Origin: Somniosus microcephalus
Lineage: Eukaryota
Reading direction: 5' to 3'
DNA length: 64,000 bases
Assembly (NCBI GenBank): GCA_052327205.1
Contig: CM126224.1
Span: 19,096,001-19,160,000, forward strand
The translations under genes and the position numbers were made by a program. The notes beneath the pieces were generated by a model. That model made no database searches. It was not told the origin of the DNA and saw only the letters and a list, made by a program, of their open reading frames with translations. Below are positions 1-64,000 of the stretch, one piece after another; position 1 is the stretch's first letter, and each line of letters opens with the position of its first letter.

Positions 1-3000
1 TGTTGAGGAAGTACACATTGCGGTCGGAGGAGGGGAGAGGCCCTTTAAAATCGACGCTCAGGCGTTCGAAAGGGCGAGTGGCTTTTATCAAGTGGGCTCT
101 GTCTGGTCTATAAAAGTGCGGTTTGCACTCAGCGCAGACTTGGCAGTTCTTGGTCATGGTCCTGACCTCCTCCATGGAGTAAGGCAGGTTGCGGGCCTTG
201 ATGAAGTGGAAGAACCTGGTGACCCCCGGGTGGCAGAGGTCATTGTGGAGGGCCCTCAGCCTATCGATCTGCACGCTGGCGCAGGTGCCACGCGATAGGG
301 CATCTGGGGGTTCATTGAGCTTCCCAGGCCGGTACAAGATCTCGTAATTGTAGGTGGAAAGTTCGATTCTCCACCTCAAGATCTTGTCATTTTTGATTTT
401 GCCCCTCTGCTTGTTGTTGAACATAAAAGCAACTGAACGTTGGTCAGTGAGCAGGGTAAATCGTTTTCCGGCCAGGTAGTGCCTCCAATGACGCACAGCC
501 TCCACAATAGCCTGGGCCTCCTTCTCGACCGCGGAGTGTCTGGTCTCCGGGCCCTGGAGGGTTCGTGAGAAGAATGCCACAGGTCTCCCCGCCTGATTAA
601 GGGTGGCGGCCAGAGCGAAGTCGGACGCATCGCTTTCCACCTGGAAGGGGATGGATTCGTCCACTGCGTGCATGGTGGCTTTGGCAATGTCCTCCTTGAT
701 ACGGTGGAAGGCCGAGCGGGCCTCTGCCATCAGGGGAAAAGAGGTGGATTTGATCAGCGGACGGGCTTTGTCTGCATAGTAGGGGACCCACTGGGCGTAG
801 TAGGAAAAAAACCCTAGGCACCTCTTCAGAGCTTTTAGGCAGTGGGGCAGTGGGAGTTCCATAAGGGGACGCATCCGGTCCGGGTCGGGACCGATGACCC
901 CGTGTTCCACAACACAGCCAAGGATGGCGAGGCGGTCTGTGCGGAATATGCACTTCTTGTTATATGTCAGGTTCAGGAGTTGGGCGGTGCGGAGGAATTT
1001 CTCGAGTTTTGCGTCATGGTCCTGCAAGTCATGGCCGCAGATGGTCACATTGTCTAGGTAAGGGAAAGTGGCCTGCAGCGCGTTTGATCGACCATCCAGT
1101 CCATCTCCCTTTGGAAGACGGAGACCCCGTTGGTAACGCCAAAAGGAACCCTGAGGAAGTGATAGAGGTAGCCGTTTGCCTCAAAAGCAGTATACTGGCG
1201 GTCTTCGGGGCGGATGGGGAGCTGGTGGTACGCTGATTTCAGGTCAATGGTCGAAAAGACGCGGTACTGCGCGATCTGGTTGACCATGTCAGCTATGCGG
1301 GGGAGTGGGTAGGCGTCCAGCAGGGTGTAGCGGTTTATTGTTTGGCTGTAGTCGATGACCAGGCGTTGTTTCTCGCCGGTCTTAACGACCACAACCTGGG
1401 CTCGCCAGGGGCTGGAGCTGCCCTCAATAATCCCCTCCTTCAGGAGCCGCTCCACTTCGGTTTTGATGAAAACCCTGTCCCCGGCACTGTATCGCCTGCT
1501 CTTTGTGGCGATGGGCTTAGAGTCGGGGGTGAGGTTAGCAAACAGTGGGGGGGGGGGGGGGGGGGGGGTGGGACTCAGTGTGGAGAGGTTGCATCTGGTG
1601 CGCGGCGGGCAATTTGGAGGCTGCTGGCTGCGGACTGTGAGTGGGGGGAGGGGGCCACCGTACGCCATCGTAACGCTTTTGAGGTGGCACTGGAAATCCA
1701 ACCCCAGTAGAACGGCAGCGCAAAGTTGGGGCAGGACCAGGAGTTTAAAATTATTGAACACAGTCCCATCTACTACTAGTGTCACCACGCAGTAGCCGCC
1801 AATGTCCGCTGACTGGGACTCGGCGGCCATAGAAATCTGCTGGTGCGCAGGCAGGACTGGGAGAGAGCAACGCCACACCGTGTCGGGGTGGATGAAGCTC
1901 TCTGTGCTCCCGGAGTCAAAAAGGCAGTTTATTGCATGGCCGTTTACCTTAACGTCCATTTTGGACCGAGCTAGTTGGTGCGGTCTCGTTTGGTCCAGCG
2001 TGACCGAGGCCAGCGTAGGGGTCGGTGTGTCGCTGCGGGTATCAGATGGGGGGGGGGGGGGGGTTTGCAGCCTGCTGCGTCCCGGCTGGTGTCCAAGATG
2101 GCGGCGTCCATGATTCCCATGTGACTGGAGTCGTCCAAGATGGCTGCTGCTGCGGTGGTTCGCACATGGCTGGGGAGGCCCAAGATGGTGGCCCGCACGC
2201 GGCGCTGTTGGGGGCCCAAGATGCCGGCTCGCACGGCCCACACGCGGCGCTGCTGGCGTTCGGGGTGGCTTTGGCCTTGCAGACGCTAGCGTAGTGTCCC
2301 TTTTTCCCGCAGCCCGAGCAGGTCGCATTCTTCGCCGGGCAGCGCGCTCTGGGGTGTTTGGCCTGGCCACAGAAGTAGCATTTCTGTCCTTGGGATACTG
2401 CTGTCTGGCTTTGGGACACTGCTGCGGTGGTTGAGCCGTTGTTGGGCTGTGGCTGGGGTGGCACGGTGCTATGGGGCTGTCCTACCGTGTCCCAGGTTGT
2501 CGTTCCCCGCGGCGTCCATGGTGCAGAGGAGTAGGCATCCATGCCCCGGTAGGCTGCGTCCAGCGTTAGTGCGATTTCGGAGGCTTTGTCGAGGGTGAGG
2601 TCACTCTGCTCCAGCAGTCGCTGTCGGGTGTAGTTGGACCTGTGGCCCGCTACGAAGGCATCCCGGATCAGTTCCTCCGTGTACTTAGTGGACGTTACCG
2701 CCTTACACCCACAGGCCCGGCCAAGCACGGACAGTGCTTGGAGGTATTCCTCAGTCGATTCCCCAGGTTGTTGCTTGCGACTCCCCAGGAGGTGCCTGGC
2801 GTAAACTTCGTTCACAGGGCACGTGTACTGGGTCTAGGAGCTGGAGGGCGGCTGTGTACGAGGTCGCATCCCGGATGACTGAGTACACTCGGTGGTTCAC
2901 CTTGGAGATCAGGACAGACAGTTTGTTCGCATCCGTTACGACCGCAGTGGAGGCAGTCAGGAATGTCTCGAAGCACATGAGCCAGTGAGCAAACTTGGTG

Positions 3001-3312
3001 GAAGCGTCCGCTTCCCGACTGTCCAGGTCCAGGCATGCTGGTGTGAGGATCTTCTCCATTATAAAAAATTTAGTTAATAAAATTGATGCGCCATCAATTA
3101 CTCAAAAGACTGAGGTTAAGCGAGTAACAACCAGGCTTTTATTAACTAAAGAATGAAGGTCTAGTCTCGAGTGGTCGACCCGTCCAGAATAATAAGGGAC
3201 TGGGAGGTAGTCACTTATATACCTGGAATAGTGGGAGGAGTCAGCCGAGGCATGTCCAGGCCTGTACCTAGTGGAATACACATACAGACAGGTATAACAG
3301 TGGTTTACCACA
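1..3312 (-). mobile_element. Young Ty3/Gypsy LTR retrotransposon (5' LTR, gag, PR, RT, RNase H, start of integrase; cut by window edge)
   Basis: Gag from ATG 3059 with two CCHC knuckles (CYFCGQAKHPRARC, CSGCGKKGHYASVC). Protease LFDSGS. RT IDY...LDAYPLP...DLKSAYHQ...PFG. RNase H SDASDFA...EKEAQA...TDQR. Integrase HNDLCHPG...CQVC and VDFKGP. Frameshifts near 2834, 2055 and 1085. Confidence 0.95.
3084..3312 (-). repeat. 5' LTR of the young Gypsy element (about 229 bp)
   Basis: TGT...TCA termini, TATATAA at about 3221-3215, AATAAA at about 3143-3138, and 24 nt between the LTR end and the gag ATG. The 3' LTR is outside the window, so the boundaries cannot be confirmed by comparison. Confidence 0.7.
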
Positions 3313-5061
3313 GATATACACGTCATACCCAGTGATGCCCTCATAACTGCCCGAGAATATGCTTTTATACTTGTTCAGCATTGTGTCGAATCGCTTCTTT
3401 GAAGCATCTACACTGAAGATGTTTTTCCAGTCTAGTTTTAACTTTCTCAACCAGTCTTTGCCCATGAGGGTTGGCCTGTTGTTTTAGCTTGCTACAATAA
3501 TGGGCAGCTTTACTGACTGGCCGTTGTGCTGAACTGTACATTCCATTTGTCCACGTGTCTGATTTCTCCGGAGTAGGTTTTTAACTCTATGGTACTCTTT
3601 GTAAGTGGTATTTGATTAAACTTACTCTCATGTGTGTCCTTACTCATGATCGAGCAGTCCACTGCTGTGTCAATACACATCAATATATTGGTCATTGATC
3701 AAAAGTTTTGATTGGAAGTCTCAAGACTGCAAGCGTTGCCACTAGTGGCATAGATACTGTAGATGTCTAGTTCTTCAATATCAGGTGGGTTCACGTCAAT
3801 ATTGTGAATTCCTCCCTTTTGTTGTCGCTGCTTTGCATTGCCACTAGAATGGTTCTTACTTCCTGCTTTCGATCTAGCTCTGCAAGCTGTTGAAATATGG
3901 CCTTGCTTCTGGCAGTGAAAACACTTCGCATTTTGGTATTGGCAGGACTGTGGTGGGTGATTCCATTGCAGCGATAACAATTCACTGAACTGCTCTCAGA
4001 TATGCTTTTGACCCAGTCTCTCAGCTTTAGGTTCGGCAGTGGCTTTGTGACTGTAGACCTCAGCTGCACTAGTCACTTGAGTTGGACGGAGCTCCCTAGC
4101 ATTCTTAGGCACCATCTCCATAGATAGGGTAGTTTTGCATGCAATGTTAACATTAGGTTAGGAGTGTTCAGTAATAATGGACCGTGTGCATTCATCCACT
4201 AGTCCACACACAAACTTCTCTCAACGCACGATCCAAAAATATGCTGAAGTTACAATGCAAAGATAGGTTAAGAGCTAGTGTACTCACTGATGGTTTCAGG
4301 TACCAAACTTATAGCTTCTCTGCTATCTCTAATGGCTTTGGGGCTGAAGCAGTCCTCGAGTTTATCTTCAAAAGACACTTCCTTCACTTTCCCTTGCACA
4401 AGTAGGTTTGTCAATATTCCGTAGACATCTGGCCCACTCGCCTTTAGAAAAATTGCTTTTTTACATTCACGAATTACTTTATTTTGAGCTTGAACATTCT
4501 TATCTGCACCTTCGGTCTCAATAATGTTACTGGCCGTAAAAAAAAACATCGCTATCCGCTCAATGCAAGCACTGAACGGTTCGCCAGCTCGGTCATACAT
4601 GCCGAGGCTTCCGATGAATCCCATTGGCGCAGCCACGATTGTCCCGATCCTGTTGAACAATGACTCAGCGCACTTCCCGTGAGAATCAACGCTGCCATTG
4701 CTGTGTATTCATACACCCGAAGGCGAAGCACGGACGACTCGGCATCAGCATGAACGGTAAAACATCGCAAAAAAAATTCAGTTTAGGTGTCACAAAGTCA
4801 CAGTAAACTTTTCCACTCGAAGGTTGAACACGGTCCTTCCATGCTCCCTAAAAATGGCTTTGGGATCCCATTCTCGTTACCAAAAATGCAATATGCAGGT
4901 AGAACAAATGAAGGAGACACAGGATGAGCTGCTTGACAAGGTGCTGGTTTACTAGGCCAGAGCAAACTGAGCATGTTCATACTAAACCATGGGACAAACA
5001 ATGTGATAATACATTACATACAGGTCCACAGGTGCCTATTCTTTAAATGCCTGTAGGAACA
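3313..5061 (-). mobile_element. Older degenerate Gypsy element (putative LTR about 4887-5061, PBS, gag-protease), interrupted by the young element
   Basis: Gag-like GFIGSLGMYD...CIERIAMFF, knuckles CYRC...H and CFHCQKQGHISTAC, protease IDTAVDCSIMS and MGKDWLRKLKLDW, with many frameshifts. Confidence 0.8.
4865..4882 (-). promoter_or_regulatory. Primer-binding site of the older Gypsy element, tRNA-Ser(GCT)-like
   Basis: Plus strand atcccattctcgttacca compared with the vertebrate tRNA-Ser(GCT) 3' end as recalled, atcccatcctcgtcgcca (3 transitions). It lies just inside a ...TGCA LTR end. Confidence 0.65.
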
Positions 5062-5067
5062 TGTACA

Positions 5068-5530
5068 GTAGCATAGTGGTTATGTTACTGGACTAGTAAT
5101 CCAGAGCACTAATGCTCCGGAGACAAGAGTCCAAATGCCACCACGGCAGCTGTGGCTCAGTGGGTGGTCAGAAGGTTGTGGGTTCAAGTCCCACTCCAGA
5201 GACTTGAGCACAAAAATCTAGGCCGACACTCCCCAGTGCAGTGCTGAGGGAGTGCTGCGCTGTCAGAGGTGCCGTCTGTCAGATGCAACATTAAACCCGT
5301 CTGCTCTCTCCGGTGGATGTAAAAGATCCCATGGCACTATTTTGAAGAGGAGCAGGGGAGTTCTCCCTGCTGTCCTGGCCAATATTTATCCATTTAAAAA
5401 GTGCTTGGATGTGCACTAACCTACAGGGCTACGGACCATGAGTTGGAAAGTGGGATTAGGCTGGATAGCACTTTGTCGGCCACGATGGGTCGAAATGGCC
5501 TCCTTTCATGCTGCAAATTTCTATGATTCT
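5068..5530 (+). mobile_element. Compound repeat: tRNA-SINE head, then SacSINE1/DeuSINE-like body, then CR1-type 3' tail
   Basis: A/B-box heads (tagtggttatgttactggactagtaatcc, gggttcaagtccc), Deu-like domain gtaaaagatcccatggcactatt...gtcctggccaatatttatcc, and tail gggtcgaaatggcctcc. Confidence 0.7.
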
Positions 5531-6727
5531 AACATCGAGAACATCACAGCCAAGTACATCCTGTCCTGACCACATGTCTTGTGATGTGGAGGCCAACTGT
5601 AACTCTCAATCTTGGCTCACGTTAGCCAACTCGGCACAGACTGGATATTCAGGCTCTTCCTGGCCTGAAATGACTTGCATAAGATTGACCTAGTGCACCA
5701 TCAGGGTAACCGAGGTGGTGGCTCTTTGACCTTTCTGGCTGACCCCCTCAACACAAGAAATCTATGGAGGAAAGATGTAACGCATGATTCAACAGCAAAA
5801 GAATTTCACAGGCTCCAGCACATCACACAAGAGATCTGTAGCTTTGTTAGCTTGCCGAATATTGCTCCATTGTGACGTGCTGGCTAACGCTGCCCTTCCC
5901 TTCTTTTGGTACCCCCCCACCCATCTCTGGACAATGGACATACTGCAACCAAGCCCGGAGTTTGGTAACCTGTATCTAGACCTCCGACTATAGCACTCGG
6001 CGCTTTTGTCCAGAAGTAGGTACAAGGGCCTAGATATTAGAGTGCATCAATATTTGGGCAGGTGGGTGAGGGAGCCACAAGGTACGATCCCCTACACCCA
6101 AATGGAGAGGTCAAGAGACGCTCCTGATATTGGGCCTCGGGCTTCACTAACATCAAACCGGTGTGGCAGGAGGAGCCTGCTGGCAAAGAGCGAACCGGGG
6201 TTGGGCCACCACTAGTGTCACAGCAGCCCTCGGACAAGTGAAGGCCTGGGCGGGGAGATGGGGGAGCAACGGAGTACCTTGGGTGGGATGGAGGGGGCAT
6301 GGAATCAGTAGCTGGGCCTGGGTGAGTGGGGTGGGGCAGGGCGGTGAGGGTGTGTGTAAGACAGACATGGCCCGTGTTCTTTTTAATGTGGTTGTTCCTA
6401 CATTCAAGTATGGGGGCCTTCCTGCCAGACAGCACCACGTTGAGCAGGGGAAAAAAGAGTGCGGCACAGGGCTTGTGAAGCGCCGAGGCAATCGAAACTC
6501 GTGAACAGGCCCAGCGAGATGCTCAGGACCCCCATTCAAATAAGTTATTTCCCCACTTTAAATATTCCCGACACGCACTCGAACACCAGCGCACCCACCT
6601 TATCCAATAGGACGGGTGGCGCACATTTGGGCAGAAATGTGCGCTTGCTTCCTGACCGCCATATTGGGAGGCTGTTTAGTGCCCAAAAAATGGGCGCGGT
6701 GCGGCCGAATTTCTAGGCTAAGGAGTC

Positions 6728-7175
6728 AGCCAGTGGGGCAGCACACTCACTTCCGAGTCAGAAGGTTGTGGGTTCAAGTCCCACTCCAGGGACCCTAGCA
6801 CAAAATCTGGGCTGGCACTCCCAGTGCAGTGCTGCACTGTCGGAGGTCCCGTCTTTGGGAAAAGACGTCAAACCGAGATCCCATCTGCCCACTCGAGTAG
6901 ACTTAGAGAACCCGCGGCACTATTCGAAGAGCAGGGGCGGGGGAAGTTATCCCCGGGGTCCTGGCCAAGTATTTATCCCTCAAACAACAGCTCACAAAAA
7001 ACACATTAATCTTGTCATTATCATATTGCTGTTTGCGGGAGCTTGCTGTGCAGCAAGTTGGCAGCTGCATTTCCCCACATTACAACAGTGGCTACACTTC
7101 AAAAATTGGCTGTAAAAGTGCTTTTGGGCGTCTGGAGGTCGTGAAAGGCGCTACATAAATGCAACTCTTTCTTTC
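6728..7175 (+). mobile_element. SacSINE1/DeuSINE-like SINE
   Basis: tRNA head, Deu domain and L2-type tail gtgaaaggcgctacataaatgcaa. Similar to the copies at 26733 and 43508. Confidence 0.8.
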
Positions 7176-7294
7176 TCTTGACAGAGCAAGAGCAGCTATG
7201 TGACCGTTACACCAGGAAATATGCACATATCCCAATTAGGTACCAAGTTAAACTTACAGAAACCAGACCAGATTCTGCTCGAAAAATGCCAATC

Positions 7295-7300
7295 TTTATT
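7295..7300 (-). terminator. Probable gsn polyadenylation signal AATAAA (alternative at about 7424-7429)
   Basis: AATAAA about 210 nt after the stop, followed by GU-rich tctggtctggtttctgtaagttt. Confidence 0.6.
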
Positions 7301-7510
7301 ATCGAAAGCTTTGGGAAGCACAAGATACCGTCGTGCATATGCCGACGCACAGCCTAAACATTGCACAGCAGAAAAAGTGTGTAGAGGAAGTGGTAGTCAG
7401 TGCTCATCGCTGGCAAAACTTTTTTTATTTTTTTTTACATTTATATCTTCAAAGCTCCTTAAAAAGCGAGATCGAAAGCGCGGAAGTCAGTGGGAAACGC
7501 TCCCAGCGAT

Positions 7511-7683
7511 TTATGACACCTCAAGGTCAGCCATGGCCCGCTGGAGGGGGTCGACACTCCAGTAATCATAATCCCATCCCAGGAACCAGCCCGTGAACGA
7601 GGGTGGTTCGAACCCCTGCTTGATGATCACTATTGGCGTCCTCGTGTCCCGTTTGGTGGGATCGGTCTCAATGTATACTTTAG
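7511..7683 (-). CDS. gsn: gsn coding exon 16, last (AKVYIETDP...[13 protein letters not shown])
   Basis: ttctgtctag| acceptor, TAA stop at 7513-7511. Confidence 0.96.
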
Positions 7684-10600
7684 CTAGACAGAAGACAAAA
7701 GAGAAAACACAAGACATTTATATCTTTCTCAATAGCAAAATACTGCAGATGCTGGAAATCCAAAATAACAGAAAATGCTGGAAAACTCAGGCGGCCAGGC
7801 AACATCCGTGGAGAGAGAAATAGAGTCAACGTTTCGGGTCGAAACCCTTCGTCAGAACGGAGAGAAAAGGCAGGAAATGAAACAAAAGGCAGTTTGGGGG
7901 CTGGGAAATGGGGGAGGGGACGAAAGGAGAGACATTAAGAGATATTCAAGGTGAGACGAGATGGTAATAGGACAGGTAAAGAAACAAACAATGGCTCTAG
8001 ATGAAGTGTGAAATGCGCTGGCAGAGTGAGAGACAGCTGCCGTGTGGGAGAGAGAGAAAAACAAGGAAAAGTCACAAACCGAAAGTGTGGATAAAAAATA
8101 AAAATAATAGGGGCCGAGGTTATGATCTGAAGTTGTTGAACTCGATATGGCAGCTGTCTTTCACTCTGCCAGCACATTTCACACTTCTAGAGCCAGTCTG
8201 TTTCTTTACCTGTCCTATTACTATCTCTCGTCTCACCTTGAATATCTCAATGTCTTCTTTCGCCCCCTCCCCCATTTCCCATCCCCAAACTGCCTTGTTT
8301 CATTTCCTGCCTTTTCTCTCAGTTCTGACGAAGGGTTTCGACCTGAAACGTTGACTCTCTCCATGGATGTTGCCTGGCCTGCTGAGTTTTTCCAGCATTT
8401 TCTGTTATTTATATCTTTCTGTAGGCCTTTGTTACTGAAACTTCCCCACACCCCCCCACATTAAAGTCCTGTATAATACTGATTGATGAATTGGCTTCTG
8501 CACTTGCTGTGTACACGAGATTTGGGGGGGGGGGGGGGGGGGGCTTTGTGCGTCTCCCTTCATCTTTGCTTGGACAGAACGTGCTGGCAGGCTATTCACA
8601 GGAGCCAAGCCCAATCCCGTCCCCGTGCAATGCGTACACGTACTCACACACCCACTTCCCAGCAAGGGGTCACTGTGGACGGTTTAAAAAATAAATAAAA
8701 TAAAACAAATCGGGGTTGGGAAATCCCTCGCATTTCCCCTTTGTAGCCACAACCAAATGCAACTCCCAATATTGCTGCCCATCAGGATCGCTCAGCACAG
8801 ACCAGGGATGCCACTGGGGACTCCCCACCCCCCCCAAAATCTGTGTGACTCAGTGCCGCAGCATGTGGTGGCTGTACTTGCCAAGTCGCAGAGGGAGGGG
8901 TTATAATATTTATTCCTTTTAACTGCTGCACACTGCCGACGCACTAATGAAAGCAGACCATTTTCGGATTCCTTTCAGGATGATGCAAGTACTTTACACA
9001 AAGGCGGGTCCTCAGGCGCACTGTGGCAAAGAAAGAAATTCCACAGAGCTACACTCCTTTCAACTCTAGTGCGTTGGATCACATGCCCAGATATCAGAGT
9101 GCTGTCATCGCCAACTAAAAAAGGCAAAGTTGTTTTTTTACCACCCCACCCCCCCCCCCCCAAATCTAGAAACAGAAATGTATCAAAATAAACTTCGTGA
9201 AAAAAAAAATCCAGTCAAAAACAATCGTAGCAAATCAAAGAAAAAAAAAATCCCATATTCAGGCCCACTACCCAGACCACCAGTCTATACAATAGGCTGT
9301 CTGCCAACAGCTGACTCCTGTTACCATACCACAAAATTTGGAATAAAAACTCCACAAGCGCCCAAACTTGCAAAATCCCTTCTTTCAGTTAAATTATTTT
9401 TAAAAATCTCCATTTGAAAAACAGCTACTGAAAACTGAACATTCACAATTGCCGTCAGAAATCACCGCACGGTGGAAGACTACACCGCAAGTCTGATCCA
9501 CCTCGAACCTCCTGCAAGAAAATTATTCAGATGTCATCCTGACTAGGAGCAACCAGAGCCTCCGCATCGCCAAAGACAGCAACCCAACAGGTACGAAGAG
9601 GTGCTGATCTTTAAATTTTCCCCCGTCAGATATGGGGGACAAAAATAGAAACAGGACAATGATGTCCAAATTTTACAAAACTACATGACTAAAAGGAAAA
9701 GGTGGAATCACTGCACTAATACTAACCAATCTTCAGGGCTTTGCTGAAAATTGGAGTGGATGGAACATAAAAGTACTTGGTGAGCCATTCATTATAAGTG
9801 TAGACGGATACCTGAAGAATAATTAATTATTCATGTAGATAATCCAAAACAACTGGAACCCAACAGGGAAAGGGCAAAATAGCCATAGTTGTGCTCTCGA
9901 GATACACAACATAAGAAATAGGAGGAGTAGGCCAGTCGGCCCTTCGAGCCTGCTCCGCCATTCAATAAGATCATGGCTGATCATCTATCTCAACTCCACC
10001 TTCTCGTCCGATCCCCATATCCCTTGGCGATAGCACAAGTACAACCGCAAACCATTTGGCCTTTATACTTTTAAACCATTAATAGGTAGTGGTTGGTACT
10101 ACACACTGGCATGGCAGGTGCCACAGACCAATGCCACCATTAATTGGGGACATAACACTGCACACTGAGGGTATACAGCAGCAGGAATGCACCAGTGAAT
10201 AACCAGCCACTCAAAACAGGCACAAGTCCCAGAGATACTGGGGAAACTAAAACTAAAATTGTACGCACAACAGACCATGAACCTGACCCAGTTATTGTAT
10301 AGAAAACAACAGGGGCCAGAGATTTCCTAGCATGACCTCAATAAAGGAAAGGGTGGCAACAACCACAGCAAACACTAATCAACACAACTGATTTAAAACA
10401 ACAGAAGCGAACATGTAAATATCCTGCTTAGAACCACTGTACCACGTAATGCAGAGCAGAGCATACCAGTCATTTATGGGGGGGGGGGGGGGGGGGGGGA
10501 GAAAAAAAAAAAGGAACGACGAGGAGAAAGAGGAGGAAGAAGAGGANNNNNNNNNNNNNNNNNNNNNNNNNNNNNNNNNNNNNNNNNNNNNNNNNNNNNN

Positions 10601-13600
10601 NNNNNNNNNNNNNNNNNNNNNNNNNNNNNNNNNNNNNNNNNNNNNNNNNNNNNNNNNNNNNNNNNNNNNNNNNNNNNNNNNNNNNNNNNNNNNNNNNNNN
10701 NNNNNNNNNNNNNNNNNNNNNNNNNNNNNNNNNNNNNNNNNNNNNNNNNNNNNNNNNNNNNNNNNNNNNNNNNNNNNNNNNNNNNNNNNNNNNNNNNNNN
10801 NNNNNNNNNNNNNNNNNNNNNNNNNNNNNNNNNNNNNNNNNNNNNNNNNNNNNNNNNNNNNNNNNNNNNNNNNNNNNNNNNNNNNNNNNNNNNNNNNNNN
10901 NNNNNNNNNNNNNNNNNNNNNNNNNNNNNNNNNNNNNNNNNNNNNNNNNNNNNNNNNNNNNNNNNNNNNNNNNNNNNNNNNNNNNNNNNNNNNNNNNNNN
11001 NNNNNNNNNNNNNNNNNNNNNNNNNNNNNNNNNNNNNNNNNNNNNNTGGAGGTTCCATCACATGACCTCTCACCTCCAACTGATCCACCCAGTCAGTCAA
11101 ACAGCCTTTCGCTCCTTCCCCACCCCCCCCATCTAATTTTTTTATAACTAATAAACAAGTGTTTAACAAGATTATGGGGAAAAAAAACACAACCCCTGAT
11201 TATTCTCCCAGTTTGCTTGCAACAGTGTCCAAGAGATCAATCTTTCATTGCCGAAGACTCCAGGACAATCCAGGAGTCCTCTATACCCTCACAGCCCCCA
11301 ATCCATCAATCACCCGTCCTCTCCTGAAGGAGTGACTTATGTTGCAATTTGGCATCAACCATCTGGTACCTCGCCCCAGGTGATCAATCTCAGCCGGACA
11401 CTAGACCGAAACTGTTAGCAGAGTATTTAAACTGGTCAGGTCCGGATCCGATATCAAACTGCACACTTTTCAGCAGCCGTATGGAAACCCTGGCCGATTA
11501 CACCCTCCCCAACCTAGGGACACAGGTCGGTGATAGCACCTTTAACCTAGCTGCGATAGGCGATCTGTCCCAGTGGTCTTTGCTGATGCGGCACTACAAA
11601 CAGACACTATGGGGGAGAAGAGTGTCTCATGGTGACTTGTCCTTTATTTATCCCCCTGCCCTCCCTTCCTGTGGAGAAGCACCTTGCCAGCCCCCTCGTA
11701 CCCAATTCACCACAAAGGATGCAGAAGAACAGAGTGGGTCACAGATCCCAGCTCACATCCTGCTACTGTGACACAGAACAACAGCTCACTCGTGCCACTG
11801 CATGTTTCCTTTAATGTTTCATAATTTGTTGATCTGGGGCAAGTTGTGTCACACTGGACAGCATCGCCAATAGTTCAAAGCAGCTTTGTTGACCAACTCC
11901 AATTAACAACTAGAGGAAAAAAGTAGTGAGAACTTCCAACACGTTCAGAGGCCAAATGTGAGGGTGGTCAGAGTGTGATCTTTAACTGTGATATTCCACC
12001 TCACATGAATCTTTGAAGGACTGGGTGGCACAGTGGGTTAACATGCTGTCCCATCACCTCTGACTGAATGTACCCCACTCTCCTCTCTGCACAGACTGTA
12101 CATGTTTTATATTAAATGTTCATTGGGCGCAGGGGTCCACTAAACTCTCGCTCTCCCTCTCTCTTTTCCCTCCTCCCCCCCCCCAAAAAAACTCAAAATC
12201 AAAACAACCGACCATGGGGACCTTTAGCAAAGACTGGCTGAAGCGCCATGCCAACTTCCTTTACTTAAAGGATGTTTGAACATTGGTGAATGGGTCACCA
12301 TATTCCCAAATAGTCAAACAAACAAAGCCAATATTCAAGTGATTCAAAAAAATAATCAGATCAGGTATGTGATCACAAATGGAGATGCATAATTGCCCAT
12401 TCAAATCTCTGGATTAGCAACATAACTACTGCCGGAACTGGCTGTATTTTTTTTGGCAAATACAGGAACTCTCTTCTATTAAAATCTGCTTCTGATTTCT
12501 CCTCCACCCCACTCCCCGTCACAACAGGGAAAATTAGGAGCACGAGGTAATTTCCTCAGACCTGCCCAGATGAACACGACACGTCATCAGCAGAACCAAC
12601 CATTACCACCTGTGTAGCTCCAGGTCAGGAAGGAGGCCAGAAAACAGCAACAGTAACCTGGACGGTATCCATACTGAACTCTGGAAATGGCCTGCTCCCA
12701 CCCCCTCATCCTAAAGTCATTGGTATCACACACTGAAAGGGGGGGAAATTGAGACTAAATGAACAGGCCAGGTGTCGAGTTCTTACCGGATGTTGTCGCC
12801 TCTGCCTTTTCTTCATTATGAGCTTCATTACCTATCCAGACAAACACCTAGAAACGAGAAGACCAAACTCTATCAGTTGAGTCAAAGAGCAGACAGCAAC
12901 TAAATGTTTAAAAAAACTTGCAACTCCTGTGGGTTAAAGACTCATTCTGGAGACAGACACACAATAACTTTGAAACCTCAACTTGAAAATTAATCGCAGA
13001 GAAGCACATCTAATCTTCCTGATTTGCTCGTCACTAGATGATAATTAAACTGAGAAATCACCAATGGTTTTTTATAGCACTCGCTCACATTACTCGGCTG
13101 GACGACAATAATTTGCTACCCTTCTTTCATGGTAAGCTATGGTCCCACTGTTGGACATGAGCCCTTCGACTGCATCAGGAAAGTGGCTCTCTCTCAAACA
13201 CACTGGGCTAATTTTGACTTTGGGAGATATTGGATAAGCCCCCTGTTATGCATCTCTCCCAGTTTTTACTTCCACTGACCAATAGAAATTAAAATTGGGA
13301 GAGATTTATAATGGGCGGCTGATCGGATATTGCTCGTTTTCCCCCAAGCCCAAGTCAAAATTATACACAATGGACTTTAAAAAAAAATATGAAACGAAAC
13401 AGATGTAGAGAGAGCGGAGTGATGTGACTGCTCCACAAGAGCTCTGGGCTTTTCCACAGATGCACTTTTAATAAACTCTACATCCCACCGGAAGAAATGG
13501 AAAATGGAGACTTTTAAATGTTAGAATGCAGGTGACCTGATCCAGACCAGCAGTGACTCACCTCTGGAGTAATAACTGCTCATTTTTAGATTAACTGCAT

Positions 13601-16600
13601 AATATATATTGCTCTAAATGTAAATACATGAGTTTGCAACCATTTATTTAATCACAGTTGACGACTACATATCGCTTGTTGTATTTCCTCAATATTAACA
13701 GCTTTGCATCATCAGCATATTATGGGTTGCGAAGATAGCAGGTTTTTGGTAAGAGAATAGATCTGCTCTCGTTCATCCTAACTCCACGAACAGCACTGTT
13801 CTCATGCAATCCAGAGCAAAGCTATATAGTTGTTTTTCTAATCGGCTGGTAGCACTTGCAAACTCTGGCCTCGTGAACTGCAGCCTCCTTGTATATGTGA
13901 GCAGATACAGCCCAACAGAAAAACAAGCTGGTAACCTCACCTGGTCCCATGTATCAAGAATCATGACATCATCGGTGGCCAAGTCATCCTGGGTCTGCTC
14001 ACCAGGCACTTCTTCAATCTGACAAGAGGAAAAAAAACACCAGATCAGTGAGTTTACGAGCAATTGTTATACCGTCATGTTCCGCACTCATTATAAGGCG
14101 AATGGTGTTAAAAAAGTTTGCTTCGGGCACTCGATGTCAAGCACACCCGGGTTAGACGGCCACCAGCTAGATGCAGCGTAAATGTCTCAAATGGCAAAAG
14201 CATCCCTTAAATGCACCAGTTGAGACATTTATCCAATTTCTCAAACAGGCCATCCTGTGGCCTTGTGAAGCAAGATTGCCCATTAGTGACCAATCCGGGC
14301 CAGTTTTGTAGAGTGGATCCGTTGGAAATAGATTAAGAGTGCCCAAAGTCATTTCATGCAGGACCTTTACAACCAGCAGACACAGAACATCCAAATCAAT
14401 CAGTCGAGGCTGAATTTAAAGCACTACCAGATGGGAAGGTCAATATCTAACCCTTCCACGTTTAAAAATATAAAGCATTCCCTTTGTAGAATCACCCATT
14501 CTAATGGCGAGGTGGAATATCTGCCGTGAGGAGAGTGCTTCTTTTTTTTAAATTTTTTTTTATTAAACCACCTCAAATCAGGACACCAAGTCTTTAACAT
14601 CTGGGGATAGAAGTTACTTTGAATGTTAGAGTCTTAAAGACTTAAAATAGCACAACAAAATTTTACACAATTGCCCATTAACCAAGTCTTTAAAAACAGC
14701 ACTCAAGTTATTTCTACCTTGGAATTAGTTCAGATTTTTCTTAAGCTTGGGGGTGGTGGGGGGTCATACTGGTCAACTCCATTACATCATCAGAGGTTAC
14801 AGGGGGCAGCTATGCGAGAATTACCCCCCTACCCTCGCTGATTGGGCCAACAGTGCCAACTCCATGTGTTATTTCTCAGAGTCTTGTGTTGTGTTGTTTT
14901 TCTTAAATTCCCTCCATTAAATTGTTAAAACTCCCTCCACCCTCGTGTTTGTCGCCAAGCAAACAAAAAAAAATGAAATTAGATCTGCAAACCCATGTGC
15001 CTGAATAGAGATAAAATTTCATAAAAACAGCTCTGACCTGATGGGTTATGTCCAATTAGATTTGAAAAATTACTTCGCACTCTTCCAAGTGATGATATTG
15101 TTTTACAGAATGTGAACAGTTCCAGGGCAGTCACCACTCCACCCATCAGAGGGGGTTGCTGAGTGGCAGTACGTTGTGGACAGAATGTACTTCATGCTTA
15201 AATTGCTTCAGAGTTTCCTACTCCTCCATAAAATGTGCTGGAATTCCTTACCTCAGTATCATGCAAGCACATTCCTCATTTTCAGCTGAACTGGTTTTGC
15301 TTACACTGACGGGATCAGATCACATAGTAATCACAAAATGGAAGCCGACACCAAAATCTTCAAAGAATGCAACCTGGCACCACTCCCAAGTCCATTGCTC
15401 TTTCCTTCTTTTAATGACTCAGGATTTCTCAATTTTTTTTTTTTTTTTTTAAGTCCGCCCTCATCAGGCCCCAGTCCTGGTCAGGAGAGTGGCTGGTGTG
15501 ACAGCACAAGGCCCCTTGCGAGTGCCAGCCAGGCTGACTTCACAAGACCCAAGCTAATTATGGATGAAGGTGGCCATTTGGCCCATCTTAATACATCCAT
15601 CAGAGATCCCAACACCCGCCCACTGTAGTAACCAACTGTTTTTGCTTCCAGTAGTTTACCTGCAAATCTAACCCACATTTTAATTGCTCTTTGCACAAGG
15701 AAGAATTTCCTTGTAACAGTCCTAAATGACATAGAAAATGCAACAGGCCATTTGGCCCAACTAGTGAGACCGCACCTGGAATACTGCATACAGTTTTGGT
15801 GTCCATACTTAAGAAAGGACATACTTGCTCTCGAGTCAGTACAAAGAAGGTTCACTCGGTTAATCCCGGGGATGAGGGGATGGACATATGAGGAGAGGTT
15901 GAGTAGATTGGGACTCTACTCATTGGAGTTCAGAAGAATGAGAGGCGATCTTATTGAAACATATAAGATTGTGAAAGGGTTGGATCGGGTGGATGCGGGG
16001 AAGATGTTCCCGATGATGGGTGAAACTAGAACTAGGGGCATAGTCTTAGAATAAGGGGCTGCTCTTTCAAAACTGAGATGAGGAGAAACTACTTCACTCA
16101 GAGGGTGGTAGGTCCATGGAATATGCTGCCCCAAAAAGCTGTAGAAGCTACATCATTACATAAATTTAAAACAGAAATAGACAGTTTCCTAGAAGTAAAG
16201 GGAATTAAAGGTTACGGGGAGCAGGCAGGAATTTGGACATGAGTCTAGGTTTGGATCGGTCATGGCCGTGGGTAGCGGAGCGGGCCCGTGTAGCCTGATC
16301 CTGCTCCTATTTCGTGTGTCTAATTCTGTTAGATTCAGGAGATGGTTCTGTGATAGTGGATTGGCGGTTAGGATCAGATCAGCCATGATCTTATTGAATG
16401 GCGGAGCAGGCTCGAGGGGCCGATTGGCCTACTCCTGCTCCTATTTCTTATGTTATGTTCTTAGTCCATGCCAGTGTTTATGCTCCACTCAAGCCGCCTC
16501 CCATCCTTCCTCATCTAACTAATCAGCATAACCCTCTATTCCCTTCTCCCTCTTATGCTTATTTACTTTATTAGTTTGAACCAGTGTCCCCTTGCTCTAC

Positions 16601-19600
16601 TTCTGCAGTTTAATTTAAGGTAGTATACAAAGTTATGTTTTTCCATGCTGTACCAATCTTGCATAACTCTACAAATTGCCTCTCAGACACCTTACTTAGA
16701 CTGAAGTCAAAGTTTCTCAAGTCTTTCCTTGCAATACATACCCTTGTGGATCTACTCTGCATTGCCGCCAGTGTCTCGGATTTCTCCACTGTCTTGTATT
16801 CCATTATCTTGGCTACGTAGTTGAACATCTTACTGGCTTTGCCAATTGATGCTCTGCATCAGTTGGACATGTTGAGCATTGCGGTAACAAAGACCTCGAA
16901 GCCCATTTCATTTTCATCTTTAGCGCTTTCAACACCATTCATGGGAGTTCATGTGGCGTCTATTTTTCTTACCCATGTGCAGTACTGAACACTTCTCAGC
17001 ATTAAATTACACCTTCCATTGTTTTGCCCATTTACATATTTTGTCCAACTCATTCTGTAATTGCAGAGTTGCCTCTTCCGATTCCAACTCCTTGTTTGCC
17101 ACCATTTGCGAATTTGAGCACTTTGCATGGAGTTTCTCAATCCAAGGCATGTATGTAAATTAGAAAGAGCAGGGGGGTCCCAGCAGCGAGCCTCGTTACC
17201 CCACTCAGTACATGTCCCCACTCTGGACAAGACTCCGCCAATGTGTGCTCAGTTTTTTGTAATCCATTCTCAAGATTCACCTTGAATCCTCACACCTTTA
17301 GAGTTTAAATAAGCCTTTGGCGTGTAACTTTTATCAAACGTCTTTTGCTAGTCGAGGTACGTCAAGTCATTGGGCTTCTTTGCGGAAGTGACAACCCACG
17401 TGCACAGCTGTCACTTCCTCAAAAGAAGTCGAGGTTGGTCAGGCAAAAATCTTCCCTTCCAAATCCTTGGGGAGTAAGCCCACATCATGCTGGCCCAGTG
17501 GCACTATGCTGCCAGCACTCTGATGCCAACGTGCCTGTATTTCAGAAACTAGTATCCACTGCTAGTCAGCTGGCAAATTAACACGAGTGGAAAAAGGTCT
17601 CTGTCTTCAAGGTCACTAATTCCCATTTCACTATCAGAATTCCCTATTGAGCAGTCAGCCGAGACCTCAAACCCCTCACACAAAAAAAAAGGGACTCTGG
17701 ACTGAACCCTGCTGCTAATTTGAAATCTAACACCTCAGTTATCTCACACGAGTGTTGCACCATTGTACCACGGGGCCAACAATTCCTGGAAACCCAAAAC
17801 GCGCAGCAACCGAAGGTTAAACTCACAATGAAGCGTCCAGTCTTGTTGGAGCACGCAAAGAGACGAGGAGGATGAACGTCCATTTTGTTCTTCAGTCTCG
17901 GAGATGTGCGATAATCTGCCTTGCCGCCCAAGATCTCCCAGAACTCATCTGTCATCAAAACAGTAAAAAATAAAAGCGTAGAAGAGAGAAACAATTAGAC
18001 ACGCCACAAGAGATGTACGGACTGCAGTGAGAGGATTGCAAGCAAGGTTCAAGCGGTGTATTTACTCTGAAAATACTGTAGCAAGTCACAAGAAAAAGTG
18101 GGCGAGTCACTGGTTTAAAAAGACAGCGGTCCACATTGTATATTTTTATACAGTTAATAAAAAGTCTGGTGGTTGAAAGTTTATATAATGTGGGCATCTT
18201 TTGCACCATTAAAATGGAAAGGGAGTTAATCAAGAAGTCATCAGTACAAGGTGGCTGCGATTTCCCACCCCCCTGTTTTTCCTGACACTAGCATTGCAGA
18301 AAATAAAAGGCGCCACAGACAGAATGCATCATCATCAATAACAGTAAACGGTCAGAGCGCGCGCGGCCGGCAGCGCAGGATCACGCCGTCACCCACCTGG
18401 CTCACTGCCCTCGCCTATTTCTGAGGCACTGGCCCCCAGAATGTCGAGGAGTTGTTGGGCCCCTTGCTTCTCGGCATCACTTGCTCCCCGGCCAACCCAG
18501 ACGAAGGACGAGCCAGGAGTCGTCAGGACAAAGACGTCATTTGAATTCAGGTTGGAGGCAACGGCGTCGACCTGTGGGGAATGGAGACAGTTCACAACAC
18601 CAGCGAGGACAGCCACCGTCCCCAGCAAGCCCAGGCCCACACAGGAGGGGGTCCCAAATACACAATGCGACACATTTCCACAATGTCGCACCTGAAATTT
18701 CAGGTTGCCCGACCCACAAAGACTTCAGATATACTCCAACATTCCCATCTCATATTTCAAGACTTGTAAAACTCAGGCAGGGGCAGAATTGGCTCAACAC
18801 CAATTTATTGGGTAGGGGCGGGCAGGAGGAGGAGATTGGGGCCGGACCAAAAGGTGGAACCACAGCTTGAGCTCTGCAGCTGCTTAAATCACCTCAACGG
18901 CATTAGTAACTGATGTCTCCAAGTTACAACACGGGAGCAGGGGGGGGGGGGGGCATCATTTGAGTTGGTGGTCAGACAACTCCCTCAAAAAACCAGACAC
19001 AATTAGCAACCCTTGCCCATATCTGGCCCATGGGAGGAAGCTCCTATTAGTCAGAAGACAAGACACTTGCTGTTCTCACCTTCTCGGCACACTGTCCTTC
19101 TCATACCAAGCATCTGCCAGCTCATTACCGACGACTATGCCTGCCACACTTGGATCAGCTTTCCCACGGGCAAGCTGCAGCCACAGTCAATCAAATCAGC
19201 AGTTCGATAAGATTTGCAGGGATGTCCTGGGAACTGACTGCATGCACACAGTACTTGGAGCACTGCCAGACAGCGAGGACATTTGTTACAGAAGGAAAAC
19301 CTTTTGGCCCAATGACTATTCAACTGTTTTATCATCTTCTAAAGCAGAGGGTCCCTAACTGGGTGGGTGGGGGTACACAATGACATCATCGGGGTTGGGG
19401 GGGGGGGGGGGGGGGTACACAAGGAGGACACTGGCTGTAACTCACTACAGGTCAAAACCACATTTTCTCCATTGGTGCCACACTCTCAGGCAGCCTCTCC
19501 ACATTCCAGCTCACGGGTATCTTCAATACTCCTCCGTTGCATAGAATCTAAAATAAAATTAATTAGAAGGAGTTTCTATCTGAAGGCAGCATTTTAGGCG

Positions 19601-22600
19601 ATCGATGGCAGAAGTGTGAGGGCGGGGCAATTGGTCAAGTGACAAAACCTCCCGGAATACGTTCCACCAGGAGCTGGCTACCCCAGTGTGGGTGAAGATT
19701 TATTGATCAGTGCATTCCAACCGCACGGCCTTCACACCGGGGGGATAGCGGCAAGTAACAAGTAACGATTTCCCCACATGGAGCTTGTATGAAATCAGGA
19801 AGTTTGTGTTTTGTGGCAGGGACAGCCCATGCCAGGAAGTACAGGTCACTGTTTAGTCACCGTCTCCAGCCTGCCTTGTGCATCAGTGACATCTGCTGGC
19901 AACACACCAGCCCTGCGAGAACTCAAGGAACCGGGTGGGGTGGGTTCCTGAAGTCTGTCATTTGTGGTGAAATCAAACATGCACAAAAGGAAAATCTTTA
20001 AAACTCTTGCTACGAAGAGCGAAAGGAAACCTCGTCGCTTATATAGTCAACCATCCCCTAAATTTCCCCGGAACAAGGCTCCTCCTTGCCTTTTAGTCAG
20101 ACCTGCTCATCCTTCAATAATAAAAACAGAAAATGCTGGAAATACTCAGGTCAGGCAGCATCAGTGGAGAGAGAAAGAGAGTTAATGTTTCAGCACTTGT
20201 TGAATATCTGTTACATCTCCAGCTTTTTTCCAGTTCTGACGAAGGGTCATCGACCTGAAACATTAACTGTTTCTGTCTCTCCACAGATGCTGCCTGACCT
20301 GCTGAGTATTTCCAGCATTTTCTGTTTTTATTTCAGATTTCCAGCATCCGCAGTATTTTGCTTTTGTGCTCATTCTTCATAAGGATTTGAAATGGTTCTC
20401 ATGGAATAGGGAGGCAAAAGGAAAGCCGGCATTAAACCAACTAACCTCCACTGCTCTGGTGGATCCCGAGCTACTGGCCCGGACTTGGAACAAGCGATTT
20501 TCTGCCGGCGCGGTCTGGCCGTCTTCCCGAGAGGTGCCACCTTTGTAAACCACCATTGGCTTTCCTCCAAACATGCTCATCAGATGGGCCGGCTCCTTGC
20601 CCTGGACCACACGCACCTTTTGAGTGACGAGAGAAGAAACAGTTACTCTTACATACGGACAGGACACTAAAAAAAAAGTGAAGGTGGTTATGGGGAAATC
20701 CGGCCTTGCAGAGATCAATTACTAACATGATCTAATACACTGTTTTAATCTTAGGAAAGCCAATCTGTGCAACCCACCCAATTAATAGGTGTACTGTAAT
20801 ATGAAGCATTACATAGAGTGGCCCATAGAATCTCAGACTGGACCATTCTGACCTTTAAAACTGCCCAGGTTTTGGGCTGAATTCCCACCTTCTAACACTT
20901 GCTAGCCTTGATTCTCCCCAAAGCCTTTCCACCATCTACAAGGCACAAGTCAGGAATGTGATTGCATACTCTTCACTTGCCTGGATGAGTGCAGCTCCAC
21001 CACCACAAGAAGCTCGACACCATCCAGGACAAAGCAGCCCGCTTGATTGGCACCCCATCCACCACCTTAAACATTCACTCCCTCCACCACCGGCGTACCA
21101 TGGCTGCAGTGTGTACCATCTACAAGATGCACTGCAGCAACTCGCCAAGGCTTCTTCGGCAGCACCTCCCAAACTCGCGGCCTCTTCCACCTAGATGGAA
21201 GAGGGCAGCAGGCGCATGGGAACACCACCACCTCCAAGTCACACACCATCCTGACTTAGAAGTATATCGCCGATCCTTCATCGTCGCTGGGTCAAAATCC
21301 TGGAACTTCCTACCTAACCGTACTGTGGGAGTACCTTCATCACACGGACTGCAGAGGTGGCTCACCACCACCTTCAAGGCCAGCAACGCCTACATCCCAT
21401 AAATGAATAAAAAAAAGTTTAAAGTTGGTGTTTCTCCTTGTACTGGGTAGCAATGTGGGATATCATTGGTTTGATCACATACAGAGCCCGTGACTGCTCG
21501 TCAGAAACTTCATCACTGGTCCTTGTTCCAAACGGTGGGCTTGGGGGGGGCAAGCAACTTATTTTGCTTTCTTAAATTTCCATCTGGATCTGGACCTACC
21601 GTCACTTGAAGCAAGAACAGCGCCAGTGCTCAATTGTGGTGCCATGAGCTACTTGCACATGGGCCGTGCCCACATTTGCCCAGGTGAATTCCTGTTTTCG
21701 GCAGGAGGGGCCAAATGGAGGCCTGGCACATTCCTGCTGGGTTTTTTAAAAAATTTAAATATTCGCTTCTGGGATTAGTTACAAAGTGCCTGCCCTTCAG
21801 GACCAGACAACAATGTGCACTGCGAGGGAAAGAACAAATAGAAAATAAGGGGTTTAGATACTGATGTATCTATTAAAGCGCGTACATGGTCAGTGCCTTT
21901 TCCTCCCAAACTGAACGTTGTAAACTAGATGGTTGATTGGACAGACAGATCCACCAATGAACTCAGCCCATGTTGATGTGGTGATGCTGCTGCACAGAAT
22001 GCCAGGGCATGACTTTCAGCCGTGCCATTTTCCCCACCGGCGTTGGGCTGCCCGAGGAGATGGGAAAGCAGAAGTTGCCCCAGGAGAGAGAAGAAAAAAA
22101 AAAAAACCCCCAGAAGGGAGAGTTTATCCCACAACCATCTCGCATACGTCCTGGCAACCGGCTGCACAGGAGCAGTGTTGGAGGCTTGAAAGCCAAGCTG
22201 CTCACACTCAAGTGGTGGCCAACCATGGCGTGTTTGGGAGGGCAGTGGTGGCCAACCATGGCATGTGGGGAAGGCGGGGGGGGGGGGGGGGGGGGCGGTT
22301 TGAAAACAGAAGGATCACAGCTCCGATAAGAAAAAATAAACTAGCTCATGATATTAATATTTTCCAGCACCCGCTAGGGCACATTTCTCAGTAAACCATG
22401 CCTCGTGATTGTTTACGATCCCCTTCTATAATCCCTGGAGAGGCCGTGTCATTGAAAGGGAAAAACGAGAGAGAGAGACACACAAACACAGACAGTGCAG
22501 CAGTAGTGTGTTTGGAACAATTCAAGAAAGAGTAAAATAAAAAAGGAATTTCAAAGCAGTAGCTTAAATCAGACAGGAAACAACTGAGATTAGTCACCGA

Positions 22601-25600
22601 AAAACAAGCTCTAAGTGCAGAACTGACCCATGCAAAGAGAGAAAGATGGCAGAGACGGTGTCCTTAAAGCAACACTAAAGTTAGGTGGAGCCTGGTTTCC
22701 TGTTCGTACAAATCAAACACATCCCACACTTGTAACCGGTCACTGCCATAGTCCCAGTGTCAATGTAAAAGTGCCTAATATCAGTACAGTGGAATCCCTG
22801 CAACAAGTCACAGGTAGGAAACAGACAGAACAGGTGTAAAGTGGTGACTGTGCCATGACAGAGTGTGGAAGGAGCTGGCCTGGAACTTATGTTAATAATT
22901 CACCTGGACATCAGTTCACATGCGGGCATGTGCAAGGCTTGATTGTAGGCATAAACCCGATTAAAGCTGATAATTAGCCACCCCCCCCCTCCCCGAGAGA
23001 TGAATTAAGAGGTTAAAGTCAACAATGGTAGACTGCTGTGTGGTGCTGCTGTTGCAGTCACTCTTCTGCTACAGGGAGCACTTGATGGGAAACATCAATA
23101 TAGATCACGCCTTCAGTCAACTGCCACGTACAGGCAGCTGAACAAAACCCCATTGGGGAGCAGGCACCGAGGGGGTACGTCAGCTGATTTTAGCATTATG
23201 CCGTGAAGACAACTGTAATAGCTCATGATTTACTGAAGTAATTGGTTTGTTCCTGCCATTAAACCTGAAGTTTGCAGGTTCTGATCACTCGGTTCTACTT
23301 TTGATCTGAAAAGCACCAATTTTCTTGTAGCGGATTTCATGCCATTTTCCTAACACGAATTCAGAAAGAACAAAAACAATAGAAAGCTTCCAGCACCCAT
23401 ATCAGAGAACAGGATTTCCTGGGCTATGTCAAGTGCTGCATTTCAAATCAAGAAATTCTGATAATCGGATAAAAGTCAGAAACCTGAAATTCTGACGGAG
23501 CCTGTAACATGCTCACAGTTGTATTAAAATATAAAAGAAATTCCCTCTATTAAACTACATGTTTGTTTCCCAGTGCGGGGGGTGGGGGGGCGCGTTGCCA
23601 TTATTGCCGTCACTGTTTCCACTGAGTCTTGCTCTGTGATTAGATGCTCCCTTTAAGCTGCTCGGCCACGCAGCGCTCCGAAGCTCCCGCACAGCCAGCT
23701 CACCCGCATTTTGGGGAAAAACCCTCACGTGCGCCGTATGGGGCACGCACCCCCCACCCCAAAAATAAATTAAGGGAACATTGCTCCATTCTCCAGAGTT
23801 TGGGGCCAAGGCAGGGGAAGGGAGTCAAGATACAGATCAGCCGTGACCTCACTGAATGCCAGAACAGACTCGAGGGGCTGAATGGCCAACTCCTGTAACT
23901 AGGTTCTGCTGTGAGGATCCGTCTGTCTTCCATCACAGCCAGAGGTTACCCTGTTGGGTTCTGCTTCCTCACTCGTGATAATGTATCAGCTACTTGCCTG
24001 TACATTATGAAACTAGCGCCTGACGCATACAAATTATAGTATCCAACTGACCTTACAAAAAGACTCCTTCCCATTACAGTCAAATTATTTTTTTTGTTGC
24101 AATTTCTGGGCCTTTGTGCAAATAGCAACTGTTTTTTTTTTGGTTCATTGCTGATGCCAACTACAAAAAAGCTCTACTCCCAAATTCAAACAGGGATGAA
24201 AAAGTATTAATAGGCAATGGCCCACATTTAAAAAAAAAGAGGGGGTGGAGAAGAGAAAAAAAAGTTTTTTTTAATATTTCTGCCCACTAATTTGAATTCT
24301 CACAGGATAACTGAAAACAATTATAACCCAACTTCTGTATGCACAAGAGTTTAGCTGTAGATCTCCCATTAGATTCCCTCCCAGTCAGGAGCAAGTGAAA
24401 TTCCCTCGGTGCATTAGTGAGGCTGTAAAAGTCTGGGGGGAAACTGCAGCTTCTGAAGCTCCATCTAGTGGAAGTAGTAAGCGGCTGCGGGTGTGCCCAA
24501 ATAAGGACTGCGTCACATACAAAGCAGATTGAACACATCGCACAGATGCACAATAAGAAGTCTATCTTTAGTCAAAAAGCTGGGAGTGGCAGTGGGTTGG
24601 AATTCTATCGCCCCCGTGGGATCGAGATGCCAGCCTTGACTAGTGGAATGCCTTTGTTGGCTATGGTCAAAAGTGAAGTGGCCAGTTTTAACCCTAATGG
24701 GCACAGATAACTGGCACAACTGCCAAAAAGATCAAAAGCTTTAAAAAAAAAATTAGCATTTGTGCCAGTGTATGGACACAACACAATTACAAAATTCCTC
24801 TGGCATTGTAAACGGCGGTGTTAGTGCATTTAAAACAAATGGGATACCATCACTGTTAAATTAGGACTGAGGAATGTCGTTCAAATTCCTCAAGTATTCC
24901 AGGGCCAATAACCCAAACAGTAAATCCTAGCCTTCGACTAAACAGCTTCACTCAAGAGAAACAAGGAAGGCGAGGTGAAAAATGCAGCGAGATGGGCTTT
25001 TCCTTCTCATGTTGGGGTGGAGGCCGAGACAGAACAGAGAGCTTCATTCTGAATCTAACCACTGCTGGATTTCAATTGGAAGCTCCCAGTGCCGACACTG
25101 GCTGCCAAAATTAGAAAAGGGTTTAAACTTCACAGCACCGACACCACCCTTTTTCCTTCTAAAACCCCACCCACGTTAACATGCGAGGGGGGAATTGGAG
25201 GCAAGCAAAACTAAAACCAAAATGGTACACTGACGTGATCAGAGGATCAGCTACATATTTAATCTTTCAGGAGGCCAGACAGACGACATCAATGGATGCA
25301 AAGGGAAAGGCATTCCATCTACAGCTGCCAGTCTACACTCTACTTTGCTGGTGATAAAACAGCTGTTCACTCAGAGTGCTTGACAAAGAAAGCAGCGACA
25401 TAAGGCCAACTCAAGCATGCACTACTGCCCCATGCCTGCTAGGCTCATGGTTAGAGACACAAATGCACTTCAACTTTCTACTAGTCCCGCATCACTCAAA
25501 GCCAAGGGGGCCACGATCTACAGCGAGCCGGTGCAGATACCTGGTTAACGATTCGGGAACCGTCAGGTCCCTGCGGGGAATTAGGAATTCAGTCAGTCAG

Positions 25601-28600
25601 TCAGCAATGAAGTCCTGCTTCTTGAATGCAAACAGTTATTTTGTTAAAAAGAGCCCGGTTTTTGCAGTTTGCACTGAACTCGGTCTGACCATAAACCTGC
25701 GATAGTGAACACAACACTGTAAACGGATCCTTCCTATTCCACTTATTGTAAACACCACTGTGGTCAAATCTAGTCGCCTTTATAAAAGTTCTGCTGTGAC
25801 CGAGGAACTCTGAATTAAACCACTGTGCAAGACTGGAAGGAGAGAGAAATTGTCTGTTCAGAGTTATTTCTCACACAAACTGGTAGGTCTGTCTGACCTT
25901 TATTCTTTTGACGTGATCTAATGACTGGTGTGTGTGTTTGCACAAATGTGCATGTTTAAACTTAATGATATTGGCGCTCATTTTCATTGCAAAGCATCAC
26001 TGGAACACTACCGCACAGCACTGTGGAAGCACCTTCACCTCATGGGACTGGTTTAAGGCGGCGGCACACCACTACCTTCTCAAGGGCAACAAGGGTTGGG
26101 CAATAAATTGCTGGCCTTGCCAGCGACACCCATATCCCGAGATAGATACAGGTATAAACACTTGGTGTATGAAAGGGAGCCCCATGTGCTCACACACCTT
26201 CCCAATTGTGAAGAAGGATCTTGCTCTGGTTCTTTTGCTTTCAGATGCTGACCGTCGCACGGTTCATTTCCAGCATTGTTTATTTTAACAAATATTTCCT
26301 TTTCCACCCCCACCCCCCCTTTTCTCTTTTGAAAACAGGCTTCATGTCACGAGACTGAAGAGGAGAAAGTAAGGACTCGGATTTAACCAAGAAAGCATTA
26401 TCCATTTCAAACCCAGCGAGGACCTCCATTACAAAAGCACTTTGAAAGCAAGTAGACCGGCTTCACTCATGAGGAGGAGGCAGCTGACGGGCACTCAACA
26501 GCAGCCAAGAAACCATCCATTTGTTTAATGGATGGTACAGTGTTTACTAAAGTGAAAGGATAAATCTTGGATGTTATTTTCTGAAGTATTTGCATAGTCT
26601 GTTGCAGAATGAGAGCCTGGTTTAAACCCCAGTGAATGGGGTAGGGGTGGATTATTTGGTAAAAGTCTGACATTCCCCACAATGAATTCGATGGTCAGGA
26701 GATTACTGTCCTACAAAAGCAGTGATGTGGCATGTCAGCTGCGGCTCAGTGGGTAGAACACTCGCCTCAGAAGGTTGTGGGTTCAAGTCCCACTCCAGCG
26801 ATTTGTGCACGAAAAGCTAGGCTGACACTCCACTGCAGTGCTGAGGGAGTGCGGCACTGTCGGAGGTGCTGTCTTTCGGATGAGACGTAAAACCGAGGCC
26901 CCGTCTGCTCGCTCAGGTGGACATGGCACTATTTCAAAGGGCAGGGGAGTTATCCCTAGTGTCCTGGCCAATATTTATCCCTTAACAAACAGATTATCTG
27001 GACATTATCACATTGCTGTTTGAGAGAGAGCTTGCTACGCACAAATTGGCTGCCACGTTTCTTACATTACAACAGCGACTCCACTTCAAAAAGTACTTCA
27101 TTGGCTGTAAAGTGCTTCGACACGTCCGGTGGTCGTGAAAGGCGCTATAGAGATGCAAGTCTTTCTTTTATGTTTGACTTTGCCTTCTTACTTCCTCACT
27201 TAAAAGCACTTGGTATTTGATAGAAAGAAGAACTCTGACGCGAAGTTGTTCAGGTGACGGGGACAGTAGGAGGGGATGGTGCTCTGTGCAATGCAGAGTT
27301 CCTCAGGCTACAGCAGGGACACAGTAAAACCTGCGCATAAACACTGCGACGGAGAATGTGAAAAGTGCAAACATTGATTGGTGCCTAAACCAGAGAAATG
27401 GATGGGGAATCCCTCCATCCTCTTATTTAATGACACCTGTGAAGACATTTAATAATAGAATTTAAATGTATCTGGCTGCTCGGCTTCAGCACTCTAGTTT
27501 CTGGTGGCCATGCAAATCGAGATTTAAACAGCAAAACAAAAACAAAAACCCAAACCGTAGAATTAAATGGTTGGTGTCTGCAGTGCTTGATGTGCACAAA
27601 CACAAACAATAAAAATAATTGATGCCCTGTAGAGCTGGCTGGTGAAGAGCCAAACGTGTAATTAAGGCAGCGCCACTGAATGACCTGCTGCACTCGCCTA
27701 CCGAGCCCGGTCATGGGACTGACACTCGGCATAAACAAGCTAGGAGAAAACAGTTGTACAATTGTTTAATTCGGATTGCTTTCTTTGAGTGTGGTCGGTG
27801 CATTCTTCTGCACCAGAAACATTTTAGCCTAAAAATTAATGTCTCCCATACTAAAATGGCCAAAAAACACTTGTCTTTGTAATGATTTAAAATAAACCGA
27901 TGCGACGCCTGCATTCATTTACTAATATCGGGGATGGCAATTTACAGGCCGTTTCCAACGTACTTCAACTCTTTTGCGCTAGAAAGATTTTTTTTTTTTT
28001 TTACCTGGACTGGACCGCCTCCCAGCTCCTCGTCCAGCTGGGCGGTCAAGATGGCAGCAGCACCCATTTCATCTTGTGACGAATCACCTCCCAGCCTGGA
28101 AAACAAAAAAGCCAACAAGTTGACCAGTGGACTAGACTCTAGTTGGCTCCCCTGGTGCCTCAGTGGCTAAACACACCTTGCGGACTGACCTCCGCAAGAT
28201 CCTGCAAATCCATTGGCAGGATAGGCGCACCAACATCAGTGTTATTGCTCAGGCCAACATCGAAGCTTTGACCACACTCGATCAGCTCTGATGGACAGGT
28301 CACATCATCCGCATGCCCAATACGAGACTCCCAAAACAAGCGCTCTACTCGGAGCTCCGATGCGGCAAGAGAGCCCCAGGTGGGCAGAGGAAACGCTTCA
28401 AGGACACCCTCAAAGCCTCCTTGAAAAAGTGCAACATCCCCATCGACACCTGGGAATCCCTGGCCCAAGACCGCACAAAGTGGAGGAGAAGCATCCGGGA
28501 AGGTGCCGAACACCTCAAGTCTCTTCGCCGGGAGCAAGCGGAAGGAGCGCACATCAACCCAACCACCATCTGCCCCACCTGTGACAGAGGCTGTAGGTCC

Positions 28601-31600
28601 CTCATTGGACTAATCAGTCACCTGAGAACTCATTTTTAATGTGGAAGCAAGTCATCCTCAGTTCCAAGGGACTGCCTAAGAAGAAGAAACACACCTACTG
28701 GCGCAGTACCGAAGACACCCCCAGCTTCAGTCCTCAGTTTGCGCGGAGCTAGCTGGGGGGGGAGGGAGTCGGGACTGTGGCCACCGATGGGTGCTGGAAG
28801 AGAGATGGCGGAGGATGAAGAAGAGAAAGAGAGTCTTTGGATTGCAAATTAAACGTCACCAAGTGCAATAACTTAATCAACAACCCATTACTGCCATGAA
28901 TGGTGGGGCGTTGGCGTGACTCTCTGGTCAGTTGTCAGAAACGGTCAGTTCTCACGATCAGGGTAATGAATATGCTTAGCGTTTAATAAACATCAAATTG
29001 CTCTTTCCTCAATCCAGGAACAGGTGCAGTTACTGCACGGCTAGGTGGCAGCACTGGGCACATTATCGACTGTGTAAAGTGTCATTTCACTGGGAACAGA
29101 TGAACTCCATTCCTTTTATTAAAGAGCATAACACCTTCACATTAAAAGTTTTTCCATTTAAAAAAACCCTTCAGTAGATGAGGCAGCAACAGATCGATGC
29201 CAAAGGTCCCGGAGAATCTGCAAAGCTAATTAGCATTTACCATAAAAGGGAACGGACAGAATTTAGGCAGGAAAAAAATCACTACAGCAAGAGACCTCAA
29301 ACACCAGAGAACACATTAAAAACAATGACATTTTGGAGTAAGAGAAGTCAGCAGACTTTTGAAATAAATTACCAGCGAAGGCCATTGAAATTAACGGTGT
29401 CAATAGGTTTCAGGAGGCAATTCGATGGGTTTCTATAGGAAGAAGGGATTGAGGAACAGGTTGAGGAAGCAGACAGGTGAGGCTGATCTATATCAATGAC
29501 ATGAACTTACTGACCAGACAGGCCTTCTAGACCTGAAACTTATTTTCTAAACTTTTTTTGATTCTCTTCAAATATTTGGTCATCAGCGGAGTTGAGCTGA
29601 CTTGACCAAGGTCCTGCCCTGCCAACTCTACTCTTTCACAGACCTGCGCCAAAGTCGTAAAGCACAGCGGATCCCAGTCAGGCCAGACCTGGGGAGAAGG
29701 GTCTTGCGATGCATGGGGCCGGAACAAGCTGCATCATTGGGGCAGGAATCTTCAGCTCCACATCAAGTAGAGAGAGAGAGAGAGAGAGAGAGGGGGAAGC
29801 ACTCTCTCCATTCACTAATTGAATCAAAGGGGTTACTTGGCACTTGTAGGGTTGCAAACGCTGCTGTCTGTCTTTTTTTTAATAAAACGGTCTCCATTTG
29901 AGTCGGCACATCTGCTTGGCAGAGGTCCGCTTCCAGGGGTTTTAGGATCTTGAGAATTACACTAGCTTCTCAAATCAACTAGCAATGGAGCAGATCATCA
30001 ATATTAAAAATTCCTGCGCATATTAGAGCAACAGCCATTTCTTCCGTACCTAGGCCCCACCATACTCCATGATAGATCAGAAGTTGCCTCCCCCACTCTC
30101 TACTCCTTGTGCAAGCACTGATTCATGCCGAGGTACAGTTCCCATAAGCTCGAGGTGATCCCTGGGATCTCAGACAAGTGATCATTCTTCACAAGCAATG
30201 GGGAGGAACTCCCACCAGCAATGCCATAGGAACAACCATCGCCTCCAAGTCACACTCCAGCCTGACTGGAGACTTATTTCACCCTTGCCAGGACGATACT
30301 CTTGAATTCCCTACCCCAACACCATTGTGGCAACACCATCACATGGGCTGGCGGTGGTTCCAGGAAAAGGTTCACTCCCACCTTTTCAGGGCAGCTAGGT
30401 ATGGGCAATAAATGCAGCCTTGCCCCCCACCCCGAGCAGAATGTGTTTACAAAGGCTTGATCTTGCCCTCACCGGACATCCACAAGCAGGTATTTTATCA
30501 GCAAGGGGCACTGAATAACAAAATCAGGAAAAAAAGACACTAATTAATTTCCCCCTTCCACACCCAGGGCCACTTGAACCAGGAATAAAGACTGAATGAA
30601 TTTTCATTAAACTAGTGCCCTTCACATACATACTGGAGACACCCCAAAGTTGTGAAGCATCGTCATGGTTACATTGGTGAATACAGCAGCCAATCGTCTC
30701 ACAGCAAAGTCCCACCAACAGCAAGCGAGAGGAATGGTCAGTGAATCTCTCTTTCGGTGGTGTTGGTTGAGTGAGTAATACTGGCCAGCACACTGGAAGA
30801 AATCTCCAAAACAACACAGGGTCTTTTACATCTGGCTGAGGCCACCTCAGCTTAAACTGCAGCGGAGACCAAGAGTGCAACCAAGAACCGCCCTGGTGTG
30901 TGCCGCAGCGAGCACTTGCCCACCGAGGCATCAGGGACACGCCAAAGACTTTTTTTTTTTTTTTTTAAACCCAAAAGAAAAAAAGTATCCGATAAAGCTT
31001 TTCAACAGCTTACCAGTAATAGATGATGTGACCCTGTCTTCCAGAGAAGGTGTAAGCGTATTGGATAATGTAGCAGTCTCCTCCGTAGAACTGGCCGTGA
31101 GTGCTCGGGTCGACGGACACTTTGTCGCTGCCTTCGATGCGCCAGATCTGGAAGTTTCAGTTTGATTTATTGTTGGTCCCATCAAGGCAGCATTTTATCC
31201 CTTTTCTTCCCAGTCCCCACCACCCCATCCTCCCAAAGGCAGCGGCCCACGTTGGGAGCAGCGACAGCCTTAGTGCATTGACCACTGGCCATTCGTCATG
31301 TACGAGCCAACACAGCGAGCGGCTGCTCAAACTACATTCAGCCCTAGTCAGGCGCAGATACACTCCACTTCCAGCAAAGGGGGGGGGGGGGGGGAGCCCC
31401 ACTGACTTGCAGTACACAGTGGCTGCTCCCTTCTCTGGCCTGGGAACACAGAGGCCAAATTATAGTCCCCTCACTGCCGTCCTTGCTAAGATCAACTAGC
31501 TTATCACGGATCAAGCACAGAACCCGTGGTCTGTGGGACCAGTACTGCGCCAGGCTAATGGTGCTAATAATTCTGATACTGCCCCCAGTGAGACTTCCCA

Positions 31601-34600
31601 GTCAGCTTTCATTTCCTGCCCAGAGTGTAGATGGGCCAACCTACTCTAAAGCATCTACTGCCAGGAGATGCACGAGACCAGCCGAGGATGGCTCTTTGTC
31701 TGATTCTTATCCATCTCTCTACAGCAGCAGCCCTTAGAGAAGAAACTCAGCAACAAGGCCATGTCCTACCATTCACAGTGGTGCCATGGCACCAACCCCT
31801 TACTTGTTCTAGTTTAACTGGATCCAGCAATAAATGCACAATAAAAGCATTACATTCAAAGTAAAACAAAGTTTATAAAGTCTACACAGTCGCTACTTTC
31901 TTTAATAAAAAAAGTCTGGTTTGCGAAACAGAAATCTTAGATTTCATCTTGCACACTTCAAACTCTTTGCCAAGCAGGTACTTGCCTATCTGCACTTACA
32001 TGGTCATCTGGACCTCAATATAAAATCTGCCATCCCCTTTGACAATGGTACACAGTAACTTACTCAGGAGTAATGCAGTCCTGTGATGTACACTTACATT
32101 AAGATATTTAGGGTCTGAAGACACCCAAATCTAATATGAGCACACAATATTGGTTTCCAAATATCAGTGGAGTAACTGTTGGTGCAGTAATGTGTCCAGA
32201 GAAAGACACGGGTTTAGGGCTAGGACAGGAGAGGTTTGACTTGCTGGGCAAGGCGAGGGGGGGGGGGGGGGGGCGCGGTGGGGTGGGTGATAAGCAGCAG
32301 AGGCAGCTAAACAGATGGTCTCAATCTTCTTGACAAATATCCATGAGCTCCTTCTACCTGCTGTTGGAAGGGGAGGAGATGACAGGGGGCCAGGGAGAGG
32401 AGTGGAAGGAGGGGGCTAGTACTGGAAATAAGCCACCGGAGGTCATCTTCACTCTCCAGGATAATTCGGGAGCAGTGAGCAGTTTTGGCAAAGGAGAATG
32501 AAGCACAGCCACGCTTGACTTGGTCCAGCCAGATCTGATGATGGATGGCTAAACCAGTTGTGCACCAGATATGCTCAAGTCTACGTCCACTGGATTTGAG
32601 GGAGCAAAGATGGGAACCATATCAGGGGAACAGAATTAAAGTTATTTGCTGGGATCAAAGCCATTGAAAGGAGGGAGGGTGAGTGAGTGATTGAGAGAAG
32701 ATTGATGGCTGCCGACGTATCACAGCAAATGGAGGGCCGAAAGCTAAATGGTTGGGTTTGAAAGTTCACACTCCAGTTAAGCATCGTGGGACATTTCACT
32801 ACATTAAAGACGCTATGTAAATGCAAATTGTTGTTGAAAGTGCGTTGCCAGTGACAGGGATCCTTCTGCAGTGCAAATTGGAATGACGAGCCTTCATTAC
32901 ACAGTTGGGCAACACATCTACATCAAGTGCTAGACTCGGAGTTATGAATGGGTTTCCTACAAGCAGACTTTGTATACAGCACAGCCTGCATGCTCAGCTC
33001 GTGCCTCTCTAGGTCACCATGAGTGAGGGGTTTGGTGTTTTACCGTTTTCTCTCCAGACCCATCGTCCACCATTCCGTACTGGGCAGCCATGGCAGGAGA
33101 CTCGTGCAAAGTCGCAGCATCAAAAGGCACTTTTTCAATCTTGGCGATTTGCCCGGATATGTAGCAGGTTCCCAGTCCCTCGGTCTGATACAGGTCAACC
33201 CAGTTCTTGAAGAATTGCTTGAACAGTGGAGTCTCGCCAGTCTCGGGCAGAATCTGGACCTAAGAGACAGAATATTCACAGAATCACAGAAACCCCACAG
33301 TGCAAATAGAGGCCATTTCGGCCCATCGAGCCTGCACCGACACATATCCCACCCGATCCCCGTAACCCCTACACCAACACATATCCCACCCTATCCCCGT
33401 AACCCCACGTATTTAATCCCCCTAACACACTAAAGGTCAATTTATCATAGCCAATCAACCTAACCCGCACATCTTTGGACTGTGGGAGGAAACCGGAGCA
33501 CCCGGAGGAAACCCACGCAAACACGGGGAGAATGTGCAAACTCCACACAGACAGTCACCCGAGGCCGGATTTGAACCCGGGTCCCTGGCGCTGTGAGGCA
33601 ACAGTGCTAACCACTATGCCACCGTGGAGATGTTTAATACAACATCCTGGTTTATACCCGACTGGAAATGTAAATTTTCCACACACACTGTTAAAATCAG
33701 CTTTCCTCTGGACGGCCAAGATGAAAATCTAATCGTTACAAACATTTCTATCAAAATCAAATTCCTATCACACTGGCGACACAAACAGAATACTCGGGGG
33801 GACCCTTGGCTATAAAATGGGTTAACTTCTGGCCTGTTGTTGCTGGAGTAAATTCCAAATCCTTCCTTGGCAGTGAGCATTCCCAGCCTCAAACTTTCCA
33901 ACACCCCACAGACATTTTCCAGGCTTTCTTTGGCAAGCATTTTTAAACTAACATTTTGAAGGAAGTAGGGTCCATAGCTCGAAGGGCTCAGGGACTCTGC
34001 TGCCCGTGTTTGACACAAGCACTCCGGCGTATCTTACCTGGGTGTATTTGGGATACCCCATTTTCATAATAAAGTCTTCAGCACCCTTCAGGGCAGCTTT
34101 CCGTTCTTCTGGATTAGCTTTTTTACCTTTACATTTCACAACAAAAAAAAAGACATTAAGAATTCCTTTCTCCTCCCCTCACTGGAACTTGAGCAATAAT
34201 TTCATATCAGATCAAACACTCACTGGAGGCAAAAGGAGACAGAAATGTCTCCAATTTAAAAAAAGATAGGATTCTTGTGAGATCAGTGGTTATGTTACTG
34301 GACTAGTAATCCAGAGAACAAGAGTCCAAATCCCACCGTGGTACTTTGAGAATTTGAATCCCGTTTAAAAAAAAGCACCCTCAGTAAAACAATGAAACTA
34401 ATGAGAGAGAGTCCAAACGTTACCTTCACGAGCCAGTCGACTCAAACTGCTACAGACTGCAGCAGTTCAAGGCGGCGGCTCATCACCACCTTCACAGGGC
34501 AACAGAGGATAGGCAATAAATGCTGGTGCACACATTCAGAGACTGATCTATTACATTTTTTAAAAAAAGGTTTCAAGTACTTAATGCCCCCCTGCACCAC

Positions 34601-34911
34601 AACTGCTGCTGAATTCAGTTATTATCTCCCTTTCCATTTCTCCTTCAAACAGTAACACAGCTAATGCGGACTCCTCCTCACTCTCAGGACATGCAGTCAC
34701 CAGATCATCATGATGTTGCAGATACATAAAATGTACAACATAGAAACAGGCCATTCAGCCCAACTGGTGTGTATGCTCCACATGAGCCCCCTCCCACCTT
34801 CTAACCCCATCGGCATATCAATATAGGGGTTGCAACGAGTGGTCTCCTATTACACACGCAAAGTGAAGACAAAGAACACAGAAGCTTGATGTTTCTACCC
34901 CAAAACTTGGC

Positions 34912-34956
<45 letters not shown>

Positions 34957-37900
34957 AAATAAATGCCTTAAACCTGCAGTTAATCTAACATCACAACTCG
35001 CCGACTTGGCTCTTCAAACCTTTCCACACGAAGATCTTCCCATTGGATCCATTGTCCAGGATGAAGCTGTCTTCAGATTCCAACGTGCTCTGTTTAAATG
35101 GGTTCTCTGCAGACACCAGGTTTATCTGAACTTCACCCCCAGAGGCATTTGAAACCTGTAAAGAGAGACAGCAAGACCATTACAGTCAGAAGTTAATCAG
35201 CCAAGAATACCATCCTATAAAAAAGGAACTGGCCTCCTTTTTTGTGACATAACCACAGAGAATTGAGCAAGGCCATGTTAAAAGCTGTTTCAATTGTTGC
35301 CCCAAATTCATGTCTTATTATTGTCCATGATAAACCTGGAGTTTACCTTCTCCTGGCTCAGAGAGGGAATAGAATCAAAGGAGATGCGTTATACTATAAT
35401 GGCGATTCAGGAACTCCTGTCACGAGTGACATGACAGCCTGTTTAGATTGCACAACCACCTCTCCCTCCCTGGTAGCAAAGGTGGTCTGTGCAGGGGCAG
35501 GCAACTGCATTACTGATCTGTATGAGTGGGCAGAGAGCTCAGGCTACCGGCTGGCAAAAAAGTGGCTGTGAGAAGCAGCTCATGGCTCCGACAGTGACGT
35601 TGTACATTAGGGATAGGACTGCTGCCTTTCAGAGGAGAGCTGGAAAGCCAACGCGAGGCTGCAATCAAGAGCACTGCTGCGATATAAAAAAGGTGGGGTT
35701 GGGTGGGGGGGGGGGGGGGCAGGTCGAAGTTTTTTCTCCTGAAGGAGGTTCCAGATCTGGTCACTAGAAGGGAGGGAAGCAAAAAACACACAGCTGGCTG
35801 CTTCCACGTCCATACCTGCAGCAGCCACCCTGCTACACAGTTACAGGCCTGGGGAGCAGGTCCCCTCAGCCTGGTGCATGCAGTGCCTTGGGCAGGGCGA
35901 GACCCAAGAGATATAAAAGTAGATAAAGATTTTAGAATGCGATTATCCATGTGGCTCAATCGACAAGTGCACGATATGATGGAGCACTGACCCATACAGA
36001 CCAAGGTGGTACTAGAGTCAATCAATGGCCCAAGTTAACAATAAAAGGGGCACCAATGGAGGCAATACAACTAGCCTCACTGACTGAGTTGGTATTGGGG
36101 GTGGTGAAGATAATTGTATGGGTCTCCAGCCTGCTGGCTATCCAACCACCACTACAGGGGAAGCACACAGCAGGTAAGGACAGGACCAGGTTCAGCCGTG
36201 ATGGCCCTCATGTCCAAATAATGCACAAGACGAGGTGCCCTAGAGCCACCGCCTTTCATCGACTGCTAGCACAAACCAGCACCATCTGAAGGGGTTTGGG
36301 GGGGGGGGGGGGGGGGGGGTGGGGAAGTGAGGTGGAAGGTTGAAGTTATTCTTCAAGTTGAAACCAAAACATATCCAGAAGACGACGACCTCAGATGTTA
36401 ACCATACTCAACAGTTTCTGAAGTAATCGTTTGTGTACTGGAATGACAAGTCTGGTCGAGTGCACACCTCGCTCTCAAAACAGCTCAGGGCTCATTGCTT
36501 CAGGCAAGTTGGCAACTCTCAGCCCAGCACCGAGGAACCAGTTCACTCTCGAGTTTGTACTTGTACTTGTACATTGATGGGCAGCAAGTATCAACCGAGA
36601 ATCAGAGACCGCTGGGTGCGCAGGACTGCAACGAGGCAAGCACTTTGACTGCATCATAATCAGCCATGATCTCATTAAATGGCAGAGCAGGCTCGAGGGG
36701 CCGAAATGCCTACTCCTGCTCCTATCTTCTATGTCTATGTTTCTATGCATCATAATTCCAATCGGAGTCTATTACCAAGAAACCCTCCAAATTAGTCGCA
36801 TTCTTGTATAAAGCCCAGAGCTCAACTCCTTCTGTAACCCAAATTAAATTAGAAAGTCTAGCTTAAAAAAGGGATATTTACTATTTTACAAGTTACTTTG
36901 CAAATATTCAAAAAAAATGCCACAGAAACACACACACTGAATGGTCCGACAGAAACTGTTGCATTAACAAAGTGGAGATGCAGGATCTCTCTGAGCTGCA
37001 CGGTGAATATACCAACAACGGTCCAGTGCAGGCAACTGTGCCATAACTGGAAATTCCAGCATTGGGGTTAAACCTGCTCGTACTGAAGGTTACATCACTA
37101 CAGGGTTTTATGCAAACACTCCACTGTAGTGTATGTAACTGTTCTACCTTTAAGAGAACTATTTTAGGTGTGGCACTACTTTATCCTGGCTGCTGTATAC
37201 TGTAATACCGACGGTGACCACACCAGTATATAAGTGCTGTGGCAGAATTTATTGGGCAGATTCGCCCTGACCTTCAAATAGTAAAGTCCTGTTTAAGTTA
37301 CTCTTGTAGTCTGTGTATTACTTCGCTATACAACCCACAGACTTTACATCCACAAAGATACGTGGCTTATTTGGAGGATTTCTTGGCAATAGGCCCAGAT
37401 TCAAATTACGATGCAGCCAAAATGCTGACCCGACTGCATGGTCACATGCACCCGAGAGGCTCCCAATTCTCTTCTGGGTTCAACATTTGAGTGGTTTAAA
37501 TAAGTTTAGTGCTCCATTGACCCTTTTCACCAGACCAGTCTCTATCTAGTTGGATACCCATCTGTACTATTACAGCATTGCTGCTGCTGCTTGTATTGAT
37601 ACAGCACCTTTAACATAGTAAAACGTCCCAAGACGCTTCACAGGAGTATTAAGAGACAAAAATGATATTGAACCATGCAAGGAGAAATTAGGGCAGGTGA
37701 CCAAAAGCTCGGTCAAAGAGGTAGGTTTTAAGGAGTGTCTTAAAAGGAGGAAAGAGGTAGAGAGGCGAAGAGGTTTAGGCAGGGAATTCCAGAGTTTAGG
37801 GCCGAGGCAACAGAAGGCACGGCCGCCAACAGAAGGCACGGCCGCCAATGATTGAGCGATTATAAATCAGGGATGCTCAAGGGGACAGAATTAGAGGAGC

Positions 37901-40900
37901 GCAGATATCTCCAGGGGTTGTGGGGTTGGAGGAGATTACAGAGATATGGAGGGGGCGAGGCCATGGAGGGATTTGAAAACAAGGATGAGAATTCTGAAAG
38001 CGAGGTGTTGCTTAACCGGGAGCCAATGTAGGTCAACGAGCACAGGAGTGATGGGTGAACGGGACTTGGAGAGAGTTAGGACACAGGCAGCCGAGTTTTG
38101 GATGACCTCAAGTTTACGTAGGGTAGAATGAGGGAGGTCAGCCGGGAGTGCGTTGGAATAGTCAAGTCTAGAGGTAACAAAGGCATGGATGAGGGTTTCA
38201 GCAGTAGATGAGCGGAGGCAAGGGCAGAGACGGATAACGTTATGGAGGTGGAACTAGGCGGTCTTAGTACCACAAGGTCCCTGCTGCTACTGAAGGTGGT
38301 GGGTAACATGAGCCAGTGACAGTACCGCGAGTACCTGTGCCGATAGAGATCAGTATAAATCGGTGTCCCAGCATCAATGTTAAATAACTCCCATCCCCCA
38401 CACTAGCACTAAACCCACGGCACCAAGACATGTAAAGAAAATCAAAATTCTACTAATTAAAGAATGAATCAAGACTGCTTCAATCAGAGCCCCTCTTTTC
38501 CAACTAATAATCACGTGAATAATTAGTGAAACTTCAAAATTACAAAAGATTTCCAGCAGAGCTGACAAGGTGCGTACAGATTGGAAATGTAATATTCTGA
38601 AGGTCATGATACTCAGTCCGATTGCTGGACAGGCCCCTTGCTGGCTCAGTGGGTGAATGCACCCTGTGCAATGGTGCAGGGCCGTTCAGATCAGCTGGGT
38701 CCGAACTTCCGTCTCTGGGCTTATTGGAGTTAACGCATTTGGTGAGGAGAGGGATGAACAGCTGGGGCTGATCTATGTAAAGTAGATTGGTTATATTCCA
38801 TTTCTAAAAACAAAGTGTCGTAGTTCGTACCTTGTACAATTTAGCCAGTTTTCTGTTGGATGCATCAGTTTTAATGTCATCATCAGTTCCTTCTGGCAGA
38901 TCTGGTTTTGGTCCAAGAACCTAAAAATGGAGGCATCAACATAGTTACCAACCAGCCACAACCCCGAGACAGTCACAATCAGACAAGAGATGCGGCTGAA
39001 ACCAAATGACTTTCCTCTACACCGCTGTATCTGCCGAAGGATTCCTTCTTCAATATTCCCTTCAACACAAGTTCCTACAGCCATCATGGAAAGCGGTTCC
39101 AAAAGGTCTCATTTGGCACAACTGTTCCCTTTGAACATGACAATTCTGGCTCTAAGTTGTCGGCTCATCAAGTGACATGTTGCGTAACTAAAGTGGCACC
39201 GAGCCACGTGCACCAGATTTCTAATATCTGTAGTAGGAGCCGAGTTAGCTGCTCTCAGCTGAAGTATTGCTGCTACAATAGGCTTGGGCAGAGTAATAAT
39301 CAGCTCCTGGAAATGGAGCACGTGCAGATATTAGTCAAGGATAATATTGGACCTGGCTAGGATGCCCCAACTTCAGATAGGCGACCGACACTTGGGCTCC
39401 TCGCCTAATGGATCATTAAAAAGGTGAAGAATTGGCGGGGTCGGTTTAGCTGTGTTCGTTGCGGCTCAGCACCTTCAGGAGGGGAAATGACATTGTGGGT
39501 TGCATGTTCTCTGAAGGAGGCTGTGACCCATCACCAATGTTCGGTAACAAGTCACAGCACTTGCTCAGGATCCAACACAATTGAGCTTTTTTTTTTTTTT
39601 TTTTAAATTAAGGATAAGGTTCCGCTGCAGTTGAAGACAAATGAGATTTTTAGACTGAGATGTGTTGATCTGATTAAATTAGCGCCAACCACGCAATATT
39701 ACAAATGCCTTTTTCCCCTGGAGTCCCCATACCAAGGGTTATGTGGATGGGTAACTTGTTCCCTGGCTTCCACCAACATCAATCTGAATTAAAGTGAACG
39801 ACAGACACCCACATCCTTATTGTCCCTCCCTCCGTGCCAACACCTGCTCAGGACCTCCCACAGCAGCACCACTGGATACAGTGGATCAAACTTTCATTCT
39901 CATCAAGGGGTATGGGGAGAGCGGGAATATGGTATTGAGATAGACGATCAGCCATGATCATATTGAATGGCGGAGCAGGCGCGAATGGGTGACTCCTCCT
40001 ATTTTGCCCCACTGTGGTGACACCTGCTGGTACTTCAACAAACTGCATCCAAACGGCACAAGGAAAACCAATTTTTAAAAATTCACCTTTTTTCTAATAA
40101 TTAACAATTGGTTGAAAATGTTAACGTCACAGCGCTCTCGAGCTGCCCAAGCCTCACCTCAATCAACTTTTCGGACTCCCTGCCCTCCTCCATCACCCGC
40201 ACAGTGGCACGGCCACTGCGCTCGTTGTCACGTATACCCTTGGCTACGTACGTGGCCTTTAGCCGTTCAAACCTATTGCACTGTGAACCACACCATTGCA
40301 AGATTTCCTGAAACACAGAACGAAGGGCGCACGATTACAAACACGGATGCAGTTTAAAAAAAATCAAATCTAATTGAGCAATTGATTTTATGTCACAGAT
40401 CAATACAGCACAAAATGCCGTCCCTATGAGGCAGATCACTATACTGTAATGTCATTATACCCTCTATGCTCTTTGCTTGCTCTTTGCTGGCTGTAAATCA
40501 CTTTGGAATGTCCTGAATCATGAATGACATCAACCAAATATCAAGCTCTTTATTCCTTTAGGTGAGGATAGACAAACGGTGTCAATAAGAGCATGTTGGG
40601 GGGTGGGGGGGGGGGGGGGCGGGAGGAAGACCAAAAACTAACCCGTCTAGCACATTATTTCTCCTATCATGACATCTCGCTGTATTTTGAGCAGCCTCAA
40701 TAATTTTGCTCGGTAGATTATGCCTAACATTTTAGTTCTTCCTCGATATCTGTTCCAAAAATCACTTCTCACCAATCTCCATTTTGTCCTTACTCTCTGT
40801 ATTACAACCCAACACGTAGATCATGGCTGCATTACACTTGCACAAACTATTAGCTTCCATTAGGAGTTTGTTTAGAGTGGATTTACAGAGATGGCAGAAA

Positions 40901-43900
40901 GGAGGAATGCGTTACTTACTGTGGTGTTGAGCCACAGATCAGGAAGGCTTCAGGTTTAATCCCGGGCCTACATGAACTCCGCTGTAGGAGTGATCGATGT
41001 ATTAAAGATGGCAACTTGTGTGTAGAGAAAATATATATATAGTGCCTTTAATGTAGTAAAATGTCCCAAGGCACTTCACAAGAGAGAGTGTTAAACAAAA
41101 TGTGACACGGAGCTACAAAAGGATATTAGGGCTAGTATTAAGGAGCGTCTTAAAAAGGAGGGAGGCAGAGAGGTTTTGGGAGGGAATTCCAGAGCTTAGG
41201 GCCGAGGCAGCTGAAGGCACGGCCACCAATGGTGGAGCGATTCCAGGTGAGAAAAGATCTAGCTCGACAGTGATGCCCCTCCATGGTCAAACAACCTGGT
41301 CGCATTTACTGTCTGGGCTCAAAGGCCCCTTGATCAAGACGCTAGACGGTTGCCAGTGCACAGGCTGATGTATGATTCACTGGAGACAACGGGGCAAATT
41401 TAAACCCAACTCGGCAGGCGGGGAAACCATGGGAATCGGGTGAAACGCCCTTTTTTACCCCACCACTCCCAATATTACTCTACTGACTTTAATCAAATGA
41501 CAAGTAAAATGGGGCGGTGTGTAAAACCAGCACTGCACCCGGCCCAGTCAGTTTCAAAGGGTGGGTTAGATTAAAATTGCCCTCAATGCCTTCAGGAGGG
41601 GGAAGAGAAATGATGGATGAGGAAGTGGGTTTGAAGATATCAAAGTGGTTATAGATTACACTATTGCGAATATTAAGTGTTCCAAGTGATTAATAAATTA
41701 CAATGAACACACTGTTGGGGAAAATGTAACCTTGATCAGAAGCAGTGTGGAACGGTCATCTCCAAACACAGTGGCCGTGGATCAAATAAAGTTTTTTAAA
41801 ACTGCGATACTACCTTATAAAAAAAAGTGTTAAATAATGAATACAATTGACTTCAAAGAATAGTTAGCATCTCCTATCCAACTCCCATGTCAAAGTACAG
41901 TGTGAAGGAAATGCAACCTAGGAGACCGTTAACCAACAGCTATTAGAGGTTCTGACCTTTAAAGGTCATCGACCTGAAACGTTAACTCGGTTTCTCTCTC
42001 TACAGACGATGCCTGACCTATGGAGTATTTCCAGCATTTCGTTTTTATTTTAGCGATTAGGGATGTATTGCAGTGAAACAATTCAATTTAAAAACAGCAA
42101 ATAGTGAGGAACAATTCAAATAGACAACTTAATCCTGTAGTCACTGCAAGAAGGAAAAATAGTCGAGTAGAAACAGAGGCGAATACTTGTGTGTTCAAGG
42201 TGTGCCCACGAGCTGGTATTAAAGGGATTTGGTGCTCGGGGCTTTTTTCAACTGCAGTAGAGAAATTAATCTGAACGTAGTGACCCTTGACCTGCCTCAT
42301 GTTATGAAGGGGATGGAACCCACCTTTAAAAACAAATGCTACCCGATACTCAGCAGTTCATTACCAGCCACATCTAGCTACCACCTGTCACAAAAGGACA
42401 TCATTAAATTTAATAAATCAAGTCTCAAATGCTGACTGGTGTCAGGTTAAAAAAAAAAAGCAATTAATCATTTAACGTTAAACAAAGTAACGTTCCGGCA
42501 CGAGCGGCAGATTCCCTGCCCCAAAGGGGCATTGGCGAGGCTCGGAGTGACCTCAGACGGTCTAGGTGACCACTTCCAGCAGGACCCAGGGTCCAAGTCT
42601 TCAATGATCCAACACAATCACTGACCCAGAGACAGTGGCCTCAACAGCTGCTTCGAGGCCTGGGCCACAGGTCAAACTTGCCGACCTCGTATAATGAAAT
42701 GGGGATGATGCAGATGGCACAATTTAGATTTACACACAAATAGTTCAGAAACTCAAGTGACCATAAATTTACTATTGTGATCCCAAGAAATGAATGGTGA
42801 TCATTTTCTCACCATAAAGCATTAATTTTAGGAACACTTTCTGTTTTAGTCCTCTATTACACATACATTACCTTTTGAAAGCCTCTAAGCAGCATTAGTG
42901 TTTCTTTCACCAGCTGACTGCAAAAGGTTGAATAATTTCAACCTGGATGCTTTTTATTCATGATGCATCACTCAATATACATTAAATTCTATTGAATATT
43001 CACAGCAGCAGAACAGCTCTGCTCTACCCGTTTACCAACAATTGTGGGTCTGGGTCCTAATTTATCTCCTCATTCCCATTACTGCACTTACTTTGTGTGT
43101 GTTTCCAAGGAGAGGGTTGGGGGGGGGGGGGGGGTAATATTAATGCGCCACCTGAAGCGTCGCACTGGGATTTCATTCCATTGAAGTGCGACAACTGCCA
43201 CAACGATCATATGTCAGAATACTCAAATGGAGGAGCTAGCGTTTCAACAGCATTGTGAATGGAGACAGAAAGTTACTAAAGATTCCACAAAAAAAAGTCT
43301 GCTCCCTGACTGCACCTCTGGCCAGCTGCTTGAAGCATGAAATACAGGAACAGACTAGAGGAACAGCACATTCTTAACAGCCCTGCTTAACATTCAGCAT
43401 TGTGGTATTTTAAGTGAACAGAATTCCTTTGACGCCGACATTTGTTAAAGGTACGAACAAAGATTAACGGTTGCCCAGATTCCAGCTGCAGAACATCTAA
43501 TGATTTGTAAAAAAAGACTTGCATTTATATAGCACCTTTCACGACCACCAGATGTCTCAAAGCGCTTTACAGCCAAATGAAGTACTTTTGTGTAGTCACT
43601 GTTGTAATGTGGGAAACGCAGCAGCCAATTTGCACACAGCAAGCTCCCACAAACAGCAATCTGATAATGACCAGATAAATCTGTTTTAGTGATGTTGATT
43701 GAGGGATAAATATTGGCCAGGACACAACACCCCTGCTCTTCTTCGAAATAGTACCATAGGATCTTTTACGTTCACCTGAGGGTGGTAGACAGGGACTCGG
43801 TTTAACATCTCATCCAAAAGACGGCACCTCCGACAGTGCAGCACTCCCTCAGCACTGCACTTTGTTAGTACCTTTAACTCAATTATTGTGCTCAAGTCTC

Positions 43901-46900
43901 GAGTGGGACTTGAACCCACAACCTTCTGACTCAGAAGCGAGTGTGCTACCCACTGAGCCACAGTTGACACGATCAGTTACATCACCTTGTTACTAACAAA
44001 TAAAAATGTGCAATGTCTGGCTTGGTAACAAAACAATGTTGGTGATGTGTGAAACTCTTCAGGACTCACCTTTCCCAGGTCGATGATGAAGCAGTCTCCT
44101 TTATTGAAGCTATCCCAAGTCAAGGGGACCTCCATCGCTCGCACCACTCTGCGGCCCTTCAGATGGAGCAACCGTTGCACAGTTACCTCGTTGGGCACCA
44201 CATGGGAAAACCCTGACGCAACCCCACCAGCCTGCGGTGAAATAAGGGAGAGCAAAAACATTTCAAGCAAGCCAGCTGACTAGAGTCTCATTGACAATCA
44301 AAGCATTGAGTCAGTCATTTGTTTATAACATTGGCGAACCCATTGCCCTTAACAGATTAAAGGCTACCACTGACATGAATCTTGTCATTCACGTGGAAAT
44401 GACAAGTAATACTGGGCAGCCTGCTGGTGGCGCTGTCCAGGGAGAGGATAAACACTCAGGCATGGGCCCAGCTTGCTCAGGACATTCTTTAACAGGAACC
44501 AGGACATTCTTTAACAGGAACTAGTGAAGGACACAACTAGATCTCCATGTTGAAAACCAGTTGTTGATTAAAGCCTTGTTTAATACTCAGACCAAGTGCC
44601 TAGTAGTTTTCTTACGTTAACCACTATGGATGACTTGGCTCTCTTATGGTAGAGTAAAGGATTCCAGTCAGTGGTAGCAAACTCTCAATTAACTTCTGAA
44701 CTCACGTGCCCTCACTGGACAGGTTTTGCCAGGTGCGTGGCAATGTAGCCCTTTATTTCAGTGACTGGGATACACGGACGAGACCAATACTGCCCTGTTT
44801 AAGGGCACCTCCTACTGGCGAACCACTGAAGAGTGAAGGCGAGCGGATGATTGCGGAGAACACTGCTCCCTAACCCAACAGCTATCTTGGCACAGTTTAG
44901 GGAGCGCCCCCCTCAGCTGATATCAGAAGCCAACAACTTTATTTTGAGCAGATAAATTAGAGCAAAATGCAGTCGGTGAGGGGCTGCATTTACATTTAAT
45001 TAAACAAAGTATTATAAAATAATTCATAACAAATTCTAACAGAAGAGTTTAAGAATCCAATTTGAAAGAACATATGGACCCACTCCCACACTTCTGAATG
45101 ACTGATCGATCAAAAGAGTGGCAAAGCTCTGGGAGCTGCTTACTCACCCATCATGTGGTGCTGGGAGAGCAGAAAGGGCAATTGATCAGAATAACTTTTA
45201 CTCACCCCCCTTTTTAATGAAAGCAACATTCCCTTTTTTTCTTATCAAATACATTTTATTCCCCCACCCCAAAGTTGTGACTCATTGCGTTGCACACCAT
45301 CCAGACTGGAAAATGCAGCATACCCCCAGACCACCAACGAGGTCCCTCTGGAATCAGAGAAGTCTCTCGCTGCAAAAAAGTTCCTCCATCCCTATGGGGA
45401 AAATACCTGGACCTTGCTTGGCACCACTCCTTCTCTGAGCCCACCCCCCTCTGACCAGCTGTAATAGGGAAGTTGGCTGGCCTGGGTATGGTGCAAACTT
45501 ATGTGCAGTTTCTTGGAGCTCTGACACAATGAATTCTCTTTCCTTCATTTCACAATATTCCCATTAATTGAGGAAGAAATGTCATGTTAATAAAAAAGGG
45601 AAATCAATATAGAATGCCTTGTCCCCTCCTTGCTATTGGCTCAGATCATGCATGTATCCACTCATTGCCCCTTCCTTTTCAACCCCTCTTCAATAGAGGG
45701 GGCTGGGGGTCATTATTTTGGTTGCTGGCCCACAGCAGCACAGGGTTTGCCATCACTGCTCCAGATTGCATAAAACTGATCTCTGGTGTGGAATAAACAC
45801 TGCCCTGTACAGAACTTTATCATCTGTGGATAGCCGTCAGCTTCAAAAGACCCAGCTGGCAAACCTCATCTTACACTTACCACCAACATTGCTGATGTAC
45901 TTTAATAACACTTGGCATACACAATCATTCTGAATGGTCTATTTATTTATATTGATTCAACTAGTGTTCCCCTGGTTTGTTGCTTCTTGCATTGAAAATT
46001 TTGAAAGTAAAAAGTTTATAAACAATCTCGTTTTTTACTGTTAAGACTGAGTACCGAAAGGATAGGAAGTGGTTAAGCATTTGTTTCAGAAATTTGCCAA
46101 GATGGCATTTGAGGCCTTGCATTGACTCAAGGAAATGATGTACCCAAGCCAAAAAGCAGAACACTGGCCTCATTCATTGGCAAGCGTTGAATCACATTAC
46201 TGTCTCATGCATTACTGATAAAATCTTTACCTTGTATTTAATGCCAGACTTGAAGTTGCCCAGGAAGACATTAGACTCGTGGCCCTGCACCTCTCGGTGC
46301 TGGACGGGCTTTCCATTAAGATAGTCATCCATCTGCACAGTGAATATGGCAGCAGCTCCCTTCTCATCCTGAGAACATGAATCTCCTGCTCATCAGAAAA
46401 AGGGGGGGGGGGGGGGGGGGGGGGAAGAAAAAAAATTAGGGCTGAAAATATACACAACACACTAGCTAAAGAGAACCCTCTAACCAGCAGTGACAAGGAA
46501 CTGGCGCTCTTTTTAAAAATACACAAAATGGCCATTTTTTTTGGCGACATCAATGAACCACTAAAAAGTTTTGGGAACTCACGTTTTTCCAAATATTACT
46601 GAGAATCTAACTGTGAACAAAGATGAGAAAATAGCTGATGACACACCTGCAATAATGATCCTTTCAAGCTTTTAACCAGCCAAAAGAGCCACTTAAACAT
46701 TGTCATTGGCACTTTTCAAAACTGACAAGTCATTGCAAGAGAGTGGTTGTGATCTGGAATGCACTGCCTGAAAGGGCGGTGGAAGCAGAGTCATAAGAAC
46801 ATAAGAAATAGGAGCAGGAGTAGGCCATTCGGGCCTGCTCCGCCATTCAATATCATCTCTGATCTTCTGCCTCAACTCCATTCACCGGCCCTATCGCCAT

Positions 46901-49900
46901 ATCCCTTGATGCCCTTACTAGTCAGAAATCTATCGATTTCTGTTTGGAATATACCCAATGACTGAGCCTCCACAGCCCTCTGGGGTAGAGAATTCCAAAG
47001 ATTCACCACCCTGTGTGTGAAGAAGTTTCTTCTCATCTCAAATGACCTACCCTTTATCCAGAGGCTGTGGCCCCTGGTTCTAGACTCCCCAGCCAAGGGA
47101 AACATTCTCCCAGCATCCATCCTATCAAGCCCTGTAATAATTTTGTATGCTTCAATGAGATCCCCTCTCATTCTTCTGAATTCAAGAGAATACAGGCCTA
47201 GTTTACTCAATCTCTTCTCATACGACAGTCCCGCCATCCCAGGAATCAATCTCGTGAACCTTCGTTGCACTCCCTCTATGGCAAGTATATCCTTCCTTAG
47301 GTAAGGAGACCAAAAATTGTACACAGTACTCCAGGTGTGGTCTCACCAAGGCCCTATATAATTGGAGTAAGACTTCTTTATTCCTGTACTCAAATCCTCT
47401 TGTAATGAAGGTCAGCATATCATTTGTCGTCAACAATAACTTTCAAAAAGGGAACTGGATATATATTTGGAAAAAAAAAGAAAAATTTTGCAGGGCTATG
47501 AGGAAAGAGCAGGGGAGTGGGATTAATTGAATAGCTCTTTCATAAGAGGCACGATGGGCCCTATGGCCTCCTTCTATACGTTGCTTTGATTCCATGTCCT
47601 GGGGCTTTGTGAAACTTTTTTTTGCGAGGGCTGAATAGTCCCAAATATGCAATTGCAGGGGGCGGCAAGGGTAGGAGTATATTACAGAAGTAGTGAACGC
47701 CATCAACTGTGACTAAAAGGAGCTGGATAAAGGCAAAAATATTGCATTACCCGTAAAAGCATAAAGGCAATTCATGAATATTACTGTCAACCAGCAGTTG
47801 TAAAAGCTTTATATGCAAAAAAAACTGTACTGACAAGAGAAGTGTTAAGAATGCAGCAAGTATGGTATTCGGAATGAAAATAGCACGGTTAAGCAAATTA
47901 AAATATACATGCCATAATTTGGAGGAGGTGAAGAGACACAATGGAAGAGACAGCTGGAAGCAATTTCCGTGGGTCAAATCATCAGGTTACCATCCACAAA
48001 ATTGGCAGAGTTGGAATGTGTGGGGTGGAACCACAGATTACAAAACCAAAGGAGGAAGCTACTGTGGAGCTGTCTGGGTGGGCGAGGTTGGAAGGCATGC
48101 TGTCTGGACAGGTTAATCTATAGCAGAGGTGCAATGGTGTATAAAATGCAGGGGGGATATCAGGGACCATTCTAGGATTTTAAGGCGAGGTTGGGGGGGG
48201 GGGGGGGGGGGAGGAATGAGGGGAGGAACATGCCCCCTTATTTACTGGTTCAGCGTATGGCATGTTCCATATTATTTCAGATATTCTGTGATTTGCACAA
48301 TGTGAGATGAATGGGTCCACATGCAGTAGTTGCACCAATACCCAGAACACAGCATGCAACGACAATTAAATCCCTATGCGCATGTATACTTATTTATTCA
48401 TAAACTACCATCTGCTCTCTTCACAGAAGAAGTCATCGAACATCCAAATCAGATGATCTATCATCCCCACTTGAAGTAATCCCCAGCAGATACACACCTG
48501 TAGGGGGAGGGGGGGGGGGGGGGCGGTGTGCCATATCACTACTGTTAAGAATCACAGGGTGAGGCACTGGTGAGGGTAGGGGAGCAGGCGAAGCCTGCAG
48601 ATGTAGGACGGAGATCCATCATTCAGAGTGCTCCGTTTAGTTGTGTGGGGGATGTTAAACTTCGTGAGTCTGCGTTGACATGGTGGCCAGAATAAAACCA
48701 GGACACAACACTTGTAGGACAATGGAAGGTGATCATAAACCTGGCCCTCAGGTGTTAGTAAAGCCATAGACACGGGAAGCTTTTCTACTGAATAGAGGCT
48801 TTGGGTCTCAACTCAGGAGATACAGCCGGTTAGCTTCAACCTACTTGGAGAATGAATACAGATAACCAGTGGTAAAAAGATTCCCGAGGACTCGAGAATG
48901 CCCATGATGCTACACAAAGACAGATCAATGGACATGGTGAGGAGATGCTCTCCAGCAGCAGCGGCTGTGGCATTGCACAGGAACCGTTAGTTGGCACTCA
49001 TGTCAGTGGCTTTTCCAGGTCATCACATAGGCGAGTAATCACACTTGAAAGCGTTGAAACCACACCAGCTCCAGAAAAACAAAAACAGCCACCAATACTG
49101 TTGGAAGTACATCAGGATTAGTCGAAGATACATCTAGCAGGCGTTCTGGGTCCCCTGCAGCTCACCACTGAGCTATAGATCTATTCGCCAGTGGTGCTGG
49201 CTCTTGGGGAATAATTCGTTTCCGGGCACATGCACAACCAGCACAGAAAGGTCACGGCACAAAGACAAACGCGCCATCAAAACACATACCTCACTACACA
49301 ACTGAACAAAAATTAATTTGCTTCTAAATGTAGCCTGCCGTCTGTGGATCCACCATTGTGTAGAAGAGAAAGCATCAATTGTCCAAAAAGACAAAACAAC
49401 CAAAGTGCCCGCTCCCGAGATGTCCCTTGTTGGTGCTGCAAGGCTCAGACATTAAAGTTCAGGGCAGTGGTGGCCTTCACTGCCACAAGTAGTTCACTGT
49501 ATGTGACCAACTGCTCCTGCAGGCTTGGGTGGATCAGATGTGGATGAAAAAGCAAATGCTGGAACGACACGTCAACCAGCACCTGACAAAGGAAACATTT
49601 CAGGTGGGATCCTGCATCAGAACTTTTGATGGAGAGGCGACTCACCCAACCCATCTTCTTCTGCCAGGTGTTGATTGACATACGGTTCACCTATTGTCCT
49701 AAATTCTGGAAACAGAGGTGTTGAGGGTGGGGGGAGCGGGCGAGAGGATGAGATTTGCTCTAGACCATAGGAACATAGGTAGCCAGTCAGCCCTTTGAGC
49801 CAGCTCCTCTGGTCTCAGAGGAGCCTGTAGCAGTGAAGCGATTTCTGAACATTATTAAAGAAAAGCATCAGAAATGTTTTCACACAAGAAACTATCCAAC

Positions 49901-50572
49901 AGGTTGAAATTTCTGTGCTCAATGTTTAATGCACTGCTTAATACAATTGCTTGCGAGAGTTATTTTAACAAAGTTACAGTTAAAATGAGTTAACTTCCTT
50001 CAATTGGAAATTTGATGCAATGCATTAACCAGGGCACTAAAAATAGTGCAGGGATGGATTTTAGCCACAAAATTATTAGTAATTTGGAAGGAGCCAAGTT
50101 TGACACCAATATTGGGAGAGTTGAATTCAGGTCTGGGAGGTTACAAAAGCCTGCAACAACTGCTTTAACTTTTTGCCCAGTGTTGACGTGAAATCCCCCA
50201 ACTGTGCATCTAAAATAAAGAATACTACGCACCAGGCATTCAATCAGGTGGTATTTGGCAGGCACCTTCCCTGAATGACATTTCTAAAAAAAAAGTGTAG
50301 ACTAGAATACAAATATAGCAACAGTACAGTGTGCAATCGCAGGACGCCAACAGCAAGAGGTTTTAAGATTAGCACTCACCCAGCCAGAAATGCAGATCAT
50401 ACTGCAAGTTTCCAGACCGCTGTTGAATGGTGCGCATTACAAGATAGGCATCTCCTGTGAAAAAGTCTCCATGAACGTTTTTGGGCACAGCAACAAGGTC
50501 CAACTTTTCAACCCTCCAGATCTGCAGGCCAGGTTCCTTTCCAGCATTTTCAAATTCAGGATGGTAAACCAT
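7511..50572 (-). CDS. gsn: Gelsolin, cytoplasmic-type CDS span (16 coding exons, 731 aa)
   Basis: Exon lengths 193+155+162+150+90+136+89+216+134+91+171+175+122+78+61+173 = 2196 nt, with matching phases and GT-AG introns. Six gelsolin repeats. The C-terminal tail [15 protein letters not shown] and the motif [17 protein letters not shown] distinguish it from scinderin and villin. Confidence 0.97.
7735..8410. mobile_element. Penelope-derived inverted (foldback) repeat
   Basis: Arms at about 7763-8041 and 8149-8410 are reverse complements. Contains the characteristic ctgacgaagggtttcgacc(c/t)gaaacgttgac and gagtttttccagcattttctg motifs. Confidence 0.75.
10547..11046. other. Assembly gap (500 N) in the last gsn intron
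   Basis: N run preceded by poly-G and GA-rich low-complexity sequence. Confidence 1.
12787..12847 (-). CDS. gsn: gsn coding exon 15 ([20 protein letters not shown])
   Basis: tttctag| acceptor, |gtaaga donor, 61 nt. Confidence 0.95.
13205..13366. mobile_element. Short palindromic MITE-like element
   Basis: Outer inverted repeat taattttgactttggg/cccaagtcaaaatta. Inner inverted repeat atctctcccagttttt/aaaattggggagagat. Confidence 0.55.
13941..14018 (-). CDS. gsn: gsn coding exon 14 ([26 protein letters not shown])
   Basis: cttgtcag| acceptor, CAG|gtgagg donor, 78 nt. Confidence 0.95.
15760..16460 (+). mobile_element. CR1 LINE 3' fragment (RT C-terminus and tail)
   Basis: [36 protein letters not shown]...[10 protein letters not shown], followed by tail ggctcgaggggccgattggcctactcctgctcct. 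Confidence 0.9.
16590..17470 (-). mobile_element. Old degenerate CR1/L2-group LINE RT fragment
   Basis: Minus strand reads [22 protein letters not shown] with an upstream DFCL...DF.KAFD-like segment and many stops. Confidence 0.6.
17827..17948 (-). CDS. gsn: gsn coding exon 13 ([19 protein letters not shown]...CSNKTGRFI)
   Basis: cag| acceptor, |gtgagt donor, 122 nt. Confidence 0.95.
18397..18571 (-). CDS. gsn: gsn coding exon 12 ([16 protein letters not shown]...GEGSEP)
   Basis: cccacag| acceptor, CAG|gtgggt donor, 175 nt. Confidence 0.95.
20118..20365. mobile_element. Penelope-derived repeat with partial inverted arms
   Basis: 20121-20193 is the reverse complement of about 20255-20330. 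Same motif family as 7735-8410. Confidence 0.7.
20446..20616 (-). CDS. gsn: gsn coding exon 11 ([18 protein letters not shown]...STRAVE)
   Basis: aag| acceptor, GAG|gttagt donor, 171 nt. Confidence 0.95.
20930..21418 (+). mobile_element. Non-LTR retrotransposon 3' fragment (CR1/L2-group RT C-terminus) with A-rich tail
   Basis: [12 protein letters not shown] / [15 protein letters not shown]...HSLHHRR...YKMH, ending aatgaataaaaaaaa. Related tail fragments at about 26000-26140, 30200-30440 and 34440-34530. Confidence 0.75.
26733..27168 (+). mobile_element. SacSINE1/DeuSINE-like SINE
   Basis: tRNA head, Deu domain and tail gtgaaaggcgctatagagatgcaagtctttctt. Confidence 0.8.
28005..28095 (-). CDS. 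gsn: gsn coding exon 10 ([30 protein letters not shown])
   Basis: ttttccag| acceptor, CAG|gtaaaa donor, 91 nt. Confidence 0.95.
28165..28688 (+). mobile_element. RTE-clade LINE 3' fragment
   Basis: [16 protein letters not shown]...[16 protein letters not shown]...[13 protein letters not shown]-terminal CPTC...SHLRTH finger, (AAG)n tail. Confidence 0.85.
29769..29791. repeat. (AG)n microsatellite; others at about 51645-51663 (CT)n, 63721-63742 (AG)n and a poly-T at 34915-34952
   Basis: Direct inspection. Confidence 0.9.
31014..31147 (-). CDS. gsn: gsn coding exon 9 ([10 protein letters not shown]...[10 protein letters not shown])
   Basis: cttccag| acceptor, |gtaagc donor, 134 nt. Confidence 0.95.
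33044..33259 (-). CDS. gsn: gsn coding exon 8 ([20 protein letters not shown]...[10 protein letters not shown]; G3-G4 linker)
   Basis: tctcttag| acceptor, |gtaaaa donor, 216 nt. Confidence 0.95.
33277..33626 (-). mobile_element. HE1/V-SINE-like SINE, near full length
   Basis: tRNA head ggtggcatagtggttagc...gggttcaaatcc, V-domain gggtttcctccgggtgctccggtttcctcccacagtccaaaga, CR1-type tail gggccgaaatggcctct. Confidence 0.85.
34038..34126 (-). CDS. gsn: gsn coding exon 7 ([29 protein letters not shown])
   Basis: aag| acceptor, CAG|gtaaga donor, 89 nt. Confidence 0.94.
35020..35155 (-). CDS. gsn: gsn coding exon 6 ([20 protein letters not shown]...KIFVWK-G)
   Basis: tctctttacag| acceptor, AAG|gtttga donor, 136 nt. 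Confidence 0.95.
37590..38265 (-). mobile_element. L2 LINE 3' fragment
   Basis: [16 protein letters not shown]...IQNSAA...HWLPV...[12 protein letters not shown], with tail gtgaagcgtcttgggacgttttactatgttaaaggtgct. A shorter copy lies at about 41040-41245. Confidence 0.85.
38831..38920 (-). CDS. gsn: gsn coding exon 5 ([30 protein letters not shown])
   Basis: tttttag| acceptor, AAG|gtacga donor, 90 nt. Confidence 0.95.
40158..40307 (-). CDS. gsn: gsn coding exon 4 ([18 protein letters not shown]...SEKLIE)
   Basis: tttcag| acceptor, GAG|gtgagg donor, 150 nt. Confidence 0.96.
41391..41582. mobile_element. Short palindromic MITE-like element
   Basis: Ends ggggcaaatttaa / ttaaaattgccc with imperfect internal symmetry, resembling 13205-13366. 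Confidence 0.45.
41946..42052 (+). mobile_element. Penelope-derived repeat fragment
   Basis: aaggtcatcgacctgaaacgttaactc...gagtatttccagcattt. Confidence 0.65.
43508..43965 (-). mobile_element. SacSINE1/DeuSINE-like SINE, near full length
   Basis: Reverse complement of the family at 6728 and 26733. Confidence 0.85.
44070..44231 (-). CDS. gsn: gsn coding exon 3 (AGGVASGF...[10 protein letters not shown])
   Basis: cag| acceptor, |gtgagt donor, 162 nt. Retains the PIP2 motif RLxxxKGRR and the D187/C188 equivalents. Confidence 0.96.
46231..46385 (-). CDS. gsn: gsn coding exon 2 ([51 protein letters not shown])
   Basis: cag| acceptor, AAG|gtaaag donor, 155 nt, homologous to domain G1. Confidence 0.96.
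46790..47420 (-). mobile_element. CR1 LINE 3' fragment
   Basis: [16 protein letters not shown] / [25 protein letters not shown]...[16 protein letters not shown]. Confidence 0.9.
50380..50572 (-). CDS. gsn: gsn coding exon 1 (MVYHPEF...LHFWL-G); exon begins at 50581
   Basis: Acceptor tttccttttag lies 9 nt before the ATG (GTT CCC ACA ATG), as in human PNS-M. Donor G|gtgagt, phase 1. Confidence 0.96.
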
Positions 50573-53329
50573 TGTGGGAACCTAAAAGGAAATCAGTAAG
50601 CAGTGTAAAAAAACACTTTTTTCCTCATCGCAGTTCTCATTACCTTAAAAAAAGGTAGAACCAATAACCAAAATCCAGGCCAGGTTCCCTGTAATCAGGG
50701 TAGGCACCTTGTGGGCAGTGGGAAGAGATCCGAATAATAAGCAGTTTAAAAATTTTGTTCTCGATGTGGGCACTGCTGGCAAGGTCTCTCTCTGGTTGCT
50801 CAGAGGTGGTGGGCCTTCTTGAACCACTGCAGTCTTTGTGTTGATGGTACTCCAAGGATAGGTAGAGAATTATAGGACTTTGATGCAGCAGCCGCAAAGA
50901 ATCATCATGTACCCATAAAGCAGCCCCATTCACCATTGCAGAGTTTTGGACTTACTCAGTGTTGGGCTGATGCAAAAAAGGAGACTACAGAATGCTGCGG
51001 TACAGAGGGATCTGGGTGTCCTCTTACATGAAACACAAAGTTAGCATGCAGGTACAGCAAGTAATTAGGAAGGCAAATGGAATATTGACCTTTATTGTAA
51101 GGGGGTTGGAGTATAAAAGTAGGGGTTTATTCCGCCTCCCTCATTATAGTACATTTATTTTTGCACTTAATGTTTTCAATAAAGACCATACTTTGTCACA
51201 ATGTCACCAACACTTGGCATTGAGAGTTGTGGACAAAGAAGGTCCTTATATCATTAATAAAAAGACAAGAAAGCAAGCAATGTTGTAGCTTGTTTTTTTT
51301 TAGATCAGAAGGTCACCAGAATCTGCCACAAAAAGATCTCCAGTTCTTTGCCTGTAATATTTGGGAGGAGCCGCGTAACTCTGTCCCATTACAAAGACTT
51401 CTAACAAACAAGGAAAGAGGAGCAAGAATTTGAACTAAAAAGTTGCCCTTGTTCTTGGTGGTAACACAGATCGTCCTTAGCAACTTGGCAGAAAAATCGT
51501 GTTAAGCGCAGTGTCTTAAAACATTTGTGCCGTAACGTTCAGGCGACCAGCTTGCCCTGCTATACAGAGATTCAAACCACCGCACCAGTCAGAAAACAGG
51601 GCCAAGCCTCCTAAAAACATTCCAGGCATCCTAGAATAATGACACCTCTCTCTCTCTCTCTCTATATAGTGAAGCCTGTTCCACTTGAGACAACAACAAA
51701 TTGCTAGGGTTGAAGGATGGGGCATGTGGTTTAGTAGAAAACACTTGTGTACACAGAGAAGTGAACTTTCCTAGATATGCACCCTTTGTGCACATGTACG
51801 ACTAGTGTAAAAGGCAGGCTCGAGGAATATGGTGAAAAGGTAGGTAGTAGGGTAGGTTCATCAAAAACAAGATGCCTTTCGTCGGCCCAACAGCCATTCT
51901 CTGTTCTTAAATATTCTTGCGTTATGATGAACTTATATTAATTGATTATTTTGGTTAAATGATTATTTTGGATAAATGTGTAGACAGGTCCAGGCATTGC
52001 CTATGAAACGATCAAGAAAGAAGCATGCACAATTATATTTTAGTGGTTTTACTTCAATATTTAGACCAAAATGATCAACGAGATCAGTGTATGGAGAGGG
52101 TTTCACCCTTCAAATGCCAGCAGTAAGCGATGGAAATCCAACAATTCACTGGAGAAGATAATGAACCAAAAGGAAATTTAAATTAGTTTTGAAAAGATGG
52201 GCTCTTTTAATAGATCAGAGAAACTTGTGCAACTGAAGCTCTAGGCTTCAGACACAATGTGAAAGACTACAAGCAAGCTCAAGCAACACAAATGATAATT
52301 TAATTATGGACAAGCATTCCAATTCTGTTGCTAAATATCATGTACGAGGCATGCAAGTAATTGGTGAGGGGGGGGGGATTGTTAAATGTGTGCGCACGCG
52401 CACGCGCATCAAGGTTAGGAATGTTAAGGGATTTTGGTGGGGGAGAGAGAGAAGGAGGGAAAAAACTTTCCACTCTGCTTTCGGTGTCTGTATCAAGCAC
52501 TCCCAAGATAGAATGTAACGGATAGAAAGCTTCCTCTACTCTGCCGACCTCAAAAACACATTCCTAGTGTAACTTTTCCATTTCCCATGTCAACCTAGGG
52601 CCTATCTGGGCAAGACTCTAAACTTAGTACCAAATTTGGTCACTTTTGCACGGTGGATTAAGAGCTGCATTTAAGAGAACGCAAGAATAAACGGCTTTGA
52701 ATGAGTTTGAAGGGAAGTCCAATAGGTGAGGCATATAGTCTATGGAGTACTCGGTCAAAATTACAAATACGAGCCAAATTTCTCCTGCAATATAGTCATT
52801 GAATATCCCTTTCATCATTGGTCAACAAGGGCCAACCAATTTAAAGCTCACCCACATGGATGTGCTTTGCTCAAATTCTTAAATAAATCAGTAACGTTTG
52901 CAATTCCTGCCCACAATTATTGACACCAACGACATGAGTGGAAGGAGCTAAAGATTTCAATTTCAAAAGTTGTGCAAAATTATTTTGAAGACGAGATGTC
53001 AGGTTTCAGCATGCCACATTCCTTTAAGCAGGAGACAGTCTGCGTCTCCGATTTGGATTCTAGTTGGTTGGCAATGTGAACAGCAGAGACCAAATATTCA
53101 GGTGTGTCCTATACTTTATAATTTCATCCAAAGTATGTTTATAATTTCATCCAAAGTAGGTTTATAATATCTCATTCTTAAAAGGTTGGTGTTCCTTCTC
53201 CTTATGTCAAGGCTCTAGAACAGAGTAGAATTTTGGGTAAAAATAAGCAGTGGGTCAGGAAGGGATGGAGAGTAACAAAGGTAGTAATAAGGCATCAGTG
53301 ACTAAGGTGACATCAGGTAAAAATAAATA

Positions 53330-56300
53330 GAAATAAGTCAAAGCTAAAGGCACTATATCTGAATGCGCGAAGCATTCACAAAATAGATTAATTAATAGCG
53401 CAGATAGAAATTAACAGGTTTGATCCAATAGCCAGTACAGAGATGTGGTTGCAATGTGGCCAAGGTTGGGAACTAAATATTCCAGGATACTTAACTTTTA
53501 GAAGGGATAGGCAAAATGGAAAAGGAGGAGAGGTAGCCCTGATAAAGGATGTGATAAAGACAGTAGAGAGAAAGGATCTTGGCTCCGAAAATCAAGAAGT
53601 AGAATCAGTTGGTTGGAGCGAAGAAACAGCAAGGGGCAAAAAATATTGGTAGGAGTTGTTTATAGGCCCCCAAACAGTAGTTGTAATGTAGGGCAGAGTA
53701 TAAATCAGGAAATTAGAGGCGTATGTAACAAGGGTAATGCAGTAATCATGGGGGACTTTAATCTATATATAGACTGGGCAAATCAAATTTGCAGTAATAA
53801 TGCAGAGGACAAATTCATGGAATGTATGCAAGATAGTTTTCTAAGTCAGTATGTTGAGGAACCAGGCTATTTTAGATCTTGTATTGTGCAATGAGAAAGG
53901 GTTAATTAATAACCTTGTAGTAAAGGAGCCTTCAGGGAAGAGTGACCATAATATAATAGAATTTTATAATGGAGTTTGAAAGCGATTTAGTTAAATCCAA
54001 AACTAGGGTCTTAAATCTAAACAAAGCAAACTACATAGGTATGAGGGGCGAGTTGGCCAAGTTACATTAAAATGTATGATGGCAGACAAGCAACGGCTAG
54101 CATTTAAAGAATTAATACATAATTTACAACAAATATACATTCCTTTAAGGCACAAAAACCCCACAGGAAAAGTGGTCCAACCGTGGCTAACAAGAAGTTA
54201 AAGATGCTATTAGATCAAAGGAAGAGGCTTATAATGTTGCAAAAAGAGTAGTAAGCCCAAGGATTGGGAGGATTTTAGAATTCAGCTAAGGAGGATCAAA
54301 AAATTGATAAAAGAAAGGGAAAATAGAATGAGAGTAAACTAGCAAGAGACATAAAAACAGACTGCAGACTGGTACCAGTCATCGCTGCTTTTAATTCCTT
54401 CCCTAAGCTTTCACACACACTCAGGCACTTTGTCAGTCACGAACAATCACTGCATCATAGCACGATTATTTTAAGGAGTGTGTTAATATCATCGTGACAT
54501 TGGTGTCTCTTGTATTTCCATAGTTGTCCATGAGGTGCCACCAGCTGCAAACTACCACCTCACAGTGGTATTCACTACCTTGCAATCACTGACACAGGAG
54601 TATTTAGCCTGGCGGATGTAGACTTTTGAGGGGGCGCTAAGTGAGAACAAGCAAGTGCAGCTGGAAGCAACAGAGCAGGAACAAGCTGCGGAGTTCGGGA
54701 AAGGGTACCATCCAGGGCCTTTGAGCACCTTCAATTCATGGAGTAATTTGAGTGCGTAAGAAGCCCTCAGAGGTATGCTAGCTCGAAGGAATCCACTAGA
54801 TGTATTTGTGCAGTGATGTTTTATCACTTCATAGAACAGGCTGGGTCTCTCTCTTGAAAAAAGGCTGTGGGGTGACCTAATAGAGGTCTTTAAAATTATG
54901 AAAGGTTTTGATAGAGTGGATACAGAGAGAACGTCAGAGAGAATGTTTCCACTTGTGGAGGAAGAGCATAACTAGAGGCCATTAATATAAGATAGTCACC
55001 AAGAAATCAAATAGGGAATTCAGAAGAAACTTCTTTACCCAAAGAGTGGTGAGAATGTGGAACTCACTACCACGGAGTGGTGAAGCGAATTGTATAGATG
55101 CATTTAAGGGGAGGCTAGGCAAGCATATGAGGGAGAAGGAAATAGAGTTATGCTGATTTAGATGAGGAAAGACAGGAGAAGGCTCACATGGAGCATAAAC
55201 GCCGGCATGCACTGGTTGGGCCGAATGGTCTGTTCCTGTGCCGTATATTCTATGTAAAAAGCTTCTATAGGTATGCAAAAAGGAAAAGATTAGCAAAAAT
55301 AAATGTGGGTCCCTTACAGGCTGAGACAGGAGAAATTATAATGGGGAATAAGGAAATGGCAGAGAAATTAAACAAATACTTTGTGTCTGCCTTCACGGAA
55401 GAAGATGCAAAAAACTTCCTGGAAATAGTAGACAACCAAGGGTCTAGCAAGAATGAGGAACTGAAAGTTATTAGTATTAGTAAAAAGATAGTACTAGTGA
55501 AATTAATGGGACTGAAAGCCAATAAATCCCCTGGACCTGATGGCCTACATCCTAGGATTTTGAAAGAGTTAGCTGTCGAGATAGCCAATGCATTGGTTGT
55601 CATTTTCCAAAATTCCATAGATTCCTAAAAATGGTTCCCACAGATTCAAAGGTAGCAAATGTAACCCCACTATTTAAGAAAGGAGGGAGAGAAAACAGGG
55701 AACTACAGACCAGTTAGCCAGACATCAGTAGTAGGGAAAATGCTAGAATCTATTAAGGACGTGGTAACAGGGCATTTAGAAAATAATAGGATTGGGCAGA
55801 GTCAACACAGATTTATGAAGGGGAAATAGTGTTTGACAAATCTGTTAGTTGTTTGAGGTTGTAACTAGCAGAATAGATAAGGGGGCAACCAGTGAATGTA
55901 GTATATTTGGATTTTCAGAAGACATTCGATAAGGTGCCACACAAGAGGTTATTAAACAAAATTAGGGCTCATGGGAATGGGGTAATATACTAGCATGGAT
56001 TGAGGATTGGTTAACAGACAGAAAACAGTAGGAATAAATGGGTCATTTTTGGGTTGGCAGGCTGTAACTAGTGGGGTACCACAAGGATCAGTGCTTGGAC
56101 CTCAGCTATTCACAATCTACATCAATGATTTAAGTGAGGGGACCAAATGTAATATATCCAAGTTTGCAGATGGGATGGGAATGCAAGTTCTGAGGAGGAT
56201 GCAAAGAGGCTTCAAGGGGATACAGAAAAGTTAAGTGAGTGGGCAAGAACATGGCAACTGGAATATAATGTGGAGAAATATGAAGTTATCCACTTTTGGT

Positions 56301-57355
56301 AGGAAAAATAGAAAAGCAAAGCAGAGTATTTTTTAAATGGAGAGAGATCGGGAAATGGTGTTGAGGGACCTGGGTGTCCTTGAAAACAAATCACTGAAAA
56401 TTAACATGTAGGTACAGCAAGCAATTAGGAAAGCAAATGGTATGTTGGCCTTTAGTACAAGAGATTTGAGTATCAGGGTAAAGACGTCTTACTGTAAATA
56501 TATAGGGCCCTGGCGAGACCACACCTGGAGTATTGGGTACAGTTTTGGTTTCCTTACCCAAGGAAGGATATACTGGCTGTAGACGGAGTGCAACGAAGGT
56601 TCACCAGACTGATTCCTGGGATGGGGATTTTGGGGGGGGGGGGGGGGGGGGGTAAGAATTGTCCTACGAGGAGAGATTGAGTAGACTAGGCCTATATTCG
56701 AGTTTAGAAGAATGAGGGGTGATCTCATTGAAACAAACAAAATTCTTACAGGGCTCGACAGGGTAAATGTTTCCCCTGGCTAGGGAGTCTATAACCAGGG
56801 GTCACAGTCTCAGAATAAAGGGGTTTGTTTTGATTTCTTTTTGGGTTCAATAAAGACTCATTTCTGAAAGAGAATGTTGTTTAATCTAAAGTCTTGTTCA
56901 AGACTTTCTACAGCTTTTTACAGAACACACTATGCTGTGATGCATCTAGAATCAAACTGAAAGTAAAACTGTCAGCCTGCTTATCTGGTCACATGACCTC
57001 TGCTGCTAAGGCACAAGCAATCAAAAACACAGACAAATATGCTGTAAGGCATAAGTAATCAAACAGACAAATATCATCACTATTTGCCGATATCATTACA
57101 GGGTTGTCCATTTTGGACTGAATGGAGAAATTTCTTCACTCAGGAGGGTGGTGAATCTTTGGAATTCGCTACCAGAGGGCTGTGGAGGCTCAGTCATTGA
57201 GTATATTCAAGACAGATCGATAGATTTTTGGATATCAAGGGATATGGGAATAGTGCAGGAAAGTGGAGTTGAGGTAGATGATCAGCCATAATCTTATTGA
57301 ATGGCAGAGCAGGCTCGAGGGGCCAAAAGGCCTGCTCCTGCTCCTAATTTTTATG
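53330..57355 (+). mobile_element. Long degenerate CR1 LINE ORF2 (APE endonuclease and RT), interrupted at about 54366-55254 and 56825-57120
   Basis: FRRDRQNGKGG, VVYRPPNS, MGDFN, KSPGPDGLHPRILKE, TSGVPQGSVLGPQLF...KFAD, with the CR1 tail at about 57300-57350. Confidence 0.9.
54830..55254 (+). mobile_element. Second CR1-family 3' end nested in the long CR1
   Basis: ggggtgacctaatagaggtctttaaaattatg...ttctttacccaaagagtggtgagaatgtggaactc...gggccgaatggtctgttc. The same family is inverted at about 62070-62420. Confidence 0.75.
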
Positions 57356-60300
57356 CTCTGTGCACCCAGGGCACAGATTTGAAAGTTGGAAGTTCATGGC
57401 GTCAGGACACCAGCTAGGTTCTGCTTTCAAAGGGCAATACTTCGGAACCATACTATGTCTCCTAAGGGGCATGATTCTCTTTGGCACCATAATTACACAC
57501 ATACATACAGACAAATATAATTTGCTACAATATAGGATTGCCCTAATTAAAAGAGGATTCCTTCTCAAGTGGGCTCAGACATTTGTATTGCATATATTGC
57601 AGACACGCATCAGTGTTGCTATCCTTGCTACATTCAGAACTTTAAAGTGTGCCCAGCGAAAGCTCCACTGCCAGCTGGAAGCAGTGTGGCAGAGAAAGCT
57701 GCCATCCAACATCTGCCCCTCCTACTTGAAGGTGGCTGCAAAGAGCAGGGAGGCTGCACTGAACCACCTCACTATTCGGCTGTGAACTCAAGACCTCAGT
57801 GTCCCTGGTGCCTAGGTGGCAGCTCCAGATTGGATTGCCTTCCCCAGTCCATTTCCCTCTGAAGCTATTCTGTCCTCATCATAGCCAATGATCCCTGCTT
57901 TCTTCCAGTTCCGTTCTGGCTCTACAATGGGCAGGAGTCAAGGAAAAAGGCAGGATTGTTTGTTAACATGCAGGCTGGAGGCTGCTTATCGTAGCCAGAA
58001 AGGACGAGACGGATTAGGGTGGGGGTGGGGGGTGCAGACTTCCAAGTCTGCCACCAGTGCCATCCTGTGATCAACAGGCAATGATACTTCAATGAACAAA
58101 CGTGGCTGAGATGATTTAACAAATGGGGGAAGGGACAACTTCAGTTCCACTCAAGGGAATATTTAATTGGGGGGGGGGGGGGGGGGGTGTCTCCAAGTTG
58201 CTATTCACATCAGGAAGGTTTTAAAATTATTTTTCTGTCCATCCTAATATCATCAGTGAGGTGCAGATATTTTTTGTCAAAAGAAAAGCAGCTCCAAGTT
58301 GAAATTAACTTCAGATTTTAGTTGATTTGCTAAAATAAGGTGACGCTATTCAATTGCTGTACAAGGCTGGAGGGTTGTACACCCAGTTACCACACTGCTG
58401 CTTCCCACGTGCCAATACGGACTGGTCATGGGTGCACGAATGCAACAGCGTTGCACTCAAACAGCTTCCACAGCAAAATTCCTACATGATTGACAGCTCC
58501 TGTTTTACTGGATCATTCAAGATTTACACACAGACAAAAATCCTGTGGAAACATTAAAAAGCATACCCTCGGGGGTATTATACGGGCTGTTTAACTGAAA
58601 CAAGTTGCTTTTTCCCCTCTCCATCACTGCCGATCTAAAATGAACTACAAGTCTTATTTAATCCCTCCAAGTGTTTCCCTCCTTCAGATGGCCTCCATCT
58701 TTGACCTACTGCAGATGTCAGATATAGTCCCCACAAGTTATTTTCAAACCTCTATGAATTGCCATATTTGTCCTTCTCCAATTCTTGAGCACTATTTTGG
58801 TTTCTAATAAATTCCTAAAAATGTCCACGTTTATGTCTGATGTCACTGGCCATTCCCTTACGTACGCTAGGTGTCCATCTGGACTGCGCTCTCGGTCCAG
58901 TGCACCCAGCCTGTCTGTTACCTTCTGAATTGTAATTTAGAGCATGCTTAATACTCCATTGCCCTCCCCAGTATTCCCATCTCTGTATTGGAAAGGAAGC
59001 TTCCAAGTTCCTCTGAAGACACACACAGTTTGGGATATTGGTCCCTTGATACTGTATCACCCATGGAACCTTTTAGGTGTCGTACTGTTTCCCTCACCCG
59101 TTTACTCCAAATACATATTTTATAAAGGGCTTTCACAATGTGCTTTATACTCCCACAATCTTAATCTTATTTTCTACTTTAGCGTTTCTAACCAGTTTCT
59201 TAACTCCCTTATATTCGATTCAATGGTACTGCCTCTTTTTATATTAAAAAAAAAAAAAAATTCCTTATGTCTCAGAATTCAGCATCTAGGCCACCGTCTG
59301 AAATTTGGCAGTGTCTTTAGGAGGTAAGGGTTCAGATTCTAAAATGAGGGTCCCTGTTTATTCCTGACAACTGCATCAGGGTTTGAGACTGAGAACTTGA
59401 AGATTAAAGGTGACAGCAGATTCAAAACTACATGGAGGCGGGGGGGGGAAAAAGGGGGAAACAGTGGCAGCAGCCACAATGTGCAGGAAGCTAGAGAGAA
59501 GCAAGAAAACCGATTAAAAAACCGCAATCAACCACAAGCAGAGTCGTGCGGTGGCCTTGAGATTAGTGGCCAATCGGTGGAGTGCAGTGAACAGATCACT
59601 GGATTCATCACCTTCGTTTAGCTGCATTATCTCTGCTGATTGCTGTTTATAAGACATTGCTGTGGGTAGAATGGTTACCCTGCTTCCCTACAATAATAGT
59701 AGTGACTGAACTGGAAAGCAATTCATTTTATGTGAAGCATTGCATCATGTCCGGAGTGATGGGATAAAGCACTAATTCCATTAGTCAGGAGTGCAATAAA
59801 TTAAATAAATAGTTAAGGGGAAGAGATTAGCTCTTAAAAACGACAAAGAAGCCAGCCAGGCTGCATACTTCATTAATATTACGGTTTGATTTCAGCAGAC
59901 TATGTTTAAAAAAATAATTTCAATGTTTTCAAAGAAATACACACAGAAAGCAAGAGCACCAAAGTTTGGTTTAGAAACAGAAATGAGCTATTAGAACACT
60001 AATCCCTCTCGCATCATAGGTGCTCACCTCAGGGTATCTTGTGGCTCATATACTCTCACGGTCAGATCACCCATCTGAAAAAGGAGTTGCTTTTGTCTCG
60101 AGGCGAGCCAGTCCTTCTGAGGTGGGACAGGAGTGTCCCCCCCACCACCCCCCCCTGAAACTCGCTGCCATTACATCTGGATGATTTGAGTGTTAATCAT
60201 CACTGTAGCATTTCACCCCAAACCCCACCCCATCTTCTTCCCCCATCAGCTTCCCCCCCTTTGAGACAATGTTCATCCTTTTGTCTCCATGAAGTCTGCC

Positions 60301-61106
60301 TTCAACTCAACACAGCCTTAATCTCAGAAGTAAATCACAAGGCAGCCAGCAGCCTCTGCTTATAAAGACTGCGGACCAGTCACTAGGCAGGCTAATCTTA
60401 TGAGCCAACTTTGGAACCGGATTAGGGGGAAGGTTTATAGACTCATCCACCGAGTCAGCTGTGTGTTTGCCTTGGATATTTGGGGGGGGGGGGGGGGGGG
60501 GGGGGGTGTGCGGGAAAGAGAACACTACTGCACACGTCCTCTTTGGCAGAGGGAGCAGTCACATCAATAAATGAATTCCTACTGGCACAGAAATCATTGC
60601 AGTAGGATCCGGCTACTCCTGGGATGATTCCAAATACAAGACTCCTTTCTTTCCAGCTTCCTCCTCAAAAACAATTACGTCATGGAGATTTCAGACTTTT
60701 GTGGGCTCAAATGCTTTGGGGGAAAAAAAATCTTTGTATTTCTGGTTTAAAAATAAAACCTTTGCCTAGGGGTAAGCGAAGGTGGTTACAATTTCAACAT
60801 TGGGGGCATTCAGGTTAAAGAGAGAAACTGAGAGGTGTGGTATTGAATGCAATACAATCTCAAATTACAGCACACAGCAGAAAAGTATTTTTCAATCGGT
60901 CTTTGTAGGAATGCATTGAAAGAAATAGAAGCCAAAGCAAAAAAAATCAATGCAATGTAGAATATCCTTTTCTGCAGGGAGGTAAAGCATTGGAATAAGG
61001 GTGTAATGTGTTAAACTTAGTATGTAGATCAACATCGGTCTGGAGCTTTGATATCCTACCACAACAAACCAGCCTAAAAGTGGCGTTCTCAGAGTTGCTT
61101 TCTTTA

Positions 61107-61357
61107 AGTGTTTGCGTGGGTTTCCTCCGGGTGCTCCGGTTTCCTCCCACAGTCCAAAGATGTGCAGGTTAGGTTGATTGGCTATGATAAAATTGACCCT
61201 TAGTGTTAGGGGGATTAAATACGTGGGGTTATGGGGATAGGGTGGGATATGTGTTGGTGTAGGGGTTACGGGGATCGGGGGTGGGATATGTGTCGGTGCA
61301 GGCTCGATGGGCCGAAATGGCCTCTATCTGCACTGTGAGGTTTCTGTGATTCTGTGA
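61107..61357 (+). mobile_element. 5'-truncated HE1/V-SINE-like SINE
   Basis: Near-identical reverse complement of the 3' part of 33277-33626. Confidence 0.85.
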
Positions 61358-62069
61358 AAAGCCACACACTACAAATTGTGGAGTTTATAAATGAAATGCA
61401 CTGTGACTCAAACGTGCCGATTAAAAAATTGTGGACTCGGCTCCCATTTCAGAACAGGAAGTGGGGCTTAAAGCTGCACAATCAGCTCTGCGCATTGCAG
61501 CTTTTAAAGTCGCTTTAAAAAAAGTCCTGTCAAAATAACTGTTCGTGCAAAAAAGGTGCATAAACATGTTAGTCTCATCAGTCACCACGTCATAAGTGCA
61601 TGGCTCAGTTAAAGTGCACCAATGTGAATTGTTCATTCTTCCCAATTACTAGGCTGGGAACAAGCATTTTAAGAGCCTTACTTTGAAATCGGTTGGTAAT
61701 ACATGCTTTCAGAGGTACCAATGCAAGAGGGGGAAAATTCCGATCTTCATATTTAAATAAAAGTAGCTATGACCTGCGATTACTTCATGTTTCCCCCTAA
61801 TGTGGCTGCATTTTGAAAAGACTTCCCTGGTTTCTGTCACTACAGACCCCCTCCTTCAATCTTCAAACTGACTGCCTGGATATTCTACCAACGTGGTGAT
61901 GAGTAAGCAACAGCAAGCCAGTAGACAGGCATCACAATGGACATTTGGAGGACGTTTAAATGAGAGTCTTCTGGAGGCTTAGGTTTGAATATGGCTCTGC
62001 CTCAAAACTGTATTTACCCCCACCCCAAAAAAGGGGTAACCACCAGAAAGCCCACAAGAATGAATATTC

Positions 62070-62420
62070 CAGATTGGCCTGTTTCTGTGCAGTCCTTTCG
62101 GCCCAACTGGTCTATGCTCCACATCTGCTTCCTCCCACCCTACCAACAAAACCGCTTCCTTTCTCAGGTGTTTATCTAGCTTCCCTTTAAAGGCATCTAT
62201 GCTATTCACCTCAACTACTCCCTGTGGTAGCAAGTTCCACTTTCTAACCACTCTCTGGGTAAAGAAATTTCTCCTGAACTCCCTATTGGATTTATTAGTG
62301 ACGACCTTATATTTATGACCCCTAGTCTGGTCTCACCCACAAGTGGAAATATATTCTCTACATCACCATCATTTTAAAGATGTCCATTAGGTTACCACTC
62401 AGCCTTTCTAGAGAGAAAAA
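62070..62420 (-). mobile_element. CR1 3' fragment
   Basis: VRKWNLLPQGVVEVNSIDAFKGKLDKHL plus tail. Confidence 0.8.
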
Positions 62421-64000
62421 AGTTGAAGATAATGAAAACAACAAAATTCCTTTGTCACACACTGATGTACCACAACCTCAAGAACCTACAGAAGTCACTC
62501 CCTTCATGACATACTGTTCACTAGGGTGTTCACTAGGTCACAATATTATTGACCCAGTCCTCACCTATGGGATTGGAGAACAGCTTGATGCTGCAACGGG
62601 GTGGAAAAATAAACACGTCGTTCTGCAGCTGTGTCATCACTCGGCACTGATCTCGCACAAGTGGTAAAAAACAAACAGCACCTGAGGAAAGCAGGTCAGA
62701 CTACTTCGCTCTGCTAGGACAACACCTGTGCCCTACACAGTTCACACACAACTGGGAAAATTACCTGTTTTGTTAACGTGAAAGCCATGACATGGTACCA
62801 ACACCTGGCAGTTTCTCTAAAACTGTCTGCTGTGATGCACTCGCTCAGCCAGGCCTAGCCTTCAGCTGACAGACAAAAAAGTTTCAAATGACACATTTGC
62901 ACCCAGAACACGTTTAAGCTGGCGAAATATAAAGTACAATTGTGTAAAGCCACAGTCACTAAAAGGGTTGGAAGATTTATATTTTCTCTCCAGCAACTGC
63001 TGCAAATGTTTCCCCTTGGGCTCCGTCAACTGCAAGCTTAAGAAATCAAGTTTTGCCCACACAAAGCAAAAGGGCCTTTTGCTGCTGGGAGAGTGGAATA
63101 CCTATTATTATCTGGGGGTTCTCTTCCCCCTCTCATAATAAGAGGTCGTAGGCAGCATAACATTCTCAACAAGCAAAGGACATGGCAAACTTGAAAGTCA
63201 GCCTTGCACTTACTGCTGTCAAGAAATTCCATTTAGAGCCAACTTTTAACACGTAATGTTTAAACAAAGTTTAAGGATATCACAGATTAGAAAAAAGATT
63301 TCTACGGTTCCTAGCTCAAATATGCAAAAGGTTTAAAAGATTTGGGAGGTCCAAACATAGAATAAATGAGCACAAAGCTGCAGCAAGTTAGTTTCTCGAT
63401 CAGCTAAAGACTGATTCTTGGTGCAAAGCTGACTGGCAACAACGAGCTAATAGAATAATTACACGGCCTTTGGACAGCGATTCCCCCTAGTTGATCTTTT
63501 TCCATTTTGTTTTATTATCTTGATAACTTGCAATTGTCCTGCTCCAACATCTCTTGCTGGGTATACGGCACTGAATTTTGTCTCATCATTCTGACCAGCT
63601 GTCAGCTTTATTTACTGACTCTAAATTAGCCGGTTTGCAGTTGTAAACCAGCCATAACCAACCTGTAAATTCTTGGTTCTAAATGTAGTTTCATTATTAT
63701 AAAAGAAAAATGACCACACTAGAGAGAGAGAGAGAGAGAGAGCCGTCAATCTGTGGTGAAAGCCCATATTCCTAGTTGGAGCTCAGTAGACACCACACAC
63801 AAATTGCTGAACCTTTTAGCTTCTAAACAGGCTTGACAGTAGAGCTGAATTGGGCGCTCTACTCCCTTTAGCAGTATTGTTTGAAGAGGGAGGCGCCAGA
63901 GGGGCATTTTTTGTGGGGGTTTTATTTTTAAAAAGCCACTCAAGGTCAGCCACGCAATACCGCACTGAGGAATTCTCCGAAACGTGGCAAGGTTTTGATT

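Follow-up and report, generated by a model that had tools for sequence, protein, structure and literature searches.

The window, 64,000 nucleotides of contig CM126224.1 from Somniosus microcephalus, opens on a reverse-strand long terminal repeat (LTR) element. Behind its 5' LTR, where a primer-binding site is expected, lies the exact complement of a 14-nt stretch of the LTR itself, here called the arm (Table 1). The family was assigned to Ty3/Gypsy by its two TG..CA LTRs, target duplication and PPT; its pol order was PR-RT-RH-IN, and its RT was nearest to that of Ty3 among solved structures. In the window copy gag-pol is frameshifted. This copy is nested inside another Gypsy element, which we take to be Mag-like.

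The exact junction pattern of the family was found in 1,529 copies. Twenty whole copies were retrieved, 16 of which carried two correctly ordered LTRs. Of these 16, 14 were flanked by an exact 5-bp target duplication and one more by a duplication with a single mismatch. Most were approximately 4.45 kb in size, and the family was judged to be young because paired LTRs differed by only 0-5 substitutions. The LTR was 235 nt in most copies, compared to 229 nt in the window copy. The 3' LTRs and target duplications fixed the LTR at 3312-3084, and the CATCA terminus at 3084 given in the first-pass annotation of this DNA was upheld. The window copy, the last of the 16 two-LTR copies, had no matching target duplication; the host Gypsy remnant apparently resumes beyond its far side (3313-3317 and the 3' flank of locus L031). 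An apparent ATC bias in the target duplications was dropped, since the query flank had placed such copies at the top.

Table 1. Features of the element and its 5' junction (window coordinates).
Feature	Position	Strand	Basis or remark
gag-pol: protease, RT with YLDN, RNase H, integrase	2..3059	-	extends past the window to the 3' LTR
Primer-binding site, without TGG	3069..3082	-	sequence
Single unpaired A between LTR end and primer site	3083	-	predicted first templated base
LTR-end hairpin, TTGATG/CATCAA	3083..3097	-	near subclade only
5' LTR, TG...CA	3084..3312	-	3' LTR comparison and target duplications
GGC, 3' strand of RCC/GGY-type helix	3090..3092	-	6 nt before the LTR end
Middle hairpin, TTACTC/GAGTAA	3098..3127	-	weakly kept, near subclade only
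GCC, 5' strand of a short helix that stacks on the 3' end of the arm	3134..3136	-	RCC/GGY helix, 23 families
Arm, 14 nt, exact complement of the primer site	3137..3150	-	sequence, aligned junctions
AATAAA within the arm	3138..3143	-	poly(A) signal by motif only
Predicted primer, approximately 55-nt 5' fragment	3137..3191	-	inferred; 14-nt arm preceded by an unpaired tail of approximately 41 nt
Predicted transcription start (TATA + 29-31)	3190..3192	-	inferred from over-copied site ends in related copies
TATA box, TATATAA	3215..3221	-	sequence; 85 nt from its first T down to the arm's 3' end
Degenerate gag/zinc-knuckle region of another Gypsy element	3313..4708	-	window copy nested inside

A check of the sequence bore out the earlier report that no TGG follows the LTR end and that 3082-3069 is instead perfectly complementary to 3150-3137, as well as the overlap of the arm with the candidate poly(A) signal (3143-3138). 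A complement of at least 13 was obtained in 0 of 20,000 shuffles of the 120 nt upstream, and the fold at the junction had a z score of -3.5. The TATA box had been placed approximately 65 nt above the arm; the distance was corrected to 71 nt, measured from its first T (3221) to the arm's 5' end. From this T to the arm's 3' end, the distance in related families was 82-85 nt.

Pairing and covariation across the lineage

A loose form of the junction pattern gave 34,300 matches in the source genome, compared to 795 in the control, with approximately 33,000 matching 5' junctions. A perfect complement of 10-37 bp was present in all 30 loci retrieved with this pattern. A metagenome scan yielded 80 loci; the 35 that reached the gag start were inspected and 16 representatives were taken. 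Together with 18 families from the source genome, these made up 34 representative families, 30 of which had a perfect complement of 11-19 bp between leader and LTR arm, starting at +2. The remaining four comprised two with an imperfect complement and two with an unsure LTR end. Named homologues came from a nematode, a butterfly, a ctenophore and a ray, and relatives were absent from the viral contig set searched. One relative, P0041, was labelled as a protein from a Lactococcus MAG and is probably host DNA in a bacterial bin.

Pairing was specific to each family. When leaders and LTRs of the 16 metagenome families were paired across families, the longest match in 240 pairings was 9 bp. RNAalifold analysis of 16 junctions returned an outer stem of 13 pairs with no broken cells, and two-sided changes, transversions included, were observed at seven of the 13 pairs. 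Single-position variants affected the arm only (19) or the site only (16), with no doubles. Copying of the primer into the site would account for the joint change of arm and site through transversions.

The first-pass annotation had described two inner hairpins that, together with the outer stem, formed a three-way junction without gaps. Both hairpin sequences were found at the positions given; the junction is not gap-free, as nine unpaired bases (3136-3128) stand between arm and middle hairpin. The TTACTC/GAGTAA helix appeared in neither the MFE nor the centroid structure of 3150-3069. Of the three stems, in which covariation had been put forward as a check, the outer one showed it. Across the 16 related junctions, 74% of the cells of the middle helix were paired; the LTR-end hairpin was mostly invariant, with a two-sided change at one of its six pairs. 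Among the 34 representative families, the LTR-end hairpin was missing outside the near subclade. RNAalifold kept the outer stem alone across the 16 junctions, and the three-way junction was rejected as the conserved fold.

A short RCC/GGY helix, which begins at the first base past the arm, is better supported as a conserved element than the three-way junction. Across 23 families that are partly non-independent, its Watson-Crick pairs numbered 82, where shuffles gave 53 on average and 69 at most. This helix and the LTR-end hairpin are mutually exclusive because they overlap. A distant member, L153, which grouped with the ctenophore protein in the tree, had a 12-bp arm whose end differs (ACAAAT, followed by TTCC), and no RCC helix.

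Over-copied primer sites

In some copies the primer site continues as the complement of the LTR sequence upstream of the arm; such sites are referred to as over-copied. The first example was a single locus whose complement greatly exceeded the arm in length. Pattern searches gave 85, 311, 44 and 64 matches in four family groups and none in each reversed control. A total of 235 over-copied copies were inspected, made up of all matches in three groups and 42 of the 311 in the second (family E). The 5' LTR was intact and the extension ended part-way in 122 copies; after the stop, many extensions resumed in internal sequence or returned to the leader. These 122 copies were reduced to 107 distinct junctions by removal of two rows (L231, a full palindrome with a duplication, and L374, at 182/195 nt) and by the collapse of 13 repeats.

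Almost all of the distinct junctions (97/107) stopped at least 27 nt below a TATA-like word, compared to 21 expected if ends were uniform; scoring L374 as a miss gave 97/108. The cut-off of at least 27 nt was picked after the first group had been seen, and the limit was repeated in the other three groups (27/30, 17/20 and 20/21). The 10 nt on one side of the edge held 31 ends and the 10 nt on the other side 2 (p = 7e-8, 107 distinct junctions), and the per-copy peak of ends lay 29-31 nt below the TATA-like box. Ten of the 107 junctions ended beyond the edge. Five ends at 55-56 had one microhomology in common. The window copy's own family had six over-copied sites among its 1,529 junctions and contributed a single copy (47 nt) to the informative class, the other examples being from sister families.

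The edge moved with the TATA spacing: spacings of 76, 84 and 95 nt corresponded to edges at 46-48, 54-56 and 63-68, respectively. An edge fixed by U5 length was ruled out, as a U5 of 51 went with an edge at 63-68 and a U5 of 58 with an edge at 54. Flipped products, whose end is a complete U3, served as a control for the sequence itself, with two rows short of the LTR end and one full-length row omitted. In these, 10 of 11 U3 junctions lay beyond 56 (p = 6e-7), and therefore the sequence there does not resist switching. With over-copies ending 29-31 nt below the TATA-like box, the transcription start, at approximately 3191 in the window copy, was likely where the template ended. Read most simply, the plus strand copied across a primer that would have the cap as its 5' end. 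Reverse transcriptases can add C in a cap-dependent manner; in a post hoc comparison, C followed 14 of 18 ends at the edge and 19 of 43 elsewhere (p = 0.016).

Two further products were observed. Palindromic mini-insertions of approximately 400-550 bp consisted of a whole LTR, one A, and an inverted arm plus U3 (L222, L223, L264, L270, L302, L349, L352, L360, L361, L366, L376, L378 and others); they bear perfect 5-bp target duplications, as from integration with two U3 ends and without internal genes. In L224, L235, L237 and L225 the U5 loop that links the arm to the primer site was inverted, as expected from switching between 13-14 bp inverted repeats.

A search for RNA data sets containing the family listed none. 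In two RNA runs that bear the species label of a DNA data set with the family, LTR depth was mixed-strand, reads did not pile up where the start is predicted, and none of the 12 loose read ends listed was a poly(A) end. Each run covered the gag region (window 2300-2930) with strongly sense-strand reads at 90-95% identity, which shows that the organism of origin transcribes a sister family.

A self-priming model and its rivals

The proposal of the first-pass annotation that this family may self-prime was strengthened by the clade-wide covariation and by primer sites over-copied from the LTR, and we consider self-priming very probable. The accompanying suggestion that the arm may not be the extreme 5' end also gained ground, as over-copying stopped approximately 40 nt above the arm. 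Two variants had been offered, internal cleavage of a 5' fragment and priming by the 3' R copy, and the former fits better than the latter. On the pattern of over-copied ends, minus-strand DNA is probably primed by a 5' fragment of the element's own RNA of approximately 55 nt, from about 3191 to 3137, of which the last 14 nt would pair with the site.

If the primer were instead the arm copy at the 3' end of the RNA, or at that of a second RNA packaged with it, and were freed by cleavage or trimming, this would directly predict the products (approximately 100 of 235) that traverse all of U3, including approximately 12 that enter the PPT. Seven products, also in favour of this reading, lie behind a 3' LTR. 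The donor was indistinguishable, as extensions differed from their own LTR by 1.1% and palindromes by 1.5%. Full-U3 products may, however, be over-represented through their restoration of an integrase end, and could also arise by fold-back of plus strong-stop DNA or by a jump through R homology. A 3'-end primer does not predict an edge at the transcription start unless plus strong-stop DNA re-anneals to the 5' arm of a second RNA, and we regard this source of the primer as unlikely.

A plain Tf1 mechanism, in which the main transcript begins at the arm, a 14-nt primer is cut and long primers stem from a minor upstream start, is distinctly improbable. More than 99% of family-A junctions have the arm-length site alone, as this mechanism would have it, and TCATT, presumably an initiator-like motif, lies 4 nt above the arm. 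However, in 20 of 30 loci the TATA box preceded the arm by 69-71 nt, with none at -30, and the over-copies peaked at TATA + 29-31. The genuine Tf1-type elements of the source genome, which carry a chromodomain, provided a calibration of the TATA-to-start spacing and show the Tf1 layout by contrast: in seven of ten, the 11-nt arm began 30-31 nt below TATTTAA. These chromodomain Gypsy elements (L488-L501) are abundant and have a Tf1/sushi-type self-primer, which makes two self-priming lineages in one genome.

The stem could also do no more than hide the poly(A) signal of the 5' LTR while another primer is used. A(A/T)TAAA falls inside 24 of the 30 perfect arms, and the pairing partner exists behind the 5' LTR only; yet six arms lack the hexamer (in two, it sits downstream in the loop), pairing always starts at +2, no alternative primer site was found, and the arm and its upstream sequence have been physically copied into the site. 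Poly(A) hiding as the sole function is highly improbable. Retroviruses can occlude the 5' poly(A) signal, as in HIV-1, where the polyA hairpin holds AAUAAA in a stem at the 5' end; in the present lineage, by contrast, the arm pairs with a primer site beyond the LTR, and arms devoid of the hexamer still form the stem. Priming by a tRNA or tRNA fragment, with the complementarity secondary, is barely credible: half-tRNA priming is known in some copia lineages (PMC6317226, in its accessible text), but TGG was absent from all 34 leaders and the site varies with each family's own arm.

Under the preferred reading, priming by the 5' fragment, the arm would anneal to the leader from +2. By analogy with Tf1, the element's own RNase H would then probably cut the RNA between 3137 and 3136, where the arm meets the RCC/GGY helix stacked on it. 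RT would extend the new 3' end by approximately 54 nt (3083-3136), and the first jump would go through the short segment that separates the arm from the poly(A) site. Plus-strand copying would normally be confined to the 13-15 paired bases, and arm and site would thereby stay matched; in rare cases the plus strand would copy the tail up to the cap and then jump at a microhomology. The copy may normally stop at 13-15 nt because the tail anneals to the new minus-strand DNA after the first jump and is then degraded. Where the arm has AATAAA, the pairing may have a second use in hiding the 5' poly(A) signal.

A broader statement, in our judgement evenly poised, is that this is a widespread animal Gypsy lineage, separate from the chromoviruses, in which self-priming evolved independently. 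Its primer would be a capped 5' fragment of 45-65 nt, the last 13-15 nt of which prime and also hide the 5' poly(A) signal; the junction of AAA with the RCC helix would set the cut, and a further step would trim or block the unpaired tail. The lineage, which combines some 33,000 junctions in one genome with relatives in many animals, suggests that a self-primer need not be the extreme 5' end of the RNA. The model specifies a testable start site, cut site and primer length, and over-copied primer sites offer a route to mapping the primers and starts of LTR elements from genome sequence alone.

Comparison with known systems

Self-priming has been demonstrated biochemically for Tf1 of fission yeast and predicted in a few other groups. 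The accessible text of PMC6317226 predicts it from complementarity between LTR and primer-binding site in the Tcn1 clade and in the plant TAR/Houba copia elements; these are other lineages in other hosts, and that text, as accessible, describes no long primer or over-copy mapping. Elements without a tRNA primer site include GalEa, with its Conserved Hairpin Site, the bivalve TRIMs and Dictyostelium Skipper (accessible text of PMC6934838 and PMC5006619). They differ from the present lineage in having an internal hairpin or a polypyrimidine tract, and Skipper has no complementary LTR stretch.

The layout reported here is not described in the accessible text of PMC3601003, PMC6934838, PMC6317226, PMC5341516, PMC7472051, PMC8220671, PMC5006619 or PMC13524379, and that of PMC13343379 held nothing relevant. 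It is unreported in the literature searched, a scope that excluded subscription papers, Repbase and GyDB, so that a prior description is possible. A search of the literature on the YLDN motif of RT found nothing relevant; many members, including the L042 ORF and its relatives, have YLDN, YMDN, YFDN or YVDN and not YxDD.

Placement of the RT in a phylogeny had also been proposed. A quick RT-RH tree of 43 rows, midpoint-rooted and built without named reference RTs, separated a 26-row clade from 11 chromodomain elements (SH-aLRT 100), which set the lineage apart from the chromodomain elements.

The lineage resembles Tf1 and Tf2 of Schizosaccharomyces pombe, Tj1, Tosmo, Tcry1 and the other Tf1/sushi chromoviruses in lacking a tRNA site and in its Gypsy pol order, and it shares with the Tf1/sushi group a primer site right behind the 5' LTR that pairs with LTR-derived RNA. 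In Tf1, the transcript's initial 11 bases pair and RNase H cuts between bases 11 and 12 (accessible text of PMC7175516 and PMC4600332). In contrast, the arm of this lineage is 13-15 nt long, lies approximately 40 nt inside the predicted transcript and usually covers AATAAA; the predicted primer is approximately 55 nt and the RT often has YLDN. The distance from arm to LTR end is 30-65 nt, whereas it is 163-172 nt in the chromoviruses of the source genome. The Tf1/sushi group is characterised by a chromodomain, a self-primer at the RNA 5' end and a three-duplex fold (accessible text of bioRxiv 10.1101/2022.12.06.519325 and PMC4600332). None of 39 proteins of the lineage had a chromodomain. Judged indirectly, from an arm 71 nt below the TATA box and over-copies that reach approximately 41 nt above the arm, the self-primer probably does not lie at the very 5' end of the mRNA. 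The three-duplex pretzel was not seen; the central duplex and the short RCC/GGY helix are what is kept. The lineage works like Tf1 but, by two tested features, chromodomain and tree position, is not a member of the Tf1/sushi group.
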